From positions 806,001 to 870,000 of the forward strand of contig CP089278.1 of assembly GCA_023920165.1 (NCBI GenBank): DNA of 64,000 nucleotides, in the 5' to 3' direction. The position numbers and the translations under genes are program-made. The DNA is from Curvularia clavata. Lineage: Eukaryota. The notes beneath the pieces are model-generated. The model saw only the letters and a list, made by a program, of their open reading frames with translations. It did not search any database and was not told where the DNA came from. Of the stretch, positions 1-64,000 are shown piece after piece; positions within the stretch are counted from its first letter, which is position 1, and the number at the start of each line of letters is the position of its first letter.

Positions 1-1809
1 GGCTTTTGACTCCATTCCTTTGTAGTGCTCAGACATGTGCGTCGTCTTCTGAGGCGGCTCTCAAGATGCGGACTTCGGCCAGGCAAGACTCAGGCTTACA
101 GGCGGTCCAAGACCGATGCAACACCATTGAATCTGCTGGTCCATCCGAAAATTATCGTCTTTGCTACATTCCTCAGATCCATTGTTGGAGCGCAATAAGC
201 TACGATAAGGACCAGAGGTATGCAGCGCAGAATGTGGAACCCAGGGGTATGTGCCTTCTCCATCTCGGTAGCAAACTGAATAATGGCTTGAGAGTAACCT
301 TGAGCTATGGAGGCATAATCGGCGGAGCTTTTCTCATACGATTCTATTGGTGCCTTGGATTCTGTTTGAATTTTGTACATCAGCATATTGAGTATTAATC
401 CATTGGCCATATAGGTCGAACGAATGAACGACCCAGACGCTCGGTTAGTTGGTGCTCTGGGTGAGCTCCCTTTTGCTGGCTGCGACGAAGAATCCGGAGT
501 CGAAGTATCGCCGGAGTTGTTAGACGGCTTTATCAAATCGGCATTCTCTTTGGCCCAATTATCAAGATCTGCAATCAATCTACACGCGAGCTCTCTACCT
601 GGCGTAACATCAACATCGGGTGGTATTATTGTCTCGAAGATGATACGCAACGATCCTTCGATTCCTAGGCAGGCCGTGCAGTGAGGTATCATAAGCTGTA
701 TGTCAGCGAGGACTTGGTGTGGATCTTTTGGCATATCCAAGAATGGTATGGTTAACCATTCAGGAGAGGAATATGGAGACCTTTTGTTGAAAAAAACGGA
801 CCTGTGAGCCTACAAACTGTCAGCTGATGATATCGCAGGGTACTGCTACTTGATGACCCACATCCTGGGCACGGATAGCTTTGAAGATTGGCCAAATCGC
901 GCCGGATCTACAGTTACTCGGTCCTCGCATTTTCATGATTTCGCCTGCAGCGTTAAGGTGAGCTGTGGAGCCAGCCGCAGTTGCTCCAGCATATAGCTCG
1001 TATAGAGCCAAGATGATTGGGACCAAAACCTCTCCCTCATCCGGAATGGTGTTTTTCTTCATCCTCGCTATTGAACTTCGCTGAGCGTTCAATGCTACAT
1101 TGTACCATCTCCAAGAATCTATGGTGATACTGGGGTCATTATGGTACTTGCCGTAGAATGCCATGGAGACTGCCCGAAGTGAGATCTTGACGACAGGTTT
1201 GGTGGCTTTGCCGAATATGCTTTGTAAATGACCAATCCACTGGACTTCAGGGGCGCGAGACTTTCCAGCTCTGTTGAGCTCTACGTAATGAGTGATGAAG
1301 GCATTATCCAATGCTTCAGGCAGGGCTTTAGACGGCTGGTTGAAGGTAGGGGGTCTGTAATGATAGCGGATGGCTGTGATTGCCTTTTCCACTTCTTCTG
1401 CACGGCTGGCCTGGATCGAAAACTCATGGTTTTGGAGGGGTATGTTTAGTGGGGTCACAGGCTGATTTGATCGGTTGGAGACCACAAGATTTGGGTCAGT
1501 CTCTACTGCAGCCCGTTCGACCGTTTTGTCACTAGCCATTGCCAATGTTCTTGCTATCTCTTTCTTTTTCTTGGTTCTTGGCCTAACAACACGCTCAGTC
1601 ATGTCAATTACTATAGAGCCTTGTTTTGGCCCAGAGCATCGAAGGCCTAGACGCTTGCATTGATTGCAGGTCTCTGGTGTCTCGTCGCACTGGAGAGGGA
1701 AATGATCAACTGCTGTCCTGAAGTTGCATATAGTACGCGATTGACGAACCTTGACGCGCCTTGTGCGACATTGGGAACAAGCCCGACTGCGCTGAGACCT
1801 CGGAGGCAT
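1..1809 (-). CDS. Zn(II)2Cys6 fungal transcription factor (multi-exon, 3' end runs off the window)
   Basis: ATG at 1809. CSQCRTRRVK-[intron]-CDETPETCNQCKRLGLRC forms a binuclear cluster. ORFs 820-1830 and 96-740 join via introns, and a further GTAAGC donor lies near 99. Confidence 0.85.
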
Positions 1810-2523
1810 GCTGCCGATATGTCTATACACAACACAAACGAGAGAAAGTCAAGACCCGTGGGTTAGGTAAGCGATGCAAGGTTGAAGAAGTAGATGCTTG
1901 AGAACATGAGAGTGCTGATTGACATCGGCATTGATGATCGGCAGGGAATACTTCTATGAGAGATGCATTTCTCCTGTAGTGAGACTAGGCAGATTTTCCC
2001 GAACCGCTGGGCTGGGCTAGCTACGGCCGAAGCGGAGAATGCGTAGGCTTCGTGACATGGTCTTCGCGTTTCTGAGTCATGCATACGACTTGAAATCACG
2101 GTAATATGAATCCCGTGTCTTCTGGCAATCAGCATCTCGGGTGGAAAGCGGAGGGCGATGCGCATGGTGAACCATTTGAACAAAGCCAACCTTCATGAGC
2201 GAGGTCTGGTCGATGTACCCAATTATTGAAACAGACCAGACCGCATCTACAGATCTGAAAATGGCGAAACGCAGATGACGACACTAACTTGTTTCATGGG
2301 AGTGGAGGCTTGGTACTGGCATGGTACAAATGCATTTCGGTGATGGGATGGGTTGGTCGCACAAAATGACCAAGCGAATCCAACGGCTGTATGTATCCAT
2401 CTGGCTTCTTCTTCTTTGTAGCCAAAGTCTAATCTTTCGCCTCCACCTGCGCACATTAATGCCATGTCATTATGACGACGCTAGTAGCCAATGTTACTTG
2501 CACGTGCTTTGCCGCCAATCAGG

Positions 2524-2841
2524 TTACATCTCTCCCTTTTCTCCCTTCTTCTTGCCTTCCTGTTGCAGCTCTTTCATGTGTGCTTCGTGATCGCTGACTT
2601 GCTGCCGGTCCGCAGCGATATTGCTTTCACCGGAGCTAGCAAGATCCTCGCGCCATCGGCCCTGTCCTTGTTGTTGTTCCTTGAGCTGGTCCTGCTTTGC
2701 CTGCTCGATTTCCTCAGGGCTGCGCTGGGCATCCTCCTTGATAGCCATGCGCGGTGTAGTTGCAAAGGCGCGACGAGTTGACAAGGTCATGGGTGCGCGG
2801 AGTGAGCGCGTCGCGCTAAGGATAGTGCGGGGCGATAACAT
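2524..2841 (-). CDS. Small hydrophilic protein with mitochondrial-type presequence (105 aa)
   Basis: MLSPRTILSATRSLRAPMTLSTRRAFATTPR is R/S/T-rich and acid-free, followed by a charged helical tail. TGACGTCA lies upstream at ~2974. Confidence 0.75.
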   Translation of the reverse strand: MLSPRTILSATRSLRAPMTLSTRRAFATTPRMAIKEDAQRSPEEIEQAKQDQLKEQQQGQGRWREDLASSGESNIAADRQQVSDHEAHMKELQQEGKKKGEKGEM

Positions 2842-3389
2842 GATGGGTAGTTTGGGTGCTCGGAAAGGAACTGAATGATTCTGAATGCTTAGAATTGGTG
2901 GGTGCAGAGTGTCTGGCGAGTTCTTATGAAGGATGGGGAAACTGCTGGCATTCATCAGTGGGTCTTCTTGCGTTGACGTCATATCTCTACGGCCACAGTG
3001 ACGAGACTCCCACAGCCAGTAAAACCGGAAAATCAAATAAGCTCGCGCTATCAACACAGTACGTACTATATGACTGTGACGACTACAGCTGCTTTAGAGG
3101 CAGATTCGTAATTGTTAAGAATAACTACATCAATTGACAAATACCTATGGTAACACCAGCATGATCACCAACCAATGGGCATAAGCCGAGTGAGCGAACA
3201 ACGGGCGTTACAATCAGCCCAAAGCCATTGAACTATTGCATACAAAGCTGCCTTAAGAATAGCGATTTTATTTTTGTGTAAGGTGGTTTGTAGGCCACTA
3301 TTTCACCAGTGAGGGAAGCCGCCAGCATCCAGCTCAAGACATCACAACAAACGCAACACACAAACGACACAATACACCAAGCTGTCAAA

Positions 3390-4010
3390 ATGCCAAAGCA
3401 CGCGCACTCTGAAAGCAACACTACCCCAACTAATGAGAGCGAATACAACGTTGACTCCGACGTCTTTCGCCCAACCAAGCGCTGCACACCATCCACAGCG
3501 CCCTGTGTAAACACCGATCAAGGGTGTACGCTGCCACTCACGCACGAAAACCTCAGAGTCCATACTTGCAGCGAATCTCTCGGAAGATCCTCGCAGCGCC
3601 CGCAGCAACCAGTGGATACCAGTAGTGGTATCAGTGGCTCCATGTCGGCGCGCTCTGGATCGCCGACGCGGAATGCCTGGGACACGCTCGCAACGCTTCG
3701 AGCTTACCGCATTGAGGTGGATACAAATCGCGAGTTGCCGGCAGATCTTAAGAACCATCTCGACACAGTACTGGCGCGTAAGAGACATGGAAGTCGCTCA
3801 CCTAACGCCAGCCGCGTCTTACAGCATCGCCTTGCCGCCTCGCTGGATAATGAGACCACAGGCATTCGCCGTCTGGAGCCGTTGTTACTATTTGCCGGCG
3901 AAGATGACCCAAGCGCAATCTATCCTGTGCCTATGATCTCCAGTAAACTTAACTTCAACCTGTCCCGTGACTTCCTTCCCCTAGCACCTCCCCGAGTCGA
4001 GTCGTACTAA
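3390..4010 (+). pseudogene. Hypothetical protein, probably truncated or a fragment
   Basis: ATG at 3390 in good context, 206 codons, ending abruptly. Flanked by related GTGG..CCAC motifs. Confidence 0.4.
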
Positions 4011-4771
4011 TGCCTCCGAGCCAAGTAAACCAAAACGGTACAAGAAGCGGCCCCGTACCGAAGAGAATGCTGGTGGGTAAGCTGTATCATTGCTGTGATA
4101 TTATAGCATGCAACGAGGCCTATTGTGCACGCTCCCCTAAAAACAGTAAAGCTGGAGAATTGAAATGAGCTCACCTACAATGACGAGCTATCAAGACAGT
4201 AATGCTGAAAAGCTGTTACAAGTACAGCTACTTTTAATAATAGAGCTGTGAGTGGTAAGACCACAGTTTATATCAAGGAACCGTGGCGACTATAGCCACT
4301 TTTACAGTAGAGTGGGTTTGTAGGCCGCCATTTTCTGTTTTCACCAGTACGTGCATGCTATCATAGATATGCTCTAATTGGATGAGATTTTGATGATATA
4401 AAATCCTCAATCTTAGGAGAAGGAGCACACTGCCTTAGGCGGCATTCCATTGGACCAGATCCTCAGTTGGCGTAAAGTTATCAACGGTCGTTAGCTTAGC
4501 AGAATTAATCAAAAGGTACAAGGAGAAGAGATACGTTGGATTGAGACCTTCAGCTAGCTAGTATCAACTTGCTTTATTCATCAGCTTTTATATATACAAT
4601 ATATCTGTTCAAAGCTCATGAGAAACCCTGCTTATCATGATCATTACTCCAGCATGCTCCCAAACACCGCCGAACCGCTTTGTGCCTCTCATGCAGTCGT
4701 ACCATCTATGTCTGATTTCATACTGTGCACCCGATAATTTACTGGCTAATTGAGACAAAGGCCGTATAAGT

Positions 4772-5170
4772 TTATCCAGAGCTGTTCTTTGGCGCGCTGC
4801 CTGCACCACTGCTCTTCTTATCAGGTGCGCCTCCGTGTCCTCCAACGTCAGGGCGGTTGGGTTCACTGATATCCTTGTTGCCCGGGCTGACGTTCAAGCT
4901 GTTCTGCTTTCCGCCAGCATCTTGCTCAGCCGATACCTCTGCCTCCTCTGGAGATGTCTTTGAAGAATCAAAAGCCGCGCTCGTGTGTGCTGCGCCGTCG
5001 TCGGAGCCAGACTTGGCGTACTCGGTCGATCGTGGCTTGAGCGAATCTTTGTCTTGAGCGTCTTTCTGTGCAAACCTTGCGGGGGTCGTGGAAACGAATC
5101 GGGAACCGAGAGCTGGAGAACGAGCAAAAGCTGCACGTTGGATGGCGCGCGTAGGTTGAATGCGGAACAT
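4772..5170 (-). CDS. Small hydrophilic G/S/D-rich protein with mitochondrial-type presequence (132 aa)
   Basis: MFRIQPTRAIQRAAFARSPALGSRFVSTTPARF presequence followed by a disordered hydrophilic body. Confidence 0.75.
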   Translation of the reverse strand: MFRIQPTRAIQRAAFARSPALGSRFVSTTPARFAQKDAQDKDSLKPRSTEYAKSGSDDGAAHTSAAFDSSKTSPEEAEVSAEQDAGGKQNSLNVSPGNKDISEPNRPDVGGHGGAPDKKSSGAGSAPKNSSG

Positions 5171-6081
5171 GTTGAGGATGTGATTGTGCTCGTAGGCGTT
5201 GTTTTCAAGAAAACTTTGTGAGTTGGAGCTCTTGAATAATTTACCGGATATCAATTGTAAGATGGCAAAGTCCAGGAGGGTCGAATTTCACAAACATACG
5301 TAGTTTGGAGAAGCTTTGACGAGGTGACGAGTAGATGCATAGGAAGCTCCTACGACGATGGAATGACGTCGATACGCCGAGGTATGGCCGAGGCACTCTC
5401 GCCCACGTGACTTACCCACACAACTGGCGAACTTGCTCATGCTGCCCGCGTCTCCAACGCGTGGGGCTATGTCAAACTACTGCGTACCCATCGACATCCA
5501 GGGATCCTTGATTTTCATATGCCAAGGCACCTGTCCCAGAATGGGAATCTGAGCTTGTCTTCAATTTCCAATGCAGGTTACCGCCTGGAGTCTTGAATAA
5601 ACCAAGCTTCCTTGAATTCTTGGAAAAACTTCCTTGTCGCGATAAATCTGCGAGTGTATGCCCCTAGCTGGCAACAATATTACTATTTGGAAGTGGACAC
5701 AGTGGCACTATGACAAGACATACATCTAGCCATATCAGGAATCTCAAAGTCTGAGCTCTCAACAGCTTTCATCGTTTACATTCTTATCTTTCCAGTCATG
5801 AAAGACGCTAAACCTCATTTAGGAAAAAGAAATCAACTAAAATGTTCTGCAGGAATGGATTTTCCCAGGCCAGAAGAGCCCAGGCGTTCAGGCAGTAATC
5901 ACGTGACTCGGTCTGGCCGTTGGAGCCTTGTCAGGCGTCTGCCACTCGTACAGTTGAAGGATTCATAGAAGAGAAACTTGACATAAAGACGCATCTAAGA
6001 CTTCTTCAACTCTGAACACTATCTTCTCTCCTCAGATCCATCCGTAAACACTGCCAAAACCTTTCTTCCCATCCATTGACT

Positions 6082-7764
6082 ATGGCAGTCTCAAGCTGGA
6101 TTCCTCCGCCCCCACCAGATCCTAACACACTCAAAAATCCTCCTCCTTTCGCTCCCTTCCCGGTTATCCAGCTACGCGCTGGAAAGATTAAAAAATCCCT
6201 CTGGAATGGCAAAATCGAATCAGCAATCTACAAAACCCCTCTAACCGGTCCAGTTGAGGTCGCTGAATTGGGTATTACCACGGATGCACATGCCTTCTAT
6301 AAGCATGTAAGCCCTGACAAGGCTCTTCTTCACTATTGCACATCTCACTACGACGAGTGGAAGAAGGAATTACCAGAATCAGAGCAATACTTCAGACCCG
6401 GCGCATTCGGTGAAAATCTATTCAACACAGAAGTCAGCGAGAAGAACCTTTGTATCGGTGACCGACTTGCCATTGGAGACATTATTGTCGAAGTCAGCGA
6501 GCCACGAGGACCATGCTTCAAACTTAATCACCGATTCGAGGTAAAGAATATGGCGAAGCGCACTCAGACTCTTTTGCGCACAGGCTGGTTGTATCGCATC
6601 ATTAAGACGGGCAGTATCTCAGCAGGAGATATGATTTCACTGTTAGAAAGACCGAACCCTGAGTGGACAGTGGCCCGTGTCATGTACTATCTCTTTATTG
6701 AAACCGACAATATGGAGATGATGAAGGAAATTGTCCAGATACCGCAGCTTGGTTGGGACATCAAGAGCCAATTCCAGGCTAGGCTCGATAAGGGCGTAAC
6801 TGAGGATCAGAGTGACAGACTGTTTGGTGGCGAAGACGAAAAGACGTTCACCTGGAATGAATATCGTCTCGTTGAGAAGAGGAAAGAGACCAAAACCGTT
6901 ACAGCGTTCACATTCGAGGCAACAGACGGTGTTTCCAACGCCCTACCCGTGGAGCCGGGCAGTCATGTACGGCTGAAGCTAGGTGGAAAATTGGTGCGCG
7001 CCTACTCAGTCGTTGGTGGAACATCCAAACGTTTTGAACTGGGCGTTGCCCTCGAACCTGATAGCCGCGGTGGTTCGAAGTACCTGCATGAGCAAACTAA
7101 CACTGGCGACGTTCTAACGGTCGGACGCATCACCGCCAGTTTTCCACTTGCCAAAGATGCAGACCGCCACATCATCATCGCTGGTGGCATCGGTATTACA
7201 GCCTTTATGGTAGCACTCGAGCACCTTCAGGAAACCAAGCAGAAGTTCCATCTCCACTACGCTGTCGCTGATGAAGTGCCCTTCGCAGCCAGGATTGCAG
7301 CACTAGGTTCTGATGTGACAATCTATAGAAAGTCGCTGGGTCAGCGTCTAGATGTCTCTGGGATCCTGGGTAAAGCCGATGATCGAACACACATCTATAC
7401 ATGTGGGCCGACTCGTTTGATGGATGATGTTGTCAGAACAGCAAACTCGTACAGTATCCCTGAGTCTTCTATTCATATCGAGGCATTCACCGCTGAGACT
7501 TCTGGCGACCCATTCACGGCAAAACTCAAGCAGAGCGATAGGGTGATAGAAGTTGGTCCCACCCAATCTCTGCTGGACGCGCTAAAAGCTGTGGGCATGG
7601 ACATTGATAGTTCATGCGAAGTAGGCAATTGCGGGACGTGTAAAGTAGATGTATGCTCAGGACGTATTGAGCATCGAGGCACTGCCCTGCAGGGCTTGGA
7701 GAAGGACGACAGCATGCTGAGTTGCGTCAGCAGAGGTATAGGCACGATCGTCCTCGACTTGTAA
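6082..7764 (+). CDS. MOSC (YiiM-like) / 3-alpha domain fused to a phthalate-dioxygenase-reductase-type FAD/NAD module and 2Fe-2S ferredoxin
   Basis: GAFGENL and EPRGPCFKL (MOSC); RAYS, GGS, AGGIGIT and YTCGP (FNR family); CEVGNCGTC...LSC (2Fe-2S). Single exon. Confidence 0.9.
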   Translation: MAVSSWIPPPPPDPNTLKNPPPFAPFPVIQLRAGKIKKSLWNGKIESAIYKTPLTGPVEVAELGITTDAHAFYKHVSPDKALLHYCTSHYDEWKKELPESEQYFRPGAFGENLFNTEVSEKNLCIGDRLAIGDIIVEVSEPRGPCFKLNHRFEVKNMAKRTQTLLRTGWLYRIIKTGSISAGDMISLLERPNPEWTVARVMYYLFIETDNMEMMKEIVQIPQLGWDIKSQFQARLDKGVTEDQSDRLFGGEDEKTFTWNEYRLVEKRKETKTVTAFTFEATDGVSNALPVEPGSHVRLKLGGKLVRAYSVVGGTSKRFELGVALEPDSRGGSKYLHEQTNTGDVLTVGRITASFPLAKDADRHIIIAGGIGITAFMVALEHLQETKQKFHLHYAVADEVPFAARIAALGSDVTIYRKSLGQRLDVSGILGKADDRTHIYTCGPTRLMDDVVRTANSYSIPESSIHIEAFTAETSGDPFTAKLKQSDRVIEVGPTQSLLDALKAVGMDIDSSCEVGNCGTCKVDVCSGRIEHRGTALQGLEKDDSMLSCVSRGIGTIVLDL

Positions 7765-7963
7765 TCTTCTTCATCACCCTACATGACTGCCAGTCAGCAT
7801 CCGGTCACTATATTTTCGACGGTAAAGCTGCCGTTTAGACCAGAGAATAGACATCAAACCATTCGCGAAATCCCCAGAATACTTTGACATAATCCAATAG
7901 AATATTCGCAGGACAATTTTGCCTGGTAATATCTGATCTAAACGCCACCGGCAATAACAAGCT

Positions 7964-8097
7964 GCTTGAGTGGCCAAGTGGTAAGGCGTCGCACTTGTAC
8001 CTTCAAGGTCATGCGAAGATCCATGGTTGTAAGTTCATCCCAGGTTCGAATCCAAGTTCGTCCTTCTAACACGCAACAGCGACTCCGTGCTTGAGCA
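7964..8097 (+). tRNA. tRNA-Thr(UGU) with two introns (8000-8010 canonical 37/38; 8029-8079 spliceosomal-type in the T-loop)
   Basis: Removing both introns gives a 72-nt cloverleaf: acceptor GCTTGAG/CTTGAGC+A, D-arm GCC/GGC, anticodon stem TCGCA/TGCGA with loop CT-TGT-AA, T-arm CATGG-TTCGACT-CCGTG. A-box TGGCCAAGTGG; T5 terminator at 8107-8111. Confidence 0.85.
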
Positions 8098-8111
8098 ACA
8101 AATCTCTTTTT

Positions 8112-8196
8112 GGTGACTTGGTGTAGTGGTCAAAGACATGGTCAGTCACCGAGTACGCGTTCTTTTTGACGGTTAGTTCGAATCTAGCAGCCATCA
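8112..8196 (+). pseudogene. Degenerate tRNA-like Pol III unit
   Basis: A-box TGGTGTAGTGG, T-arm GTTAG-TTCGAAT-CTAGC, acceptor-like GGTGACT/AGCCATC (one mismatch). No proper variable loop, unclear anticodon, internal TTTTT. Confidence 0.6.
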
Positions 8197-8736
8197 AATG
8201 TAGAGTTTTCTCTGCAGACCCACTCTACTATTTCTCTTACTGTCTACTTGCGAGGTAGTTGTCAGCTCCTCGTTCAAACAGCTAAAGTTTTCCTCTACGG
8301 CATTTTTACTTCTAAAGTAAGTGAATAAGAGAAGAAAGACTGAACTTATAGATAGAAAGAAAGAAATAGAGGAAACAAGTTCCTATCACGTGTCTAGGCA
8401 CGTGACAGAGCGAATCTTTGTTAACCAGCTGTGGAAGACGACGCGAAATTGGACATACCAATGTATTTACTACAAATAGGCAAGACTAGGCAGGCACTTT
8501 TAAGACCTAGGCCTTGCCCGTTAATGTGCCCCTAGGCAGGACTTCAAAGCAAGACGTTAAAACTAGAATTCGAAATCTAAACGCCAGCCCAAAAACCCTA
8601 ATCCCAATGCTTTATGCAAATGCAACAATGCTCAGTCATCCCACCGCATATTCAAGATCAAACTCTCCACCTCTTCACTACTCAGTCCTTTTCTCCTCTC
8701 TCTCCTCTCTACCTCACTTCCTTTGCTAGAAGAGAG

Positions 8737-9030
8737 TCACATGCTACCGTTGAACCACCACGCCGCTCCGACCGGCCACCCGAGAATGATGGCGTAGAAG
8801 GGGAAGTAACTACAAGCAGGAAAGTCAGCAACAAAGCTTATTATTTGATTGTCTAGGATGATGCAGGAGAGGACTTACACAGCACTTGTCTTTGCGAGTT
8901 TTTGGCCGAGATCGCCTGCGCGCCATGCATGAGGGGCCATGGTGATGGGGTTGCGAGCGAAAGGGTGTGGCTCGACCATTCCACGGGCAAGGGTGCGCCA
9001 CATGATGCGTGCTTGAGTTGGTGAAGGCAT
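8737..9030 (-). CDS. 74-aa single-pass membrane microprotein, two exons (possibly Cox26-like)
   Basis: Exon 1 9030-8879, intron 8878-8810 (GTAAGT...CTGAC...TAG), exon 2 8809-8737 giving ...TSAVYFPFYAIILGWPVGAAWWFNGSM*. Confidence 0.75.
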
Positions 9031-10033
9031 TTTGTTTGAGAGTTCTTTTGTTCTTGGAATAAAAACTTGAATAAGGTTGTTGTTTGGTTGGCTGGTTGAA
9101 AATCGAAGTATTTGAACCGGCTTTCGAATGTGTTGGTTGTGCAGATGGTAAAGTGACTTTAGATCTGTTGTAGTTTGTGTATCCCAAGTCGTAAATGTAG
9201 TGGTTGTTATTGATGCTGATGTTGAAGCTGATGTAGAATACACCACAACAAGCTCTCCATCTCTATTTATTACAGCCTGCGCAAAACAACAAGTGACTCT
9301 ACAAAACATCGCACCACCAGGCGTCGAATCGATCGCGTGAGATTCGCCCTCGTAATCCTTGGTCCAAGAACACCCGCATCCTTCCTGCCCTCAGTTCCCC
9401 AATTCAATCATCCACCGGCCCGCAGCATGTAGGCCCTGACAAAAGAAAAGAGCCTTGCCAGATGCCGAAGCGTGCACGAGAAAATACCCAAATAGGCAAC
9501 AAGTGGGATTTTGCATCGAAGACAGTCGCGCGTTGCCGGCAGGAATTACCAGGTTGGGCGGCTTTCTAGAGTACCGCCGTGCGGTGCAGGGGGCAGTGCG
9601 TGTTGGTGGTCGCGAGAGAATGGGGTGATATTTTGTTTTTGCGAGAGGCGGCGGCCGCCGAAATGCGGGTGCGGCATGGGCTTACCTAGCCGATGCGCCT
9701 GCGTGCCGGTCGTCGCACGACAATGGGGTGATATGCTGACATGCAGGGCTGCAGGTGTCTCTGGGACAGGATGATGTAACTCAGAGATAAGTTAATTGCG
9801 ATTTATGGGCAGCAGTTGGTGTTGTTTGAAGGTATGGTGCATAGTGTTTCTGCTGTGCTCGGTGTCATTGGTGAGCATTTTACCATTAACGTCACCACTA
9901 TGAAGGGACAGATCGCCAATCGAGGGCCTCGAATAGATGAATATAGTAGAAAAGAATAAATGCCGGGTATAATATTATCACACATGCTGACTGACCACCT
10001 TATTCCCTTACCTGCACCCCGCAAACCTCCTGC

Positions 10034-10795
10034 TTACTGCTTCCCCAGCTCGACAATCTCTCCCATCCCCAACATCCACACCCCGTCGTCCCTCTTCCCC
10101 TCGATACAGCGGACTCCCGCCTGCACCGCCGCTCTCGCAATAACGCTTGCATCTTGCGCCCACCAATCCGTCAACTTCCCGCTCCCAGCCAATCCCTTCA
10201 AACCATTGGCTAAACCCCTAAACAACGCCTCCGCCGGGCGGCTCTCGTTCCTATCCCCAACAATCAGACCCGGTCGCAGGATCACAGTATGCTTGAAGCC
10301 CAGATTCTTGACCGCCTCCTCCAACTCGCCCTTCATCTTCGGATACGCAAAGTAGGAGTTGGCATTGGCGCCGTTAGATGAAATGAGGACGCATACGTCT
10401 GTGCCTGCTTCCTTGGCTGCTTTGGCTAGGTCAAGGGCAAGATCATAGTCGATTTTCCGCTGGGCTTCGACACCGCCGGCTTGCGCGCGCGTGGTCCCTA
10501 GAGCGCTAAAGAAGACTTTGGGTGGCTCGGCTGAGGGGAACTGGGCTGGCCATTGCGACGATTCGGTGGAGATGATGGACTGGAGCTTGGTCGACCCGTT
10601 GGGGTTGGGCAGTTCACGGCGGGAGAAGGCGTGGACAGAGGAGAAAGAGGGGTGTGCTAGGAGGGTGGAGAGAATGTTTGAACCCTGAGGATATGTGTTA
10701 GATGTGTGTTCAAAGTGTGGCACATACGAGAGGGCTTAGGGCGGCGTAGGACATACGACAAGGCCAGTGCTGCCAGCGAGTACTGCTTTCGCCAT
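10034..10795 (-). CDS. FMP52: NAD(P)-binding Rossmann protein, Fmp52/TIP30-like
   Basis: MAKAVLAGSTGLV-[intron]-GSNIL; SALGTTRAQAG, KIDYD, YPKMKGELE and ILRPGLI motifs. Confidence 0.85.
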
Positions 10796-11199
10796 TTTAA
10801 AAGCTCAAGATACCGGGTAAGTTGTGGCTTTCGCTACTTGTGAATCAATGTGTTGAGAAAGACGTAGGAATGCGCCATCGCTCAGGAAATTCTGTATCAG
10901 CCCTGGACGGCATGACGTTATGCCGAGGCAGCTCCGTACCTAGTGTATCGGCGGCGCGAACGCACACGCAACCATAGCGGTAAGAAGAGTCTCTGTATAA
11001 CAATGTTCAAGCGATGCCTTGTATACCTTGCTTGACTCTCGTTGCAAGGCTAGGCTGGGAGCGCATATAGATAAAACCTTGTCACATCACATTGGTACAA
11101 TATCATGACTTCAAGAGACCTTCAATATTGCAAAGGTGGAGCTTCGCATTCAGATTAAACCAGAAAAACTCCCTTACCACCCTCCCAATCCTCCCTTTT

Positions 11200-13037
11200 T
11201 CAAAAATTCACCACACTCGCCTCTAGCACGCCCTCCTCCCCAATCAGCATCTTCAGCACATCATCCCCCACCGGTTTATCTACTCCCAAAATCATCAAAG
11301 CCTCGTTACTCCTCTTCTCCTCGCCTCCATTCTGTCTCTCCTCCACCTCCTCATCCAACGGCGCCACATTCATAAACTTGATGTTGACCCCCGCCTTCCC
11401 CAACTGATTCCCCACATACCCAATCTTGCCTACAGAATCGAAGTTCCGGCAGATAATCAGCGTGCCGCGGGGTACGAATTCGCCTTTGAACTTGTCGAGG
11501 CGTGAGATAAAAGGGCGGTTTCCTGATACGGAGCCTTGGATGATTTGGTCATCGTCGGTGCTGTCTTGTGCGGGGCGTGTGCCAGAGCGAGATTGCTGCG
11601 ATACTGAGCGAGAGGCGCGGGCGCGGAGAGTGATAAATGACGAGTAGGGTTTTTCGTCATCGTTTTCGCGGGAGCGTTGCTCATTGATGAGGATGCCGCG
11701 TTCTTTTGCGAGGATCTCAGCGTTGACAATGTTGATGTTGAGACCGTCGCTTGAGGTAATGGGTGTCAGTAAGCCTTTGACGAGTGCGGCGAATAGAGGC
11801 TTAGTTGTGTTGATAGTGGCTAGATTGCCTTCGTAGATCAGGTCGAAGGTTGTACGGAAGGAATCCTTTTTGACGCTGGAGTAGTGCTGTGTGTACAAAC
11901 TGCCCATCTTCTCAACCAGACTGATGAAGGGTTGCAGAGTACGGTATTCATCGGGTAGTACTATGGGGGCGTTGACTGCGGAGCGAGGAAGCTCCCCTGA
12001 GAGAATGGACACTACCTGCTCGCACACATCGATGGAAACGTTCTCTTGTGCTTCTTTGGTTGACGCTCCGAGATGTGGTGTTGCAACTACCTTTGGATGC
12101 GCTATCAATCGAGTCGCGGACGAATTTGGCTCAGGAGGCTCGGACGTGAATACATCGATGCCAGCTCCTGCAATTTTGCCAGCATCCAGAGCTTCCACGA
12201 GGGCATCTTCGTCGATCATTCCGCCTCGTGCAACGTTTAGGATCCGTGCCGTGGGCTTCATTGTCTCCAGCTCTGCCTTTCCAATCATACCTTTGGTCGA
12301 GGCAATCAGAGGCGTATGGAGCGTCAGGAAATCTGCTTCTTTCAGGATCTCTGCGAGACTCGGTTTCAAAGTTACTGAAGCAGCAGCTGCCAAATTTGGA
12401 TTGGCATAAGGATCGTATGCTATCAGTCGCATGCCCAGGCCGTTGGCAATTCGAGCGACCGTGAGACCAACTATGACCGCGTAAGCAGTATTCACGCTCT
12501 TTGCTCTTGTTCATTACCTTTTCCCAGGCCCACTATAGCAAGAGTCTTGCCCTTGGCTTCTACTCCCACAAGCCGACTTCGCTCCCATTTGCCAGCCTTG
12601 ATACTTTGTGAAGCATCACCCACGTTCCGAGAAACGGCCATCAACACTTGTCTGGATTAGCAGATACTCCATTCGCATTCAACACTCTGCTTACGCGCAA
12701 TTGTATGCTCTGCTGCCGCATTGATGTTTCCCGAAGGCGAGTTAACAACAATGATGCCATGCTGAGTTGCACTTTGGACATCCACATTATCCACACCAAC
12801 ACCAGCACGTGCTACCACTTTCATGTTCTTCGCCGCCGCCAGCAGATCAGCTGTCACTTTGGTCTCGGAGCGAACAATCAAAGCGTCATATTCGCCGATG
12901 ATACCCTTGAGCTCATCGGGGCTGAGTCCCTTCTTTTCATCTACATCGAACTGATCTTTTAACAAAGCTAAGCCATCTGGTGAGACTTTCTCTGGGATGA
13001 GAATCTTGCGCTTTTTGGTATGCTGAGAGATCGCCAT
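11200..13037 (-). CDS. serA: D-3-phosphoglycerate dehydrogenase with C-terminal regulatory (ACT-like) region
   Basis: IVRSETK, RAGVGVDNVD, GLGKVG (across an intron), NVARGG, TPHLGAST. Introns at ~12694-12647 and ~12518-12471. Confidence 0.9.
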
Positions 13038-13663
13038 TTTGAGTAAGGACTGTGCTAATTGCCCTGTCTATGCGTGAAGCTGATAGTAAGAAGGCTTCTA
13101 TAGAGGTGCTGCAGCGGGATAATACAAAGAGAGCTTTGTAGCACTGATGATGGTGCCCTTGATCACGGTACTGTAGGGATTTCCGGAATGAAGCAGAGTG
13201 TAGCACTTAGGGTCAACATACAACCCTCTGAATGAGCCACGCTGAGTACTGTATTTAAGTACATTGAGATGAGCCGCTATCGGGCCCTTACAGTGACTTT
13301 CGTCAGATGGTGCTGATACATGGGGGCTGAGCTGTTTCCGGTTACCCCGCACTTTAACCCCACGGGGTACGTTCTAGGGCGAGTTGAATGGATGTACCTA
13401 AATGATGGGACGAGTATGCAATCAACTCATGACTGATCATTGAATGCCCTTTCAACGCATGTGATATGTGTAAAGCGCTAGATAAATATTTGACATCCCA
13501 CTGGACTTGTATGATAGTGAAGAAGAATATCCGTCGTAGTACCATAAAGCACATCAGTGGTGTAGCACAGCCAGCTAGCTCAAAGCGGGGTTAGAGTGAT
13601 TGGATGGTGAATTTGTGTCGCGTGGGATATGTACATGATGGGCGGATAGTCGGCGCCGATTAT

Positions 13664-14796
13664 TTACCAATTGCTACGTGTCTTGAGCTTCTCGTTTTGC
13701 ACAACCTCGATCCAGTAACCGTCGGGGTCTGCAAAATTGTCAGCTGTCATACGTGTGTGTCAGAACCATATAGACATACCTAGTACGAATGCAATGTTCT
13801 TCATGCGGCCATCGGTGAGCCTCTTCTTCCAATTGACCTTCTTCTCCTCAAAACGAGCACATGCGGCATCTAGGTCGTCCACAGCGATGCAAATATGACC
13901 GAAGCCTTGTGGCTCATCATTACCGTTGTGATACTTGAAGTTGGCGTTCTTTTCGGTTCCGTAGTTCCATGTTAGCTCAAGGAGGCCTTCGTTGTCCGCA
14001 ATAGGATTCACGCCGTTCGCCGTAGTTTCTGGTGCATCTGCACCATAGCCGAGGAAGTAGAGATTGAATTCCGCACTTGGGTTTTCTGATGTGCGCTTGA
14101 GCTTCATGCCCATGACGTCTTGGTAGAAGTTGAGAGAAGCATCCTTGTCCTTGACGCGGATCATGGTGTGGTTCTGCTTGTGTTAGTTTTGTCGACGCTA
14201 GACCGTTCCGATAGTACCCACCATGCGATATGTGCTGGTGTCTGTGTCCTTGACACTTTCAGTCTCCTCCAATGGCTTTTGGCCAATCACCTCTACCCAG
14301 TAGCCATCGGGGTCAAGCACGAAAGCGATATGGCGCATGCGACCGTCTGTCAGCTTCTTCTGGAACTTATACCCAGCATCCTCTAGCCTTTGACACGCCG
14401 CCTGGATGTTGTCAACCGAAATGCAAAGATGTCCAAAGCCTTTGTGCGGCTCCGTGTTGCCGTTGCTAATCTTGTAGTTTGGGTCGTCCTCTGTCCCATA
14501 GTTGTGAGTCAACTCGACAATGCCTTCACGGTCTGTCCAGTGGTTGCCATGGGAGACGGCTTTCGGGCTGTCGTATGCGAGGAAGTACAGGTCAAATTTA
14601 GCGTCGGGGTTCTTGATCTGGTTGATCTGTTTCATGCCGAGGAACTCATAGAATTGAACAGAGCGCTTAGGATCCTTGACACGGATCCTACAAACAGTTA
14701 GTCAATGGCCAATTGCAATTGCTGAACACGACAAATGCGCCATGCAGGTACTCACATGGAGTGGTTGAGCTTGTACTTGGTTGGATCGGTCGCCAT
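13664..14796 (-). CDS. GLO1: Lactoylglutathione lyase (glyoxalase I), two VOC domains, multi-exon
   Basis: MATDPTKYKLNHSM; duplicated ELTHNYGTE/ELTWNYGTE, GFGH.C and DPDGYW.EV motifs. Confidence 0.95.
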
Positions 14797-15756
14797 GGTC
14801 GCTAATGCCCGCTGGAAAATGCTCGTAGAGTGGCTTGGTCTGGCAAGTTGCAATGCGGTAGAAAGGACTATCTTTGATGCTTTAATACACGTTGGACGAG
14901 GGAGAAACATAAGCTGAGCTGTCTGACAAGATTACAGAAGAAATGAGGAGTGGGGGAATCCAAATGCTGATGACGTCTGGCATCCAATGGGAAGCTTCAT
15001 ATTTACCCCTCACCAACATCGTCATCCGGCTTTTACTCGGAGATACTATATGAAGTAAGCAGTCGCATTGTGCATTTGTGAGAACAGCCGTTCGCCGTTC
15101 AAACAGAGCCGTTGTCCAAGCAGCTCTATTGAAACACTTGTAGATTAGTGTCTGCGAATCCCAGAGTGAATACTCCGGAGTGTGGCCGCAGCGTGGTAAG
15201 GGCTCGCAACTACACGCATGTGATCTATGAACAGACATTATACTGAGGCATTACCAGATGTAGCTTGCGACCTCTTTGATAAGACAACATGTAGCATTTG
15301 ATGCCATACTGGTGACGACCACAGTGCCTGGCTGGCCGCTCTCGAAGAGCACGTGATCACGTGCAACGGAACAACAGCGCTCCGGCCGCGGGTCATAGCT
15401 TTGGGGCCTTGTAAACTTGGTCACGAACACCATGATGCCAACGATACAGGACACACACTAATTGTCTTCTATTCACTTTTTCGAGCCAGTCGTAGCTTCG
15501 GATCGGTCGCTGCTGCACAATCCTTTGCTTCCGCAGGTAAGCATCGGACTGTGGCCAAGCAGGCGCACAACACAGCTCGGGAAGGGGGTTGCGCCAACAT
15601 TCGACAGGTACGTGGTTCGGCTACATCACAACCATTCATGTCATCACCATTTGTCTCAGCACGTCCCATTTGCCTCGTAGCTGCGCCTCGTACAGAAAGT
15701 TCGCACACTTCTGTTTTCATTTATTATTAACAACGCCCACTACTAGCCTCCTGACC

Positions 15757-16471
15757 ATGTCCACCCTAGGTTTCCCAATGATCAACATCGGCAAAGTGAG
15801 CGACTGGCTCACTCAAAATGCTAATGAACACATATATCCGCGACTCTTGTAAGTTGCGTTTATCTAGGAGTACTGACTCAACTGACGTCAGGAGTTTGAT
15901 GTCCCCGAACGGCACTCTATTAGCATACTCCAAGCCTGTACAAACTAAAGAACTTCGCGATCAGGCTGCTCTCATTTCCATGGCATGGAAAGACAACTGT
16001 GTCGGTCGTCAAAAGCTCTCTGCGCGCAATGGGGCGGCAGACCATTCGCTGAAACCCGCACTCCACACGCTCACCATTGAAACCCAGGACTGCAACATTA
16101 TAGTGCGTTTGCTACAACCAGAGCTCCTATTGGTCCTCATTGGCAGAATCCCCCCAAACAAAAAACAGGCCTTCAAAATTTCGCCTGAGGGACAGGGAGA
16201 CTCTAGATATCCAGATATCGATGTTGCTCTGTCGCGCCCAGGCTCAAGTCAGGCAGACGGATCGGGTGACAACCTACGACCTAGCAATGGTGGATCAGCT
16301 GTGAAGAACAAGGCGCCCTCACTATTTAGCAACATGAGTCAGCGCGAAAAAGACATCCGGGGTGGTGCTCTTCACGTGCAACGAAAGAAATTAGATGCCT
16401 TGGCCGAATACGTCCTCAGAGATTTTGAAGACACATCGTTCGTTATGCCAGCAGATGCAGACCTGCAGTAG
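15757..16471 (+). CDS. Roadblock/LAMTOR-like domain protein
   Basis: ATG 15757, intron ~15849-15891. LMSPNGTLLAY...AALISMAW...LLLVLIG pattern resembles the Roadblock fold. Confidence 0.55.
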
Positions 16472-17987
16472 TGTGCAGGCTCTTTGTCATCATCCAAGAG
16501 CACGCAGCCCTACGCACAGGCTTCGTTCACCTTTAGCTCTGATGTTTCCCAATATTTCGATTTCTCGGCTATGCTAAATGCATGCATTGCGACTGCCTGC
16601 ATCCTTCAAGATAACGAAGGCCAGTCACACTCGTGGATCCAGACAAAGCAGCTTTTCAGGCACTCGATATATGCGGGCATTGGGTGAGAAGACATTACCC
16701 ACTTAATGGAATAACATGAGCCATGGTGGGGGAGTCCTTATGCATATTGGCATGTTACATAAGGCTATGGAAACTGCTTCAGAGGAAACCTGAACCTTGT
16801 TCAAATCAACCTTCCTACCGGAGTCGGCGATTAGCGGGCGCTCCCTCAAATTAGTATTGAGGCACGAATCGAATACTGGTCTTGGCATTCCGCACAACTC
16901 ACTGACACTTCCACGTCCTGGAATATCTGTTCATTAAAGCTGCCCTTTGTGCCCAGATGCAGCACACTAAGAAACGTTTCCACCTCCATTGAGTGCGACA
17001 ATCATGGCCTAGGAAGTCGCCGGGCAAGTTCACAAATCTGCACCAAAAACACTTCGGGCTGCATTGCCTGGCATCGTTAGGGATTTGGGTTGAACTTTTA
17101 TCATCTTCACAACGCGAGGTTCGTTGGATAACATCCTCAATCTGTATCCCGGTTGGCCATAAGCTTTTTGTTTGCTCTCGTGCTTTTCGGCTTTCCAAAT
17201 ACCCCCTTCTGTCGGCCAATCGTCATCTGGATTTAAAGTTCTGCTAGTGCACAAGTCTGTAACACTGGAGGTTGAATGTTCTTCAAGATCAAGAGGGATA
17301 TTTTCTTTGAGAGATGGGTCTTCCAAGAGGAAAATGAGCGATCAATACCAGAACTCTTCTTAGTTACAATGACTATGCTTTTGTATTCCCAAGTGCTTTT
17401 TTGTCTTTTTGTGGGTGGTGTACAAAGATGTTAACACGTTGATGGAGTAAGATTCTTGTAGTATGGCCTTCGGCCGAAGTCTGGAGGCTGCCATATGAGC
17501 TGGAAGAACAGTAATTTGTACGTGAAGGAACCTTAGATACGAATACTATTCACATAATGTATTGTGATCTTATAATTGGCCGCCGACTAATCAGATCTCC
17601 GAGCACCGGGATTTCCCCGCCATGATCCCCGCTTGGCGTCTGAAGCACGCAATTCGCGCTAGGGCCAAATTCTCAACGCGTAAAGGCGACAATCCGTCCA
17701 TTTGCAATCTATCGCCCGAAAGACGTGCTAGATCCTGTCGTAAGAGCCAATCATGAGCATTCTGAACGATTGCGTCTTCCTCGGTGCTCAATCTGCCGAT
17801 GTCGCTACTGGACGGCGGCACTTTTTGTCCCCTATGAGACGACCACTCCACCCCACCGATAAGTTCCCCAGGTGAAGTCTCAGGGAGGGTCTAGTTCACC
17901 TCTCACTCTTTCCCTCGTTTTAAAGAGAGACTCTCAGAACTTTTCGTCAAAGGCTGAGACGTCGAGGCGCATACATCGCCTTCCAAG

Positions 17988-20900
17988 ATGCATTTCCAGC
18001 AGACTGACTCTGCCGGCCCTGGTGCCGAGCAGAGCGCACCCAAGGAATTCACCAAGAAGTCCTCGAGTCTACCATTCGGCCAGGACCTCTCTTACGAGTC
18101 CATCAGCGGCCCTACCTACCTCACAGCGCAAACCCTCGTTCAACAGGTTGCATACGCCCTCTCGGATAAGATCTTCGCATACTCCGCCGAGTCTTTTGAT
18201 CTGGACGTAGCAGTCAAATACTGGCAAGAACAGGGCGAGAAGAATGCTTTTGGTTATCAGACTGGAGTTTCCTCTCTGGAGACAAGGACTGGCGCAGGCG
18301 CAATCGCGTTGGGTTACATGTTCTCCAAGGACTTTGACTTGAAGAAACGCCACATTCCACAGTCAATCATTGCGTCTTCCTCGACCTTGAACCACCTCCG
18401 CTCGTCTCTCGACCAGTTGGCCGCCCTCTACTCAGTTGCCAACCCTCTCACAGCCCACATCGCTGCCGTCGATTACTCTGCGAACGCCAGCGCTGGTCTC
18501 GTCACCGACTATGTTTCTTCTCTCGCACTTGCTGAAGATCTGGGCCTTGGTCTTCTCTGCAGTCCATCTGTCTTCGAGTCCCAACACATGGCTCTCTTCG
18601 CTACTCTGCTCTCGAGCGTCGTTCCTACTATTCACACATATGATGGCATAAGTGTTGGAAGAGAGACGGCAAGACTGGTTGACACGCTCGATCAGACTAG
18701 GCTGCACAACAGTTACGAGGCGGTGCTCAAGGCAGTGTCTGAAGTGGACAAGAAACACTCGGATACTGCTGGTCGTGTGCTGCGTCTCCTCCAAGCTTTC
18801 AACGACGAGCTTGGTGAGGACTACAAACTCTTTGACTACTACGGCCATGAGGAGCCAGAGAGTGTTCTCGTCGTGTTCGGAACTGTCGAGGCTTCTTTGA
18901 CCGCCCAAGTCGCGACCGCATTGTCCAAGGATGGTGAGAAGGTCGGTGTTATCAACGTTCGTGTATACCGCCCCTTCGTGGAGGAGGCTTTCTTGGAAGT
19001 GCTTCCCAAGAGCACTCGCCGCATTGCTGTCCTTGGTCAGGTCAAGGACGAAACTGCCGTGCTTGATCCTGCCGAGTACTCAAGGCTGTACGCCGATGTG
19101 CTGGCAGCTGTACATTTCACCCTCGACCGCAGCGTAGAGGTCACTGACGTCAAGTACTCTCGCGAGCAAGTCTGGACACCCAGCAACTTCCTCGATGCTT
19201 TCCGCCAAATCCACGCTGAGAAGGAGGGTACGGAAACCCGCTCCAATGTCGACATCTTGAACAATGCCGATGTGAAGCAGTACAGCTTCTGGAACGTGGA
19301 CGAATCCCTAGCTGCCAACGCGCCCGCTGTGCTCGGTAAACTCTTCTCTACCGACTCTTCGAAGAATGTCTTCGTACGCAGCGGACATGACAACTTGGTT
19401 CAAGGTGGCGTTACACGGACCGACATTCGCAACGCTGATTACACCATCGAGGCACCCTATGCTGTTGAGCAGGCTGATGTTGCTTTCATTGGCGACGAGG
19501 CCATACTCAAGTCGTTCGATGTCCTCAACAGTGTCAAGCCCGATGGCGCTATCATCGTCAAGCTTCCTGGTGTGAAGAACGAAGACCTTGAGAAGAAGCT
19601 CTCCCCAGCTTTCCGCAAGACTCTTGTCAACAAAGATGTGCAGCTCTTCATTCTGGACCCTGCCCTGTCTGAGGCTGTTGCTGAGGATGAGGCTCTGGAG
19701 TCTTTCCTCACCCAGCTTGCATTCTTGAAGGTCGCTCGTGAGGATCTCCTGACATCTGGGCTGTCCAAGCTTGCCGCTATCAACGGCAGCTCGGACGTTT
19801 TTGAGAAGCTTGCCACACAGCTCGAGGCTGCTCTGCGCGAGGTAGAGGTACCTGCTGCATGGGGCACTGCTGAGGACGTCGAGGCCGCCTATCTGCCCTC
19901 CGATATCAACGTCACTAGCTTTGCTCCCTTCGACCGCAACGAGCCTGAACCTCCCACCCTGCTCAAAGACTGGAAAATTGCTGCCAAGGGCTTCGCTTTC
20001 AAGGAAGCATACGGTACCTCCAACCAAGTGCGTCCCGACCTTGGCATTAAGACAAGCATCGTCCACGTCAAGGAGCGTCGCCGCCTTACGCCTGAGAACT
20101 ATGACCGTAACATCTTCCACATCGAGTTTGACTTGGGAGATTCTGGTGTCACTTACGCTATCGGTGAGGCTCTCGGTATCCACGCTGAGAACGACGAGGC
20201 GCAAGTCAACGAGTTTATCAAGTGGTACGGCCTCAACCCCAACGAGATCGTCGAAGTGCCATCACGCGAGGATCCCAACGTCTTGGTCAACCGCACCGTT
20301 TACCAGTCTCTTCTACAAAATGTCGACATCTTTGGCCGCCCTCCCAAGCGCTTCTACGAATCGCTTGCCGAGTTCGCCAGCGACGAGGCTGAGAAGCGCG
20401 AGCTACTCCAGATCATCAGTCCAGAAGGTGCCACCGAGTTCAAGCGCCGCGCTGAGGTTGACACCGTCACCTACGCCGATATCCTGCTTGAGTTCCCTTC
20501 TGCCCACCCAAGCTTCCACGACATTGTCCGCATTGTCAGTCCCATGAAGCGCCGCGAGTACTCGATTGCTTCAGCTCAACATGTAACCCCCAACTCTGTC
20601 TCCCTGCTCATCGTAACGGTAAACTGGGTCGACCCCAAGGGCCGCGATCGCTTCGGCCAAGCAACCCGCTACCTCAACAGCCTCAAGGTCGGCGCTCCCG
20701 TTACCGTCTCCGTGAAGCCTTCCGTCATGAAGCTTCCCCCCAAGACGACCGCCCCCATCATCATGGCTGGTCTGGGCACTGGTCTCGCCCCCTTCCGCGC
20801 CTTCGTCCAAGAGCGCGCCTACCAAAAGCAGCAAGGCCACGAAATCGGCGAGGTCCTGCTCTACATGGGCTCGCGCCACCAACGCGAAGAGTACCTCTAC

Positions 20901-21221
20901 GGCGAGGAATGGGAAGCCTATCAAGATGCTGGTATCATTACGCTCATCGGCCGCGCCTTTTCTCGTGATCAGCCGCAGAAGATCTACATTCAAGACCGTA
21001 TGAGGGAGTCGCTCAAGGATATTCGTCGCAGCTATCTTGAGAAGGAGGGCAGCTTCTATCTCTGCGGTCCTACATGGCCCGTTCCCGATGTCACGGAGGT
21101 CCTACAGGAGGCGCTCGAGGTTGAGCACAAGGCGAAGAACCCAGAGGCGAAGAAGATTGATAGTCGCAAGGAGATTGAGAAGTTGAAGGATGAGGGACGG
21201 TATGTGTTGGAGGTTTACTAG
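17988..21221 (+). CDS. MET10: Sulfite reductase (NADPH) flavoprotein alpha subunit
   Basis: 1077 aa. N-terminal PFOR-like region (VRVYRPF); C-terminal FAD/NADPH motifs RREYSIAS, GLGTGLAPFR, FYLCGP and terminal EVY. Confidence 0.95.
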   Translation: MHFQQTDSAGPGAEQSAPKEFTKKSSSLPFGQDLSYESISGPTYLTAQTLVQQVAYALSDKIFAYSAESFDLDVAVKYWQEQGEKNAFGYQTGVSSLETRTGAGAIALGYMFSKDFDLKKRHIPQSIIASSSTLNHLRSSLDQLAALYSVANPLTAHIAAVDYSANASAGLVTDYVSSLALAEDLGLGLLCSPSVFESQHMALFATLLSSVVPTIHTYDGISVGRETARLVDTLDQTRLHNSYEAVLKAVSEVDKKHSDTAGRVLRLLQAFNDELGEDYKLFDYYGHEEPESVLVVFGTVEASLTAQVATALSKDGEKVGVINVRVYRPFVEEAFLEVLPKSTRRIAVLGQVKDETAVLDPAEYSRLYADVLAAVHFTLDRSVEVTDVKYSREQVWTPSNFLDAFRQIHAEKEGTETRSNVDILNNADVKQYSFWNVDESLAANAPAVLGKLFSTDSSKNVFVRSGHDNLVQGGVTRTDIRNADYTIEAPYAVEQADVAFIGDEAILKSFDVLNSVKPDGAIIVKLPGVKNEDLEKKLSPAFRKTLVNKDVQLFILDPALSEAVAEDEALESFLTQLAFLKVAREDLLTSGLSKLAAINGSSDVFEKLATQLEAALREVEVPAAWGTAEDVEAAYLPSDINVTSFAPFDRNEPEPPTLLKDWKIAAKGFAFKEAYGTSNQVRPDLGIKTSIVHVKERRRLTPENYDRNIFHIEFDLGDSGVTYAIGEALGIHAENDEAQVNEFIKWYGLNPNEIVEVPSREDPNVLVNRTVYQSLLQNVDIFGRPPKRFYESLAEFASDEAEKRELLQIISPEGATEFKRRAEVDTVTYADILLEFPSAHPSFHDIVRIVSPMKRREYSIASAQHVTPNSVSLLIVTVNWVDPKGRDRFGQATRYLNSLKVGAPVTVSVKPSVMKLPPKTTAPIIMAGLGTGLAPFRAFVQERAYQKQQGHEIGEVLLYMGSRHQREEYLYGEEWEAYQDAGIITLIGRAFSRDQPQKIYIQDRMRESLKDIRRSYLEKEGSFYLCGPTWPVPDVTEVLQEALEVEHKAKNPEAKKIDSRKEIEKLKDEGRYVLEVY

Positions 21222-21840
21222 ACGGAGATGCTATGGTTTGAGCGATGATATAATGAGGATAGACATAGACCGGGTGTTTGGATTTTTCCCTAAAAGAACT
21301 GAATCCACTTTTTCTACATGAACTTTGAGACTTCTATCACGTACTGTTGTACTTGATCTCGTGTGGTGTGTTTCTAGTTTTACGTGTATGCAGTGTTCCT
21401 TTGCTTTGCTGTCTTTTTAGAGTACGTGTTGGGCGTGTTGTTTTCACATGACTTCGAAGAGAATATGAGTCTTGTAATGCAAAACTAAACCTGAACCTCT
21501 GGTTCTGCCATTGGAGAGTAGAGCGTTGTGTCTCTCTCTGATAACTATCATTACAATGTATATCGACCGGGATTTGCTCCGAGCACAGTAGTCAACTACA
21601 TCCCTTTCCCTCAAATACCATACTCTCTCCTCATCCATGCTACTATCGGAAACGATCGCATCGTCAAGCATCCACCGCACCACTTCTTATCTCACACAGG
21701 GCCAAAATCCACTCCAGGGGTAATGAGATATTCGCTGTGCATCCTCCGCAGCGTTCGAGTGCATATAGCAGTAGCGCATCGGCCAAGCAGGTTTCCGGAG
21801 TACCTCCACAGCCTATGCCTGTTCTTGCATTACAAGAAGC

Positions 21841-23214
21841 TTAGAGGCTTGAGGTCGAGTTCCTGCGATTAGAGGCTGATTTCCTCGCTTTCTTTGCTTT
21901 CCTGGCCGCTGCGACGCGTAGCTGGGCGAGATTGAGCGCTGCTTCTGCGGCTGCGATTTTAGCATTGAAGATGTTCTGGTCGTCGTCTTCGTCTTCTTCC
22001 TCGTCGTCGTCGTTGTGATCGTCGTTCTCAAAGCGGACAGTTGCATCGTCTTCACGACGATCTGGTGACGCTACAGTAAGATCGATGACATCTTGCTCGG
22101 ATTTAACCTGGACATTGTCCCTTTTGTTTCTAGTCTCAGGGGTGTTTTGTACAGGTGGCGTCGTAATACGAGATGGTGGCGGTGGGGGAAACATTCCGTA
22201 GCGAGATATGTTCCGATTGATGAGTTTAGTTGTGCTGGACTGGGGAGGAGGGGAAGACTGGCACAGAGAAGAAGATGAGGAAGGGCAGATGTCGTAGCCG
22301 GGATGTTTAGCGTGGCTACATCCAGAGGTGTGGTCTTTGGTGGAGTCTTCGCGGTTAAGAGGCACGGGGATTGTCTCTAGCAATGCATCTTCGACAGCAG
22401 AACGCTTGCGCTTTTTCTGTTTCTTACCACGAGAGACAGAAGAGAGTGTCTCAGAGGTGGGATTCTGGGTGTGCTTGTCCTTGGTCTGCGCTTTGCTTGA
22501 TGCAGCCGCGACGCCATGCTGTCTAGCACCCGGACCAAAATCAGGGCCTCGTTTGTTGCTTCTATAGGATTTCAGTTCCTCATTTTTAGGATTGCGATCT
22601 CCTTCATCTTTGAATTCCCGGCTGGCGTGCAAAGTGGGCTTGATTTCCTCGTTGGACTTATCCTGCTTCATATGTCGGAACAGCGGACTCCTCTTGAATG
22701 CATCCACAACATCCCATTTGTGGAGAAACATTTCTTCAATGACTTCGCAGTCGACTGCTGTTACATGTGGAGTGCGATCTTTCGTATTTCTGATGCGGTA
22801 GTTGACAACCTTGTTTATGGCGTTGCGAACCCAGTCTCGTTCAGAGGTAAGCTTGGCTATGTCCAAGATGCCTTTGAGAACTGATAGAGGCCATGCTCCG
22901 GCATTCCCCTCGTACAGTTCATATTCGGGGCGGCCCCAAGATGGATCATGTATGCGTGGGCGGCGGTGCATGGGAATGTAGGGTTTTGTGAAATGCGGCC
23001 CCCAGAAGTCCTTGATTTCCTTGATTACTGCCACTCTTTCTGGCATTTCTTCCTTCCTCACATCCTTAGAATTACGTGTGGTCTCGATAGGCGTCTTGTG
23101 CTCGCATGTTTGCGATCGTGTGGTTGGCATTTCGTTCTTCACCACAAAGTCAGATCTAGGTATGGTCTCGCTAGGCTTCTTAAGTGCGCGCTGTTGTGAT
23201 CGTGTGATTACCAT
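21841..23214 (-). CDS. Hypothetical protein (low-complexity, acidic and basic C-terminus)
   Basis: Open frame of ~457 codons from ATG 23214; no recognisable domain. Confidence 0.55.
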   Translation of the reverse strand: MVITRSQQRALKKPSETIPRSDFVVKNEMPTTRSQTCEHKTPIETTRNSKDVRKEEMPERVAVIKEIKDFWGPHFTKPYIPMHRRPRIHDPSWGRPEYELYEGNAGAWPLSVLKGILDIAKLTSERDWVRNAINKVVNYRIRNTKDRTPHVTAVDCEVIEEMFLHKWDVVDAFKRSPLFRHMKQDKSNEEIKPTLHASREFKDEGDRNPKNEELKSYRSNKRGPDFGPGARQHGVAAASSKAQTKDKHTQNPTSETLSSVSRGKKQKKRKRSAVEDALLETIPVPLNREDSTKDHTSGCSHAKHPGYDICPSSSSSLCQSSPPPQSSTTKLINRNISRYGMFPPPPPSRITTPPVQNTPETRNKRDNVQVKSEQDVIDLTVASPDRREDDATVRFENDDHNDDDEEEDEDDDQNIFNAKIAAAEAALNLAQLRVAAARKAKKARKSASNRRNSTSSL

Positions 23215-23841
23215 CCTATCTTTGAGCAAGCCATGGTCTGATATCGACTATCTTATGGAGGCGACTTCTCAATTCTCCTTGTTGGTGACTATAGCACGTT
23301 TTTGGCTGGACCTTGGGGAGGCCCATCCAACGCTCGTCTGAGGAGATAGTTAGCATATAAAGCACAAGAGAATCGTATTTTTGTTTAAGGCCTCTGAAAT
23401 AATGTGAAGATTCAAGGCTCTGCGTGTGGTATGAATCTTACATTTGTTTGGAGACCTGGTTTGTCGCAGCACAGTACTGCAGCGACGTCTCAACAGTACT
23501 CGTCGGGAGAAGCAGGATGAGCCGAATGCGGACCCTTCACCGGCGAGATAATCAGGACTTAACATACGCTCAAGTCGCTCTGGCTAAGAGGAAAATTTCG
23601 GGAAGTCGAAGAAAGAAGTTGGGTAGTCAAGCGGGTGAGAGCAATCAGAGTAAAAGGCTAGTGGATTCGAGTGGCCACCGCAAACGGCCGGTACTCACTC
23701 TAAGTGAGCAGTGAAGGCAGCAAACGGCGGTCGACTGCATTAGATGCTCAAACAGTAAACACAAGTCTGTAGCGAACCTCAACGATCATCTTGACTCGCT
23801 CGTGAGAAATTACTCTTCTCAAACAGCCACTCCCCCAATTT

Positions 23842-24792
23842 TCATCCCACAATCCCCTGAAAACCCTCCACAATAACCTCAAAATCCCCCCGTTCTTTCT
23901 CCGCCCACTCTCTTACCTTCCTTACCCCCTCCAAATCCATCCTCATATGCTGCACATCGGTACTTCCATTCAGCACCACAACCCCCCTCTCCACAACCAG
24001 CGCATACAACGCAACTTCCACTTCCACACCCACCTTCCTTGCCAAATCCGCCACTGGCCGCGACTTTAGCAGTCCCGGGTTCCCTGTCAGCGTCCAGAAA
24101 GACTGATACATGATACCCTTTTCCCTGCAAAAGCTACGCAGGGCTACATCAAAACGGGTCTGTGGGTAAAACCGGTTCTGGACAACGGAAGGCTTGACGG
24201 TTGAGTTTTCGTAGAGGGCTTGCAGAACAGGAAGAGTGACGTTGGAGATGCCGAGAGAGCGGATGCGATGGGGGACGTATGTTTCTAGTAGCGCCCAGGC
24301 TTGAATTGTTCGATCAAGTGTGGGGAGGGGCGAGTGTAGGAGTAAGCAGTCAAGGTAGACTTGTTCTGGGGATTCATCTGTATGGCGTAGGTTCTTGAGA
24401 GATGAAGCTATGGAAGTGTGGATTTGAGAGGTTAAGGGTGCGTTGGGGTCGTAGGGCATGTTGGATAGATCCTGGCCTGCAGGTGTGGTGTATTTTGTTT
24501 GTAGCTATGGAATGTGAGGTTGGGTCCTTGGTGGAGAATGTGCAAGACGTACGTAGAGGTCTTCGCGCTTCAAGAGACCTTGGGAAAATGCTTCGCGAAG
24601 GGCTTCTCCGACCAAGGCCTCTTGGTAATGGCGGGGCTGGGCGGCGGTGTCGACGCGTCGGAATCCGACAGATAGTGCCTCTTTTACGAGTCTTCTGGTT
24701 TCATCTCTCTTCCAGGCAGTCCCGTAGATGAATGCGGGTTGGTCGTCGTATAAGCGGGAGACACTCTCACGTGGTGAAGTGGAAGAAGCCAT
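23842..24792 (-). CDS. Aldo/keto reductase
   Basis: YGTAW, GFRRVDTA, REDLY-[intron]-LQTKYT, YLDCLLLHSP, SLGISN and VVQNR. Confidence 0.9.
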
Positions 24793-25169
24793 TGTACGGG
24801 AGGGACTATGGATTTTCAAGTAGGATATAGAAGAACGGATAGTATTGCGAGGACATGTCAAGTATCTAACAACCATTCTGTGTACTATCGCATCAAACCT
24901 CAACCTCATTCGGAAACATCACCGCGTTCGGCTGGGGTAGTGGCAATGTCGGTACCTTGCATTGACTAAGCATCCGCGGCAATGACGCCTTCGTATCTGA
25001 CAAGCCCCACCAAAGCATTCCGATCGGACCCTTCGACATCCCGACCAGAAAGTTACTCCAAGCCTACCACTCGCCACGCCCTTCTCTTCGCCAGCTTATT
25101 TTCCCACTAACACTTCCTCACCCACCTTCTCACCCACTTCCTCTACCTCACAATCCCTAAATACTCACA

Positions 25170-25956
25170 ATGGGCCGTCCCTCTGGACCCCGCGACCCCA
25201 TCGCCGGTCCCGACACACCGCAGGCGCCCTTTCCGCTCAAACTACGCGGGCCCGTAATCAAGGGATTCGGACGCGGAAGCAAAGAGGTACGTCTTTATAC
25301 ATTCCCCAACGACAAAGCACCCATCACACCATTTCACGACAGAAACTAACCACAACTCCCAGCTCGGCATCCCCACTGCCAACATCCCCCTCTCTGGCCT
25401 CTCCATCGGCGGCCACGAAGACCTCGACTCAGGAATCTACTACGGATGGTGCTCTCTAGATCCCTCTACCATCCCTTCTTCCACCAGCGATACCACCCCC
25501 AGCAGCGCCAACAGCAGCGCCCCCGCCACGCCCTCCTCTACCTCGTCTACTTCCTCCAACCACTCCGTCCTCGACCTCTCCTACCCCACCTCCGCGCTCC
25601 CCTCCCAAGGTACCATTTACCCGACCGTCCTCTCCATCGGCTACAACCCTTACTACAAAAACACGCACCGCAGCATTGAAATCCACATTTTACACAACTT
25701 CGAGCGCGACTTTTACGGCGCGACGCTGAGTCTCATGATCCTGGGTTTCATACGCCCAGAGTATGATTATGTGAGCAAGGAGGCGCTCGTCGAGGATATC
25801 AAGGAGGATATTAGGGTAGCGAAGAGGAGTTTGGAGAGGGAGGGCTATCAGAAGTGGAGGGAGGATGCGTGGTTGAAGGGAGAAGGGCAGGGGAATGTCA
25901 AGGTGGGGCAGGCGGGGCAGAAGAATGGGGTTGTAATGTGTGAGATGGCGAATTGA
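25170..25956 (+). CDS. FMN1: Riboflavin kinase
   Basis: GFGRGSKE-[intron 25287-25362]-[26 protein letters not shown]. Confidence 0.95.
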
Positions 25957-26539
25957 TGAGACTTTGTTCTTTCCTTTTTCCATGGTAGGAACTCTCTGGG
26001 TTTGACATCCATGGCTGGGGGAAAATAGATTGGAGGTTGTCTGTTGTGGTTTACGCGGCCCTTTAGACCTACATATATAGCGATATCCCCTCTGGTAGCG
26101 ATTCACGAAAGAACATGAAGAATGAACATCCAAACCCCAACCCATGCCAATCCATTGTGTACACGTGCTACTCCTAACTAACAGTATTTCTTCACCATAT
26201 AAAAGCTATCGCGTTGGAAACGCGACACAGAAACTAACCTAATACCGGACCTTTGATAAGAAAAACGCCCAAAGTATGCTCTCCTCTTTCGTTCCTCGGC
26301 AAGGAACTATTAGACTAAAAATATCCTTGTTCTTGTTGTTGTCCAAAAGGTGCGAGCCTCTAAGAAGACTGACTTATCAGGTTTCCGTCGTATACATATA
26401 TATGTGCACACCGTGTAGAGGTGTAAGAGATGTAGGTGAAGATAATTTAAAAAAAAAGAATATGAAAGCACTTTTTTACAGCCGCCTTGGCCGTTTACTG
26501 GAAAGGAAATTGTGAACAAGACACCAAACCTCATCCTAC

Positions 26540-28733
26540 TCATTGCAGGCCTTTGTCTAGCACGGGCATGACCTATCGCAGTATTAGTATCACATTTAAA
26601 ATAGAAAGAGACCAGGCGTGACTTACACTCATACAAACAAGCACCGGCATATCGAAAATGTCGCGTTTGATATGCCACCAAATCATGCAGTCCACCATGC
26701 CATTCTTGGCACCGAGCCGCTGCATGGCGCTCTCCCCCTGATGCACAGCGCCGCCTTCCATTTTGACGAGCGGATCGTGCTTTGCGTCACCGCTTGCATT
26801 CTTCATCTCTTGGAGGCGGTCGATGTCGGCTTTGGTCTGGTACCGGAGCATGTTGACGCGCTGTGAGGCGTAGCCACGAGGATCCTGATAGCAAAGCTCG
26901 GAAAAGTGCTGCAAAAACTCCAGCGCCGATCTTGCATCCATGAGCTCAATAATGTTGACGCTGGGGGCGACGCTCTCACTGTCTTGGGCGGCTAGGTTGG
27001 GTGTCGTATTCTGAGTAGAGGTATCGCTTTCGTTCGAGTCGCGATTGATGCCGGTGTTGACGTTGAGATTTGGCTCCTGCCCGAGAAGGACTTCGCGTTT
27101 CCAGCCGGTAAGGATAGTGAATTCCTTGTTGATGCCAACAATCTCTCCTGAACGCCGGCATATCAAGAAGGGCGTGCCGACCTCTGCAAAGTGTTCCTGA
27201 AGTGTCATCAAATGGCGCTGAAGGCCCATTTCTTGATGTATCAGGTCATCTCTGTTGAGCTCTTCGCGTACCTGCAGAAGCACGGGTCGGTAGTTCTGCA
27301 AGTATTGCTGAGCTTTGGCAACCCATGGTCTAGAGTACTTCTTGTCGATGAGTTGATAAAGCCTATGGTAGCCCTTGACATAGTCATAGGGCTTCGTGAT
27401 GCCTTGGTAGATGCTCTTGGTATCTCGCTGACGTTTGCGAATGCCGTTGGCATGTATTGAGTTTAACCCTGTATTTGGGGGCCTACTTTCTTGCTGCGAT
27501 CTGTTTACTAATGGTGATCGTTGTGCATGTGGTCGATGAGGATTAGCAAAGAATGCCGCTGACGCGAGCGGATTGTCGGCTTCAAAGGTAGATGCATCAG
27601 TGGACGCTGGGCTTGCTGATGAATGTGTACCCGGCCCCTGTCCAATGGCAAAGGCGTGAGGGCCAGTGAGGCTGTCACTGCGGTGACTGCCGTGGTCGTG
27701 GCTCGGACCGAGGGAAGCGTTGTTTGACGTTTGCACGTGCATGCTGCCCTGTCGTGAGTGTGATTCCTGCCATTCGCCTGATGGCAGGCCATTCGGACCG
27801 AACGTCATTGTGGCTGCGTTTCGGTCACCGTATCCGGATGACAGTGGTTGGTTGTACATGTTCATGGTATTCATCATGCCGTTGTCATGCGGGGTCTCGA
27901 CTGCGCCCAATGACATGTGGCCGAGCATGCCAAACTCCATGGCACCCCAGCGATTGTCGAAGTTGAGGCCCTCAATGTCAAGGTTGAACAGCGCTGGGTT
28001 GCTTGGGTCAAACGATAGCCCAAACTGCTGCAACTGGTCTTGCTGGCCTTGGGCTATGGTGCTTGGGTCGCTCTGTGCCGTACTCTGGTGTGGCTGGTTA
28101 AAAGGCGGGGAGATTGGCGATTGCTGATTGTTGAAGCCTCGGGCGTCTTGCGTGACAGGCAGTTGGCCTGGTATGGGGTTCGTTGGGTAAAAAGTTCCTG
28201 GTTGGGCTTGCGTATACAAGTTGTTTGGCGGCGAAACGGCGACGGGCTGCGCGTCCTGAGTTGGTAGTGGAGTTGGGCGGTTTCCATTCATGTACGGGTA
28301 GTGACCGCCCACTCCAGGCATGAGGGCGCCATCCGGCGCGTCGTGGAGGTACTTTGCCTTTTTGCGGACGCCGTCCATGCAATGGTCTTGGAGGCCTCGC
28401 TTAATGCAGCGGTTGCAGGGTCTTTCGTCGCCTAAGTGAATACTGTTAGAAAAGAAGCTCTGCTGTGGCGCCACGACTCAGACGAGAGCAGTGCAATTGT
28501 CGATACTTACCACAAGTTAGATGGGCTCGCTGGCAAGCAAAACATGCCCGGCGAGCCTTCTTCCGGCGGGGTCTCAGCGGGTCTTTTGCGTTTGCCTTTG
28601 AGTTTGCGGGCTTTTGGGGAGGAGAGGCATCGCCTTGCTGGCGGTCGGTGTTCTGTTCGGCCGCCATGTCATCATCGAGATCACTCCGGTACTCTGGCGA
28701 GGGAGAGGCATCTTCAGCGTCGGAGGCGGTCAT
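26540..28733 (-). CDS. acuK: Gluconeogenesis transcription activator AcuK/Ert1 (Zn2Cys6 + PAS-like)
   Basis: [13 protein letters not shown][intron][26 protein letters not shown]...CRRSGEI PAS-like region; last exon [10 protein letters not shown]. Confidence 0.9.
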
Positions 28734-29442
28734 AATATCCCCCTCTGCTCAGCGCAACAGGCACTGGGGGCCAAGCACAGACTGCTGTCGTGGAGTGCGG
28801 TGAAGTAAGGTGCTGGGGACGGACGGCACAGATGGTGCTGCGTGCAGCTGCGGGTCAGTGATCTCGGGGTGTTCCCAGCTAAACGGCTCAGCCAATGCTT
28901 CTGGGGGGCACGGGACGAGGCGTTCCAGCTGCGTGTTTGAGAGAGCGATCACGCGTGCGCTGGCTGCTTGGGCGGGTGCTGCTGTGGCACGCAGAGGGCT
29001 CCAATGGGCGAGGCAATGCAGGGGACGGCAATGGACAATGGCACACTTCAATCCGGAGGGCAGGTATGGAACAATGCGGGTGTGGTACGGAGCCAGGATC
29101 CACGTAATCGAGGGAGCATTCGAGGAGGACACAGAACCATGTTTGATAGCGAGATGCTACCGAGACGCACTGCCCATGCTGCTGGGATGAGTCGAGTGCG
29201 GTTCTACGTGGATGCGCCGGGGTGGGAGGAGAGGAGGATCGACTCCGCGGGAAGTGAGGTGAGGTTGACTAGTAAGTGGCAGTGGCAGTGGCGGCTGAGG
29301 CGTCCTCGCTTCGAGTCGCGAGCAGGGAAGGCGCGAGACAGTAGGGCGACGTTGTCGTACAGGGCGAAGGAAGTGACGGTCGGTGCAGCGGGTAGGCGCG
29401 AGGGAGCGATGGTCGGAGCCGGCACGCTGTGGCTGGGCGAGG

Positions 29443-29473
<31 letters not shown>

Positions 29474-30547
29474 GGCGCAAAGAAGGCGGCGGCAAGGGCG
29501 CAGACGTAGATGAGCAGACAAGTCTTTGCTGCGTGCGCCTTGACCGAGGGCGTCGTCGACGTGGGCGCGGTGGGCAGCGACTGGGGAGGGTGGTCGTGTG
29601 TGCTATGGTGGAAGCTCTGTTGAAGATGCGCGCAAATGCGCTTCCCCGCAATTGGCTGACGAGGTTTGCTGAAAAGCGCAAGCGCAACCCAGCGCACGCA
29701 CGCACGCACATACGCAGCTTCCTCTCGCTCTGCCTGCCTCGGTCCCTGTCGGCCGGTAAGCCGCGTGCCTGGCCTCGCATCGCACTAGCCGGCCCAGTAC
29801 GCTGCCACTCAGACGTCACTCGCTATTACATGGCATGGCATTCTAACCTAGGCCTCATTACACCGTCCCTTCCACTGCTCATCTTAACCCCTAATCAACT
29901 TGAAGTGTACATGCAGCAGCTGCAGCACCATCAGCATCCTCAGCCTCACTTTACTCAGGAAAATCTTGCCTCTTTGTGCCCACTGCCCCTCGTCAATCCT
30001 CCACCCCCAGCAACAAGTCAGGCCACACAGCGCCATGCCCCAACAAGCGACCAGCCGCCCAGTTCCCCAGGCTACTACATAAGCTCGGCTACAGGGGGTG
30101 CGTCTGCCAGGCCTTGGCACCAAACCTCACTCGCTCTTGCCTCAGCCGCTGGGCGCCCTTGTACAACCGATCACCATCATCACCAACACCATCACCGTCC
30201 ATCTCACCCAAACTGCGCCCCGGGCTTGCCGACCACGTTGCTCTCGAGCCCATCGGGCCCCAATCGCTCTCCCGGCACCACTTCCACCCGCAGCCACCGC
30301 CTGTCTCCTGTGTCGCTTCTGTCCCTCGAGCGGGCGTGGCCGCCCTCGTGGCGCTCCATGCTTCGTTGCACAAGAGGCCTAGCCAGATTGCTTCATGCCG
30401 TCTCACGTGTGGGCACTCCATCCCTGACTCAATAAAAAAATTGTTATGATGGCATGCAAATGCTGTGTCACTTGTCGCTATTCTTGGTTTGCCCACTCCC
30501 ACACCTCCATCTCCACTTGCCCTCGCATGAACCTACACCACTCCGAC

Positions 30548-33509
30548 TCATGATGCTGATGCCGATGCGTACCTACTGCCCGCCCTGAGGCGCTTGCCGT
30601 ATCGAAAAAACAGAATGGGAAACCTGCGTCACTTAGATTAGCGGGCTCCACACGATCGTTGCCTTGGGGGTTACTCGTCGTCACGTACGGGGCCATGGCC
30701 AGCGCCAGGAACGCGAGCACCGTCGTCGCCCACTGGTAACCGAGATCTTTGTCCACATTAGTGACCGCTCTTTCGTCACGCTGCACACCCTCCACGCTCG
30801 ACTTACTGTTGTACATCTGAACACCAAATAGTCTATGTCAACCACTTAGTCAGTCATCTTGTCAGCCACAACGGTTGGCTTAGCTTACGGGAAGGCTGCA
30901 GCAAAGTACGACCGTGCAAAGCTGTTAGCAGCAAGAGCCGACGCGGCATAGACAGGGTACTGTTCGACAAAGTCAACATTCCCTGTTCCCAGGAGCCTGG
31001 TCCCATGTCGGCGTCGGTGCACGACCTAGTGTAGAACATACCGCCTCGACGAGGAATGTAAACACCCCTGAGTAGACCCATATTACGCTGCGTCGCAGAA
31101 TAAGGTTAGCTTTCCATTTTATTTTCACCCATCCCAACCCACATTGTACGTATTGGTAGCACTCGAAACAAAAGGAACAAACATACCCAAGTCCGAAGAT
31201 TGCCGAGAAGATTATTGGCACTGCAGTGTCATGGTCAATCTTTGTTGCAAACTCCAAAAGTATATGCGTGACGCAGTCGTACCTATCCAGTGGACCTGCA
31301 GAGCACCACCATGTTAGTCCTCGACACTCTTCCTTGGTCGCAGCAAAAACACCAACTTACCGATGAATACGTCGTCCACCCAAACCCTGCATAAGCACGG
31401 TTAGCTGCCTAGTCAAGTGCTGAACCACCACGGAAAGCTTACCAAAAAGTGCAACGGGAACGACCCAGGCGCCTACGATCGTCGACGGGAGCCGAAATTC
31501 CGGCTCGGAGCCGCCGTTCTGACCTCCTTGTTGCTCCCGTTGTCGCACAAGCCTACCATACACCCTCCTCCAGATGGGATCAGAGGACACGCCCGTGAGC
31601 ATGCCCACTAGGAGACCCAAAAAGGCAAGTCCTGTCTGTGAGATGCTAAACCCATGATTGTTTCCGAATACGAGCGGGAAGGCGCCAAAGAACAGATAGA
31701 GGATGCCGAGTAGAATGGCAGACAAGATGCATAGGCTCAGGCACTAGTTGAACAAGTCAGTCTAGTCCAATCCATGTGGCTTATCGAAAGCCCAAAAATA
31801 CGTACCATGGGCTCGAAAAACAAAAGTTGAAACGGCCGAATGCATGACCACAGGACCGTTCGGGCAATAGATCTGTCCATTTTCTCGATTGGCGCTATCC
31901 ACTCTGGGTTGCCAGTCTCCTTGCGCAAGCGAATGGCTTTACGCCGTAGGAGCACAGGATGGTACGTTTCAGGTACAAACAGGATAATCAGGCAAAGCTA
32001 CGACACAATCCAGCATTAGTCTATCAGTCTGCAGGACGTGCAAGCGGCACAAAACCTTACCTGAACTCCAGACCAGATGATCAGTAAGTAGAAGCACCTG
32101 ATTTCACTCTAGTCAGCCCGCCGCTACTTGTTATGTGGCAAATCAAAATGAAGGGGGCAAACAACATGCCGTCATGCATACGAGAGAGAGAGCGGGGGAA
32201 TCCATGGACAGTATCATGTCGGCAGTGCAACCCACCTCCCTTATCCAGATGCAGACGGACAGTGCCGCAAAGGTGGGGGGCCGATGGGTTTGTTGAATGA
32301 TAAGCTCAACACTTACCATCTCCAAGTAGTATGCTCCATAATGAATCCTCCAATAAGCGGTCCAACTTCAGGCCCAACTGGGATTTCTTAGTACATGCAC
32401 TGCAACAATAAATGCCAAGGCTCGACTACGTACCGAACGGACTGGCTGTATACACCATCATGGGGGCTGAGAGTTCCTGTGTTTGCTAACGTCAGAATGA
32501 CTATACCTATGACAAATACCATCTAATCCAGACAGAGGAAGAGGGTGAGAACTAACGTGTCTCGCAAAAAGGTCTCCCACCGTGCCTCCTGCTACACTTA
32601 GAAAAGCTGAGCCCGCAAGGCCATCTAAGAATCGTGCTACCAGCATCGTCTCGATGTTCCTCGCCACAGCACAGGGAATCATCCAGATGAGAAAAAAGCT
32701 AAACGACCCAATATAAATTGGTCTTCTGCCAAAAAACTGTCCATTTGCGTTAGTCAAGCCGTAACCTTTGCACTCGATAAACTTTTCTTCTGTGGCAACC
32801 AGGCAAACCACGCCTGCAGCTTAGGTGGATGTATACGTACCTCAGACAGCGGACTCAATATCATGGGCCCCGTGCCTAGCCCCGCTACAAACAAGGATAG
32901 CCCAAGCGTACACACAAGCCGCGAAGCCCCGAATTCAGGCCCCAGCTGACTGTACGTTGACGTGTAGAGTGACGACGTACAAGTTCTATATCAGGCCCAT
33001 TAGCTTCTCCCCAATAAAAAAACAAGATTTGTTACACCGGCCAGATTTATGAAAAGGAAATAAATATAGAAAGAAAGGACGTACACGCAAAGCGAACTCG
33101 AAGCGCATATCAGCACAATCGCCCAGCGCCGCAGTTTGTTCATGCTCTTGGGGTTCTCGGGATCGGCATCGCCGTCCCAAGAGACGAGGTAGGGTGACTG
33201 CTGCTCCGTGACGGGTCCTGAGGCGGTTGCCGCGGGCGGTCCAGCACACTGAGTGGATTCCGGGTCGAAGCATGTGTAGCCGTCGCCACCTGCTCGCGAA
33301 TGGTGCGATTGGACAGTCCTAAGGCTGCGGCCATCTTGGGAGCGAGCACGGCATTTTGACGGTGCTTCTGCTTCCTCTCCATCCATGATTCCCATGCGTT
33401 TCTCCTCGTCATCATGAGGTTCAATGGCTGATCCCTCTCTTTTCTCATACGAGCTCGAGGCGCTATCGTCGTGTGCGGACGTTGCGCTTAATTCCCTTTT
33501 CAAATCCAT
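30548..33509 (-). CDS. MFS multidrug transporter (DHA1 family), highly intron-fragmented
   Basis: WDGDADPENPK, SPLSE-FFGRRP, ARFLDGLAGS, GPEVGP, PETY, EPEFRL and LGYQWA motifs spread over many exons. Confidence 0.9.
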
Positions 33510-34907
33510 CTTTTTTCTTCTTTTTGACTACCTTTTGCAGTCTTTACTACCACCTCTTTCGCAACGTAAGAAAGTCAAGTATTCAGGCGCAGGCAACAAA
33601 AACCACCGTCGATTGAACTTGTACCTGGAAAATGCCTTATCCAGCCCCCAGTGCTGGGAACTGCGTTGACTCGAGTCGCGGACACCGCACCCCGGATGTA
33701 ACCACTTCCCCTTTCCAATAATTATCGTATCTCCTGCGCGAAGAAATTACCCGTTGAGCGGCACACACACATACATACACACGTAGGCGTAACTTTGCAA
33801 GACGTAGGGAAAAAAAGCGCCCTATTTCGATGAGATGAAGAAGAGAGAAAAAGAGAAAGACGCGAACACTTGATGGAAGTCGGCCATGCCATGGCCCGCC
33901 GAACGCGGGCGCGGCGGCCCACAGTCTAGATGCGGTTTCGTCTGGCTTGTGACAAAGTGGGGATGACGTTGTTCAGTCGGCGCTCGCTCTAGAGGAAAAG
34001 AGGCGAAAGACGGAGAGAGCAGGGGTGCGGTATCCGAGTTCGTTCTCAATGTCGGATAAACGACCGAGGACAAACTTTGCTGGATATATACGCACTGTTC
34101 TACACTATAACATTCTGGTATGTATTGTCTGATGGATTGATTAATTACTATCTAGCACGCATACACATACGACAGACGTCTTCTAACTTCGCCTCGTCGT
34201 TTTCAACGCCGATTGTCCTTTTGTCAGCAACTTCGTCACCGTCCAGCCAGTGTCCTTGAATTGCCGGTCCTTAGCCGCTAGACCGTTACATATCCGCACG
34301 CGAGAGACGCTAGTGCCGGAACCCTCGCCCTCGGTCTCGCGTATGCCAAGAAGATGGATCGTTATTGTTGTCCCTGCATTTCCGAGATATGCTACGGATA
34401 TATGGCCGAGAGAACGGATTCCTGAGACAGACAATGCGAATCCTGTTGTGGTGTGGCTTGCGAGTAGGAGCCACAAGCGGAATCTACGTCGACTGCTCTC
34501 CTTGAGGTAAAGAACTGCTAGGCAGGGGTAGAGTACTGCGACTACACATGGTGTGCGGGTGCGTAGACTGGAAGTAGCTAGGTATGGAAAAGCAAATGAA
34601 GCAAAAGGAATACATACCCGCTGGCGTTGCAGCGGGCAGGAAAGAAAGCAATAGCAACGGCACTAATAGTAGCCGGGGGTGGAAGAACCAAAAAGCAACG
34701 GCGAACTGAACCCTTGTTTTGTCTGGGGTGTGCGGATGCGGAGAAAAAGAACCAAAAAGGCTGCCAAGCGAGCCGTTCAGAAGTCTTGGGATGCTTGTCT
34801 CTCTCGGTTCCTACGAGAAGACTATGTAGCTGTATATCAACACTAAATATCCTACACCACCCACGCAAACTCACTATTACTCGCACATATCCCCACGGGT
34901 ATACTTG

Positions 34908-36683
34908 TTACTCCTCCGTCAAACTCTTCATCAGCCCGTCCTTGCCCACCTTCATCGCGCGCTCAATCTCCTCTTCCTCCTCCCTCAGCCTCCCCTTTCC
35001 ATATGCCAAATCGCGCTCTTGTCTCCTCTTGTCCTCTCTAACTCTGCGTTCACGGTCCGCCAGCGCCTTCTCTCTTCGTTCGCGCTCTGCTGCTTTCTTC
35101 GCGCGCTGGGCTTCTTCTTCAGCGGAATAGGTGGCGTCGGCGGGTGCCGGCGGTAGCGTGGAGAGATATGTTTTTATCAAAGGCTCGCGCGTCGCGGGAG
35201 GGAGGGAGATGTAGCGGAGATCGCTGAGCACAGTCGAAGGCAAGGTGTCGAGTGTGGTTGCTCTGTTGAGCAGCGCGAGAGGCTGTGCGCGGAGGAGTGC
35301 GGTGAGATCAGCTTTTAGGTCGGAGGATCTCATTGCTAGGCGCTTGATGTGATCGCGGTAGAGCTTCTCCTTTTCCTTGTCTGGGAGCTTTGCGTCTTTT
35401 ATTTCTGGCTCCTTTTTGTACTTTCTGCGGAATTCGGGCCAGTAGAGCTTTGGTGTTGCGTAGCGGTCTAGCAAGGCGAGATAGGGAATTCGAGGATCGC
35501 GTTTTGCTTGCTTGGCTTTTTCTTCCTTGAGAAATTGTGCTTTGTCGCGGGACCACTCGTTGAAGCATTCTTTTCGCGCGGCCATATTTGGTAGAGCCTT
35601 GTAACGTTCGTCGTCGTATAGTACTCCGTCGTCGAGAATCTTGTCCCAGGGAGTGAAGGGGTTTATGCCTTTATCGTCCAACAACTCCCTGAAAAGCGCT
35701 TTGCAGTCTTCTTCAGATAACGCAGGCTCCTCGTCGTCGTACTGCTCGTCATAGCCCTGATCCATCTCCATTTCTTCCATTTGTGCTAGTTGCCATGCGA
35801 GATCATCGTCACCCATCTCGGGAGCCTGATCTCCAGCTGGCTCTTCGGTTCGTTGTCGCTTTGATGCATTCCCTGAATCGTCCTCGTCGTCCGTAACCTC
35901 CACCTCCTCATACTCCTCGTCGTTCTCCATGCCTTCTTCGCCATCCACTTCGATAACCTCCACCTCCGCTTCACGGGCTGCTATGTCTGCTTCTATTTCT
36001 GCCATGATATCATCTTGCTCATCTTCTACGTCGCTGGGCTCGCCACGCTCCCTTCGTTCCTTGCGTTTGCGCTCTTTGCGATCAAACTCCATTACAGCGG
36101 ACATGACATTGGGCGGGAACTTCCAGAAACTCTCGTTGGTCTCCTTGTTCCACACAAAACGCCGTCCAAACTTGGTCCTCACCAACACCCAAGGCCCGCA
36201 ATTGGGAATATCCTGACGGTGTTTGGGTCTGTCGTCGCGTTCTCTTCGCCTGTCGTTGAAGTTGCTATGTCCCCCACGCATCCCACCCTGATGCCCACCT
36301 CTTGACTGCGCTTTGTCATGTCGAGGGAATTGTTTCGGCGCGCTTGCGAATATAAAGTCGGTGAGCGACGATTGGGGCTGCAGAGTAGGTTGAGTGAATG
36401 TTGTCGGTTGCGCCCCATAACTAGCATCGTAACTTTGCGCAGCGGCGTAGGGAGCAGGCGCAACGGGGAGCACTGGCTGATAGACTGGCGCTGTGTCTTC
36501 TATAGGCCGTGTATACGTCGATTTCTTGGTCTCTTTGTTGTAGTAGTAAGTGTTTCCTGCGATAGGTTAGCAGAGGCTTATGACGCAGTTAGAGCTCTAG
36601 CTACCATTCGGCGCCTTGTGTTCTGTCCAGCCTGGAGGAAGCGGCGGCGGCGGGCCAGGCGGTCGCACAGGAATATCAGACAT
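34908..36683 (-). CDS. WW + FF domain protein (TCERG1/CA150/Urn1-like)
   Basis: LPPGWTEHKAPN-[intron]-GNTYYYNKETKKSTY; a second WW domain; FF repeats (FRELL..INPFTPWDK). Confidence 0.85.
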
Positions 36684-36948
36684 TGCGAAGGCGCGACTGT
36701 TTAGTAAAGCCCAATACGAGTCCGAGCCTTCTCGTATAGCAAAAGTGGTCGAGGTTTGGTGTTGCGGCTCATGGATCCAAAATGTCGTCGGTGCCAAGCA
36801 CAGCGAATCGCCGACGCGCTGCGTAGGAGCTTGTGCCTGGAGCTCTGAGCACCAACACCGCAGCCCACGCCGACTTCCCCACTACTCACCTTGTCTGTTG
36901 GCGACGACAACCTCAACATACCCCAGAATATCCGCATAGAGTGCAATC

Positions 36949-37861
36949 ATGTCGCGGAGATACGATTCCAGGGTAAGTGTTTAGTGTTCCAGGCGGCAAT
37001 CCAGCCACTAACGGTGTATACAGACGACCATCTTCTCCCCAGAAGGTCGCCTCTACCAGGTTGAATACGCGCTGGAAGCCATCTCGCACGCCGGAACAGC
37101 ATTAGGTATCTTGGCACAAGATGGTATTGTCCTTGCCGCCGAGCGAAAGGTCACCAGCAAGTTGTTGGAGCAGGATACATCGGCGGAGAAGCTGTACATC
37201 CTGAACGAGTGCGTAACCTAGAGCGAGTTGGGCTGGAAGCATGTGCTAACAAGCATACAGTAACATGATTTGCGCCGTAGCAGGAATGACGGCCGATGCC
37301 AACATCCTCATCAACTACGCCCGTCAAGCCGCCCAACGTTACCTCCTTACCTACAACGAAGACATTCCTTGTGAGCAGCTCGTCCGCCGTTTATGCGATC
37401 TCAAGCAGGGTTACACGCAGCACGGAGGTCTCCGACCGTTTGGTGTGTCCTTCATCTATGCTGGCTGGGACCCACAGCGCCAGTTCCAGCTCTACCAGAG
37501 CAATCCCAGTGGCAACTACGGCGGCTGGAAGGCAACGAGTGTCGGTGCAAACAATGCTTCGGCGCAGAGCTTGTTGAAGCAAGACTACAAGGAGGAGTGC
37601 AGTCTCAAGGAAGCATGCGGGCTTGCCGTCAAGGTGCTGAGCAAGACGATGGATTCGACTAAGCTGAGCAGTGAGAAGAGTGCGTCCGTCATTCCACTTT
37701 CCATAAGACAATGCTGACAAACTGCAGTTGAATTTGCGACAGTAGGGAAGACCAAGTCCGGAAAGATCTACCACCACCTTTGGGGAGCGGACGAGATTGA
37801 TGCTCTGCTCAAGGAGCATGGCCTGGCCAAGGCTGAGGACACTGAAATGTCCGAGTCATGA
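36949..37861 (+). CDS. PRE9: 20S proteasome subunit alpha-3
   Basis: [43 protein letters not shown]; three introns; divergent from the WW/FF gene (265-nt gap). Confidence 0.95.
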
Positions 37862-38244
37862 AGAATACGACCAATCCACGACATGAACAGGCGCAACGGA
37901 AAGGCCTCTGCATGATAGACGAGGCTTGTAGTATACCATACAAGTGAGAGCTATGGCATATCGTAGCTAATCTCACACGTCATGACCTGCTTTGTGTGTA
38001 TTTGTTGCTCCTTTGTCTTGTGAAGTTTGAGTCTTGTCTTGGAATTGACTGCCTCTGAAGAGTCACTGTCCCTACCTGCCCTTGTCTGCCCTTGCCTGTT
38101 TTGCTATATCATGGCGACGCCTTCCGGCCTGGATACACTCTGCGGCAGTATCAAGCTTCTCTCATCACCTCCCCTCCCCTTAACTTGATCATACCGCATT
38201 ATTGCTGGCATTACTCTCTCCGTTCATGAGCATTTCCACCCAAC

Positions 38245-39522
38245 ATGTCTACCCCTTACCGGCCTAGTTCGAGATTGTCTACAAATTCCAGGTTTCCTTC
38301 ATCCATCCTGGCGCAGCTGCTCGATGAGATCAATGGGAGGACTGAAACTCCTGCAGCTTCATGCAACAGCGAACCTTCACGGACTTGTAAAAGGTACACT
38401 GACTGGACAATGCTGTTACCTAGGCAGGCTAACGTAAACAGAGTGAGATTGGATCAAGGCACAGAGAAGCGTACGCCTTCAGTCCGCGTCGGTGGGTCTG
38501 CCGTTGCTCAAAATACCGGCGAGAGACTTCGGGCGGTCGGCAAGGCGCATTCAAAGAAAACGAACATACTTCCTGAGCATCACGGCCTGGGTGAGGAAGC
38601 TTTGCCACGACCACGACCCAATCTGGGTAGGTTAACGACGCAGTTTCCGGCACCATCTCACGAGGTCGCTCAATCAAGCTCAGAACCGACGTCCAGCGAG
38701 TCCGGCTTATCATCGACTGCATCCTATGACGAGGCTCCATCTTCTGCATTGACTGCGTCTTCTACGAATGCGACGGTTGCACTGTCTCACATTGGTTCTG
38801 GAAATAACATCCGTATGTACAAACCCTGTCTTTGGAACTGATTAAGCATGTGAAGCACGACTATTTATACGGTGCTTATCATGTTTTTCACATTTCGAAG
38901 ACTACATTTCCAGCAACACTTTCTTGCTAACAAAGTCACAGCTCATAAGAGAGAACGAGATATCGATGACACCGAATGCCAACATGTGTCGAAAAAGATG
39001 CGTTTGATGCCATCTTCGGACGTTCAGGACTCCGCCACTGCAAAAGGCAAACCGAAAATCACCACGGATCCTCAGGGTCTTGTAAATAGTGGAAATGTGG
39101 TATGGGGGAAGGCATTCCCTGACAGGACAATGGCTCCTACCTCCACAGGCCCTCCTTCTTCTGGACATGGCGTTGCCACGGATGATCTAGTATCTGCCAA
39201 AGTGCTCCGACCGGCAATGCCTCAGCGAGAGTCGGGATGGCAACGGACTTGTACGACTCCAGACCGACCAGAGACGCCAGAGACGCCAAGTTGGGCACGA
39301 TCCTTCCATCTCGTTGACACAAGTGGTTTCACGTCCGAGGGAGATATCTCTATTTACAAGTCCCTTCCTATGAGCCAGGGGGAAGAAGATCCACTCTGTG
39401 AGTATTGTTTCCGCCGACACGGTTTGTTCAGTAGGGTACTGGAGCACGGCTGCGAGACGTGCGGGCGGGAGAAGTGTCTGCGCGAATATTATTGGGGGCC
39501 TGCAGTTGGTTCAAACTACTAG
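38245..39522 (+). CDS. Hypothetical protein with a C-terminal CxxC...CxxC cluster (spliced; start uncertain)
   Basis: ORFs 38245-38841 and 38872-39522 probably joined by an intron (GTATGT ~38813...CAG ~38913); CEYC...CETC at the end. Confidence 0.5.
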
Positions 39523-39816
39523 TTTAGAATGTTGTTGTTGTTCTTACGAAGTTGGTTTATCTTCTCGACGTAGAAAATTAAGAATGCAAGTACAACGTCA
39601 GACTAATTCTCGTGATGCTTTTTACACCCACTCTTGCTTGATTTGTTACTACAATTAGTGAGGCTAATAGATGCTAAAGAAGGTATGAACCCCATCCAGC
39701 GAAAACAAACATTTCCGCTCATGCATCTACTTACCAGCCTGTATCATCCAACTCTGCCAGATTTTTTCTTCCGCTCCCGATCTTTCTTTTCTTTTCCCGC
39801 ATATAATTTCTCTTTA

Positions 39817-41681
39817 ATTCCTTGACACAGTTAGTCTGGAGCTCCCCAAGCAACCGTGGATTACAGTCCTCGTATTCGTATTCTTACCACTGTTCTTTTG
39901 CCACCACCGCGTATCAGTACCACTGATCTCTCTTTTTACGAAAACGAGAAATATCATTACTCCAAACAGTAACTTCCGCATCAACCATGGAATACTGGCT
40001 CGCAATCGCGTTCCGAGTACCCACAGTGCCGAATTGCCTTCCACGGTGCCCCGTTTCTCGCTATACGAGAGCTAGACAGCAAGAGACATGATTACCACAA
40101 ACAGCAACTCCCGCATCTCCCATCGAACACTGTCTCGCACTCGCATTTTGAGTGCGGCTTCTCCCGTTGTTCTGGGTTATTCCTAGCGCCATTTGACATG
40201 CCATGACATGACTCTGCTGTCCCGTCTGTGTCTCACAATACGACTACAACTGGCCTATAGAGCGAGACAGAAAGCGAGACAGGCGATATTGCCATAAGCA
40301 GTAATATTCTACTCACTGTCTCTTCCTCTGTAGATTTCTGCGCCGCATTCGGGTTCAAATAGTCCCACATTTTTCCTTTCGGCGTGTCACTCTTTTCTAC
40401 ATCTCGTTTTGTAATGCTGATGCGAGTCCGAGAGCTTGAGGATTACTATACCCAGTAATTTCCTACCCGCACCTTCTCTCAATGTGGATTACTGCATCGT
40501 ATTCGCATTCTCTCACGTCCTTTCGATGTTCTCCCTCTAGTAGATCTTTTTTTCCGCAGCCACTTTTTCCTAACGCCACTTAATCTGCCATGACTCCTTT
40601 GCAAATGTTACTATAAAAGCGAGGTAGTACGCGTAGCAAGAGAGCGAGTCCGAATTGCCAGAAGTAGTAATCAGCCTCTTTATTCCTGCTTTGCTGTAGA
40701 TTCCTGTGTCGTATTCGGGTTCAAACATCCGTCTTTCCTTTTTTCCACCGTGTCTGCCATTTACTTGCTCTCTCTAGCGCCACTACGACATGACTCTGCA
40801 ACATGTGTCATCGCGAAACGAATAGGGATCAAGACCGAGAGAGCAAGTTACCACAAGTGGTAATATCTCACCCACTCTTTACTCTTCTGTAGATTTCAGT
40901 ATCGCGTTCGTATTCAAACAACTCCACAATTTGCCTTGTGACGTGGGATAGTTTACACGCCTTCTCTACCGCCAGTGCAACGTGACTCCACCCACTGTCA
41001 TACACAAAGGGAAAGCAAGAGATACAATTACCACAAGCAGTAATATCCCACTCTCCTTCGCTATCCTGTAGATTCCTGCATCGTGTTCGCATTCTCCTCC
41101 ACCAATCCACTTTCTTGGCAATCTTTTTCCCTAGCGCCACCATGACTCTCCCGTCCCATCCCACTCTGTCGGTTTCCCACCGAATGCGAGCCCACGACAG
41201 TTGAATTACCAAAAACAGCAACTTCTAACTCTCCTTCCCGTTTATCGTAGATTACTGCTCGCACTCGCTTTTTCTTCCTAGCGCCACGTTGCCATGGCAT
41301 GTCATCTCCCGTCCCGCGTCCCAAGCTGTCGGTTTCAGACTACCACTACTACCGCCACTACCGCCGCCTAGAACGAAGCAGAGAGAAAGAGAAAGAGAGA
41401 GAATACAGAGAGAGCGCTAGAGAGTTACTACAAACAGTAATACCTCTCTTACGCTATGCTCTGCCGTGGATTCTAGCATCGTATTCGGATTCCAACGTAT
41501 GCGTATCTGTAGTTTCTTTTTCTTTACGTACGTAGGAGAGAGTCTGCTTTTTTGCCCAGATCCTCATCTCCACATTCTACATTTTCCTTATCCCACTGTG
41601 CTGACCTCATTCATCTCTACCTACGGGAGTACCCACATAATATTTGCGAACACGAAGCAGAATGCGAGCACAGTATTCCAC
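39817..41681. repeat. Degenerate noncoding tandem array, ~10 units of 135-219 nt
   Basis: Motif RTTRC-N8-GYAAY at 39956, 40091, 40288, 40442, 40654, 40847, 41027, 41205 and 41424, each followed by a GTAGATTMCTGCATCGTATTCGCATTC-like motif. Confidence 0.85.
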
Positions 41682-42688
41682 ACTCTAGCCCTAAATTCCC
41701 TTTTCTGGTCATGCTACGTACGTACTGTTTTGTCGTCGCATTCGCACTCACGCGTCAGTGCCAGCGTAGCGGTGAACAAAAAACACATGTGTACATACAT
41801 ACGTGGTTAGTCCATGTGAGCATGGACAGTGCTTTTGTTTTTACACCTTCGGATTCTGGTTCGGATTCTAGGGCTGCATTAGCGCGCGCGCACGTGTGTG
41901 TGCTTGTGTGGACCCTGGGGGAAGGGGGCCGTTTCCGGTAATAAACGCACGGAGAGTACTCCGTATCTAGTACACAGACGCCTAGATTCCAACTACGAGC
42001 TACTCCTAGTATGGGACATGCAAGCAAAGAGGGACGTGGAAGTATCGGAGAAGCGGCACTGGATATTTTCTCGCATGGAGATGCGCAGAGGAGAGCGAAA
42101 AAAAAACAAGGAAGAAGTAAGATACCGTAAATCTTCGTATTCTCTTTCTGTCTCGGTTTCCCTGTCCTGAGAATGGTGCTACCGAGGTTTCGGCGGTACA
42201 AGCCGAAAAGCTAGACACGGAAGATGCCATGTGCACATCCAGGCTGCTTACTATGTTTGATGCTAGACTAGTAGTATTACCTCAAGCGTTGGACTACTTC
42301 CCTCGATTGAGAATGGATCCTCTTTCGACATACAAGGAAACACGCAATTTCACGAGGAGCGAGCGGGATGGCATTCGTACACAAAACGAAACATTTTTTT
42401 CTCACTACATGAAAAAAAGGAAAAAAAAGCCAACTAAACACCACGTATGGGTATCAAAAAATATACATACTCATGAAAAACATGAAAAAGAGCGCCACCA
42501 CCGCTGGGCCCACGGCTTGATCCCGAAGAGACACTAACAGAGAGACATGCTAATACCCAAGCGCGACGGCCATCCCGAGATCGTCTCGTTTCCCTTTGGT
42601 TATGTATTGTACGTACACTATAGTGCGACAAATGAGTGTCGAAGTAAGGTCATGACACCGTGACCCATTCCTACAAAGGCCCAACTGG

Positions 42689-45388
42689 CTAAGCGTGTTG
42701 TTGTTGCTGTCGGTTTGCCTCTTGCTTTGACTGCAGATGGTTCATCAAGACGGTGATGTTGTCGCGCGCCTCCGGTACAGTCTCGACAATGTGGCGCAGG
42801 TTGATCATTTGCAGCTCCGAGACGACTGCGTTCTGTGACAGATTGGAAGTCAGGATAGTGACAATGACGGGAGCGTCAATGTACGGTCCGAGAATCTCGA
42901 GCGCTTTTGGAATCTGGTGGTGTGGTGGTGTATGCATGGGCAGGGGGGGAGGTTGCGGGTTTGGCACCATGTTGGCCTGGGGTGGAGCATACGGATTGCC
43001 GTACTGTCCTTGGGGATAGGCTGCGCTGACTGGTGAGAATTGTGGCGCGTGGGGGTTGGTCATCGGTGACGGACTGGGGCCATTGCCGAAAGCAGGCTGG
43101 GCGATCGGCCCAGTCGCAGCTCCCTGGGTAGGATATCGCTCAAAATGTTCAGTAGGTGGAAGCTGAGGCTTTTGATCTGGCAATTTGGCTACGAGAGCCA
43201 ATAACAGCATGTTTTCTTTGCGAGGAGTCTCAATCGTGCAGTACTCCAGCATGTCGATAAAGGGAGGAAGGTTACTACCACCCTCTTCGATGGGAATCAC
43301 ATAAAGATCGCGAAGTATGTCATTACCTTCGACAGGCACCACACCCCATCTGCCACGCGAGTGGAAATATTCGTACAGGTGATCCATGACTGTACGGCCT
43401 TCGGTTGTGACGGGACTCACGGCAAGAATGGAAACCTCGTGGCTCTCTGTATGTCCGATACTCTGTATGTAGTCGTTGCCCTTTGAGCTTTCTATGCGCC
43501 CTTGAATTGCCACAATGTTGGTCAAGAGCTTTTCCCAGGGCACGACTTGTCCAAAGTCGCCACCTGCAACGAACCGAGCAACGGCATCAAATGGTTCCAT
43601 GGATTGCATGTTGATGGAACCGTGCCAGCATACAGTAGGATCCGACGAGTAGCCTGACATTTCCACGTCGTTGTCTTCGTCTTTGAGCAGTCGATCAACG
43701 TCTGCATCGTCCACAGCACTCTGAGGCTTGTCTTGTGTGTGCATCGAGCTGCGGCGACGGTGGAGGAAGGTTTGCTGGTCATGCTGTGGAGAGCGGACCT
43801 TGTCAAAAACAGAGTTGATGTCAAAGTTGGTCGATGCCCGTCGCAGGCCATCATGCTGAGGTGTTTCTGCCTCAGATGCCCTGTGCGTCGCAGGACTCTC
43901 GGGTGGACGTGTACCCACGGGAGAATTCACCGCCGCATCTTCAGTCACGCTGTCGTGCTCGCGCACAGGGGGTTGCTTGAAGTCTTCGTTTTCAAAGTTG
44001 TCTTCGCCAACAATCTCTTCGCCTTTGTGCGTCTTGCGCAGCCGAGGTCCAGTCTCCTCAGTCAGGATCATCTGCTTCTCAGCCGCTTCCCGCATGGCAG
44101 CATACTCGCGTTGCTTGTCCTCGCTCGCCATTTCCTCTGCCTCCATGCTCACAAGATCTTCAGCCTTGAGACTTCCTGAGAGTAGGCGGTCTACGAGGAC
44201 GGTGTTTTTCTTGACATTGAACATGATGGTGCGCATCTTGCCAAAGTATGGCGAGGATCCGCCCGTCGGCTCACCATAGAGATTGAAAGCGGCATGACAC
44301 ATCTGTAGAGTGTACTTGGTAGCAAGAGACTTGGCGGTTTCGCCGTCTGGAATGCGATATCCCCGGGTGTCCGAGGCAGCTGTGATTAGGGGTGCAAGGG
44401 TTTCGCACATCTTCTCAGCGACAGCCTTTTGGTTTTGTGGCAAGGCGTCGATATCGGTAGCCGGAGCGTCCTGCGGCTCAGGCTTGGTCTCCTGTTGGCT
44501 CGACTTTCTGCGCTTCTTGTTTGCGTTGTTCTTATCCGAGGCCGCGTCGTGGCGGCGCTTTTCGCCAAGAGGAGATTGCGGCTGACTCTTGATGCCCTTT
44601 GAGTCGGCATGACCGTTGGAGGCCTCTGGCGTAGGCACAGTGATGGGGGCTGGGGTAGGAGTAGTAGCGTCCGCGGGAGCTGTCGCAGGCTGTGAGGGCG
44701 TGGACTGCTGGGGTGTGGCGGCCTTTTCAGACTGGCCTTCCTGTTTGACATCGCTGGGACGGGACTTGGGCTTGGAGCCCTTCTTGCGCGCCCACGGCCT
44801 CTCGCCACGGGCCATGGCGGCAAGCAACTCTACGTGGTCTTCGGGCTTGCATTGCTCACAGTAGTAGTCTTTGCCCTCCCAGTAATCGCCTTCGGGCAGA
44901 CCCAGGCACTTATTGTGCTGCCAGGCGGTGCAGCTGTCGCAGCAGATCATCTGACGTCCACGAATGTCGCGCTGGTCGCCGCATACACAGCGAATAATGG
45001 CATCCTCCTCCTCTTCGTCGTCGTCGTCTTCGTCGGCATCGGCCGACTGGGTGGAGCGCGCACGCTGAGCTGGGCCCTTTCCATTCTTCTTGATGTGCGC
45101 CTGTCCTTTCTTCTCGGCAGCTGATGGTACCTTTGACTTTGGAGCGGCGGCGGGAGCAGCAGCAGGAGGGGTGGCGGGAGCAGCGGGAGCCGTAGCGGGC
45201 TCGTCGAGCGCATCTTGGTTCTTTGTATGGTGGCCTTTGTTGGCGCGGCCTGAGCGCCTGATCTCGTCTGTGGCAACAGTATCAGCATTGTGCGGGTTGG
45301 GGGCTGTCGTGTGCGCGCGCGTGGTGCGCGGGGCGCGCAACGGAGTGCTTGTACGGGCGCGTGTAGATGGTGTCTGCTTACCGGCCAT
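42689..45388 (-). CDS. BYE1: Transcription factor BYE1 (PHD + TFIIS-central + SPOC)
   Basis: IRCVCG...MICCDSCTAWQHNKC...YYCEQC PHD finger; KMRTIMFNVKKN...L..M..EEMAS; SPOC-like DLYVIP. Confidence 0.9.
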   Translation of the reverse strand: MAGKQTPSTRARTSTPLRAPRTTRAHTTAPNPHNADTVATDEIRRSGRANKGHHTKNQDALDEPATAPAAPATPPAAAPAAAPKSKVPSAAEKKGQAHIKKNGKGPAQRARSTQSADADEDDDDEEEEDAIIRCVCGDQRDIRGRQMICCDSCTAWQHNKCLGLPEGDYWEGKDYYCEQCKPEDHVELLAAMARGERPWARKKGSKPKSRPSDVKQEGQSEKAATPQQSTPSQPATAPADATTPTPAPITVPTPEASNGHADSKGIKSQPQSPLGEKRRHDAASDKNNANKKRRKSSQQETKPEPQDAPATDIDALPQNQKAVAEKMCETLAPLITAASDTRGYRIPDGETAKSLATKYTLQMCHAAFNLYGEPTGGSSPYFGKMRTIMFNVKKNTVLVDRLLSGSLKAEDLVSMEAEEMASEDKQREYAAMREAAEKQMILTEETGPRLRKTHKGEEIVGEDNFENEDFKQPPVREHDSVTEDAAVNSPVGTRPPESPATHRASEAETPQHDGLRRASTNFDINSVFDKVRSPQHDQQTFLHRRRSSMHTQDKPQSAVDDADVDRLLKDEDNDVEMSGYSSDPTVCWHGSINMQSMEPFDAVARFVAGGDFGQVVPWEKLLTNIVAIQGRIESSKGNDYIQSIGHTESHEVSILAVSPVTTEGRTVMDHLYEYFHSRGRWGVVPVEGNDILRDLYVIPIEEGGSNLPPFIDMLEYCTIETPRKENMLLLALVAKLPDQKPQLPPTEHFERYPTQGAATGPIAQPAFGNGPSPSPMTNPHAPQFSPVSAAYPQGQYGNPYAPPQANMVPNPQPPPLPMHTPPHHQIPKALEILGPYIDAPVIVTILTSNLSQNAVVSELQMINLRHIVETVPEARDNITVLMNHLQSKQEANRQQQQHA

Positions 45389-46045
45389 GGTGGTGGGACA
45401 CGGATAATGGGCTCAAAAAATAGACGATACCACGAATGCAGCTTATGCTATGTGCGCAACAAGATTCAAAGAAAAAACTCTCTACGGAAACCCCAATTCA
45501 GGTCTGCGCGTGGCGATGGAGGCCAGCGGACAAGGCCCACGAGCCGGCTTCTAACTAGTCCTGGAGCGCCCAGCAGCTCTCGTGCTCCTGCCTATTTGTG
45601 CAGACAGAAGGCGCGATGCGAGGCGTGCCTGCCGAATATCAGTCGCAGCTTCCTTGTGCGCGTGTCTTGCGTAGGCTGAGCAGCCGACGGCGCACCCGGG
45701 AGCGGCGCAGCAAGAGCGACAATGGCGAGCGGGAGCGATGCCCCGGAGTGTGCGCTTGTTTGCGAGTGCTTGGTGAGGCAGCAGAGAATGGCGGGTCGAA
45801 TGCCGGGCTGAGGCGCGGAGTGTCGTGTGGTGTGAGGATGGATGGAGTCAGTGAGGAGGCAGTGGAGCTTGGACGCTGGCTTTTGCCGATGGCTTGGCTG
45901 CCGTAATCCCAGCCCACTAGCGAGCCATGGACCCTGTACGCGCTGCCTCCAGCTGCTTTGCTGAACAAGCTCGCAACCACGACGCCAAACGACGACGACG
46001 ACGACCAGCACCCGTCCTAGACTACTCAAACACCATCAGCGAACA

Positions 46046-46774
46046 ATGGCCGACGCCAGAGCCCTCTTGCGACAACAGCGTGCTGCACGGCAACAGGCCC
46101 AGAAGCCCCAGAAGCCTTCGCCCGCACCCGCAGCAGCACCAACGTCGAGGAAGCGCAAGGCGGCGGATGAGGTTGTCGAGGAGAGAAAACGGACGCGAAC
46201 CGACGAGGAAGAGGCGGCCGGTGTTCCAGCAGGCTTCTTCGATGCCGGCGCGACAAAGGACCAGGACGAAGTCGCGCCTGCTCCAGCAGAAGAGAGCGTG
46301 CCAGTACCAGACGTCCAGCCTCCACAGCCTCCGGCGCCCGCCAATCCGCCGCTCGATTCAGCCGCGCAAGCAGAGCTCGATGCCTTCATGAACGAAATGA
46401 GCACTGAGAAGGCGGCTCCACCGCCTACCAAACCCACCTACTCGGGCGCAGTCATAGAAGCAGCACCCATGACAGCCGCTCAGCTTGCCGCGCAGGCACG
46501 CGAAGAACAGAGCGCACAACGGGCCAAGAGAGACGAAGAAATAGAAGGAGAGAAGGAAGACGCGGCGCGTGCTCTTGAGGACGAATTTGAAGAGATGGAC
46601 GGACTCGAGGAGAGGGTCAAGAGACTGCGTGAGCAGAGAGAGGCGTTGCGAACGGCCTCTGGGCGGGTAGTTGAGCCAGAAGAGGCAGTGCCAGCCGCTA
46701 CCCAGAAGGATGAAGACGACGAGAGCGAGTCGGAAGACGAGGACTGGGACGACTGGAGGTTCCGTCCCGCCTAG
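46046..46774 (+). CDS. Coiled-coil nuclear protein, ZNF830-like
   Basis: MADARALLRQQRAAR, VPAGFFD, LEERVKRLREQRE and DWDDWRFR. Confidence 0.65.
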   Translation: MADARALLRQQRAARQQAQKPQKPSPAPAAAPTSRKRKAADEVVEERKRTRTDEEEAAGVPAGFFDAGATKDQDEVAPAPAEESVPVPDVQPPQPPAPANPPLDSAAQAELDAFMNEMSTEKAAPPPTKPTYSGAVIEAAPMTAAQLAAQAREEQSAQRAKRDEEIEGEKEDAARALEDEFEEMDGLEERVKRLREQREALRTASGRVVEPEEAVPAATQKDEDDESESEDEDWDDWRFRPA

Positions 46775-47236
46775 ACAATAGTGCTGTGTCTAGTCAGCGA
46801 GATAATGAGCGTTCCGCATATGTATTATAGTATAGCATACCACATTGGTGATACCCGGGGCAGGCGTTTCCAAGCATTAATCCATCGACTTCTTTGGCCG
46901 GGCAGTCCCTGTCATGACCCATTCACCTTCAATCGACGCACGTGCCATGTTGTAAGTCCCAACCTAGCTGGCAACGCGGCAGCTCAGCCATATATAGGAA
47001 TAGAAGTAATGTTTGTCGCATGGAGGGGGTGGTGGGCAGCGGTGCCAAGACGAGCGTCATTGGTAGGGCACAACGAACACTTCAGGCACGAATGAAACAG
47101 CCCCATCCCCACTCACCCACTCCCGTCGACATTGACACGTGCACTCGCGAGAGACTGCTTTTCCCTCCCTATCGCGCGCCGACTCTACGCCTCCACAAGC
47201 CAACCTCAGTCTCCGCACACCACAGTCTACCCCACA

Positions 47237-48947
47237 ATGTCACGACGGCCCAACCCTGCCGCTGATCGGGCGGAACAGAATCGCGCCACACTGAAGAACT
47301 TGGTCAAGCTCGAGGGCAACAAGACATGCTCAGACTGCAAGCGGAACAAGCGTACGTCCTGCGCGGCAATTCTATTGTGCGCCTGCTAACGCCATCGCAG
47401 ACCCACGATGGGCAAGCTGGAATCTGGGCGTCTTCATATGCATTCGATGTTCGGGCATACACCGTGGCATGGGAACGCACATCAGCAGGGTCAAGTCTGT
47501 CGATCTCGATACCTGGACCGATGAACAACTAGAAAGTGTACTGAAATGGGGAAACACGCGAGCCAACAAGTACTGGGAGGCGAAGCTGGCACCGGGACAC
47601 ATTCCGTCCGAGGCCAAGATTGAGAACTTTATCCGTACAAAGTACGAGTCGAAGCGCTGGGTCATGGACGGACCTATGCCGGATCCTTCTACTCTGGACG
47701 ATGACGACGACGATGTGGTAAGTTCGCCTTTTTGAGGCCACCTTGTGTTTAGTAGACAAAGACTGACAACATGCTAGCCATTGAAGAAAGTCCAAGAGAA
47801 GGTCCAAATAGAACGCTCGGCTTCGCAACGTCTGGCTCAAGGCCGCGCCCCACCGCCTCAACAACGAGCGCCACCACAGCCCGCTATTGACCTATTTGGA
47901 GATGATCCTGTTCCTCAGCGGCCGAGCACCGGACCACCAGTGGCTGCTCGGGCGCCACCAAAGGCCGAAGCAGCTCCTCCGAAGCAGCACAAAGCAGGAG
48001 ATTCATTGTTGGGTCTGGACTTTCTGGGTGGCGGATCTTCTGCTGCGCCCGCTCGCCCATCCAGCACTGGTCCTGCTGCTGCGGCAGCGCCTTCAAGACC
48101 AGATCTCAAGCAATCGATTCTGTCTCTATATGCCGCAAAGCCCGCAGCAGCGCCTCAGCCACAACAGCATGGCCGACAAGACTCTTTCGGAGGACTCGGC
48201 GCATCCCAGGGACAAGCATCTCCACAACAATCATCTTTTGGTGGGTTGAACGATGCATTCAGTAGTCTGTCTTTCAACGCAGCCCCGGCCCCCAAGCCCT
48301 CGCCATTCTCTGGTCTTGATGGTCTTTCAGGCAAGAAATCACCGCCTGCACAGTCTTCTTCAAACATGTTTGGTGGTGGCGGCAACTTTTTCGATTCAAA
48401 GCCAGCCTCACAGACTCAGTCGCAGAGTCGCACCATGAGCCCTACTGGTAACTTTAGCGCCTTTTCTTCACCTGCGCCGTCCAAGCCGGCAGCACCAGCA
48501 GCTTCTGGTATGGCTGACCTCCTGGATCTATCCATGCCTTCTGCGCCTGCGCCCGCACCAAGCGCCACCTCTCCACCACTAGCATCGCCGCCCGCCAGTT
48601 CTGCATTCAACCTATCCTCACCTGCGCCCACGCCCGCTGCCAAGTCTACACCTGCTGCTCCAGCAGTTAACTATTCCGGATTTTCCAACATGGATGCCTG
48701 GGGCGGTAACGATGTGTGGGCATCCTCTGCACCCAGCCAACCTGCCGCAACCACTACAACGGCTCCTGCACCATCAACGTCTAGCTGGGGTACGCCTCAA
48801 GTTACTCATGACGACGACTTTGGCGGCTGGAGTAGTGCTGCACCCACGACCACCACGACCACCTCGCACACTACAACCACGCAGACCAAGCCTGCCGGAG
48901 GATTCGGCGGTGCTAGCGATGATTTGTTCTCGAATGTTTGGGAGTAA
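47237..48947 (+). CDS. ArfGAP of the SMAP/Age2 type
   Basis: CSDCKRNK-[intron]-PRWASWNLGVFICIRCSGIHRGMGTHISRVKSVDLD; disordered tail with DLF/LLGLD motifs. Confidence 0.92.
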
Positions 48948-49486
48948 ATATCGTGCTAGTAATCTGGGAGGAGGACTAACGATTTGACAACTGAGGGCCA
49001 AAGTGGAGGGTGTAATGTACATGGTATACATGATTTGCTATAGAAAAGGTCTGAACTTGTACATCAAGAAAGAAAACCCCCAAATGCTTCCAACTGTTCG
49101 CTTGTTGCCTGTGGACGCCGTGTATGCAAGGAGAGATGGACATGGTGTGTGTCCAGTCTTCCAAAAAATAGAAAGCGTTGTACAGTGCGAATCTCTTGCT
49201 GCTTGCCCTTCTCTTCTTTCGCCTGGTGTGTGCATATGTGTAACCGCCGCTCTTTCGTATCTCCCAAACCATGCCTGTGGTGTCGTCCTACCCATCCTCC
49301 ATTCCATTTGACCAGCCGGTCTGAAATTCCACATTTTCTGTTTCCCCTACCGTTTCAATCAGCCATCTAAATCAATATGCCCCCTCTTTCCCTTCTCTTC
49401 CCTTCCCGTCCCTGTCTCTCCCTCCCATCTCCCACAATTGCGTTGTTCCCCCCTATTCTTGCACGATTCGTCCTCTGTTCATTTCT

Positions 49487-49909
49487 TCAAAACACCAAAT
49501 GCCAAATCCAATACAGCAGCACAAACGCCGCGATAATCATCCCACTCAACTTGAGCACCGCTACTTTATTCCCCGACGCAGCCATGCGCGTGAGCCGTGT
49601 GGCAGAACCTTTTAGTGACGTGGTGAAGTTGGAGAATGTTTCGCTCTAGATACACAGCTTACGTTAGCGACTGGTGATCATGGGGCTGAAAAGCCGGGGA
49701 GGAGGAGAAGGGTGGGAGGATGAAGTACAGGTGGGTATAAGGGAAAGAGCAGAGGGATAGAAGGGATGCAGACATACGGTACTATCAATAACATGCTGGT
49801 CGCGCGCACTATCATATATGTCTATCGTTACGCCACGCAGCGCAGACACTTTGGATGCGAGTTCATCGAGGCGCGAGTCGTTTTGTTGTTCGCGTTCGTA
49901 GGCCGACAT
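49487..49909 (-). CDS. Qc-SNARE (Bet1/Sft1-like), two exons
   Basis: EQQNDSRLDELASKVSALRGVTIDI SNARE motif; intron ~49777-49646; C-terminal TM MIIAAFVLLYWIWHLVF*. Confidence 0.85.
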
Positions 49910-51160
49910 GTTTGTGGGTGTTCTCAGTCGCTTTTTTGGGTTCTCGTGGATAGGAAGACAGTGCGATAGAGGATTCGTTTTTTCGGGTGCGGAGGAGTTG
50001 GAGGGTGTTTGAGGCGTTGCGCTGGGATGGGATGCACTGGACGCCGAGGTGTGACGTTGGATGCCAAGAAGAGGACCCTGGACGTTTGGGGTTTAGTGCG
50101 CTGGGGATATCTGGGGAAAGAAGGGTGTGGCTGAGGTGGGGAGGTGGGAAGGTATAGAGATGATGCGATGGGATTCAAGGAGTATGGACAGTGCTGCGAA
50201 GGAGGAATTGAGAAGAGAGAAAGTTGATCATTGAGGATCTGTAGTTGGTAGCGGAATAGCATTACATTTCAGCAGTCTCTAAATGGTGGGCTGGGTCACT
50301 ATGAACTCAGGGAAGTATTCTTGTACAGTCTCGATTTGCATCCTATTTGGTCCTGCTACAGTTGACCTCTAGTAGACTTCAGAAGCACGTTAAATCTAGC
50401 ATCGCCTTCTATGCAGGTACAGCGCGTCGTCTGCAGGTAAAGTGCTTCAACTGCTGGTTGAGCTAGAGCTCAGCTGCAAGACCCACTCGTCAGCATCTGG
50501 CACACCATGTTACCGTGATATCTACAACACTGAAAGCAAGCAAGCAAACCCATGCCTATCTGCATATCTCCAATATCGGCCCACCTCACCCAGCGGGAAA
50601 GTGAGGAGACAGCAGGCGGAACGAAGTCTTGTTTGGGATTAGTGCAAGACGTCACAAAGTCAGGATCCTCCTCCACCCAGCCACCGACGACAAGGATCGT
50701 CACTCGTTCACGTCGTCTTGGGTAAAATGCCTCTGAAATATGGGCCTGTGCTCGGCTCAAGGCGAGAGCTAAGCAGAGCCAAGAGAGCCACCCCGCACAC
50801 TGCATACAACGTTGCAGTGGGAACGGCGGGGAGTCTCCGCTCCCCTGTCCTCGATAAGTACCTTATGCTAGGTATTATTCGATAACATGGCCCATCGTTC
50901 GGTGCCGAGACGGCTTCTCTCGTGCCAATTTTCCGGTCATGACTGCGCATCTGCAGGAGACGGAGGGAGTTGACCCGTGCCTTACAGGGCACAATGGTAG
51001 ATTGTACCGAGCATACAAAAGACGTCGTGCCGACGATGAAGTGCAATTGATCTCCAACCTTCTTATCATAGTTGGCGACAGCTCCAACCTTTGATTTGTT
51101 TTCTTGGATGAACAAATCCTGCGGCTTGGTTCCTCGTCAACCCTATCCTGGCTGCTCATA

Positions 51161-53809
51161 ATGTTGAGCTCTTCTCGGACACTGTACCAAGCGTACAGGG
51201 TCGTCCTGATCGGCTTCCTCTTCTCGATCTGCTTCGACACAGCATCTGCCCATGTTCTCAAAAAACAGCGTGCTGCTGCAACAGGCCGCACGCGTACATC
51301 TCTCAACGCGGACTGGCGCTTCTCACGCTTCACGTCTAATCCTGATGGTCTGAGTTATGAGACGCTGAGACCGTGGATGCTACCGTGTGCCAACGACTTC
51401 ATAGTCGGAGACGGATACCAACGCCCTTCCGGCTCTGCGCCTGGTGCCAACATCAGCTATGTACAGTCGAGCTTTAACGATGCAGACTGGAAGGCAGTGA
51501 CTCTCCCACACGATTGGGCCATCTCTGGAACTTTCGATGCTCCCGGCGTCACCGGTGATCTCGGATTCTTGCCTATCAACGGAATTGGATGGTACCGGCG
51601 ATCAGTCTCAATTGACGCCGATGTTATTGACTCCGGAAAGTCAATCTTCCTGGATATCGAAGGAGCAATGGCGTATGCTGCGGTGTGGCTCAATGGTCAG
51701 CTTGTGGGTGGATGGCCTTATGGCTACAACTCATTCCGCCTCGACCTTACCCCATATGCTAAAGCTGGAGCAAACACCCTTGCTATTCGCTTAGACAACA
51801 AACTGGATTCGTCGCGTTGGTACCCCGGTGCTGGAATCTACCGAGATGTTTGGATGGTAACCGTTGAGCCTGTGCATGTTGCGCAGTGGGGAACTTATGT
51901 CACTACTCCAAGCATCTCGAATGAAGAGGCTACCGTCGACATGGTCATTGAGATTGAGAACAAGGGAAACAGCAGTCAGAGTGTCGAGGTGGTTACTGAG
52001 GTTTATGAACGAGACTCTGCATCGAAGGCGGCCAAGGGTAAGAGTGTTGCGACTTTCCCGACAGCAAATGCGACTGTGGCAGGACGCTCTAAGCAATCTG
52101 TAAAAGGATCAGCTACCGTCGCCAACCCTAAACTCTGGGGACCTCCACCAACTCAAAAGCCCAACGAGTATGTTGCGGTTACGACGGTATCAGTCAACGG
52201 CAACGTGGTCGATACTTATGAGACCGTCTTTGGTATCCGCTCAGTTGCCTATGATCCCAATCAAGGAGTTCTAATCAACGGCGAGAGGATCTACGTCCAA
52301 GGTTCCTGCAACCATCACGACCTGGGATCGCTAGGCGCTGCTTTCAACACACGAGCCGCCGAGCGCCAGATCGAGATCCTGATGGAGATGGGTAATAACG
52401 CCCTCCGCACTTCCCATAATCCCCCCGCACCAGGATACTTGGATCTTGCCGACCACATGGGCCTGATGGTCATGGATGAGATCTTTGATACCTGGAACTT
52501 CCCCAAGGTCGAGAACGACTTCCATCGAATCTTCCAGGAGTGGCATGAGCCTGACCTTCGCTCGTTTATTCGCCGTGATCGAAATCACCCATCCATCATC
52601 TCTTGGAGTGTTGGAAACGAGCTTCCAGAACAATCAAACTCGACCGGAACTGCGACCCTTACTATGCTACAGGATATCGCCCATCAAGAAGACCCTACTC
52701 GCAAGGTTACCATCGGTATGAACAACGCCAATGCTCGCACTGGGATTGCTGCAGCCGTTGACATCATCGGTCTCAACTACCAGGGAGAAGGCAAAGGGGT
52801 CTCCTGGAGGAGCACGTTCCCTGATTTCAAGGCAGCCTTCCCTGAGAAGATGATCTGGAGTACAGAGTCTGCGTCTACCATTAGCACTCGTGGCAAGTAC
52901 CTTTTTCCCGTCACTGCCAACAAGAGTGCCGTAATTGGTGGAGGGCCATCTCAAGGTGGAGACCCCGAGACGAACATCGTCAGCTCCTACGATCTCTATG
53001 CACCGGAATGGGCCGCATCGCCAGACAAGGTCTTCCAGATGCAGGACATGCATCCGTATGTAGCTGGAGAATTTGTTTGGACCGGATGGGACTACATCGG
53101 CGAGCCCACCCCGTACGCCAACGTTAGCCGCAGCTCCTACTTCGGCATCATCGATCTCGCAGGCTTCAAAAAAGACCGCTTCTATCTCTACCAGTCTCGC
53201 TGGCGATCCGATCTCCCTATGGCGCACATTCTACCTCACTGGACCTGGCCAGCGGATCGCGTTAACCAAACCACTCCCGTGCATGTCTACACCTCTGGTG
53301 ATGCAGCTGAACTCTTTATCAACGGCGTTTCTGCCGGCCGCAAGGAAAAGGAAGAGTACGACTACCGTTTCCGCTGGGATGACGTCAAGTACCAACCTGG
53401 CAACGTGACGGTGGTGACTTATAAGAACGGCGCAGAATGGGCGACAGCATCTCAAGTCACGGCTGGTTCTGCTGTGACTCTCAACGTAACTGCCGACCGC
53501 ACTAGCATTGCCGGTGACGGATATGACCTCTCCTTCATCTCTGTTTCCGTGCATGATAGCCAGGGTGTAGTTGTCCCGACGGCAGATAACCCCATCAGCT
53601 TCAAGGTCACGTCCGGCCCGGGTGTTATCGTGAGTACCGACAATGGCGATCCGACTGACATGACACCGTTCCCTGAGACGACGAGGAAGGCGTTCGGTGG
53701 CATGGCACTGGCTATTGTGAGGAGCGAGGCTGGGGCGACAGGGGAGATTGTAGTGGAGGCTACTGCGGAGGGACTGGAGGGCGGGCGTGTGACTATCTCT
53801 GCTGCTTGA
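51161..53809 (+). CDS. Secreted GH2 glycoside hydrolase (beta-galactosidase-like)
   Basis: Signal peptide; LPHDW, SRWYPGAGIYR, HHDLG, RTSHNP, NHPSIISWSVGNE and WTGWDYIGEP. Intronless. Confidence 0.92.
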   Translation: MLSSSRTLYQAYRVVLIGFLFSICFDTASAHVLKKQRAAATGRTRTSLNADWRFSRFTSNPDGLSYETLRPWMLPCANDFIVGDGYQRPSGSAPGANISYVQSSFNDADWKAVTLPHDWAISGTFDAPGVTGDLGFLPINGIGWYRRSVSIDADVIDSGKSIFLDIEGAMAYAAVWLNGQLVGGWPYGYNSFRLDLTPYAKAGANTLAIRLDNKLDSSRWYPGAGIYRDVWMVTVEPVHVAQWGTYVTTPSISNEEATVDMVIEIENKGNSSQSVEVVTEVYERDSASKAAKGKSVATFPTANATVAGRSKQSVKGSATVANPKLWGPPPTQKPNEYVAVTTVSVNGNVVDTYETVFGIRSVAYDPNQGVLINGERIYVQGSCNHHDLGSLGAAFNTRAAERQIEILMEMGNNALRTSHNPPAPGYLDLADHMGLMVMDEIFDTWNFPKVENDFHRIFQEWHEPDLRSFIRRDRNHPSIISWSVGNELPEQSNSTGTATLTMLQDIAHQEDPTRKVTIGMNNANARTGIAAAVDIIGLNYQGEGKGVSWRSTFPDFKAAFPEKMIWSTESASTISTRGKYLFPVTANKSAVIGGGPSQGGDPETNIVSSYDLYAPEWAASPDKVFQMQDMHPYVAGEFVWTGWDYIGEPTPYANVSRSSYFGIIDLAGFKKDRFYLYQSRWRSDLPMAHILPHWTWPADRVNQTTPVHVYTSGDAAELFINGVSAGRKEKEEYDYRFRWDDVKYQPGNVTVVTYKNGAEWATASQVTAGSAVTLNVTADRTSIAGDGYDLSFISVSVHDSQGVVVPTADNPISFKVTSGPGVIVSTDNGDPTDMTPFPETTRKAFGGMALAIVRSEAGATGEIVVEATAEGLEGGRVTISAA

Positions 53810-54528
53810 CTAGCGGATAGAAGAGATTTTCGATCTGAACACAGTGGTTTGCAGTCAGTTATAATGTAATATTGTGCGAACGAAGAAGAAAATGATATAT
53901 GTTTTTCCAAAATATTGGGCGTGTGAAGATGTGCTGATTGGCGAGCAACCAAATATATGTCGTAATTAACTGATCAAATGAATACTATTCAGTAAAATGA
54001 AAGCTGGCACTGGGCTGGCATGGATCTCTGTTTTTCTTTCGTTTTCCGTCATAGGGCACTGTGAACCGTAGCAAAAATAGCAATCGATATCAAACATTGT
54101 GCTGGACGAGGGCTTGTGAAACGTATAAATCCACAACCTAAGTGCCTATTCTCAACACTGTATCAACCGTTGCTCAACTTTTACCTGATTCCTATATATC
54201 AGATTCAACATAATTCCCGTATTTACAACCTTTGTGCGTTGCTCCCTTCACTGTTATGCAACCGCCGTTTGCCTGGACCTGCATGTGCTGCTGGAACCTT
54301 CCGGTACCGCCACTACCCCTCTCAGACAAACGGGCTTCATCTGATCTCATTTCAGATCTCCTAGAGAAGACTGTTGCCGTGGTGCTAGCATGCGTTTGCT
54401 GTTGCCCCAGAGTATATAAACAGCGCAGTCCACCCTCCCTCTGCTCTCCAGCTGCCAGCTCCCTCTGTGAGTATCCCCCACCCTCTCTCAACTGCCATCC
54501 GACTCATACCTCTCAGGAAACATTCAAA

Positions 54529-56016
54529 ATGTCTTCAGTATCCCCCCTTAAGCGTCTGCTCTCCCCCTCTCTTCTCTCTTTGCTCCCCCTTCCTATTGCA
54601 CGCCGTGTTTCTGGCACGCGCGGCGTCGCAAAAGAGGCTAGTGTCACTGTCAAGACGGTCAAGCCGCTCTACGAGAGGCACCCCCGACCACAGTTGAAGC
54701 CGTCTGCTGCGGTTGTGTCCAGGAACAAGCTTCCGGCAACCAAGGCGTTGGCCTCAGCGACAAGGCAAAGCGCTGCGGCGCCTCGCAAACCCTCCCCTCT
54801 CCCCCTCCGTGCTTGTGCTCGGTCTGATTACAAACAGACCCCAGAGTTTGCCTTTGACAACTCTAGGATCCCAAGGCCGGTGCGTCCAGCCTTGAAAGCA
54901 GGTCCAGTGCGAACCACGCTGGGGATGAGGGTGAGGCTGGCAGATGTCTCCAGGTATCTCAAGGCCAGGCGCATGTTCCTCTCGGTTGCACAACCAGAGG
55001 AAGTTGCTTCCTGCGCAGAGAAGATCTTGGAAAAGGGTCAGGATGCGCTCGACGTCCCTGTGCCCTCCGCTAAGGAGACGGCAGTGGAGCCACAGTGCCA
55101 AGGTAAGTACTGTTTTACCCAGACACGATATGATCAGGAACTGACGAACGTTATAGCATCAGCTGGCACCTCCGCTTGCAAGTCTCCAAAGGAGGACATC
55201 AAGGCGGCGTCAGCGGTTTTGGCTCCGACAAATGCCAAGGTAGTCAAGAAGATTGGGCGTGCTCCTACGCCAAAGGTCGCCAAACCTCGACCGACGACCG
55301 TAGCCAAGGTCGACAAAAAGACTATGGTGGCCACCAAGCCCCAGAGTCTTCGCAAGGTTAGCCCCCTTGCTCGTCGCCAGAAGCTGGTCGAGAAGTCGAG
55401 GCCTGGTGTTGATCGCAAGATCAAACCAGCGAACAGGGGCCAACCAAAGGCGGTGGTGAGCCAACCACTGGCAGCAAAGCCTGCTCTGCGTACGACACGT
55501 GCGGCCGATTCCGCAGTGGTCAAGAAGCAAGTCAGCTTCGTCGAGGGCTTGTCCTCCGACGTTGCTGTCAAGCAACCTTTGGTGCCTGGGTCCGCTCCCA
55601 CTGTCATCCACTCCTCCCGGTCGCCCCTGGCTAACCCTCGGGCGAAGCACGTCTTCACGGCCAAGACCGCAGGTTCTGTGACACTCAAGAGGCGGTTTCT
55701 CGACCGCTTTGCGAGTGTCCAAGCCTACGAAGCGCAACGCCGAAAGGACGCGCTGGCCGCAGGCGAGCAGCCAGGTCTAGGTCAGCTGGACTACGGCAAC
55801 TCCGTCTTCAGGATCGCCCTACAGGCGTCAGAGGTCATTGCCTCCGACGACATTGGGATGCTGATGGATGTGAGTTCCCTTGGAAAGGCTGCGCCTCAGA
55901 CAGGCGGACGTGGCAGGAAGGTTCCTGTGTGGGTCTTTGGGTCTTTCAAAGAGCCATTTAGGCCTGCGGCTATTCCGAAAGAGCGGGCCCCCGTTCATAG
56001 GAAGCCAAAGGCCTAG
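54529..56016 (+). CDS. Basic K/R/P/A-rich hypothetical protein
   Basis: TATATAAA at ~54413, ATG 54529, an in-frame 54-nt intron candidate 55103-55156; no known domain. Confidence 0.55.
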   Translation: MSSVSPLKRLLSPSLLSLLPLPIARRVSGTRGVAKEASVTVKTVKPLYERHPRPQLKPSAAVVSRNKLPATKALASATRQSAAAPRKPSPLPLRACARSDYKQTPEFAFDNSRIPRPVRPALKAGPVRTTLGMRVRLADVSRYLKARRMFLSVAQPEEVASCAEKILEKGQDALDVPVPSAKETAVEPQCQGKYCFTQTRYDQELTNVIASAGTSACKSPKEDIKAASAVLAPTNAKVVKKIGRAPTPKVAKPRPTTVAKVDKKTMVATKPQSLRKVSPLARRQKLVEKSRPGVDRKIKPANRGQPKAVVSQPLAAKPALRTTRAADSAVVKKQVSFVEGLSSDVAVKQPLVPGSAPTVIHSSRSPLANPRAKHVFTAKTAGSVTLKRRFLDRFASVQAYEAQRRKDALAAGEQPGLGQLDYGNSVFRIALQASEVIASDDIGMLMDVSSLGKAAPQTGGRGRKVPVWVFGSFKEPFRPAAIPKERAPVHRKPKA

Positions 56017-56178
56017 TTAGCTGCAAGACTCCAAAGGTCAAGTTGGTCGCTTTCGGACGGACGGACCGTTCATCGACTTGCTATCATTCTTCGAGTAAGT
56101 CATCTCTCCTCCCAGCTGTGGCACTTGTGTTAACGGTGGTACAGGGTCACCATCGGTCATTTGATCGATTTTCTAATT

Positions 56179-56405
56179 AAGTCGGGGCGTCCTTTTCGAC
56201 AGGGCGGGGTGTGTGGTGGGACCCTGTACATTATATATGATGTTCTCTTCACGACTGGGGCATCATCTGGTAAGATGTCTCCTTCTCTTGGTTGAAACAT
56301 TTCTATTGACTGTATCACAAGTTAAGTATTGTTTCATTGTTTCATTACAATAAAGTCGGGGCGTCCTTTTCGGCAGGGCGGGGCGTGTGGCGGGACCCCG
56401 CACAT
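56179..56405 (+). repeat. 53-nt direct repeat (56179-56231 and 56353-56405)
   Basis: AAGTCGGGGCGTCCTTTTCG(A/G)CAGGGCGGGG(T/C)GTGTGG(T/C)GGGACCC(T/C)G(T/C)ACAT; 48/53 identical. Confidence 0.9.
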
Positions 56406-57147
56406 CACAACAATTTCTTTTTTACATTTCCATGAACGACTACCGGTCGGATACTGTATATACTGGTGGAGGTTTCGATGGAAGAGCAGGGCGGAGGAGG
56501 AGGAAACATATCATCTTTGACCGAGGGCCAGTCACTGTGTTATCAGGGCGGGGCGCACAGGAAGATCGTCCCTCCGCTAGCGGGGAGCGAGTCTTCGGGG
56601 CAATCGAGGTTTTCAGGTACTAGTGCCGTGTACCAGATTCCGGGGTTTCTGGGGTTGCATGCCTGTTTGGGATCATCATTGATAGAAGGGAAGCATCCAT
56701 TCACAGTGTACTCATGGTTTACCAATCAAATGCCCTTCACACTTCACTCATCTCCGGCCTTGCTCATGCCGTCTGTGCCGCACCGTAAGTCCTTTTTCTC
56801 CATCCAAGCCCACGTGTTTGCTACGAACTCGTCAATCTCCGTGCTGGTGCCATCCCGGCATCCAGGTAAACTGACGCCAGCCCATCATCGCTGTATGTAC
56901 TTTGTCGCACGTGTCGCCGTGATTGGTAGACTGCTATCATGCCCGCTCAGCATTAGACTTGAAGAGGCAGTTGCCGAGCCTTATGCACGGCCACACCAAG
57001 AATCGCCAAGGCTTGCCTTGGTGAACGCAGCGGAGACGTCCGTTTGTCCATCGGAATACATATAGTGATAGCGTGGGAGGACGACATCGCTTCTTTGTGC
57101 TCGCGCCTGCCTTCTTTCCGAGTCAATCGCTGAAGTCGTAGGACAAA

Positions 57148-59051
57148 ATGAAGTTCACCACTCGATCAAGCGCGTCTCTCGTTGCCATTTCGGCATTGGC
57201 GACCATTGCTCAGGCAGAAGACGTGCTTTACAGCAAACGTCTGCTGAAGCGTGGTATCGACCAGGACGGAAACTACAACATTTGTAAGTTCTGATATACA
57301 CTTGGATCTTTCTCTCACTCACGTGACACAGCCTTCTTCCACATCAACGACGTGCATGCCCATCTTGACGAGTTTAGTTCCTCAGGAACCGACTGCACGA
57401 GGCCCGAGCGTGGATGCTACGGCGGCTACGCCCGAGTCAAGACCGTGATTGAAGAGCAGCGCCCCAACTTCGAGGACAGTCTCTGGCTCAACGCCGGTGA
57501 CGAGTTTCAGGGAACCTTATTCTACAGTTACTATGGCGGCGAGAAGATTGCCGAGGTCTTGAACGAGCTCGAGTTCGATGCTATGACTCTTGGAAACCAC
57601 GAGTTCGATGGCGGAGACGCTGAGCTGGGAGAGTTCCTTGTTAATCTCACGTTTCCGATCATTAGTGCCAATGTGCACTCGCAGGATGAGAATGTCAACA
57701 AGACTGTCAAGCCCTGGACGGTCTTTGAGGAGCATGATCTGGCAGTGATTGGAGTCACCTCGCAAGACACCGGCAGTCTTAGTAATGCAGATGTGACAAC
57801 TGTCTTCTCTGACGTTGTTGAGGTATGTTTTACAGCTCACAGAAATCTAGAATCGCTGGTTACTGATAATCAACGTAGGCTGTACAAGGCGCGATTGATG
57901 AGATCAAGTCCACCACCAACATCACCAGAATTGCAGCCCTTACCCATATTGGCTACGACAAGGACCAAGAGCTTGCCAAAGCCACTACTGGACTTCACCT
58001 CATCATCGGCGGCCACAGCCACACCCTACTTGGTGACATGAAAGGCGCCGAAGGTAAATACCCCACTATTGTCGACAACAAGGACGGCGACGAGGTATTC
58101 ATCGTTACCGCTCGCCGCTGGGGAGAATATCTCGGCTACATCGACGTAACCTATGATCCATCCGGCAAGATCCTTGCCTACCACGGCGCTCCCATCCACC
58201 TCACCAACACCACGAAGCAAGAAGAATCGCTCCAAAAAGAGATCGACGCATGGCGCGTTCCGTTCGAAGAATTTGCCGCCGAAGTCCTCGGCACCAGCAA
58301 CGTCGAGCTCGACCAAACTACTTGCCAGCAGCAAGAGTGCTTGCTTGGCGACTTCATGGCTGACGCAATGCTCACATACCGTAAAAACAACACTGATGAT
58401 GTAGACTTTGCTCTTATCAACGCGGGTGGTATCCGTGCCACGATCGACCAAGGCGACATTACACGTGGAGAGGTGCTAACCTCGTTTCCCTTTGGTAATT
58501 CCATCGTGCAAGTCGCTATCACAGGCAAACTGCTCTGGGAATCCCTCGAAGGCATCGTGACCGGCGTCAACGTCGGAAATGGCAAGGAAGTCACTTCCTT
58601 CTTCCAAATCAGCTCCGGCATCAAAGTCCAGTATAACCCCAACAACGCAAACAACACCAAATTGGTCTCCGTCACCATTGGCGATCAACCACTTAAGAAC
58701 GATACTACGTATCAAATGGTGACGCTGGATTTCATCGCGGGCGGAGGCGACAACTTCTTCGAGCCCACGACCGACTTCGTCAGTCTGGATACGCAGGATG
58801 AGGTGCTCACGCAGTATATTCGCGCCAAGACACCGGTGGATATCAAGCTAGATGGGAGGATTGAGGAGGTGGATGGGCAGCGTGAGGAGGTAGGCGGTGG
58901 GAATAGCACTACACCGGCGAATGGGACTGTGCCATCAAGTGGTTCGCCGGCTCCATCGCCGCAGCAGACAACCAGTGCGGCGGCGAGGCTGAGTCAGAGC
59001 GCTATAAGCGCGTTAGTGTTGGGTGCTGTTGCGGCGCTCTGTGTGCTTTGA
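57148..59051 (+). CDS. Secreted, probably GPI-anchored 5'-nucleotidase (metallophosphoesterase)
   Basis: Signal peptide; HINDVH, NAGDEFQG, GNHEFD, GGHSH and NAGGIR; hydrophobic C-terminus; introns ~57284-57331 and ~57823-57878. Confidence 0.92.
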
Positions 59052-59769
59052 GAGATGACAGTGATTGTGTAATGGGCAATGAGATAATCATATCTAAGCA
59101 CTATTTCCTCTTAGTGTAGGGGAAAGAAAAAATAAACTGCGTAGCATGTAACAGACCTAGTCATTACAAGGCGATGTGCACAAAATCGGAATAGAGTCTT
59201 GAGATTTGCGCATTTTTCTATGGCGTTTGTCTTGTTCGTCGAGATATTCCTTGGCTAGCGATTCCGACACTTCGTTGCTGATAGGCATAGCCGTCTTTAC
59301 ACTCAAAGGCTTTTGTAAATTTCCCGAGTTTCTTTGATATTCATAAAGCACACATAACTAGCGTATTTTTAGTCAGTTGCTACAGTATAAGGCCTTGGTC
59401 ACGTAGCGTAATACCGATACAAAAAGATGCACTAGTTTCAATCAGCTCAGCAGTATATGCATACTTGCGTCAGATCATGGTATAGGCTATGAATTCGCTC
59501 GAGCCTGAATGGAAGCACGGGCAGTATTGTTCACTCCTTACGAATGCCTCTACTTGGGGGGATGTGTCATCTTCTTGATTCACAGACATGTTCAATTTTG
59601 CAACGAAGTGAGATTTGAATTGAAACATTATGTACAAACGCACCATTACCATCCTTCTACCCAACTCCCAGACCATTAGAAACGTCAGAGGCTAGTTCTT
59701 GCTACCATTTGGCTCTTTCTCTGTGGGCATACTGCTTGGCCGGTTGCTGAAGAACGCACGCAGAGTGTG

Positions 59770-61982
59770 TTAGTTTGCCCGATGTGATTCAAGCGCTGTC
59801 GTATAGTTCTCGAGACACCGACGAGAAAGTGAATGATTCTCACCAAGAACATCTAGGAATCCGGTGTAGGCTCTCTTAAAGAGAGGTAGAGCCTCGTCAT
59901 AGCAATGTCGATTTTCAAGGGACATGGCAAGGATGTACACGTTATACAATGTCTTGGCATTCATATGCCCAAATACCTTCTCATGCACAGCTAGCGCCTG
60001 TCTATACATTGTCTCCGCCTCTTTGAACTTGCCTAGGTCATCTAGCGTTATTGCCAAGTGAAACTTACTTAGCGACGTCAGTGAGTCCTCGTGCCCCAGT
60101 AGCTCTTCACATATCGCTAACATTTGGCTCCTTAGTACTTCTGCCTCTTGGTTCTTGTGCTGTAGGTGTAATGTTACTGCTAGCTGGTTCACGGTCGTCA
60201 GCAGCGTGCGTAGATGCTCATACCCACGCAACTCCTTGCAAAGCGCCAGAACCTTTCTCTGCATTACCTCTGCCTCCTGGTACTTGCCCTGATAGCTTAG
60301 CATTGATACCAGATTTTTTATTCCCGCTTGTCTGTCATGACTCACATGTCCATGCGCTTTCCTTTCCAGCAGTTTCAAAACCTGTCTTAACTTTGCCTCG
60401 GCCTCTTTGTATTTTCCCCTCATCGTTTCGGCCATAGCCAAACTCCTCATGCTCATCAGAGTGTCTTTATGTTCTTCACCAAGCAAATCCTTTCTGACCT
60501 CCATTGATGCCACTGACATCTGCTCTGCCTCGATTGATCTCCCAGTCTGCTTGGCATAGTCTGCTGCATTGTAGAGCAGCAACGCCCATCTCAGAAGCGA
60601 CTCTAGGCTTTTCGGCTGCTGTATTAGTGCCGCCTGTAAGTGCGCAAATAACATCTCGTACTTCCCATAATTCTCGGCTTGTAGTGGCGGTAGTTCTGCG
60701 CAAAGGTTGGAGATGAACTGATTTCTCCACTTGTCTAGCTGGGCTTCATTCTCCAGCCATGCGCGAGTTGCTAGCTGCACTAGGCTATGCATCTCAAACG
60801 TGTTCGCATCTCTAGTCACGTTGATAAGGGAGTAGTCTCGTAGCATCAGCACATCGTCCTCGAAGTCGTCATCGGTCCCAACAGCTGGCACGCACTTGTC
60901 AGCTGTGCTGTTGCGCGGACGAAGCAGAGTCTCTTGTATTCTGTTTCGGTCGAAGAAGCTCATCAGCGACAGCAGATCTACTGCCGAATTCCGTGTCTTT
61001 CGGATATGGTCGAACGAGATTTGCCATGTTATAAGAACGGAGTTGCTGGCACCTTGATCTCGACGAAGATGTCCCGCTTCTCGTTTTAATAAGCTGATTT
61101 TTCTGCTATCGCTCTGCCGGTACTCATCTAGATATCGCTGTACAGAGCATCTTGGTGCTTGTTCTCGGATATATGCTGCTGCCTGTATAAGAGCAAGCGG
61201 TATGCGATCAAGTTCTGTTGCTAGCTGGGCGATGCTGTTGTCATCGTTCTCTTCGGATACATTCCGTAGCTTCTTGCGGAGCAGGGCAGATGCAGACTCG
61301 TCATCCATCGGCTCAAGGGATATAATCTCGCTATCCTCGACGACTTGCATGGCTGCGCGTTTTGTGCGGCTCAATACCAGCACCGAGCCATGGCTGCTTG
61401 GGAGCAGATACTGGAGCGCATTGCTGCCGTTTGCGAGAGAAAGAACAGCGGCATCATCGGCATTGTCAAGTATCAACAGCCACCGTCCGTTCCTCATGTC
61501 ACGTAACCATTCGCAAACCAACTTAAGCGGATTAGCCTGTGGGTTCTTACGGCCACGAACCTTAACTTGGTCGGCTATCTTGTAGAGGCTATGTTCGAGC
61601 TCCTCCACATTATTCGCGTTTGCCCAAAATATCCATGTGTCCGGCGACTGGTCGGCAGTGCGATAGCAGTGCTCGACTGCCAGCTGGGTCTTCCTGTGAT
61701 AGTGTTAGATACGGGTACTGATTCAATCGTCTTTCGTCCAACGTACCCGACGCCGCCGAGGCCCACCAGCGCTACTCGAGACGCTGGCGCGGAGCATCGT
61801 TGGCGGATCTGTTCAAGGAGGGTTCCGCGCTCAACAAAATCGACATCGCGGGGTAACGGCACGAAGGATGTGGGTTGTGGTGGAGTCTCGGGGCGTTCTG
61901 GGTAAATGTGGGCTTCGACAGAGCCAGAGTTGTATGCAATCTGCAACCCTCTATTTTGCGTGCTTGTAAACATAGTCGACAT
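59770..61982 (-). CDS. Fungal NLR: short N-terminal amyloid motif + NB-ARC + TPR
   Basis: P-loop GLGGVG|KT spliced across intron 61746-61694; Walker B WLLILDNADD; IPLALIQAAAY; MHSLVQ; kinesin-light-chain-like TPRs. Confidence 0.92.
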
Positions 61983-62289
61983 TGTGAATTGTAAGCATGT
62001 CACTGTACGTGGTAAGGGCAGGCTGTTCAGGTTATTGTATCAGAAATTTGAGAAGCAATACGCCTGATTTTGCACGTGTGACTAAGTCTGGGTCTGTGGT
62101 TGAGTCTGAGTCTGAGACTCTGTCTGAGACTGCTGCTTCATCTTGCAAGTACCCTGTAGCTGCTAGCTGTACAAACAATGTTAAAAGCGCACACTGCCCA
62201 ACTGAGATTGAATGCACACACTTCCAGCATCTCTCTCATCTTGTTATTCTGGTTTCGCAATCCCCATCGTATTTCCCCAACGCACCAAC

Positions 62290-63084
62290 ATGACCGAAGC
62301 AGCTGGTCTGGCAGTCAGTGCCGTTGCCCTCGCTAGTCTTTTCAACAATACCATCGAATGTTTCGAATTTGTCCAGCTCGGCTGTACATTTGGAAAGAGC
62401 TTCCAGACCAGTCAACTTAAGCTCGATAACGCAAGGCTCCGCTTATCCCGATGGGGCAAGTCCCTGGGTCTGGATGATCAGGATGTTCGAGAATCGACAT
62501 CGCTCAAGAGAAATCTTGCCTCAAAAGAAAATGTCGGCCAGGCTGAGGCGCTGCTGGGTCAGATTGTAGAGCTGTTCGTGGAAGCGGAAGGAGTGTCGGA
62601 GAAATATAAGAGTCGGAAAGCGCCTCAAGGCAGCTTGGCGGTGTACAACCCTCAGACTGACTTAGACCCGTCTGGAGCCAAACTTCATGAGAAGATGCGT
62701 CAGCTATCTATCGAGCGTCAGAATTGTTCAGGTATAAGGAAAAAGGCAAAGTGGGCATTGTACCAGGAAAAGCAGTTTCGCCGGCTGATTGAGGATATCA
62801 CGGACTTGGTCGACGGATTGGAAAATCTCTTTCCCGCTGCTCAGCCTTCTCGGCGTCAGCTCTGTGACGCTGAAGTATCTATCCTTGAGGAAGGCCTGGA
62901 AGGCGAAGCCATGTCGGTGTTGAAAGACATCACCGCTGCCCAGGACAAATTATTGGAGCAGGCTATCACGGAGAGTGGTGCAAAATCATACCATATTGCT
63001 TTTTCTGGTAATGGTAACTGTGGTTTTCAGCTAGGCCACAACTCTGGTACGATTTCCGGCATCACCTTTGGAAGAGATAGTTGA
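62290..63084 (+). CDS. HeLo-domain cell-death effector with C-terminal PP-like amyloid motif
   Basis: N-terminal hydrophobic helix AAGLAVSAVALASLF, RLRLSRWG and KWALY (HET-S HeLo hallmarks); tail GNGNCGFQLGHNSG. Confidence 0.9.
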   Translation: MTEAAGLAVSAVALASLFNNTIECFEFVQLGCTFGKSFQTSQLKLDNARLRLSRWGKSLGLDDQDVRESTSLKRNLASKENVGQAEALLGQIVELFVEAEGVSEKYKSRKAPQGSLAVYNPQTDLDPSGAKLHEKMRQLSIERQNCSGIRKKAKWALYQEKQFRRLIEDITDLVDGLENLFPAAQPSRRQLCDAEVSILEEGLEGEAMSVLKDITAAQDKLLEQAITESGAKSYHIAFSGNGNCGFQLGHNSGTISGITFGRDS

Positions 63085-63289
63085 AGCTGGTCAAGCATTG
63101 TCATAGATACAATTCGTTTTCAGTCATGATTTGGCTGTTCGTCGATACAGTTCGATACCTGTGAAACTAAAGCAATCTAACGGTACATATCCTAAACCCA
63201 GACCAACGCCTTTGATCGCTAAAACGCATGCCAAACCCCTTGATCAATTTTGCCTCAACGCCATCCCATAGTCATCACTGGCGTCTATG

Positions 63290-64000
63290 CTAACTGAACG
63301 TTCCTTGTCTGTTCAGCTCCAAGCCCGCAGGCGCAGTACCGATCCGGTCGGCCAATTCCTTTTCCTGAGCACGAGCTTTCAACTCGTCATCCAGTCCCGT
63401 GCTTCTCTTCCGCAGCGGACTAGTAGCATCAGCTGCGCTGTCGTCGACATCGAGCTCCTTTTCCTTGCGTCTAGCTGTTGCCATGCTAGCGACGCTTGAA
63501 TCATCACCGTCATTCTTCTTTGTACGCTCGCCTTCGCCATTGTGTACCTCAATAGTGACGTCGGTGTTGTCCTTGCTAAAGACACGCAGGCCAACAACAC
63601 AAACCGCATTCCAGGGATCACGCTCAAACTCATCCTCCTCTTCAAAATAAGGGTACCTCATGCCATTGTACCAGACATAGCGTGGTTTGTGCTCGGAGAA
63701 ATCGTTTAGGAAGTCGTCTTTGTCTCCGCAGATGCTAGAGTCAAGCGAGCAGGGGCCATCGATCTCTGAATCCCAGGATGAGTCGTCAGAGGTATCGTTG
63801 AGATATTCAAAGCCGTCTTGAGCCCGGTGAGAGAACTCGCTTGTGCTGAGTCCAGGACTAATCTGGATACCAGGTCGCACACCAGGAATTGGTGTAAGAG
63901 TGGCACGCCGCGATGAAGCCGGAGAGCGGCGCGGGCTATGTGTTCGTTGAGGCTGGAGATCGTCGATCATCGTAGGGGTGGGGGTAGAAAGAGGTGTAGG
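63290..64000 (-). CDS. 3' end of a probable fungal calpain-like protease
   Basis: DPWNAVCVVGLRVFSKD motif recalled from the C-termini of fungal calpain-like proteins; the gene starts outside the window. Confidence 0.55.
   Translation of the reverse strand, partial: PTPLSTPTPTMIDDLQPQRTHSPRRSPASSRRATLTPIPGVRPGIQISPGLSTSEFSHRAQDGFEYLNDTSDDSSWDSEIDGPCSLDSSICGDKDDFLNDFSEHKPRYVWYNGMRYPYFEEEDEFERDPWNAVCVVGLRVFSKDNTDVTIEVHNGEGERTKKNDGDDSSVASMATARRKEKELDVDDSAADATSPLRKRSTGLDDELKARAQEKELADRIGTAPAGLELNRQGTFS

Follow-up and report, generated by a model that had tools for sequence, protein, structure and literature searches.

Can a tRNA gene be interrupted in its T-loop by an intron of the mRNA type and still be a working gene? 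This question is raised by a tRNA-Thr(UGU) gene in the 64-kb stretch of DNA analyzed here (the window), which carries two interruptions of different kinds. Here, we describe the structure of the gene, compare the signals of its 51-nt T-loop insert with those of introns nearby, follow the insert through public sequencing runs, and weigh how the insert might be removed, if it is removed at all. The parts of the gene are as follows.

7964..8097, plus strand: tRNA-Thr(UGU) gene, tRNA positions 1-73, with two interruptions (ARAGORN, after in silico removal of 8029-8079)
7964..7999, plus strand: exon 1, tRNA positions 1-37 (5' strand of the acceptor stem, D arm, 5' strand of the anticodon stem)
7996-7998, plus strand: anticodon TGT, within exon 1
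8000..8010, plus strand: canonical tRNA intron of 11 nt, placed at 37/38 by ARAGORN
8011..8028, plus strand: exon 2, tRNA positions 38-55 (3' strand of the anticodon stem, variable loop, 5' strand of the T-stem, T54 and T55)
8029..8079, plus strand: 51-nt insert that resembles an intron of the mRNA type (GT-AG) and separates T-loop positions 55 and 56
8080..8097, plus strand: exon 3, tRNA positions 56-72, with the discriminator A at 8097

Structure and surroundings of the interrupted gene

The first-pass annotation had predicted that standard scanners would probably overlook this gene or call it a pseudogene, and both programs used here missed it. ARAGORN called 0 tRNA genes in the uncut 64-kb window, even with its intron search switched on, and the Rfam tRNA model scored the uncut gene at 24.3 bits, below its gathering score of 29, in an alignment that forced the 3' half of the model onto the first bases of the insert. 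After 8029-8079 was excised in a script, ARAGORN called tRNA-Thr(tgt) and placed an 11-nt intron at 37/38, and excision of both segments gave a 72-nt tRNA product. The cloverleaf with anticodon TGT and the invariant positions is present only once 8029-8079 has been removed; by our reading of the sequence, U8, A14, G18, G19, A21, U33, A37, C48, G53, T54, T55, C56, A58, and C61 are then all in place. Two adjacent G-U pairs occur in the acceptor stem, and positions 13 and 22 form an A-A pair. Shifting either boundary of the insert by a single base alters the letters of the T-loop, so that the cut is unique when the sequence is read in this way; the boundaries are set by the tRNA and were not chosen to fit intron signals. 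The earlier proposal that 51 nt lie between U55 and C56, and that their removal along with 8000-8010 restores a 72-nt tRNA, was thus reproduced by ARAGORN, and all of its coordinates were correct when compared with the sequence, the ARAGORN calls, and a motif scan.

The exons were also compared with related genes. When metagenome contigs were scanned with 7971-7999, a 29-base part of exon 1, 14 loci were returned, all of them ordinary fungal tRNA-Thr(tgt) genes identical over those bases. The in silico spliced exons matched each of the 14 at 57 to 62 of 71 positions, the D arm had the same letters in every one (14/14), including the A-A 13-22 pair, and 4 of the 14 carried a 10-nt intron at 37/38. 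This comparison indicates that the exons belong to the normal tRNA-Thr(UGU) family and that the 11-nt intron is of the kind usual in that family. ARAGORN found a T-loop insert in 0 of the 14 genes; their acceptor stems differ from the one studied here, so none is an orthologue and the zero is uninformative about conservation of the insert.

Three features of the neighborhood are as follows.

6082-7764, plus strand: MOSC/ferredoxin gene, upstream
8114-8198: tRNA-like segment
8810-8878, minus strand: 69-nt intron of a small neighbor gene (GTAAGT..CTGAC..TAG), seen in joined form in contigs from three runs

The upstream gene encodes a protein placed among clusters in which Ascomycota is the commonest phylum. 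The protein of the small minus-strand gene had no match in Pfam, searched exon by exon, or in the protein atlas. The segment at 8114-8198 was considered as a second split tRNA gene and rejected: an 801-nt search gave no Rfam tRNA match at E values up to 10, and 3,222 single excisions produced 2 ARAGORN calls, both with a poor anticodon stem. It is a decayed tRNA-like relic that adjoins the split gene.

Putative splicing signals and promoter elements

From its first removed base, the insert reads GTAAGT (8029-8034), which fits GTRNGT; a CTAAC branch motif follows at 8066-8070, its branch A (8069) lying 10 nt ahead of the final base, and the insert ends in CAG (8077-8079). We asked how often such a combination arises in the window, using a relaxed filter (GTRNGT at the start, CTRAY with its A 6 to 30 nt from the end, and YAG at the end) and a strict one (GTAAGT, CTAAC, and CAG). 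On both strands of the window, 4 of 127,900 51-mers passed the relaxed filter and 2 of 127,900 passed the strict filter, the insert itself being counted in each case. When length was allowed to vary from 35 to 120 nt, 61 of 11.0 million combinations of start and length in the window passed. The likeness of the insert to an intron is far above chance.

We also compared the insert with the introns of its surroundings. A heuristic search for intron candidates that join long open frames in the window gave ORF support to 11 of 59. These 11 candidates are 43 to 104 nt long, begin with GTAAGT, GTACGT, or GTGNGT, have the branch A 6 to 14 nt from the 3' end within CTAAC (6), CTGAC (4), or CTAAT (1), and end in CAG (5) or TAG (6). 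At 51 nt, the insert falls inside the local length range of 43 to 104 nt. The first reading of the locus had held that the insert matches the window's mRNA introns in size and signals, and the 11 ORF-supported candidates, together with the intron at 8810-8878, agree with it. As far as DNA can show, the insert thus has all the features of a typical intron of this genome.

Three further motifs bear on how the gene might be transcribed.

7971..7981, plus strand: A-box-like motif TGGCCAAGTGG, a putative internal Pol III promoter element
8043..8053, plus strand: GGTTCGAATCC, inside the insert; matches the tRNA B-box/T-arm motif perfectly and is a putative promoter element
8107..8111, plus strand: TTTTT, a run resembling a Pol III terminator, 10 nt behind the gene (T-run scan)

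We take TGGCCAAGTGG to fit the A-box consensus TRGCNNAGTGG, and GGTTCGAATCC is presumably a B-box. The insert splits the native B-box at 8028/8029 and yet holds a perfect GGTTCGAATCC at 8043-8053, an observation of the first-pass annotation with which the motif scan agrees. This 11-mer occurs as a single copy in the 64-kb window when both strands are scanned, and the chance expectation for a given 11-mer in 41 positions is about 1e-5. Such a copy would offer TFIIIC a binding place within the intron, and its sequence suggests that it could act as a promoter element of the gene. The first-pass annotation went further and proposed that the intron persists because it supplies this element, a role that would be plausible if the copy does drive transcription. 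Among T-runs of at least four within 7964-8125, TTTTT at 8107-8111 is the sole example, and none lies inside the gene; given this arrangement, Pol III could read the entire gene.

Public sequencing runs and alternative explanations

To follow the insert outside the window, four runs (X1, X9, X11, and X24) were compared with positions 6000-9500. The material consists of assembled Logan contigs, which show neither strand nor polymerase and drop rare forms; none of the 24 runs is on record as RNA, and the kind given for each is a guess. One contig of X9 (record 22; 498 nt, depth 2) covers 7813-8028 and 8080-8361 with a joint at 8028->8080. At this joint, exactly 51 nt are skipped, the skipped segment has GT..AG ends, 0 letters fit both sides, and the shorter side is 216 letters long. 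The same contig retains the 11-nt intron (8000-8010). The exact 51-nt excision that had been anticipated, with junction 8028->8080, is therefore present base for base in an X9 contig, be it RNA or DNA. Nor can the joint have come from a paralogue: exon 3 (18 nt) is shorter than the 31-letter word, so that words reach across the joint into the gene's own downstream flank, which leads us to infer that the joint arose at this locus. The joined form is seen in this one contig at depth 2, and X9 as a whole covers only 6106-8581, in six contigs all of depth 2 (longest record, 10.1 kb), with nothing over 8582-9500.

The remaining runs place this contig in context. Over the part that it covers, X11 does not differ from the window (0 other letters in 1,033). 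X1 and X24, which come from two studies, both retain the 51 nt: X1 record 1 (6000-8525) has 75 other letters and 0 gaps, and X24 record 15 (7298-8162) has 31 other letters and 0 gaps. X1, X9, and X24 represent one diverged lineage, about 2 to 7% from the window; X9 shares 39 of the 40 listed X1 differences from the window over 6106-7954, the one at 6493 being private to X1, and its letters agree with those of X24 throughout their shared coverage. In X1 and X24, the intron of the neighbor gene is also found in joined form, which makes it probable that both runs contain RNA. If their contigs over the tRNA gene are sense transcripts, splicing of the insert is inefficient there, which counts against easy splicing.

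The X9 joint may be spliced RNA or an intron-less genomic DNA allele, and alone it is no proof of splicing. Cover, holes, and depth of the contigs are unusable for telling RNA from DNA, and the hints within X9 pointed in opposite directions; on balance, we consider RNA a real possibility to which we give a little less than an even chance. An intron-less DNA allele in a nearly identical lineage would itself require precise loss, by the copying back of spliced RNA or by conversion from an intact paralogue, or it may stem from an old polymorphism.

The possibility that X9 is DNA lends itself to another account of the locus, namely that a 51-nt insertion killed one copy of tRNA-Thr(UGU), that the window, X1, and X24 carry this disabled allele and X9 the intact one, and that the intron signals arrived with the insert and go unused. 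A dead gene of this kind would be rejected by scanners when uncut, would have a broken native B-box, and would keep its insert in contigs such as those of X1 and X24, all of which is seen. We nevertheless consider it unlikely. The interrupted form is common to the window and to the lineage diverged from it by about 2 to 7%, and it has changed much less than its flank, where 12 differences were counted in 181 nt (7774-7954). Compared with the window, X9 has 0 differences in the 74 nt of 7955-8028, which take in exon 1 and the canonical intron (4.9 expected at the flank rate; P = 0.007), and X24 has 3 (31 minus 28) in the 208 nt of 7955-8162 (13.8 expected; Poisson P = 0.0006). The X9 list accounts for every other letter up to 7954, and the 3 X24 differences cannot be assigned to positions within their segment; if all 3 fell in 8029-8162, P would be 0.02. 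With far fewer differences than its flank, the interrupted gene has been constrained since the lineages of the window and of X1/X24 split, unlike a dead gene. This measure comes from one close lineage and applies to the gene region as a whole.

The composition of the insert argues in the same direction. The invariant tRNA positions around it are all intact, and a random insert would almost never bring GTAAGT, CTAAC, and CAG, each in its place, together with a perfect B-box. Nor does it show the marks of a mobile intron-like element (introner) or a transposon: neither the window nor the 14 metagenome tRNA-Thr(tgt) loci contained a further copy, and there are no duplicated target letters at its ends (0 shared letters at the X9 joint).

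The reach of the contigs points to another reading. Contigs of X1 (5772-8535 in record coordinates), X24 (7298-8162), and X9 (6106-8581, in abutting contigs) span from the upstream gene to past the TTTTT run, and the joined X9 contig extends beyond the tRNA gene by 150 nt upstream and 260 nt downstream, with the 11-nt intron kept. A contig that reaches so far past the gene on both sides would, if RNA, derive from a long transcript and not from a Pol III precursor. The 51 nt could then be intronic sequence in a Pol II transcript crossing the locus, either a long 3' end of the MOSC/ferredoxin gene or a non-coding RNA, from which the tRNA is released by RNase P and RNase Z or in which it is a mere tRNA-like element; Pol III and the intronic B-box would play no part. 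However, a contig over two genes neither proves a single transcript nor shows a strand, and X9 is possibly DNA. Moreover, a complete A-box, a copy of the B-box spaced workably from it, and a terminator immediately behind the gene are all present here and would be superfluous for a passenger. We therefore regard this reading as improbable, to about the same degree as a disabled allele.

The location of the insert in the T-loop, outside 37/38, recalls the introns that the tRNA splicing endonuclease removes in Archaea and in Cyanidioschyzon merolae, and TSEN would in any case be needed here for the 11-nt intron. We therefore looked for a bulge-helix-bulge in 25 registers across both insert junctions, with the 11-nt intron as a control. 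At the insert, the central 4-bp helix reached at most 3 pairs, and the best overall arrangement had 2 of 4; the control showed bulge-helix-bulge-like pairing at 4/4 plus 3/3, or 7 of 7. Free folding of the precursor and of its 3' part was no better than that of shuffled sequences (z of -0.77 and +0.92), so structure accounts for neither the insert nor its removal. Endonuclease cutting also has no need of GTAAGT, CTAAC, and CAG, which are nonetheless exactly placed. On the basis of its position at 55/56 and the absence of a bulge-helix-bulge in this modeling, the 51-nt insert does not appear to be a TSEN-type intron, and we regard cutting by the endonuclease as very unlikely. Least credible of all is an assembly error or an accidental likeness within a decayed tRNA relic, which the relic at 8114-8198 might bring to mind, given that the insert is gap-free in the window and in contigs of two more runs from two studies (X1 and X24), that intron-like 51-mers are as rare as 4 in 127,900, and that the exons are intact.

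Proposed processing and comparison with known systems

Taken together, these observations lead us to favor, at a probability of roughly 60%, a functional nuclear tRNA-Thr(UGU) gene of ascomycete origin whose T-loop holds a spliceosomal intron and whose anticodon loop holds a TSEN intron. The agents and the order of events (spliceosome, Pol III, role of the B-box, and sequence of steps) are inferred. The gene would be transcribed through both introns to the TTTTT at 8107-8111, most simply by Pol III, which would use the A-box at 7971-7981 and the intronic B-box at 8043-8053; the intronic copy is invoked because the native B-box is split. The spliceosome would then excise 8029-8079, a step needed before the T arm can form, and the folded precursor would go on to ordinary end trimming and TSEN splicing of the 11-nt intron. 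Counted against this scheme are the length of exon 3, at only 18 nt with a short trailer, and the location of the 5' splice site within structured RNA, a setting that a spliceosome may or may not accept. In addition, other intact tRNA-Thr(UGU) genes may do all of the decoding work. We hold the scheme in its complete form more tentatively, at somewhat less than even odds: a Pol III precursor with its B-box inside a spliceosomal intron, acted on first by the spliceosome in the T-loop and second by TSEN in the anticodon loop, with the X9 contig as the first direct trace of the spliceosomal step, whether as spliced RNA or as an allele made from spliced RNA that was copied back.

If the favored reading is correct, a spliceosome-dependent tRNA would connect two pathways that textbooks and reviews keep apart. 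RNase P, RNase Z, and TSEN all need the T arm to recognize their substrate, which puts the order and place of processing in question. tRNA finders overlook such genes, so that counts of fungal tRNA genes may be too low and some isoacceptors may be listed as absent in error. The exact 51-nt skip in public data makes the question of splicing directly testable in this lineage.

Canonical eukaryotic tRNA introns lie at 37/38 and are removed by TSEN and tRNA ligase, according to PMC10275265 and PMC12530127. The intron at 8000-8010 is of the same kind; the 51-nt insert differs from it in position (55/56), in having no bulge-helix-bulge, and in its spliceosomal signals. A spliceosomal intron in a tRNA gene had been thought undescribed, and our full-text literature search, whose scope excluded most subscription journals, likewise found no report of one; term look-up in the reviews PMC10275265 and PMC5855946 found none. 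Passages of a 2025 paper (PMC12530127) and of a 2023 review (PMC10275265) treat spliceosomal and tRNA introns as unrelated.

Three known systems resemble the present gene in part. tRNA introns at non-canonical positions occur in Archaea, Cyanidioschyzon merolae, and nucleomorphs, where a bulge-helix-bulge marks the intron and the endonuclease removes it. As in those tRNAs, an intron lies here outside the anticodon loop (their sites include the T-loop) and there is more than one intron per gene; unlike those introns, the insert has GT-AG ends and branch signals and no bulge-helix-bulge. In the protein genes of fungi, introns are polymorphic for presence and absence and can be lost precisely. 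If X9 is DNA, the locus likewise has alleles with and without the intron, with exact boundaries and no duplicated letters; it departs from that pattern in that the host is a tRNA gene, and the difference exists at the DNA level only if X9 is DNA.

Among known systems, the mRNA-type introns of fungal U6 genes come nearest. The U6 snRNA gene of Schizosaccharomyces pombe, reportedly described by Tani and Ohshima in 1989 and 1991 and by Frendewey et al. in 1990, is said to be transcribed by Pol III and to hold a match to the B-box inside an mRNA-type intron. Like that gene, the tRNA-Thr(UGU) gene is a small gene of the Pol III type for a structured RNA, with a short GT-AG intron that has full spliceosomal signals and a B-box-like motif inside it (GGTTCGAATCC, 8043-8053). 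Splicing and Pol III transcription have been shown for U6, whereas the tRNA-Thr case is known from sequence. Unlike U6, the host here is a tRNA, and a second intron of the endonuclease type is present. Because the host is not an snRNA, the usual explanation for the U6 introns, reverse splicing at the catalytic center, is not directly applicable. The window contributes a B-box motif within the intron and, in public data, a contig that skips exactly these 51 nt; if the favored reading holds, the U6 precedent for spliceosomal splicing of a Pol III transcript would extend to the most abundant class of Pol III RNA.

A second tRNA-like element and its downstream spacer

Behind the tRNA-Thr(UGU) gene and its Pol III terminator-like TTTTT run lies a further element:

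8114-8198, + strand, second tRNA-like element, starting 2 nt past the TTTTT run

This element has a sequence resembling an A-box, TGGTGTAGTGG, together with a good T arm (GTTAG TTCGAAT CTAGC), and 6 of the 7 acceptor-stem pairs are formed. It is without a workable anticodon arm and contains an internal TTTTT. An Rfam search returned no match for the element, and 3,222 trial excisions submitted to ARAGORN yielded only two calls, both poor. The element looks like a decayed tRNA gene. When contigs from X24, a public sequencing run of a diverged lineage, were compared with the window, a low-difference stretch was found to take in part of it. Further downstream, one X24 contig has three other letters instead of the 54 nt at 8295-8348; this replacement is a between-lineage indel difference in the spacer that follows the tRNA locus.

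Protein-coding neighbors on either side

Two genes flank the tRNA locus:

6082-7764, + strand, intron-less open frame of 560 residues, counted from the first ATG
8737-9030, - strand, small gene encoding a protein of 74 residues and interrupted by an intron at 8810-8878

The upstream frame encodes MOSC, YiiM 3-alpha, DmmA-like N-terminal and 2Fe-2S ferredoxin domains, and the protein-atlas clusters closest to its product are for the most part from Ascomycota. Its end is separated by 200 nt from the tRNA-Thr(UGU) gene, which lies on the same strand. Antisense to the end of this MOSC gene, weak C/D-box snoRNA family matches were observed at 7716-7783 (- strand; snoR12, 15.8 bits; sR39, 15.0 bits; E 0.4-7.8; far below cut-offs); the segment includes a GUGAUGA box, and the matches are probably due to chance.

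The 69-nt GT-AG intron of the small gene was joined across in contigs of three public runs (X1, n = 11; X11, n = 1; X24, n = 2), and the X11 contig extends to 8128, antisense to the tRNA-like element. The predicted protein has a hydrophobic stretch in its C-terminal part; Pfam searches with each exon matched no family, and a protein atlas search gave no match.

Ordinary fungal tRNA-Thr(tgt) genes

Among 14 ordinary tRNA-Thr(tgt) genes of fungi found in metagenome contigs, four (L001, L004, L006 and L012) have an intron of 10 nt at 37/38. The one in L012 is similar in sequence to the 11-nt intron of the window's tRNA-Thr(UGU) gene, and the two genes match at 96% over 51 nt that cover the D arm, the anticodon arm and the intron.

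What the first reader, a model, noticed from the sequence alone, without database searches (positions are those of the whole stretch)
59770..63084. Head-to-head NLR / HeLo pair sharing a PP (RHIM-like) amyloid signalling motif
Seen: the NB-ARC-TPR gene has no effector domain, only a ~25-aa leader containing QNRGLQIAYNSG. The divergent gene 307 nt away is a HeLo protein ending in NCGFQLGHNSG; both fit NxGxQxxxNSG. Known: fungal NLRs trigger adjacent pore-forming effectors by amyloid templating (NWD2/HET-S; PNT1/HELLP, with the PP motif NxGxQxGxN). Inference: this is an intact cell-death immune module combining a HET-S-type HeLo domain with the PP motif rather than a HET-s-type two-repeat motif. 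The NLR exon is not obvious from the ORF track because an intron splits the P-loop.
Basis: partly seen in the sequence, partly recalled or inferred. Interest (0 to 1): 0.7.

Follow-up and report, generated by a model that had tools for sequence, protein, structure and literature searches.

The report
Ordinary fungal amyloid-linked cell-death gene pair
A fungal immune-sensor gene and a membrane-puncturing self-killing gene sit head to head and share a short amyloid-type signalling tag; the pair is real, but this combination has been described since 2012 and is common in related fungi.

Summary
Observation confirmed. A 719-aa NLR (PP leader, P-loop split by a 53-nt GT-AG intron, six TPR units) lies 307 nt head to head with a 264-aa HeLo protein ending in a PP motif. 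A PP profile built from relatives hits only these two places among 2,339 six-frame peptides. The reading as an amyloid-templated cell-death pair is sound but not new. The PP motif was defined in 2012 on HeLo / NB-ARC-TPR pairs in Arthroderma (PMC3321046). The same head-to-head layout recurs in 8 of 8 informative metagenome loci, and this scan reported it before in another genome. This copy is a diverged one: its two motifs match at 7 of 16 positions (lowest of 15 pairs), the NLR core reads GLQIA rather than GxQxG, the TPR units are not internally conserved, HeLo has Cys at an almost invariant Arg32, and one intron is lost. Both frames are open and branch dN/dS is about 0.07-0.14, so the pair is probably functional. 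Amyloid formation and killing are inferred, not shown. New member of a known kind; low interest.

The parts
61747..61982 (-). NLR exon 1: PP-motif leader, ERPETPP linker and first part of Walker A
   Evidence: aligns with 7 related NLR 5' ends
61923..61970 (-). PP motif of the NLR, residues 5-20 (FTSTQNRGLQIAYNSG); Ser and Ala stand at two consensus Gly positions
   Evidence: PF17046 19.2 bits, below cutoff; own HMM E=3e-5; consensus in PMC3321046
61694..61746 (-). 53-nt GT-AG intron splitting the P-loop
   Evidence: same position in 7 of 7 related NLR 5' ends; skipped in one low-depth contig of run X2, possibly from a paralogue
59770..61693 (-). NLR exon 2: nucleotide-binding domain (Walker B WLLILDNADD, MHD-like FEMHSL), DUF7779 domain, TPR array, stop
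   Evidence: relatives hit NB-ARC above cutoff in 3 of 3 scanned
59833..60600 (-). TPR sensor array, six ~42-aa units, not internally conserved
   Evidence: TPR_10 and TPR_12 E~1e-33; units listed; mean identity 35%, maximum 40% over the 4 units that passed the score cut
61983..62289 (.). 307-nt divergent intergenic region, the presumed shared promoter (not tested)
   Evidence: relatives 233-336 nt
61951..61998 (-). Out-of-frame upstream ATG opening a 15-codon frame that overlaps the NLR start; whether it lies in the transcript is unknown
   Evidence: the stretch is identical in a contig of run X9
62290..63084 (+). Single-exon HeLo-PP effector gene, 264 aa
   Evidence: E=7.8e-34 to PDB 2WVN and 3.7e-33 to 2WVO, the HET-s/HET-S HeLo domains
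62305..62886 (+). HeLo domain (residues 6-199) with hydrophobic N-terminal segment; Cys32 at 62383-62385 where 116 of 120 rows have Arg
63001..63048 (+). PP motif of the effector, residues 238-253 (FSGNGNCGFQLGHNSG), single copy, canonical
   Evidence: PF17046 32.7 bits; fits the published consensus pattern, as do 98 of 120 rows

Best explanation
A two-gene PP-type amyloid signalosome for non-self-triggered cell death. SHOWN here: gene structures, domains, homologous PP motifs at the NLR N-terminus and HeLo C-terminus, a conserved head-to-head layout, and purifying selection. INFERRED from NWD2/HET-S and PNT1/HELLP: an unknown ligand binds the TPR array; the nucleotide-binding domain oligomerises; the clustered PP leaders nucleate an amyloid; this templates the PP tail of the HeLo protein, which unfolds, releases its N-terminal helix into the plasma membrane and kills the cell compartment. 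This copy is most likely an old, settled one whose sensor no longer reshuffles its repeats.
For: HeLo and PP by Pfam and PDB. Motif pair unique in the window; the two motif-coding stretches are also a 26-nt, 73% inverted repeat. Divergent PP leader upstream of HeLo in 8 of 10 fetched loci; the other 2 have only 35 and 146 nt upstream. Consecutive locus tags for a Kalmusia HeLo and NLR (P0088, P0228). Walker A, Walker B and MHD-like motifs present. Pairwise dN/dS 0.07-0.16 and 0.07-0.14 on this copy's own branch in 6 of 6 triplets. Contigs with 0-1 differences cover parts of the NLR at depth 2-5.6 in three runs whose contigs skip the neighbouring gene's introns. The NLR leader's HMM score ranks 13th of 20 leaders given (18 scored), within the range of relatives. 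Mechanism: PMC7885112 (abstract, passages, one section) and PMC3531502 (passages).
Against: No amyloid, binding or toxicity data for this pair. The NLR motif lacks two consensus glycines and falls below the Pfam cutoff; motif identity within the pair is 7 of 16 against 8-12 in 14 other pairs. The NLR departs at 25 of 169 conserved columns (median 4; 6 of 117 rows as many). HeLo N-terminal hydrophobicity is among the lowest 5 of 117, and Arg32 is Cys. An out-of-frame ATG lies 16 nt upstream of the NLR start. dS values of 0.8 to above 2 are near saturation, so dN/dS averages over a long branch and cannot exclude recent decay. In the papers read, the tested PP systems use HeLo-like (HELL) effectors, not HeLo.
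Confidence: 0.75

Rival explanations
1. A PP signalosome in early decay or uncoupled: the frames are still open, but the NLR leader no longer seeds the effector efficiently, or little NLR is translated.
For: Shortened leader (P-loop at residue 74 against 77-81 in 13 of the 17 listed relatives, the other 4 being longer predictions); GLQIA core; lowest pair identity; upstream out-of-frame ATG; long branches in both genes (3 of 117 and 3 of 115 rows as far from outgroups); diverged TPR units.
Against: No stop or frameshift in 2,160 + 795 nt. Branch dN/dS 0.07-0.14, with dS lengthened as well as dN. No RIP signature (TpA/ApT 0.79 and 0.61). Ala at that core position occurs naturally (5 of 120 HeLo tails; L004 leader). 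Most fungal NLR TPR arrays lack high internal conservation (only 21% have it; PMC4986451, passage).
Confidence: 0.16
2. A HET-s-like variant: the HeLo domain has lost toxicity while its canonical PP tail still propagates as a prion, possibly used in allorecognition against strains with a toxic allele.
For: Cys32 lies next to position 33, which decides toxicity in HET-S/HET-s (PMC3531502; alignment). The N-terminal segment is less hydrophobic than in most relatives (1.48 against median 1.75), while the PP tail is canonical. Position 23 is acidic, as in non-toxic HET-s.
Against: Position 33 is Thr, the commonest residue in the family (58 of 120), not Pro. Position 23 is Glu or Asp in 117 of 120 rows, so it is a family trait and the HET-S rules do not transfer simply. 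HeLo departs at only 8 of 127 conserved columns, and 24 of 120 rows have as many. No second allele was seen.
Confidence: 0.06
3. Chance neighbours with a low-complexity Gly/Asn/Gln resemblance and no functional link.
For: The motif is short; direct BLASTP gives only 7 of 20 identities, E=0.002. Motifs are no more alike within pairs than between pairs (10.1 against 10.1 of 16; 2,931 of 5,000 shuffles reach the observed value).
Against: Layout and motif positions are conserved in 8 of 8 informative loci and match a described system. Similar within- and between-cluster identity is also reported for PP motifs (PMC7885112, passage).
Confidence: 0.02

Closest known systems
HeLo-PP / PP-NB-ARC-TPR gene pairs of Arthroderma otae and A. 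gypseum (Daskalov et al. 2012, PMC3321046, section 8 read)
   Same: True HeLo domain, single C-terminal PP motif, adjacent NLR of NB-ARC-TPR type with an N-terminal PP motif and no effector domain.
   Different: Different fungal class (host here is Pleosporaceae-like). The NLR motif here departs from the consensus at two glycines. The Arthroderma sequences were not compared directly, and their gene orientation is in a figure that could not be seen.
PNT1 / HELLP of Podospora anserina and PNT1 / HELLP / SBP of Chaetomium globosum (PMC7885112)
   Same: PP motif pair, NB-ARC-TPR sensor, adjacent genes; experimentally shown prion-type activation of cell death.
   Different: The effector there is HeLo-like (HELL); here it is HeLo. 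No SBP lipase partner flanks this pair. Podospora PNT1 varies from 4 to 10 repeats between isolates; no repeat-number change was seen here.
NWD2 / HET-S of Podospora anserina (PMC3531502, PMC5485727)
   Same: HeLo pore-forming domain (E~1e-33 to 2WVO); amyloid templating from an adjacent NLR.
   Different: HET-S has a two-repeat HET-s (HRAM) motif and NWD2 is NACHT-WD40; here the motif is a single PP and the sensor is NB-ARC-type with TPRs.
Mammalian RHIM (RIPK1/RIPK3)
   Same: G-hydrophobic-Q-hydrophobic-G core, as described in PMC7885112; the HeLo tail has GFQLG.
   Different: The NLR has GLQIA; there is no kinase; structural identity of PP and RHIM amyloids is stated there as not established.

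Membership tests
PP-motif NLR/effector pair (HeLo type, Daskalov 2012) | Effector and NLR genes adjacent | tested here: met
   307 nt apart, head to head; same layout in 8 of 8 informative loci
PP-motif NLR/effector pair (HeLo type, Daskalov 2012) | Effector = HeLo domain plus a C-terminal PP motif | tested here: met
   PF14479 E=2.8e-51, PF17046 32.7 bits; fits the consensus pattern
PP-motif NLR/effector pair (HeLo type, Daskalov 2012) | NLR without effector domain, with an N-terminal motif homologous to the effector tail | tested here: met
   Own HMM E=3e-5 against next best 0.18; DNA alignment with 7 PP-leader NLRs; PF17046 is the only Pfam hit on exon 1
PP-motif NLR/effector pair (HeLo type, Daskalov 2012) | Exact pseudopalindromic core NxGxQxGxN in both partners | tested here: inconclusive
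   Exact in HeLo; the NLR has Ala for the second Gly and scores 19.2 bits against a 23.2 cutoff. The same variant occurs in relatives; its effect is unknown
PP-motif NLR/effector pair (HeLo type, Daskalov 2012) | NB-ARC-type NTPase with intact P-loop, plus a TPR sensor | tested here: met
   Walker A and B and MHD-like motif present; TPR hits. NB-ARC is assigned through relatives (3 of 3 above cutoff, 1 of 3 also above the NACHT cutoff); exon 2 alone gives only a weak NACHT hit
PP-motif NLR/effector pair (HeLo type, Daskalov 2012) | Motifs form amyloid and the NLR motif seeds the effector | not testable with these tools
   Needs fibril and seeding assays
PP-motif NLR/effector pair (HeLo type, Daskalov 2012) | HeLo N-terminal helix able to insert into membranes and kill | tested here: inconclusive
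   Hydrophobic segment present but among the lowest 5 of 117; Cys32; no TM predictor run; AlphaFold model unusable
HELLP/PNT1 (HeLo-like PP) | HeLo-like (HELL) effector domain | tested here: not met
   Only HeLo PF14479 and PF17046 hit at E<=1
HET-S/NWD2 (HRAM) | Two-repeat HET-s motif and a NACHT-WD40 sensor | tested here: not met
   No HET-s motif or WD40 hit at E<=1; the PDB match ends at residue 226
sigma (sesA/sesB/het-eN) | Threefold GxGxQFN / GGTQN sub-motifs | tested here: not met
   Absent on reading both termini against the definition in PMC3321046; the Pfam name Ses_B is a misnomer for PP

The most novel reading that the evidence does not exclude
This copy is a naturally detoxified HeLo-PP protein: Cys32 and a weakened N-terminal helix switch off killing, while the canonical PP tail still propagates as a prion. 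It would be a natural counterpart of [Het-s] on a RHIM-like amyloid, with the NLR partner drifting out of register. PMC7885112 (discussion passage) names the search for such natural variants as an open question.
Probability: 0.06. Interest if true: 0.6.

Novelty: new member of a known kind. Interest (0 to 1): 0.17.

Why it matters
As it stands it matters little: one more member of a system type known since 2012. It has two modest uses. First, in the papers seen (searches; open-access library only), the PP systems tested at the bench have HeLo-like effectors, so the large Pleosporales family of true HeLo-PP pairs shown here offers test cases for whether one amyloid tag drives both pore-forming domains. 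Second, this diverged copy is a natural test of how far the PP core can drift (GLQIA against GFQLG) and still seed.

Tried and rejected
No whole genome is held, so paralogues, synteny and trans-acting PP partners could not be checked. No RNA holder is listed on record; run types are guesses. In one search the HeLo coding region had no cover in X1 or X2 and only a partial piece with a loose end in X5; this is no evidence either way on expression. The contig that skips the P-loop intron (X2, depth 2.7, 70 letters on the short side) was not among the listed pieces, and paralogue pieces with 19-23 differences were also laid at 85% likeness, so the joint may come from a paralogue. The AlphaFold model of HeLo had pLDDT 57 and pTM 0.24 and was not used; no fold search was run. 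No complex prediction was sent, because an amyloid filament is outside what that tool tests well. My first reading of the Ses_B hit as a sigma motif was rejected. No co-evolution of motifs within pairs (15 pairs: 8 of 20 protein pairs matched only by equal contig length, 6 loci, and the window). The TPR identity of 0.17 came from a mis-registered unit and was replaced; the 0.24 includes capping units. Hits are ranked by score, which favours long conserved arrays, so the contrast with relatives is inflated. The idea that the upstream ATG is an ancestral start cut off by a frameshift could not be told from an ATG-to-GTG change. No RIP signal. No tandem repeat in the TPR DNA. No transposase or recombinase among 17 further long ORFs scanned, of 24 in the window. 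A search for HeLo + amyloid signaling + Pleosporales + NLR found 0 papers. No earlier scan finding matched by sequence. No supplements were opened; those of PMC9815663 may list these Pleosporales pairs.

Full report
Observation. The window is fungal. The neighbouring 5'-nucleotidase is 84% identical to Pyrenophora teres and 81% to Bipolaris victoriae, which suggests a Pleosporaceae-like host. On the plus strand, 62290-63084 encodes a 264-aa protein with HeLo (PF14479, E=2.8e-51, residues 6-199) and PF17046 (residues 233-257). It matches the HET-s/HET-S HeLo crystal structures at E~1e-33 over residues 1-226. On the minus strand an ATG at 61982, 307 nt away, opens an exon that ends inside Walker A; removing a 53-nt GT-AG intron gives a 719-aa frame with GLGGVGKT at residue 74. 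Exon 2 holds Walker B, an MHD-like motif, DUF7779 and six TPR units. The shared pattern occurs only twice in the six frames. A profile built from relatives alone finds the same two sites at E=2.4e-15 and 3e-5, with the next best at 0.18 among 2,339 peptides.

Which motif. Pfam calls it Ses_B, which first suggested the sigma family. PMC12261475 (one passage) states that PF17046 is PP, misnamed. The published PP consensus is FxGx(x)NxGLQLxGxNxGxL (PMC3321046 section 8). The HeLo tail FSGNGNCGFQLGHNSG fits the pattern, as do 98 of 120 aligned rows. The NLR leader FTSTQNRGLQIAYNSG is homologous but has Ser and Ala at two Gly positions and scores under the Pfam cutoff.

How common. A search with the HeLo protein gave 277 hits among 1,938 candidates; 110 of the 120 listed carry both PF14479 and PF17046, and most named hits are Pleosporales. 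Ten metagenome loci were fetched. Eight have enough upstream DNA, and all eight show a divergent PP leader 233-336 nt away; five of them also show NLR exon 2 by tblastn. The P-loop intron sits at the same place in 7 of 7 aligned NLR 5' ends. The NLR has 3,218 hits among 7,999 scored candidates.

What is known. Daskalov et al. 2012 (PMC3321046; passages and section 8) describe HeLo proteins in two Arthroderma species with a short non-HET-s tail, next to NB-ARC-TPR genes with the homologous N-terminal extension, and name that extension PP. This is the same architecture. PMC9815663 (passages) finds the PP class in 296 NLRs and reports PP with both pore-forming and enzymatic effectors. PMC7885112 (abstract, passages, one section) shows prion-type activation for PNT1/HELLP, with a HeLo-like effector. 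PMC3531502 (passages) gives the HeLo mechanism and the roles of positions 23 and 33. PMC5485727 (one of four parts), PMC4986451 (passages) and PMC12881547 (passages) agree. The scan itself reported the same type in another genome (e1-7502578), an unchecked note seen after I had read the 2012 paper.

Is this copy working? For: both frames are open; pairwise dN/dS is 0.07-0.16 and 0.07-0.14 on this copy's branch, though dS is near saturation; there is no RIP signature. In three runs whose contigs skip both GT-AG introns of the nucleotidase gene, contigs with 0-1 differences cover parts of the NLR at depth 2-5.6. One contig in X2 skips the P-loop intron, but it may come from a paralogue. Against: both genes lie on long branches. 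The NLR departs at 25 of 169 conserved columns. The pair's motifs match at 7 of 16 positions, against 8-12 in 14 other pairs. The TPR units are 35% alike on average and 40% at most, against medians of 60% and 88% in 113 relatives, a contrast inflated by hit ranking. HeLo has Cys where 116 of 120 rows have Arg32, though its 8 departures at 127 conserved columns are matched by 24 of 120 rows. Its N-terminal hydrophobicity is among the lowest 5 of 117. The intron between the PP exon and the linker, present in 7 of 7 relatives, is absent. An out-of-frame ATG lies 16 nt upstream of the NLR start. A near-identical protein fragment differs at 3 of 397 residues with no change in repeat number.

Mechanism. 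Most likely (0.75), ligand-induced NLR oligomerisation nucleates a PP amyloid that converts the HeLo tail and releases the membrane-inserting helix, killing the compartment. Everything after gene structure, linkage and selection is inferred from the Podospora and Chaetomium systems; the ligand is unknown. Rivals are early decay or uncoupling (0.16), a non-toxic prion-forming variant like HET-s (0.06), and chance (0.02).

Verdict. New member of a known kind; interest 0.17.

Noticed in passing
L001, L002, L005, L006, L007, L010, NLR 5' ends: The intron after the PP exon has a GC donor in 5 of 7 related NLR genes and GT in 2. This may explain why gene callers often miss or retain the PP exon. The window's gene lacks this intron altogether.
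   Followed up: partly
P0005, P0007, P0009, P0012, P0030, P0033, P0072 and others: HeLo-PP proteins from different Pleosporales genera are 76-95% identical (Ophiobolus-Massariosphaeria 93%, Pyrenophora-Melanomma 84%), often more than the housekeeping nucleotidase from the same genera (Pyrenophora-Melanomma 73%). The window's copy is only 73-76% identical to Pyrenophora and Alternaria copies. This may reflect strong constraint, paralogy or horizontal movement of the module; only one comparator gene was used.
   Followed up: partly
L001:2735-5266: Downstream of the HeLo gene lies a 626-aa ORF that reads like a Fot1/pogo-type DDE transposase (by eye, recalled, not scanned), followed by the start of a second PP-leader NLR.
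   Followed up: no
window:63130-63300: About 15-18 substitutions cluster just downstream of the HeLo stop, largely shared by runs X1, X2 and X9 (X5 where it covers), while flanking genes differ by under 1%. The window carries a divergent haplotype of this short stretch.
   Followed up: no
P0001 residue 23 and family: 117 of 120 family rows have Glu or Asp at the position matching Asp23 of non-toxic HET-s (Ala in HET-S), so toxicity of this whole HeLo subfamily cannot be read from the Podospora rules.
   Followed up: partly
P0190, P0053: Two predicted proteins carry HeLo, PP and TPR annotations in one chain: either real fusions or gene-calling read-through.
   Followed up: no
window:63290-64000 (minus strand): An acidic ORF with no Pfam hit, covered by a long contig in three RNA-like runs, converges on the HeLo gene and runs off the window.
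   Followed up: no
window:57170-59051 (plus strand): A 5'-nucleotidase gene with a hydrophobic C-terminal tail; two introns (57284-57331 and about 57823-57878) are confirmed by contigs.
   Followed up: yes
window:62085-62132: A weak 6-nt tandem repeat (AGTCTG x8, 66% matches) lies in the intergenic region.
   Followed up: no
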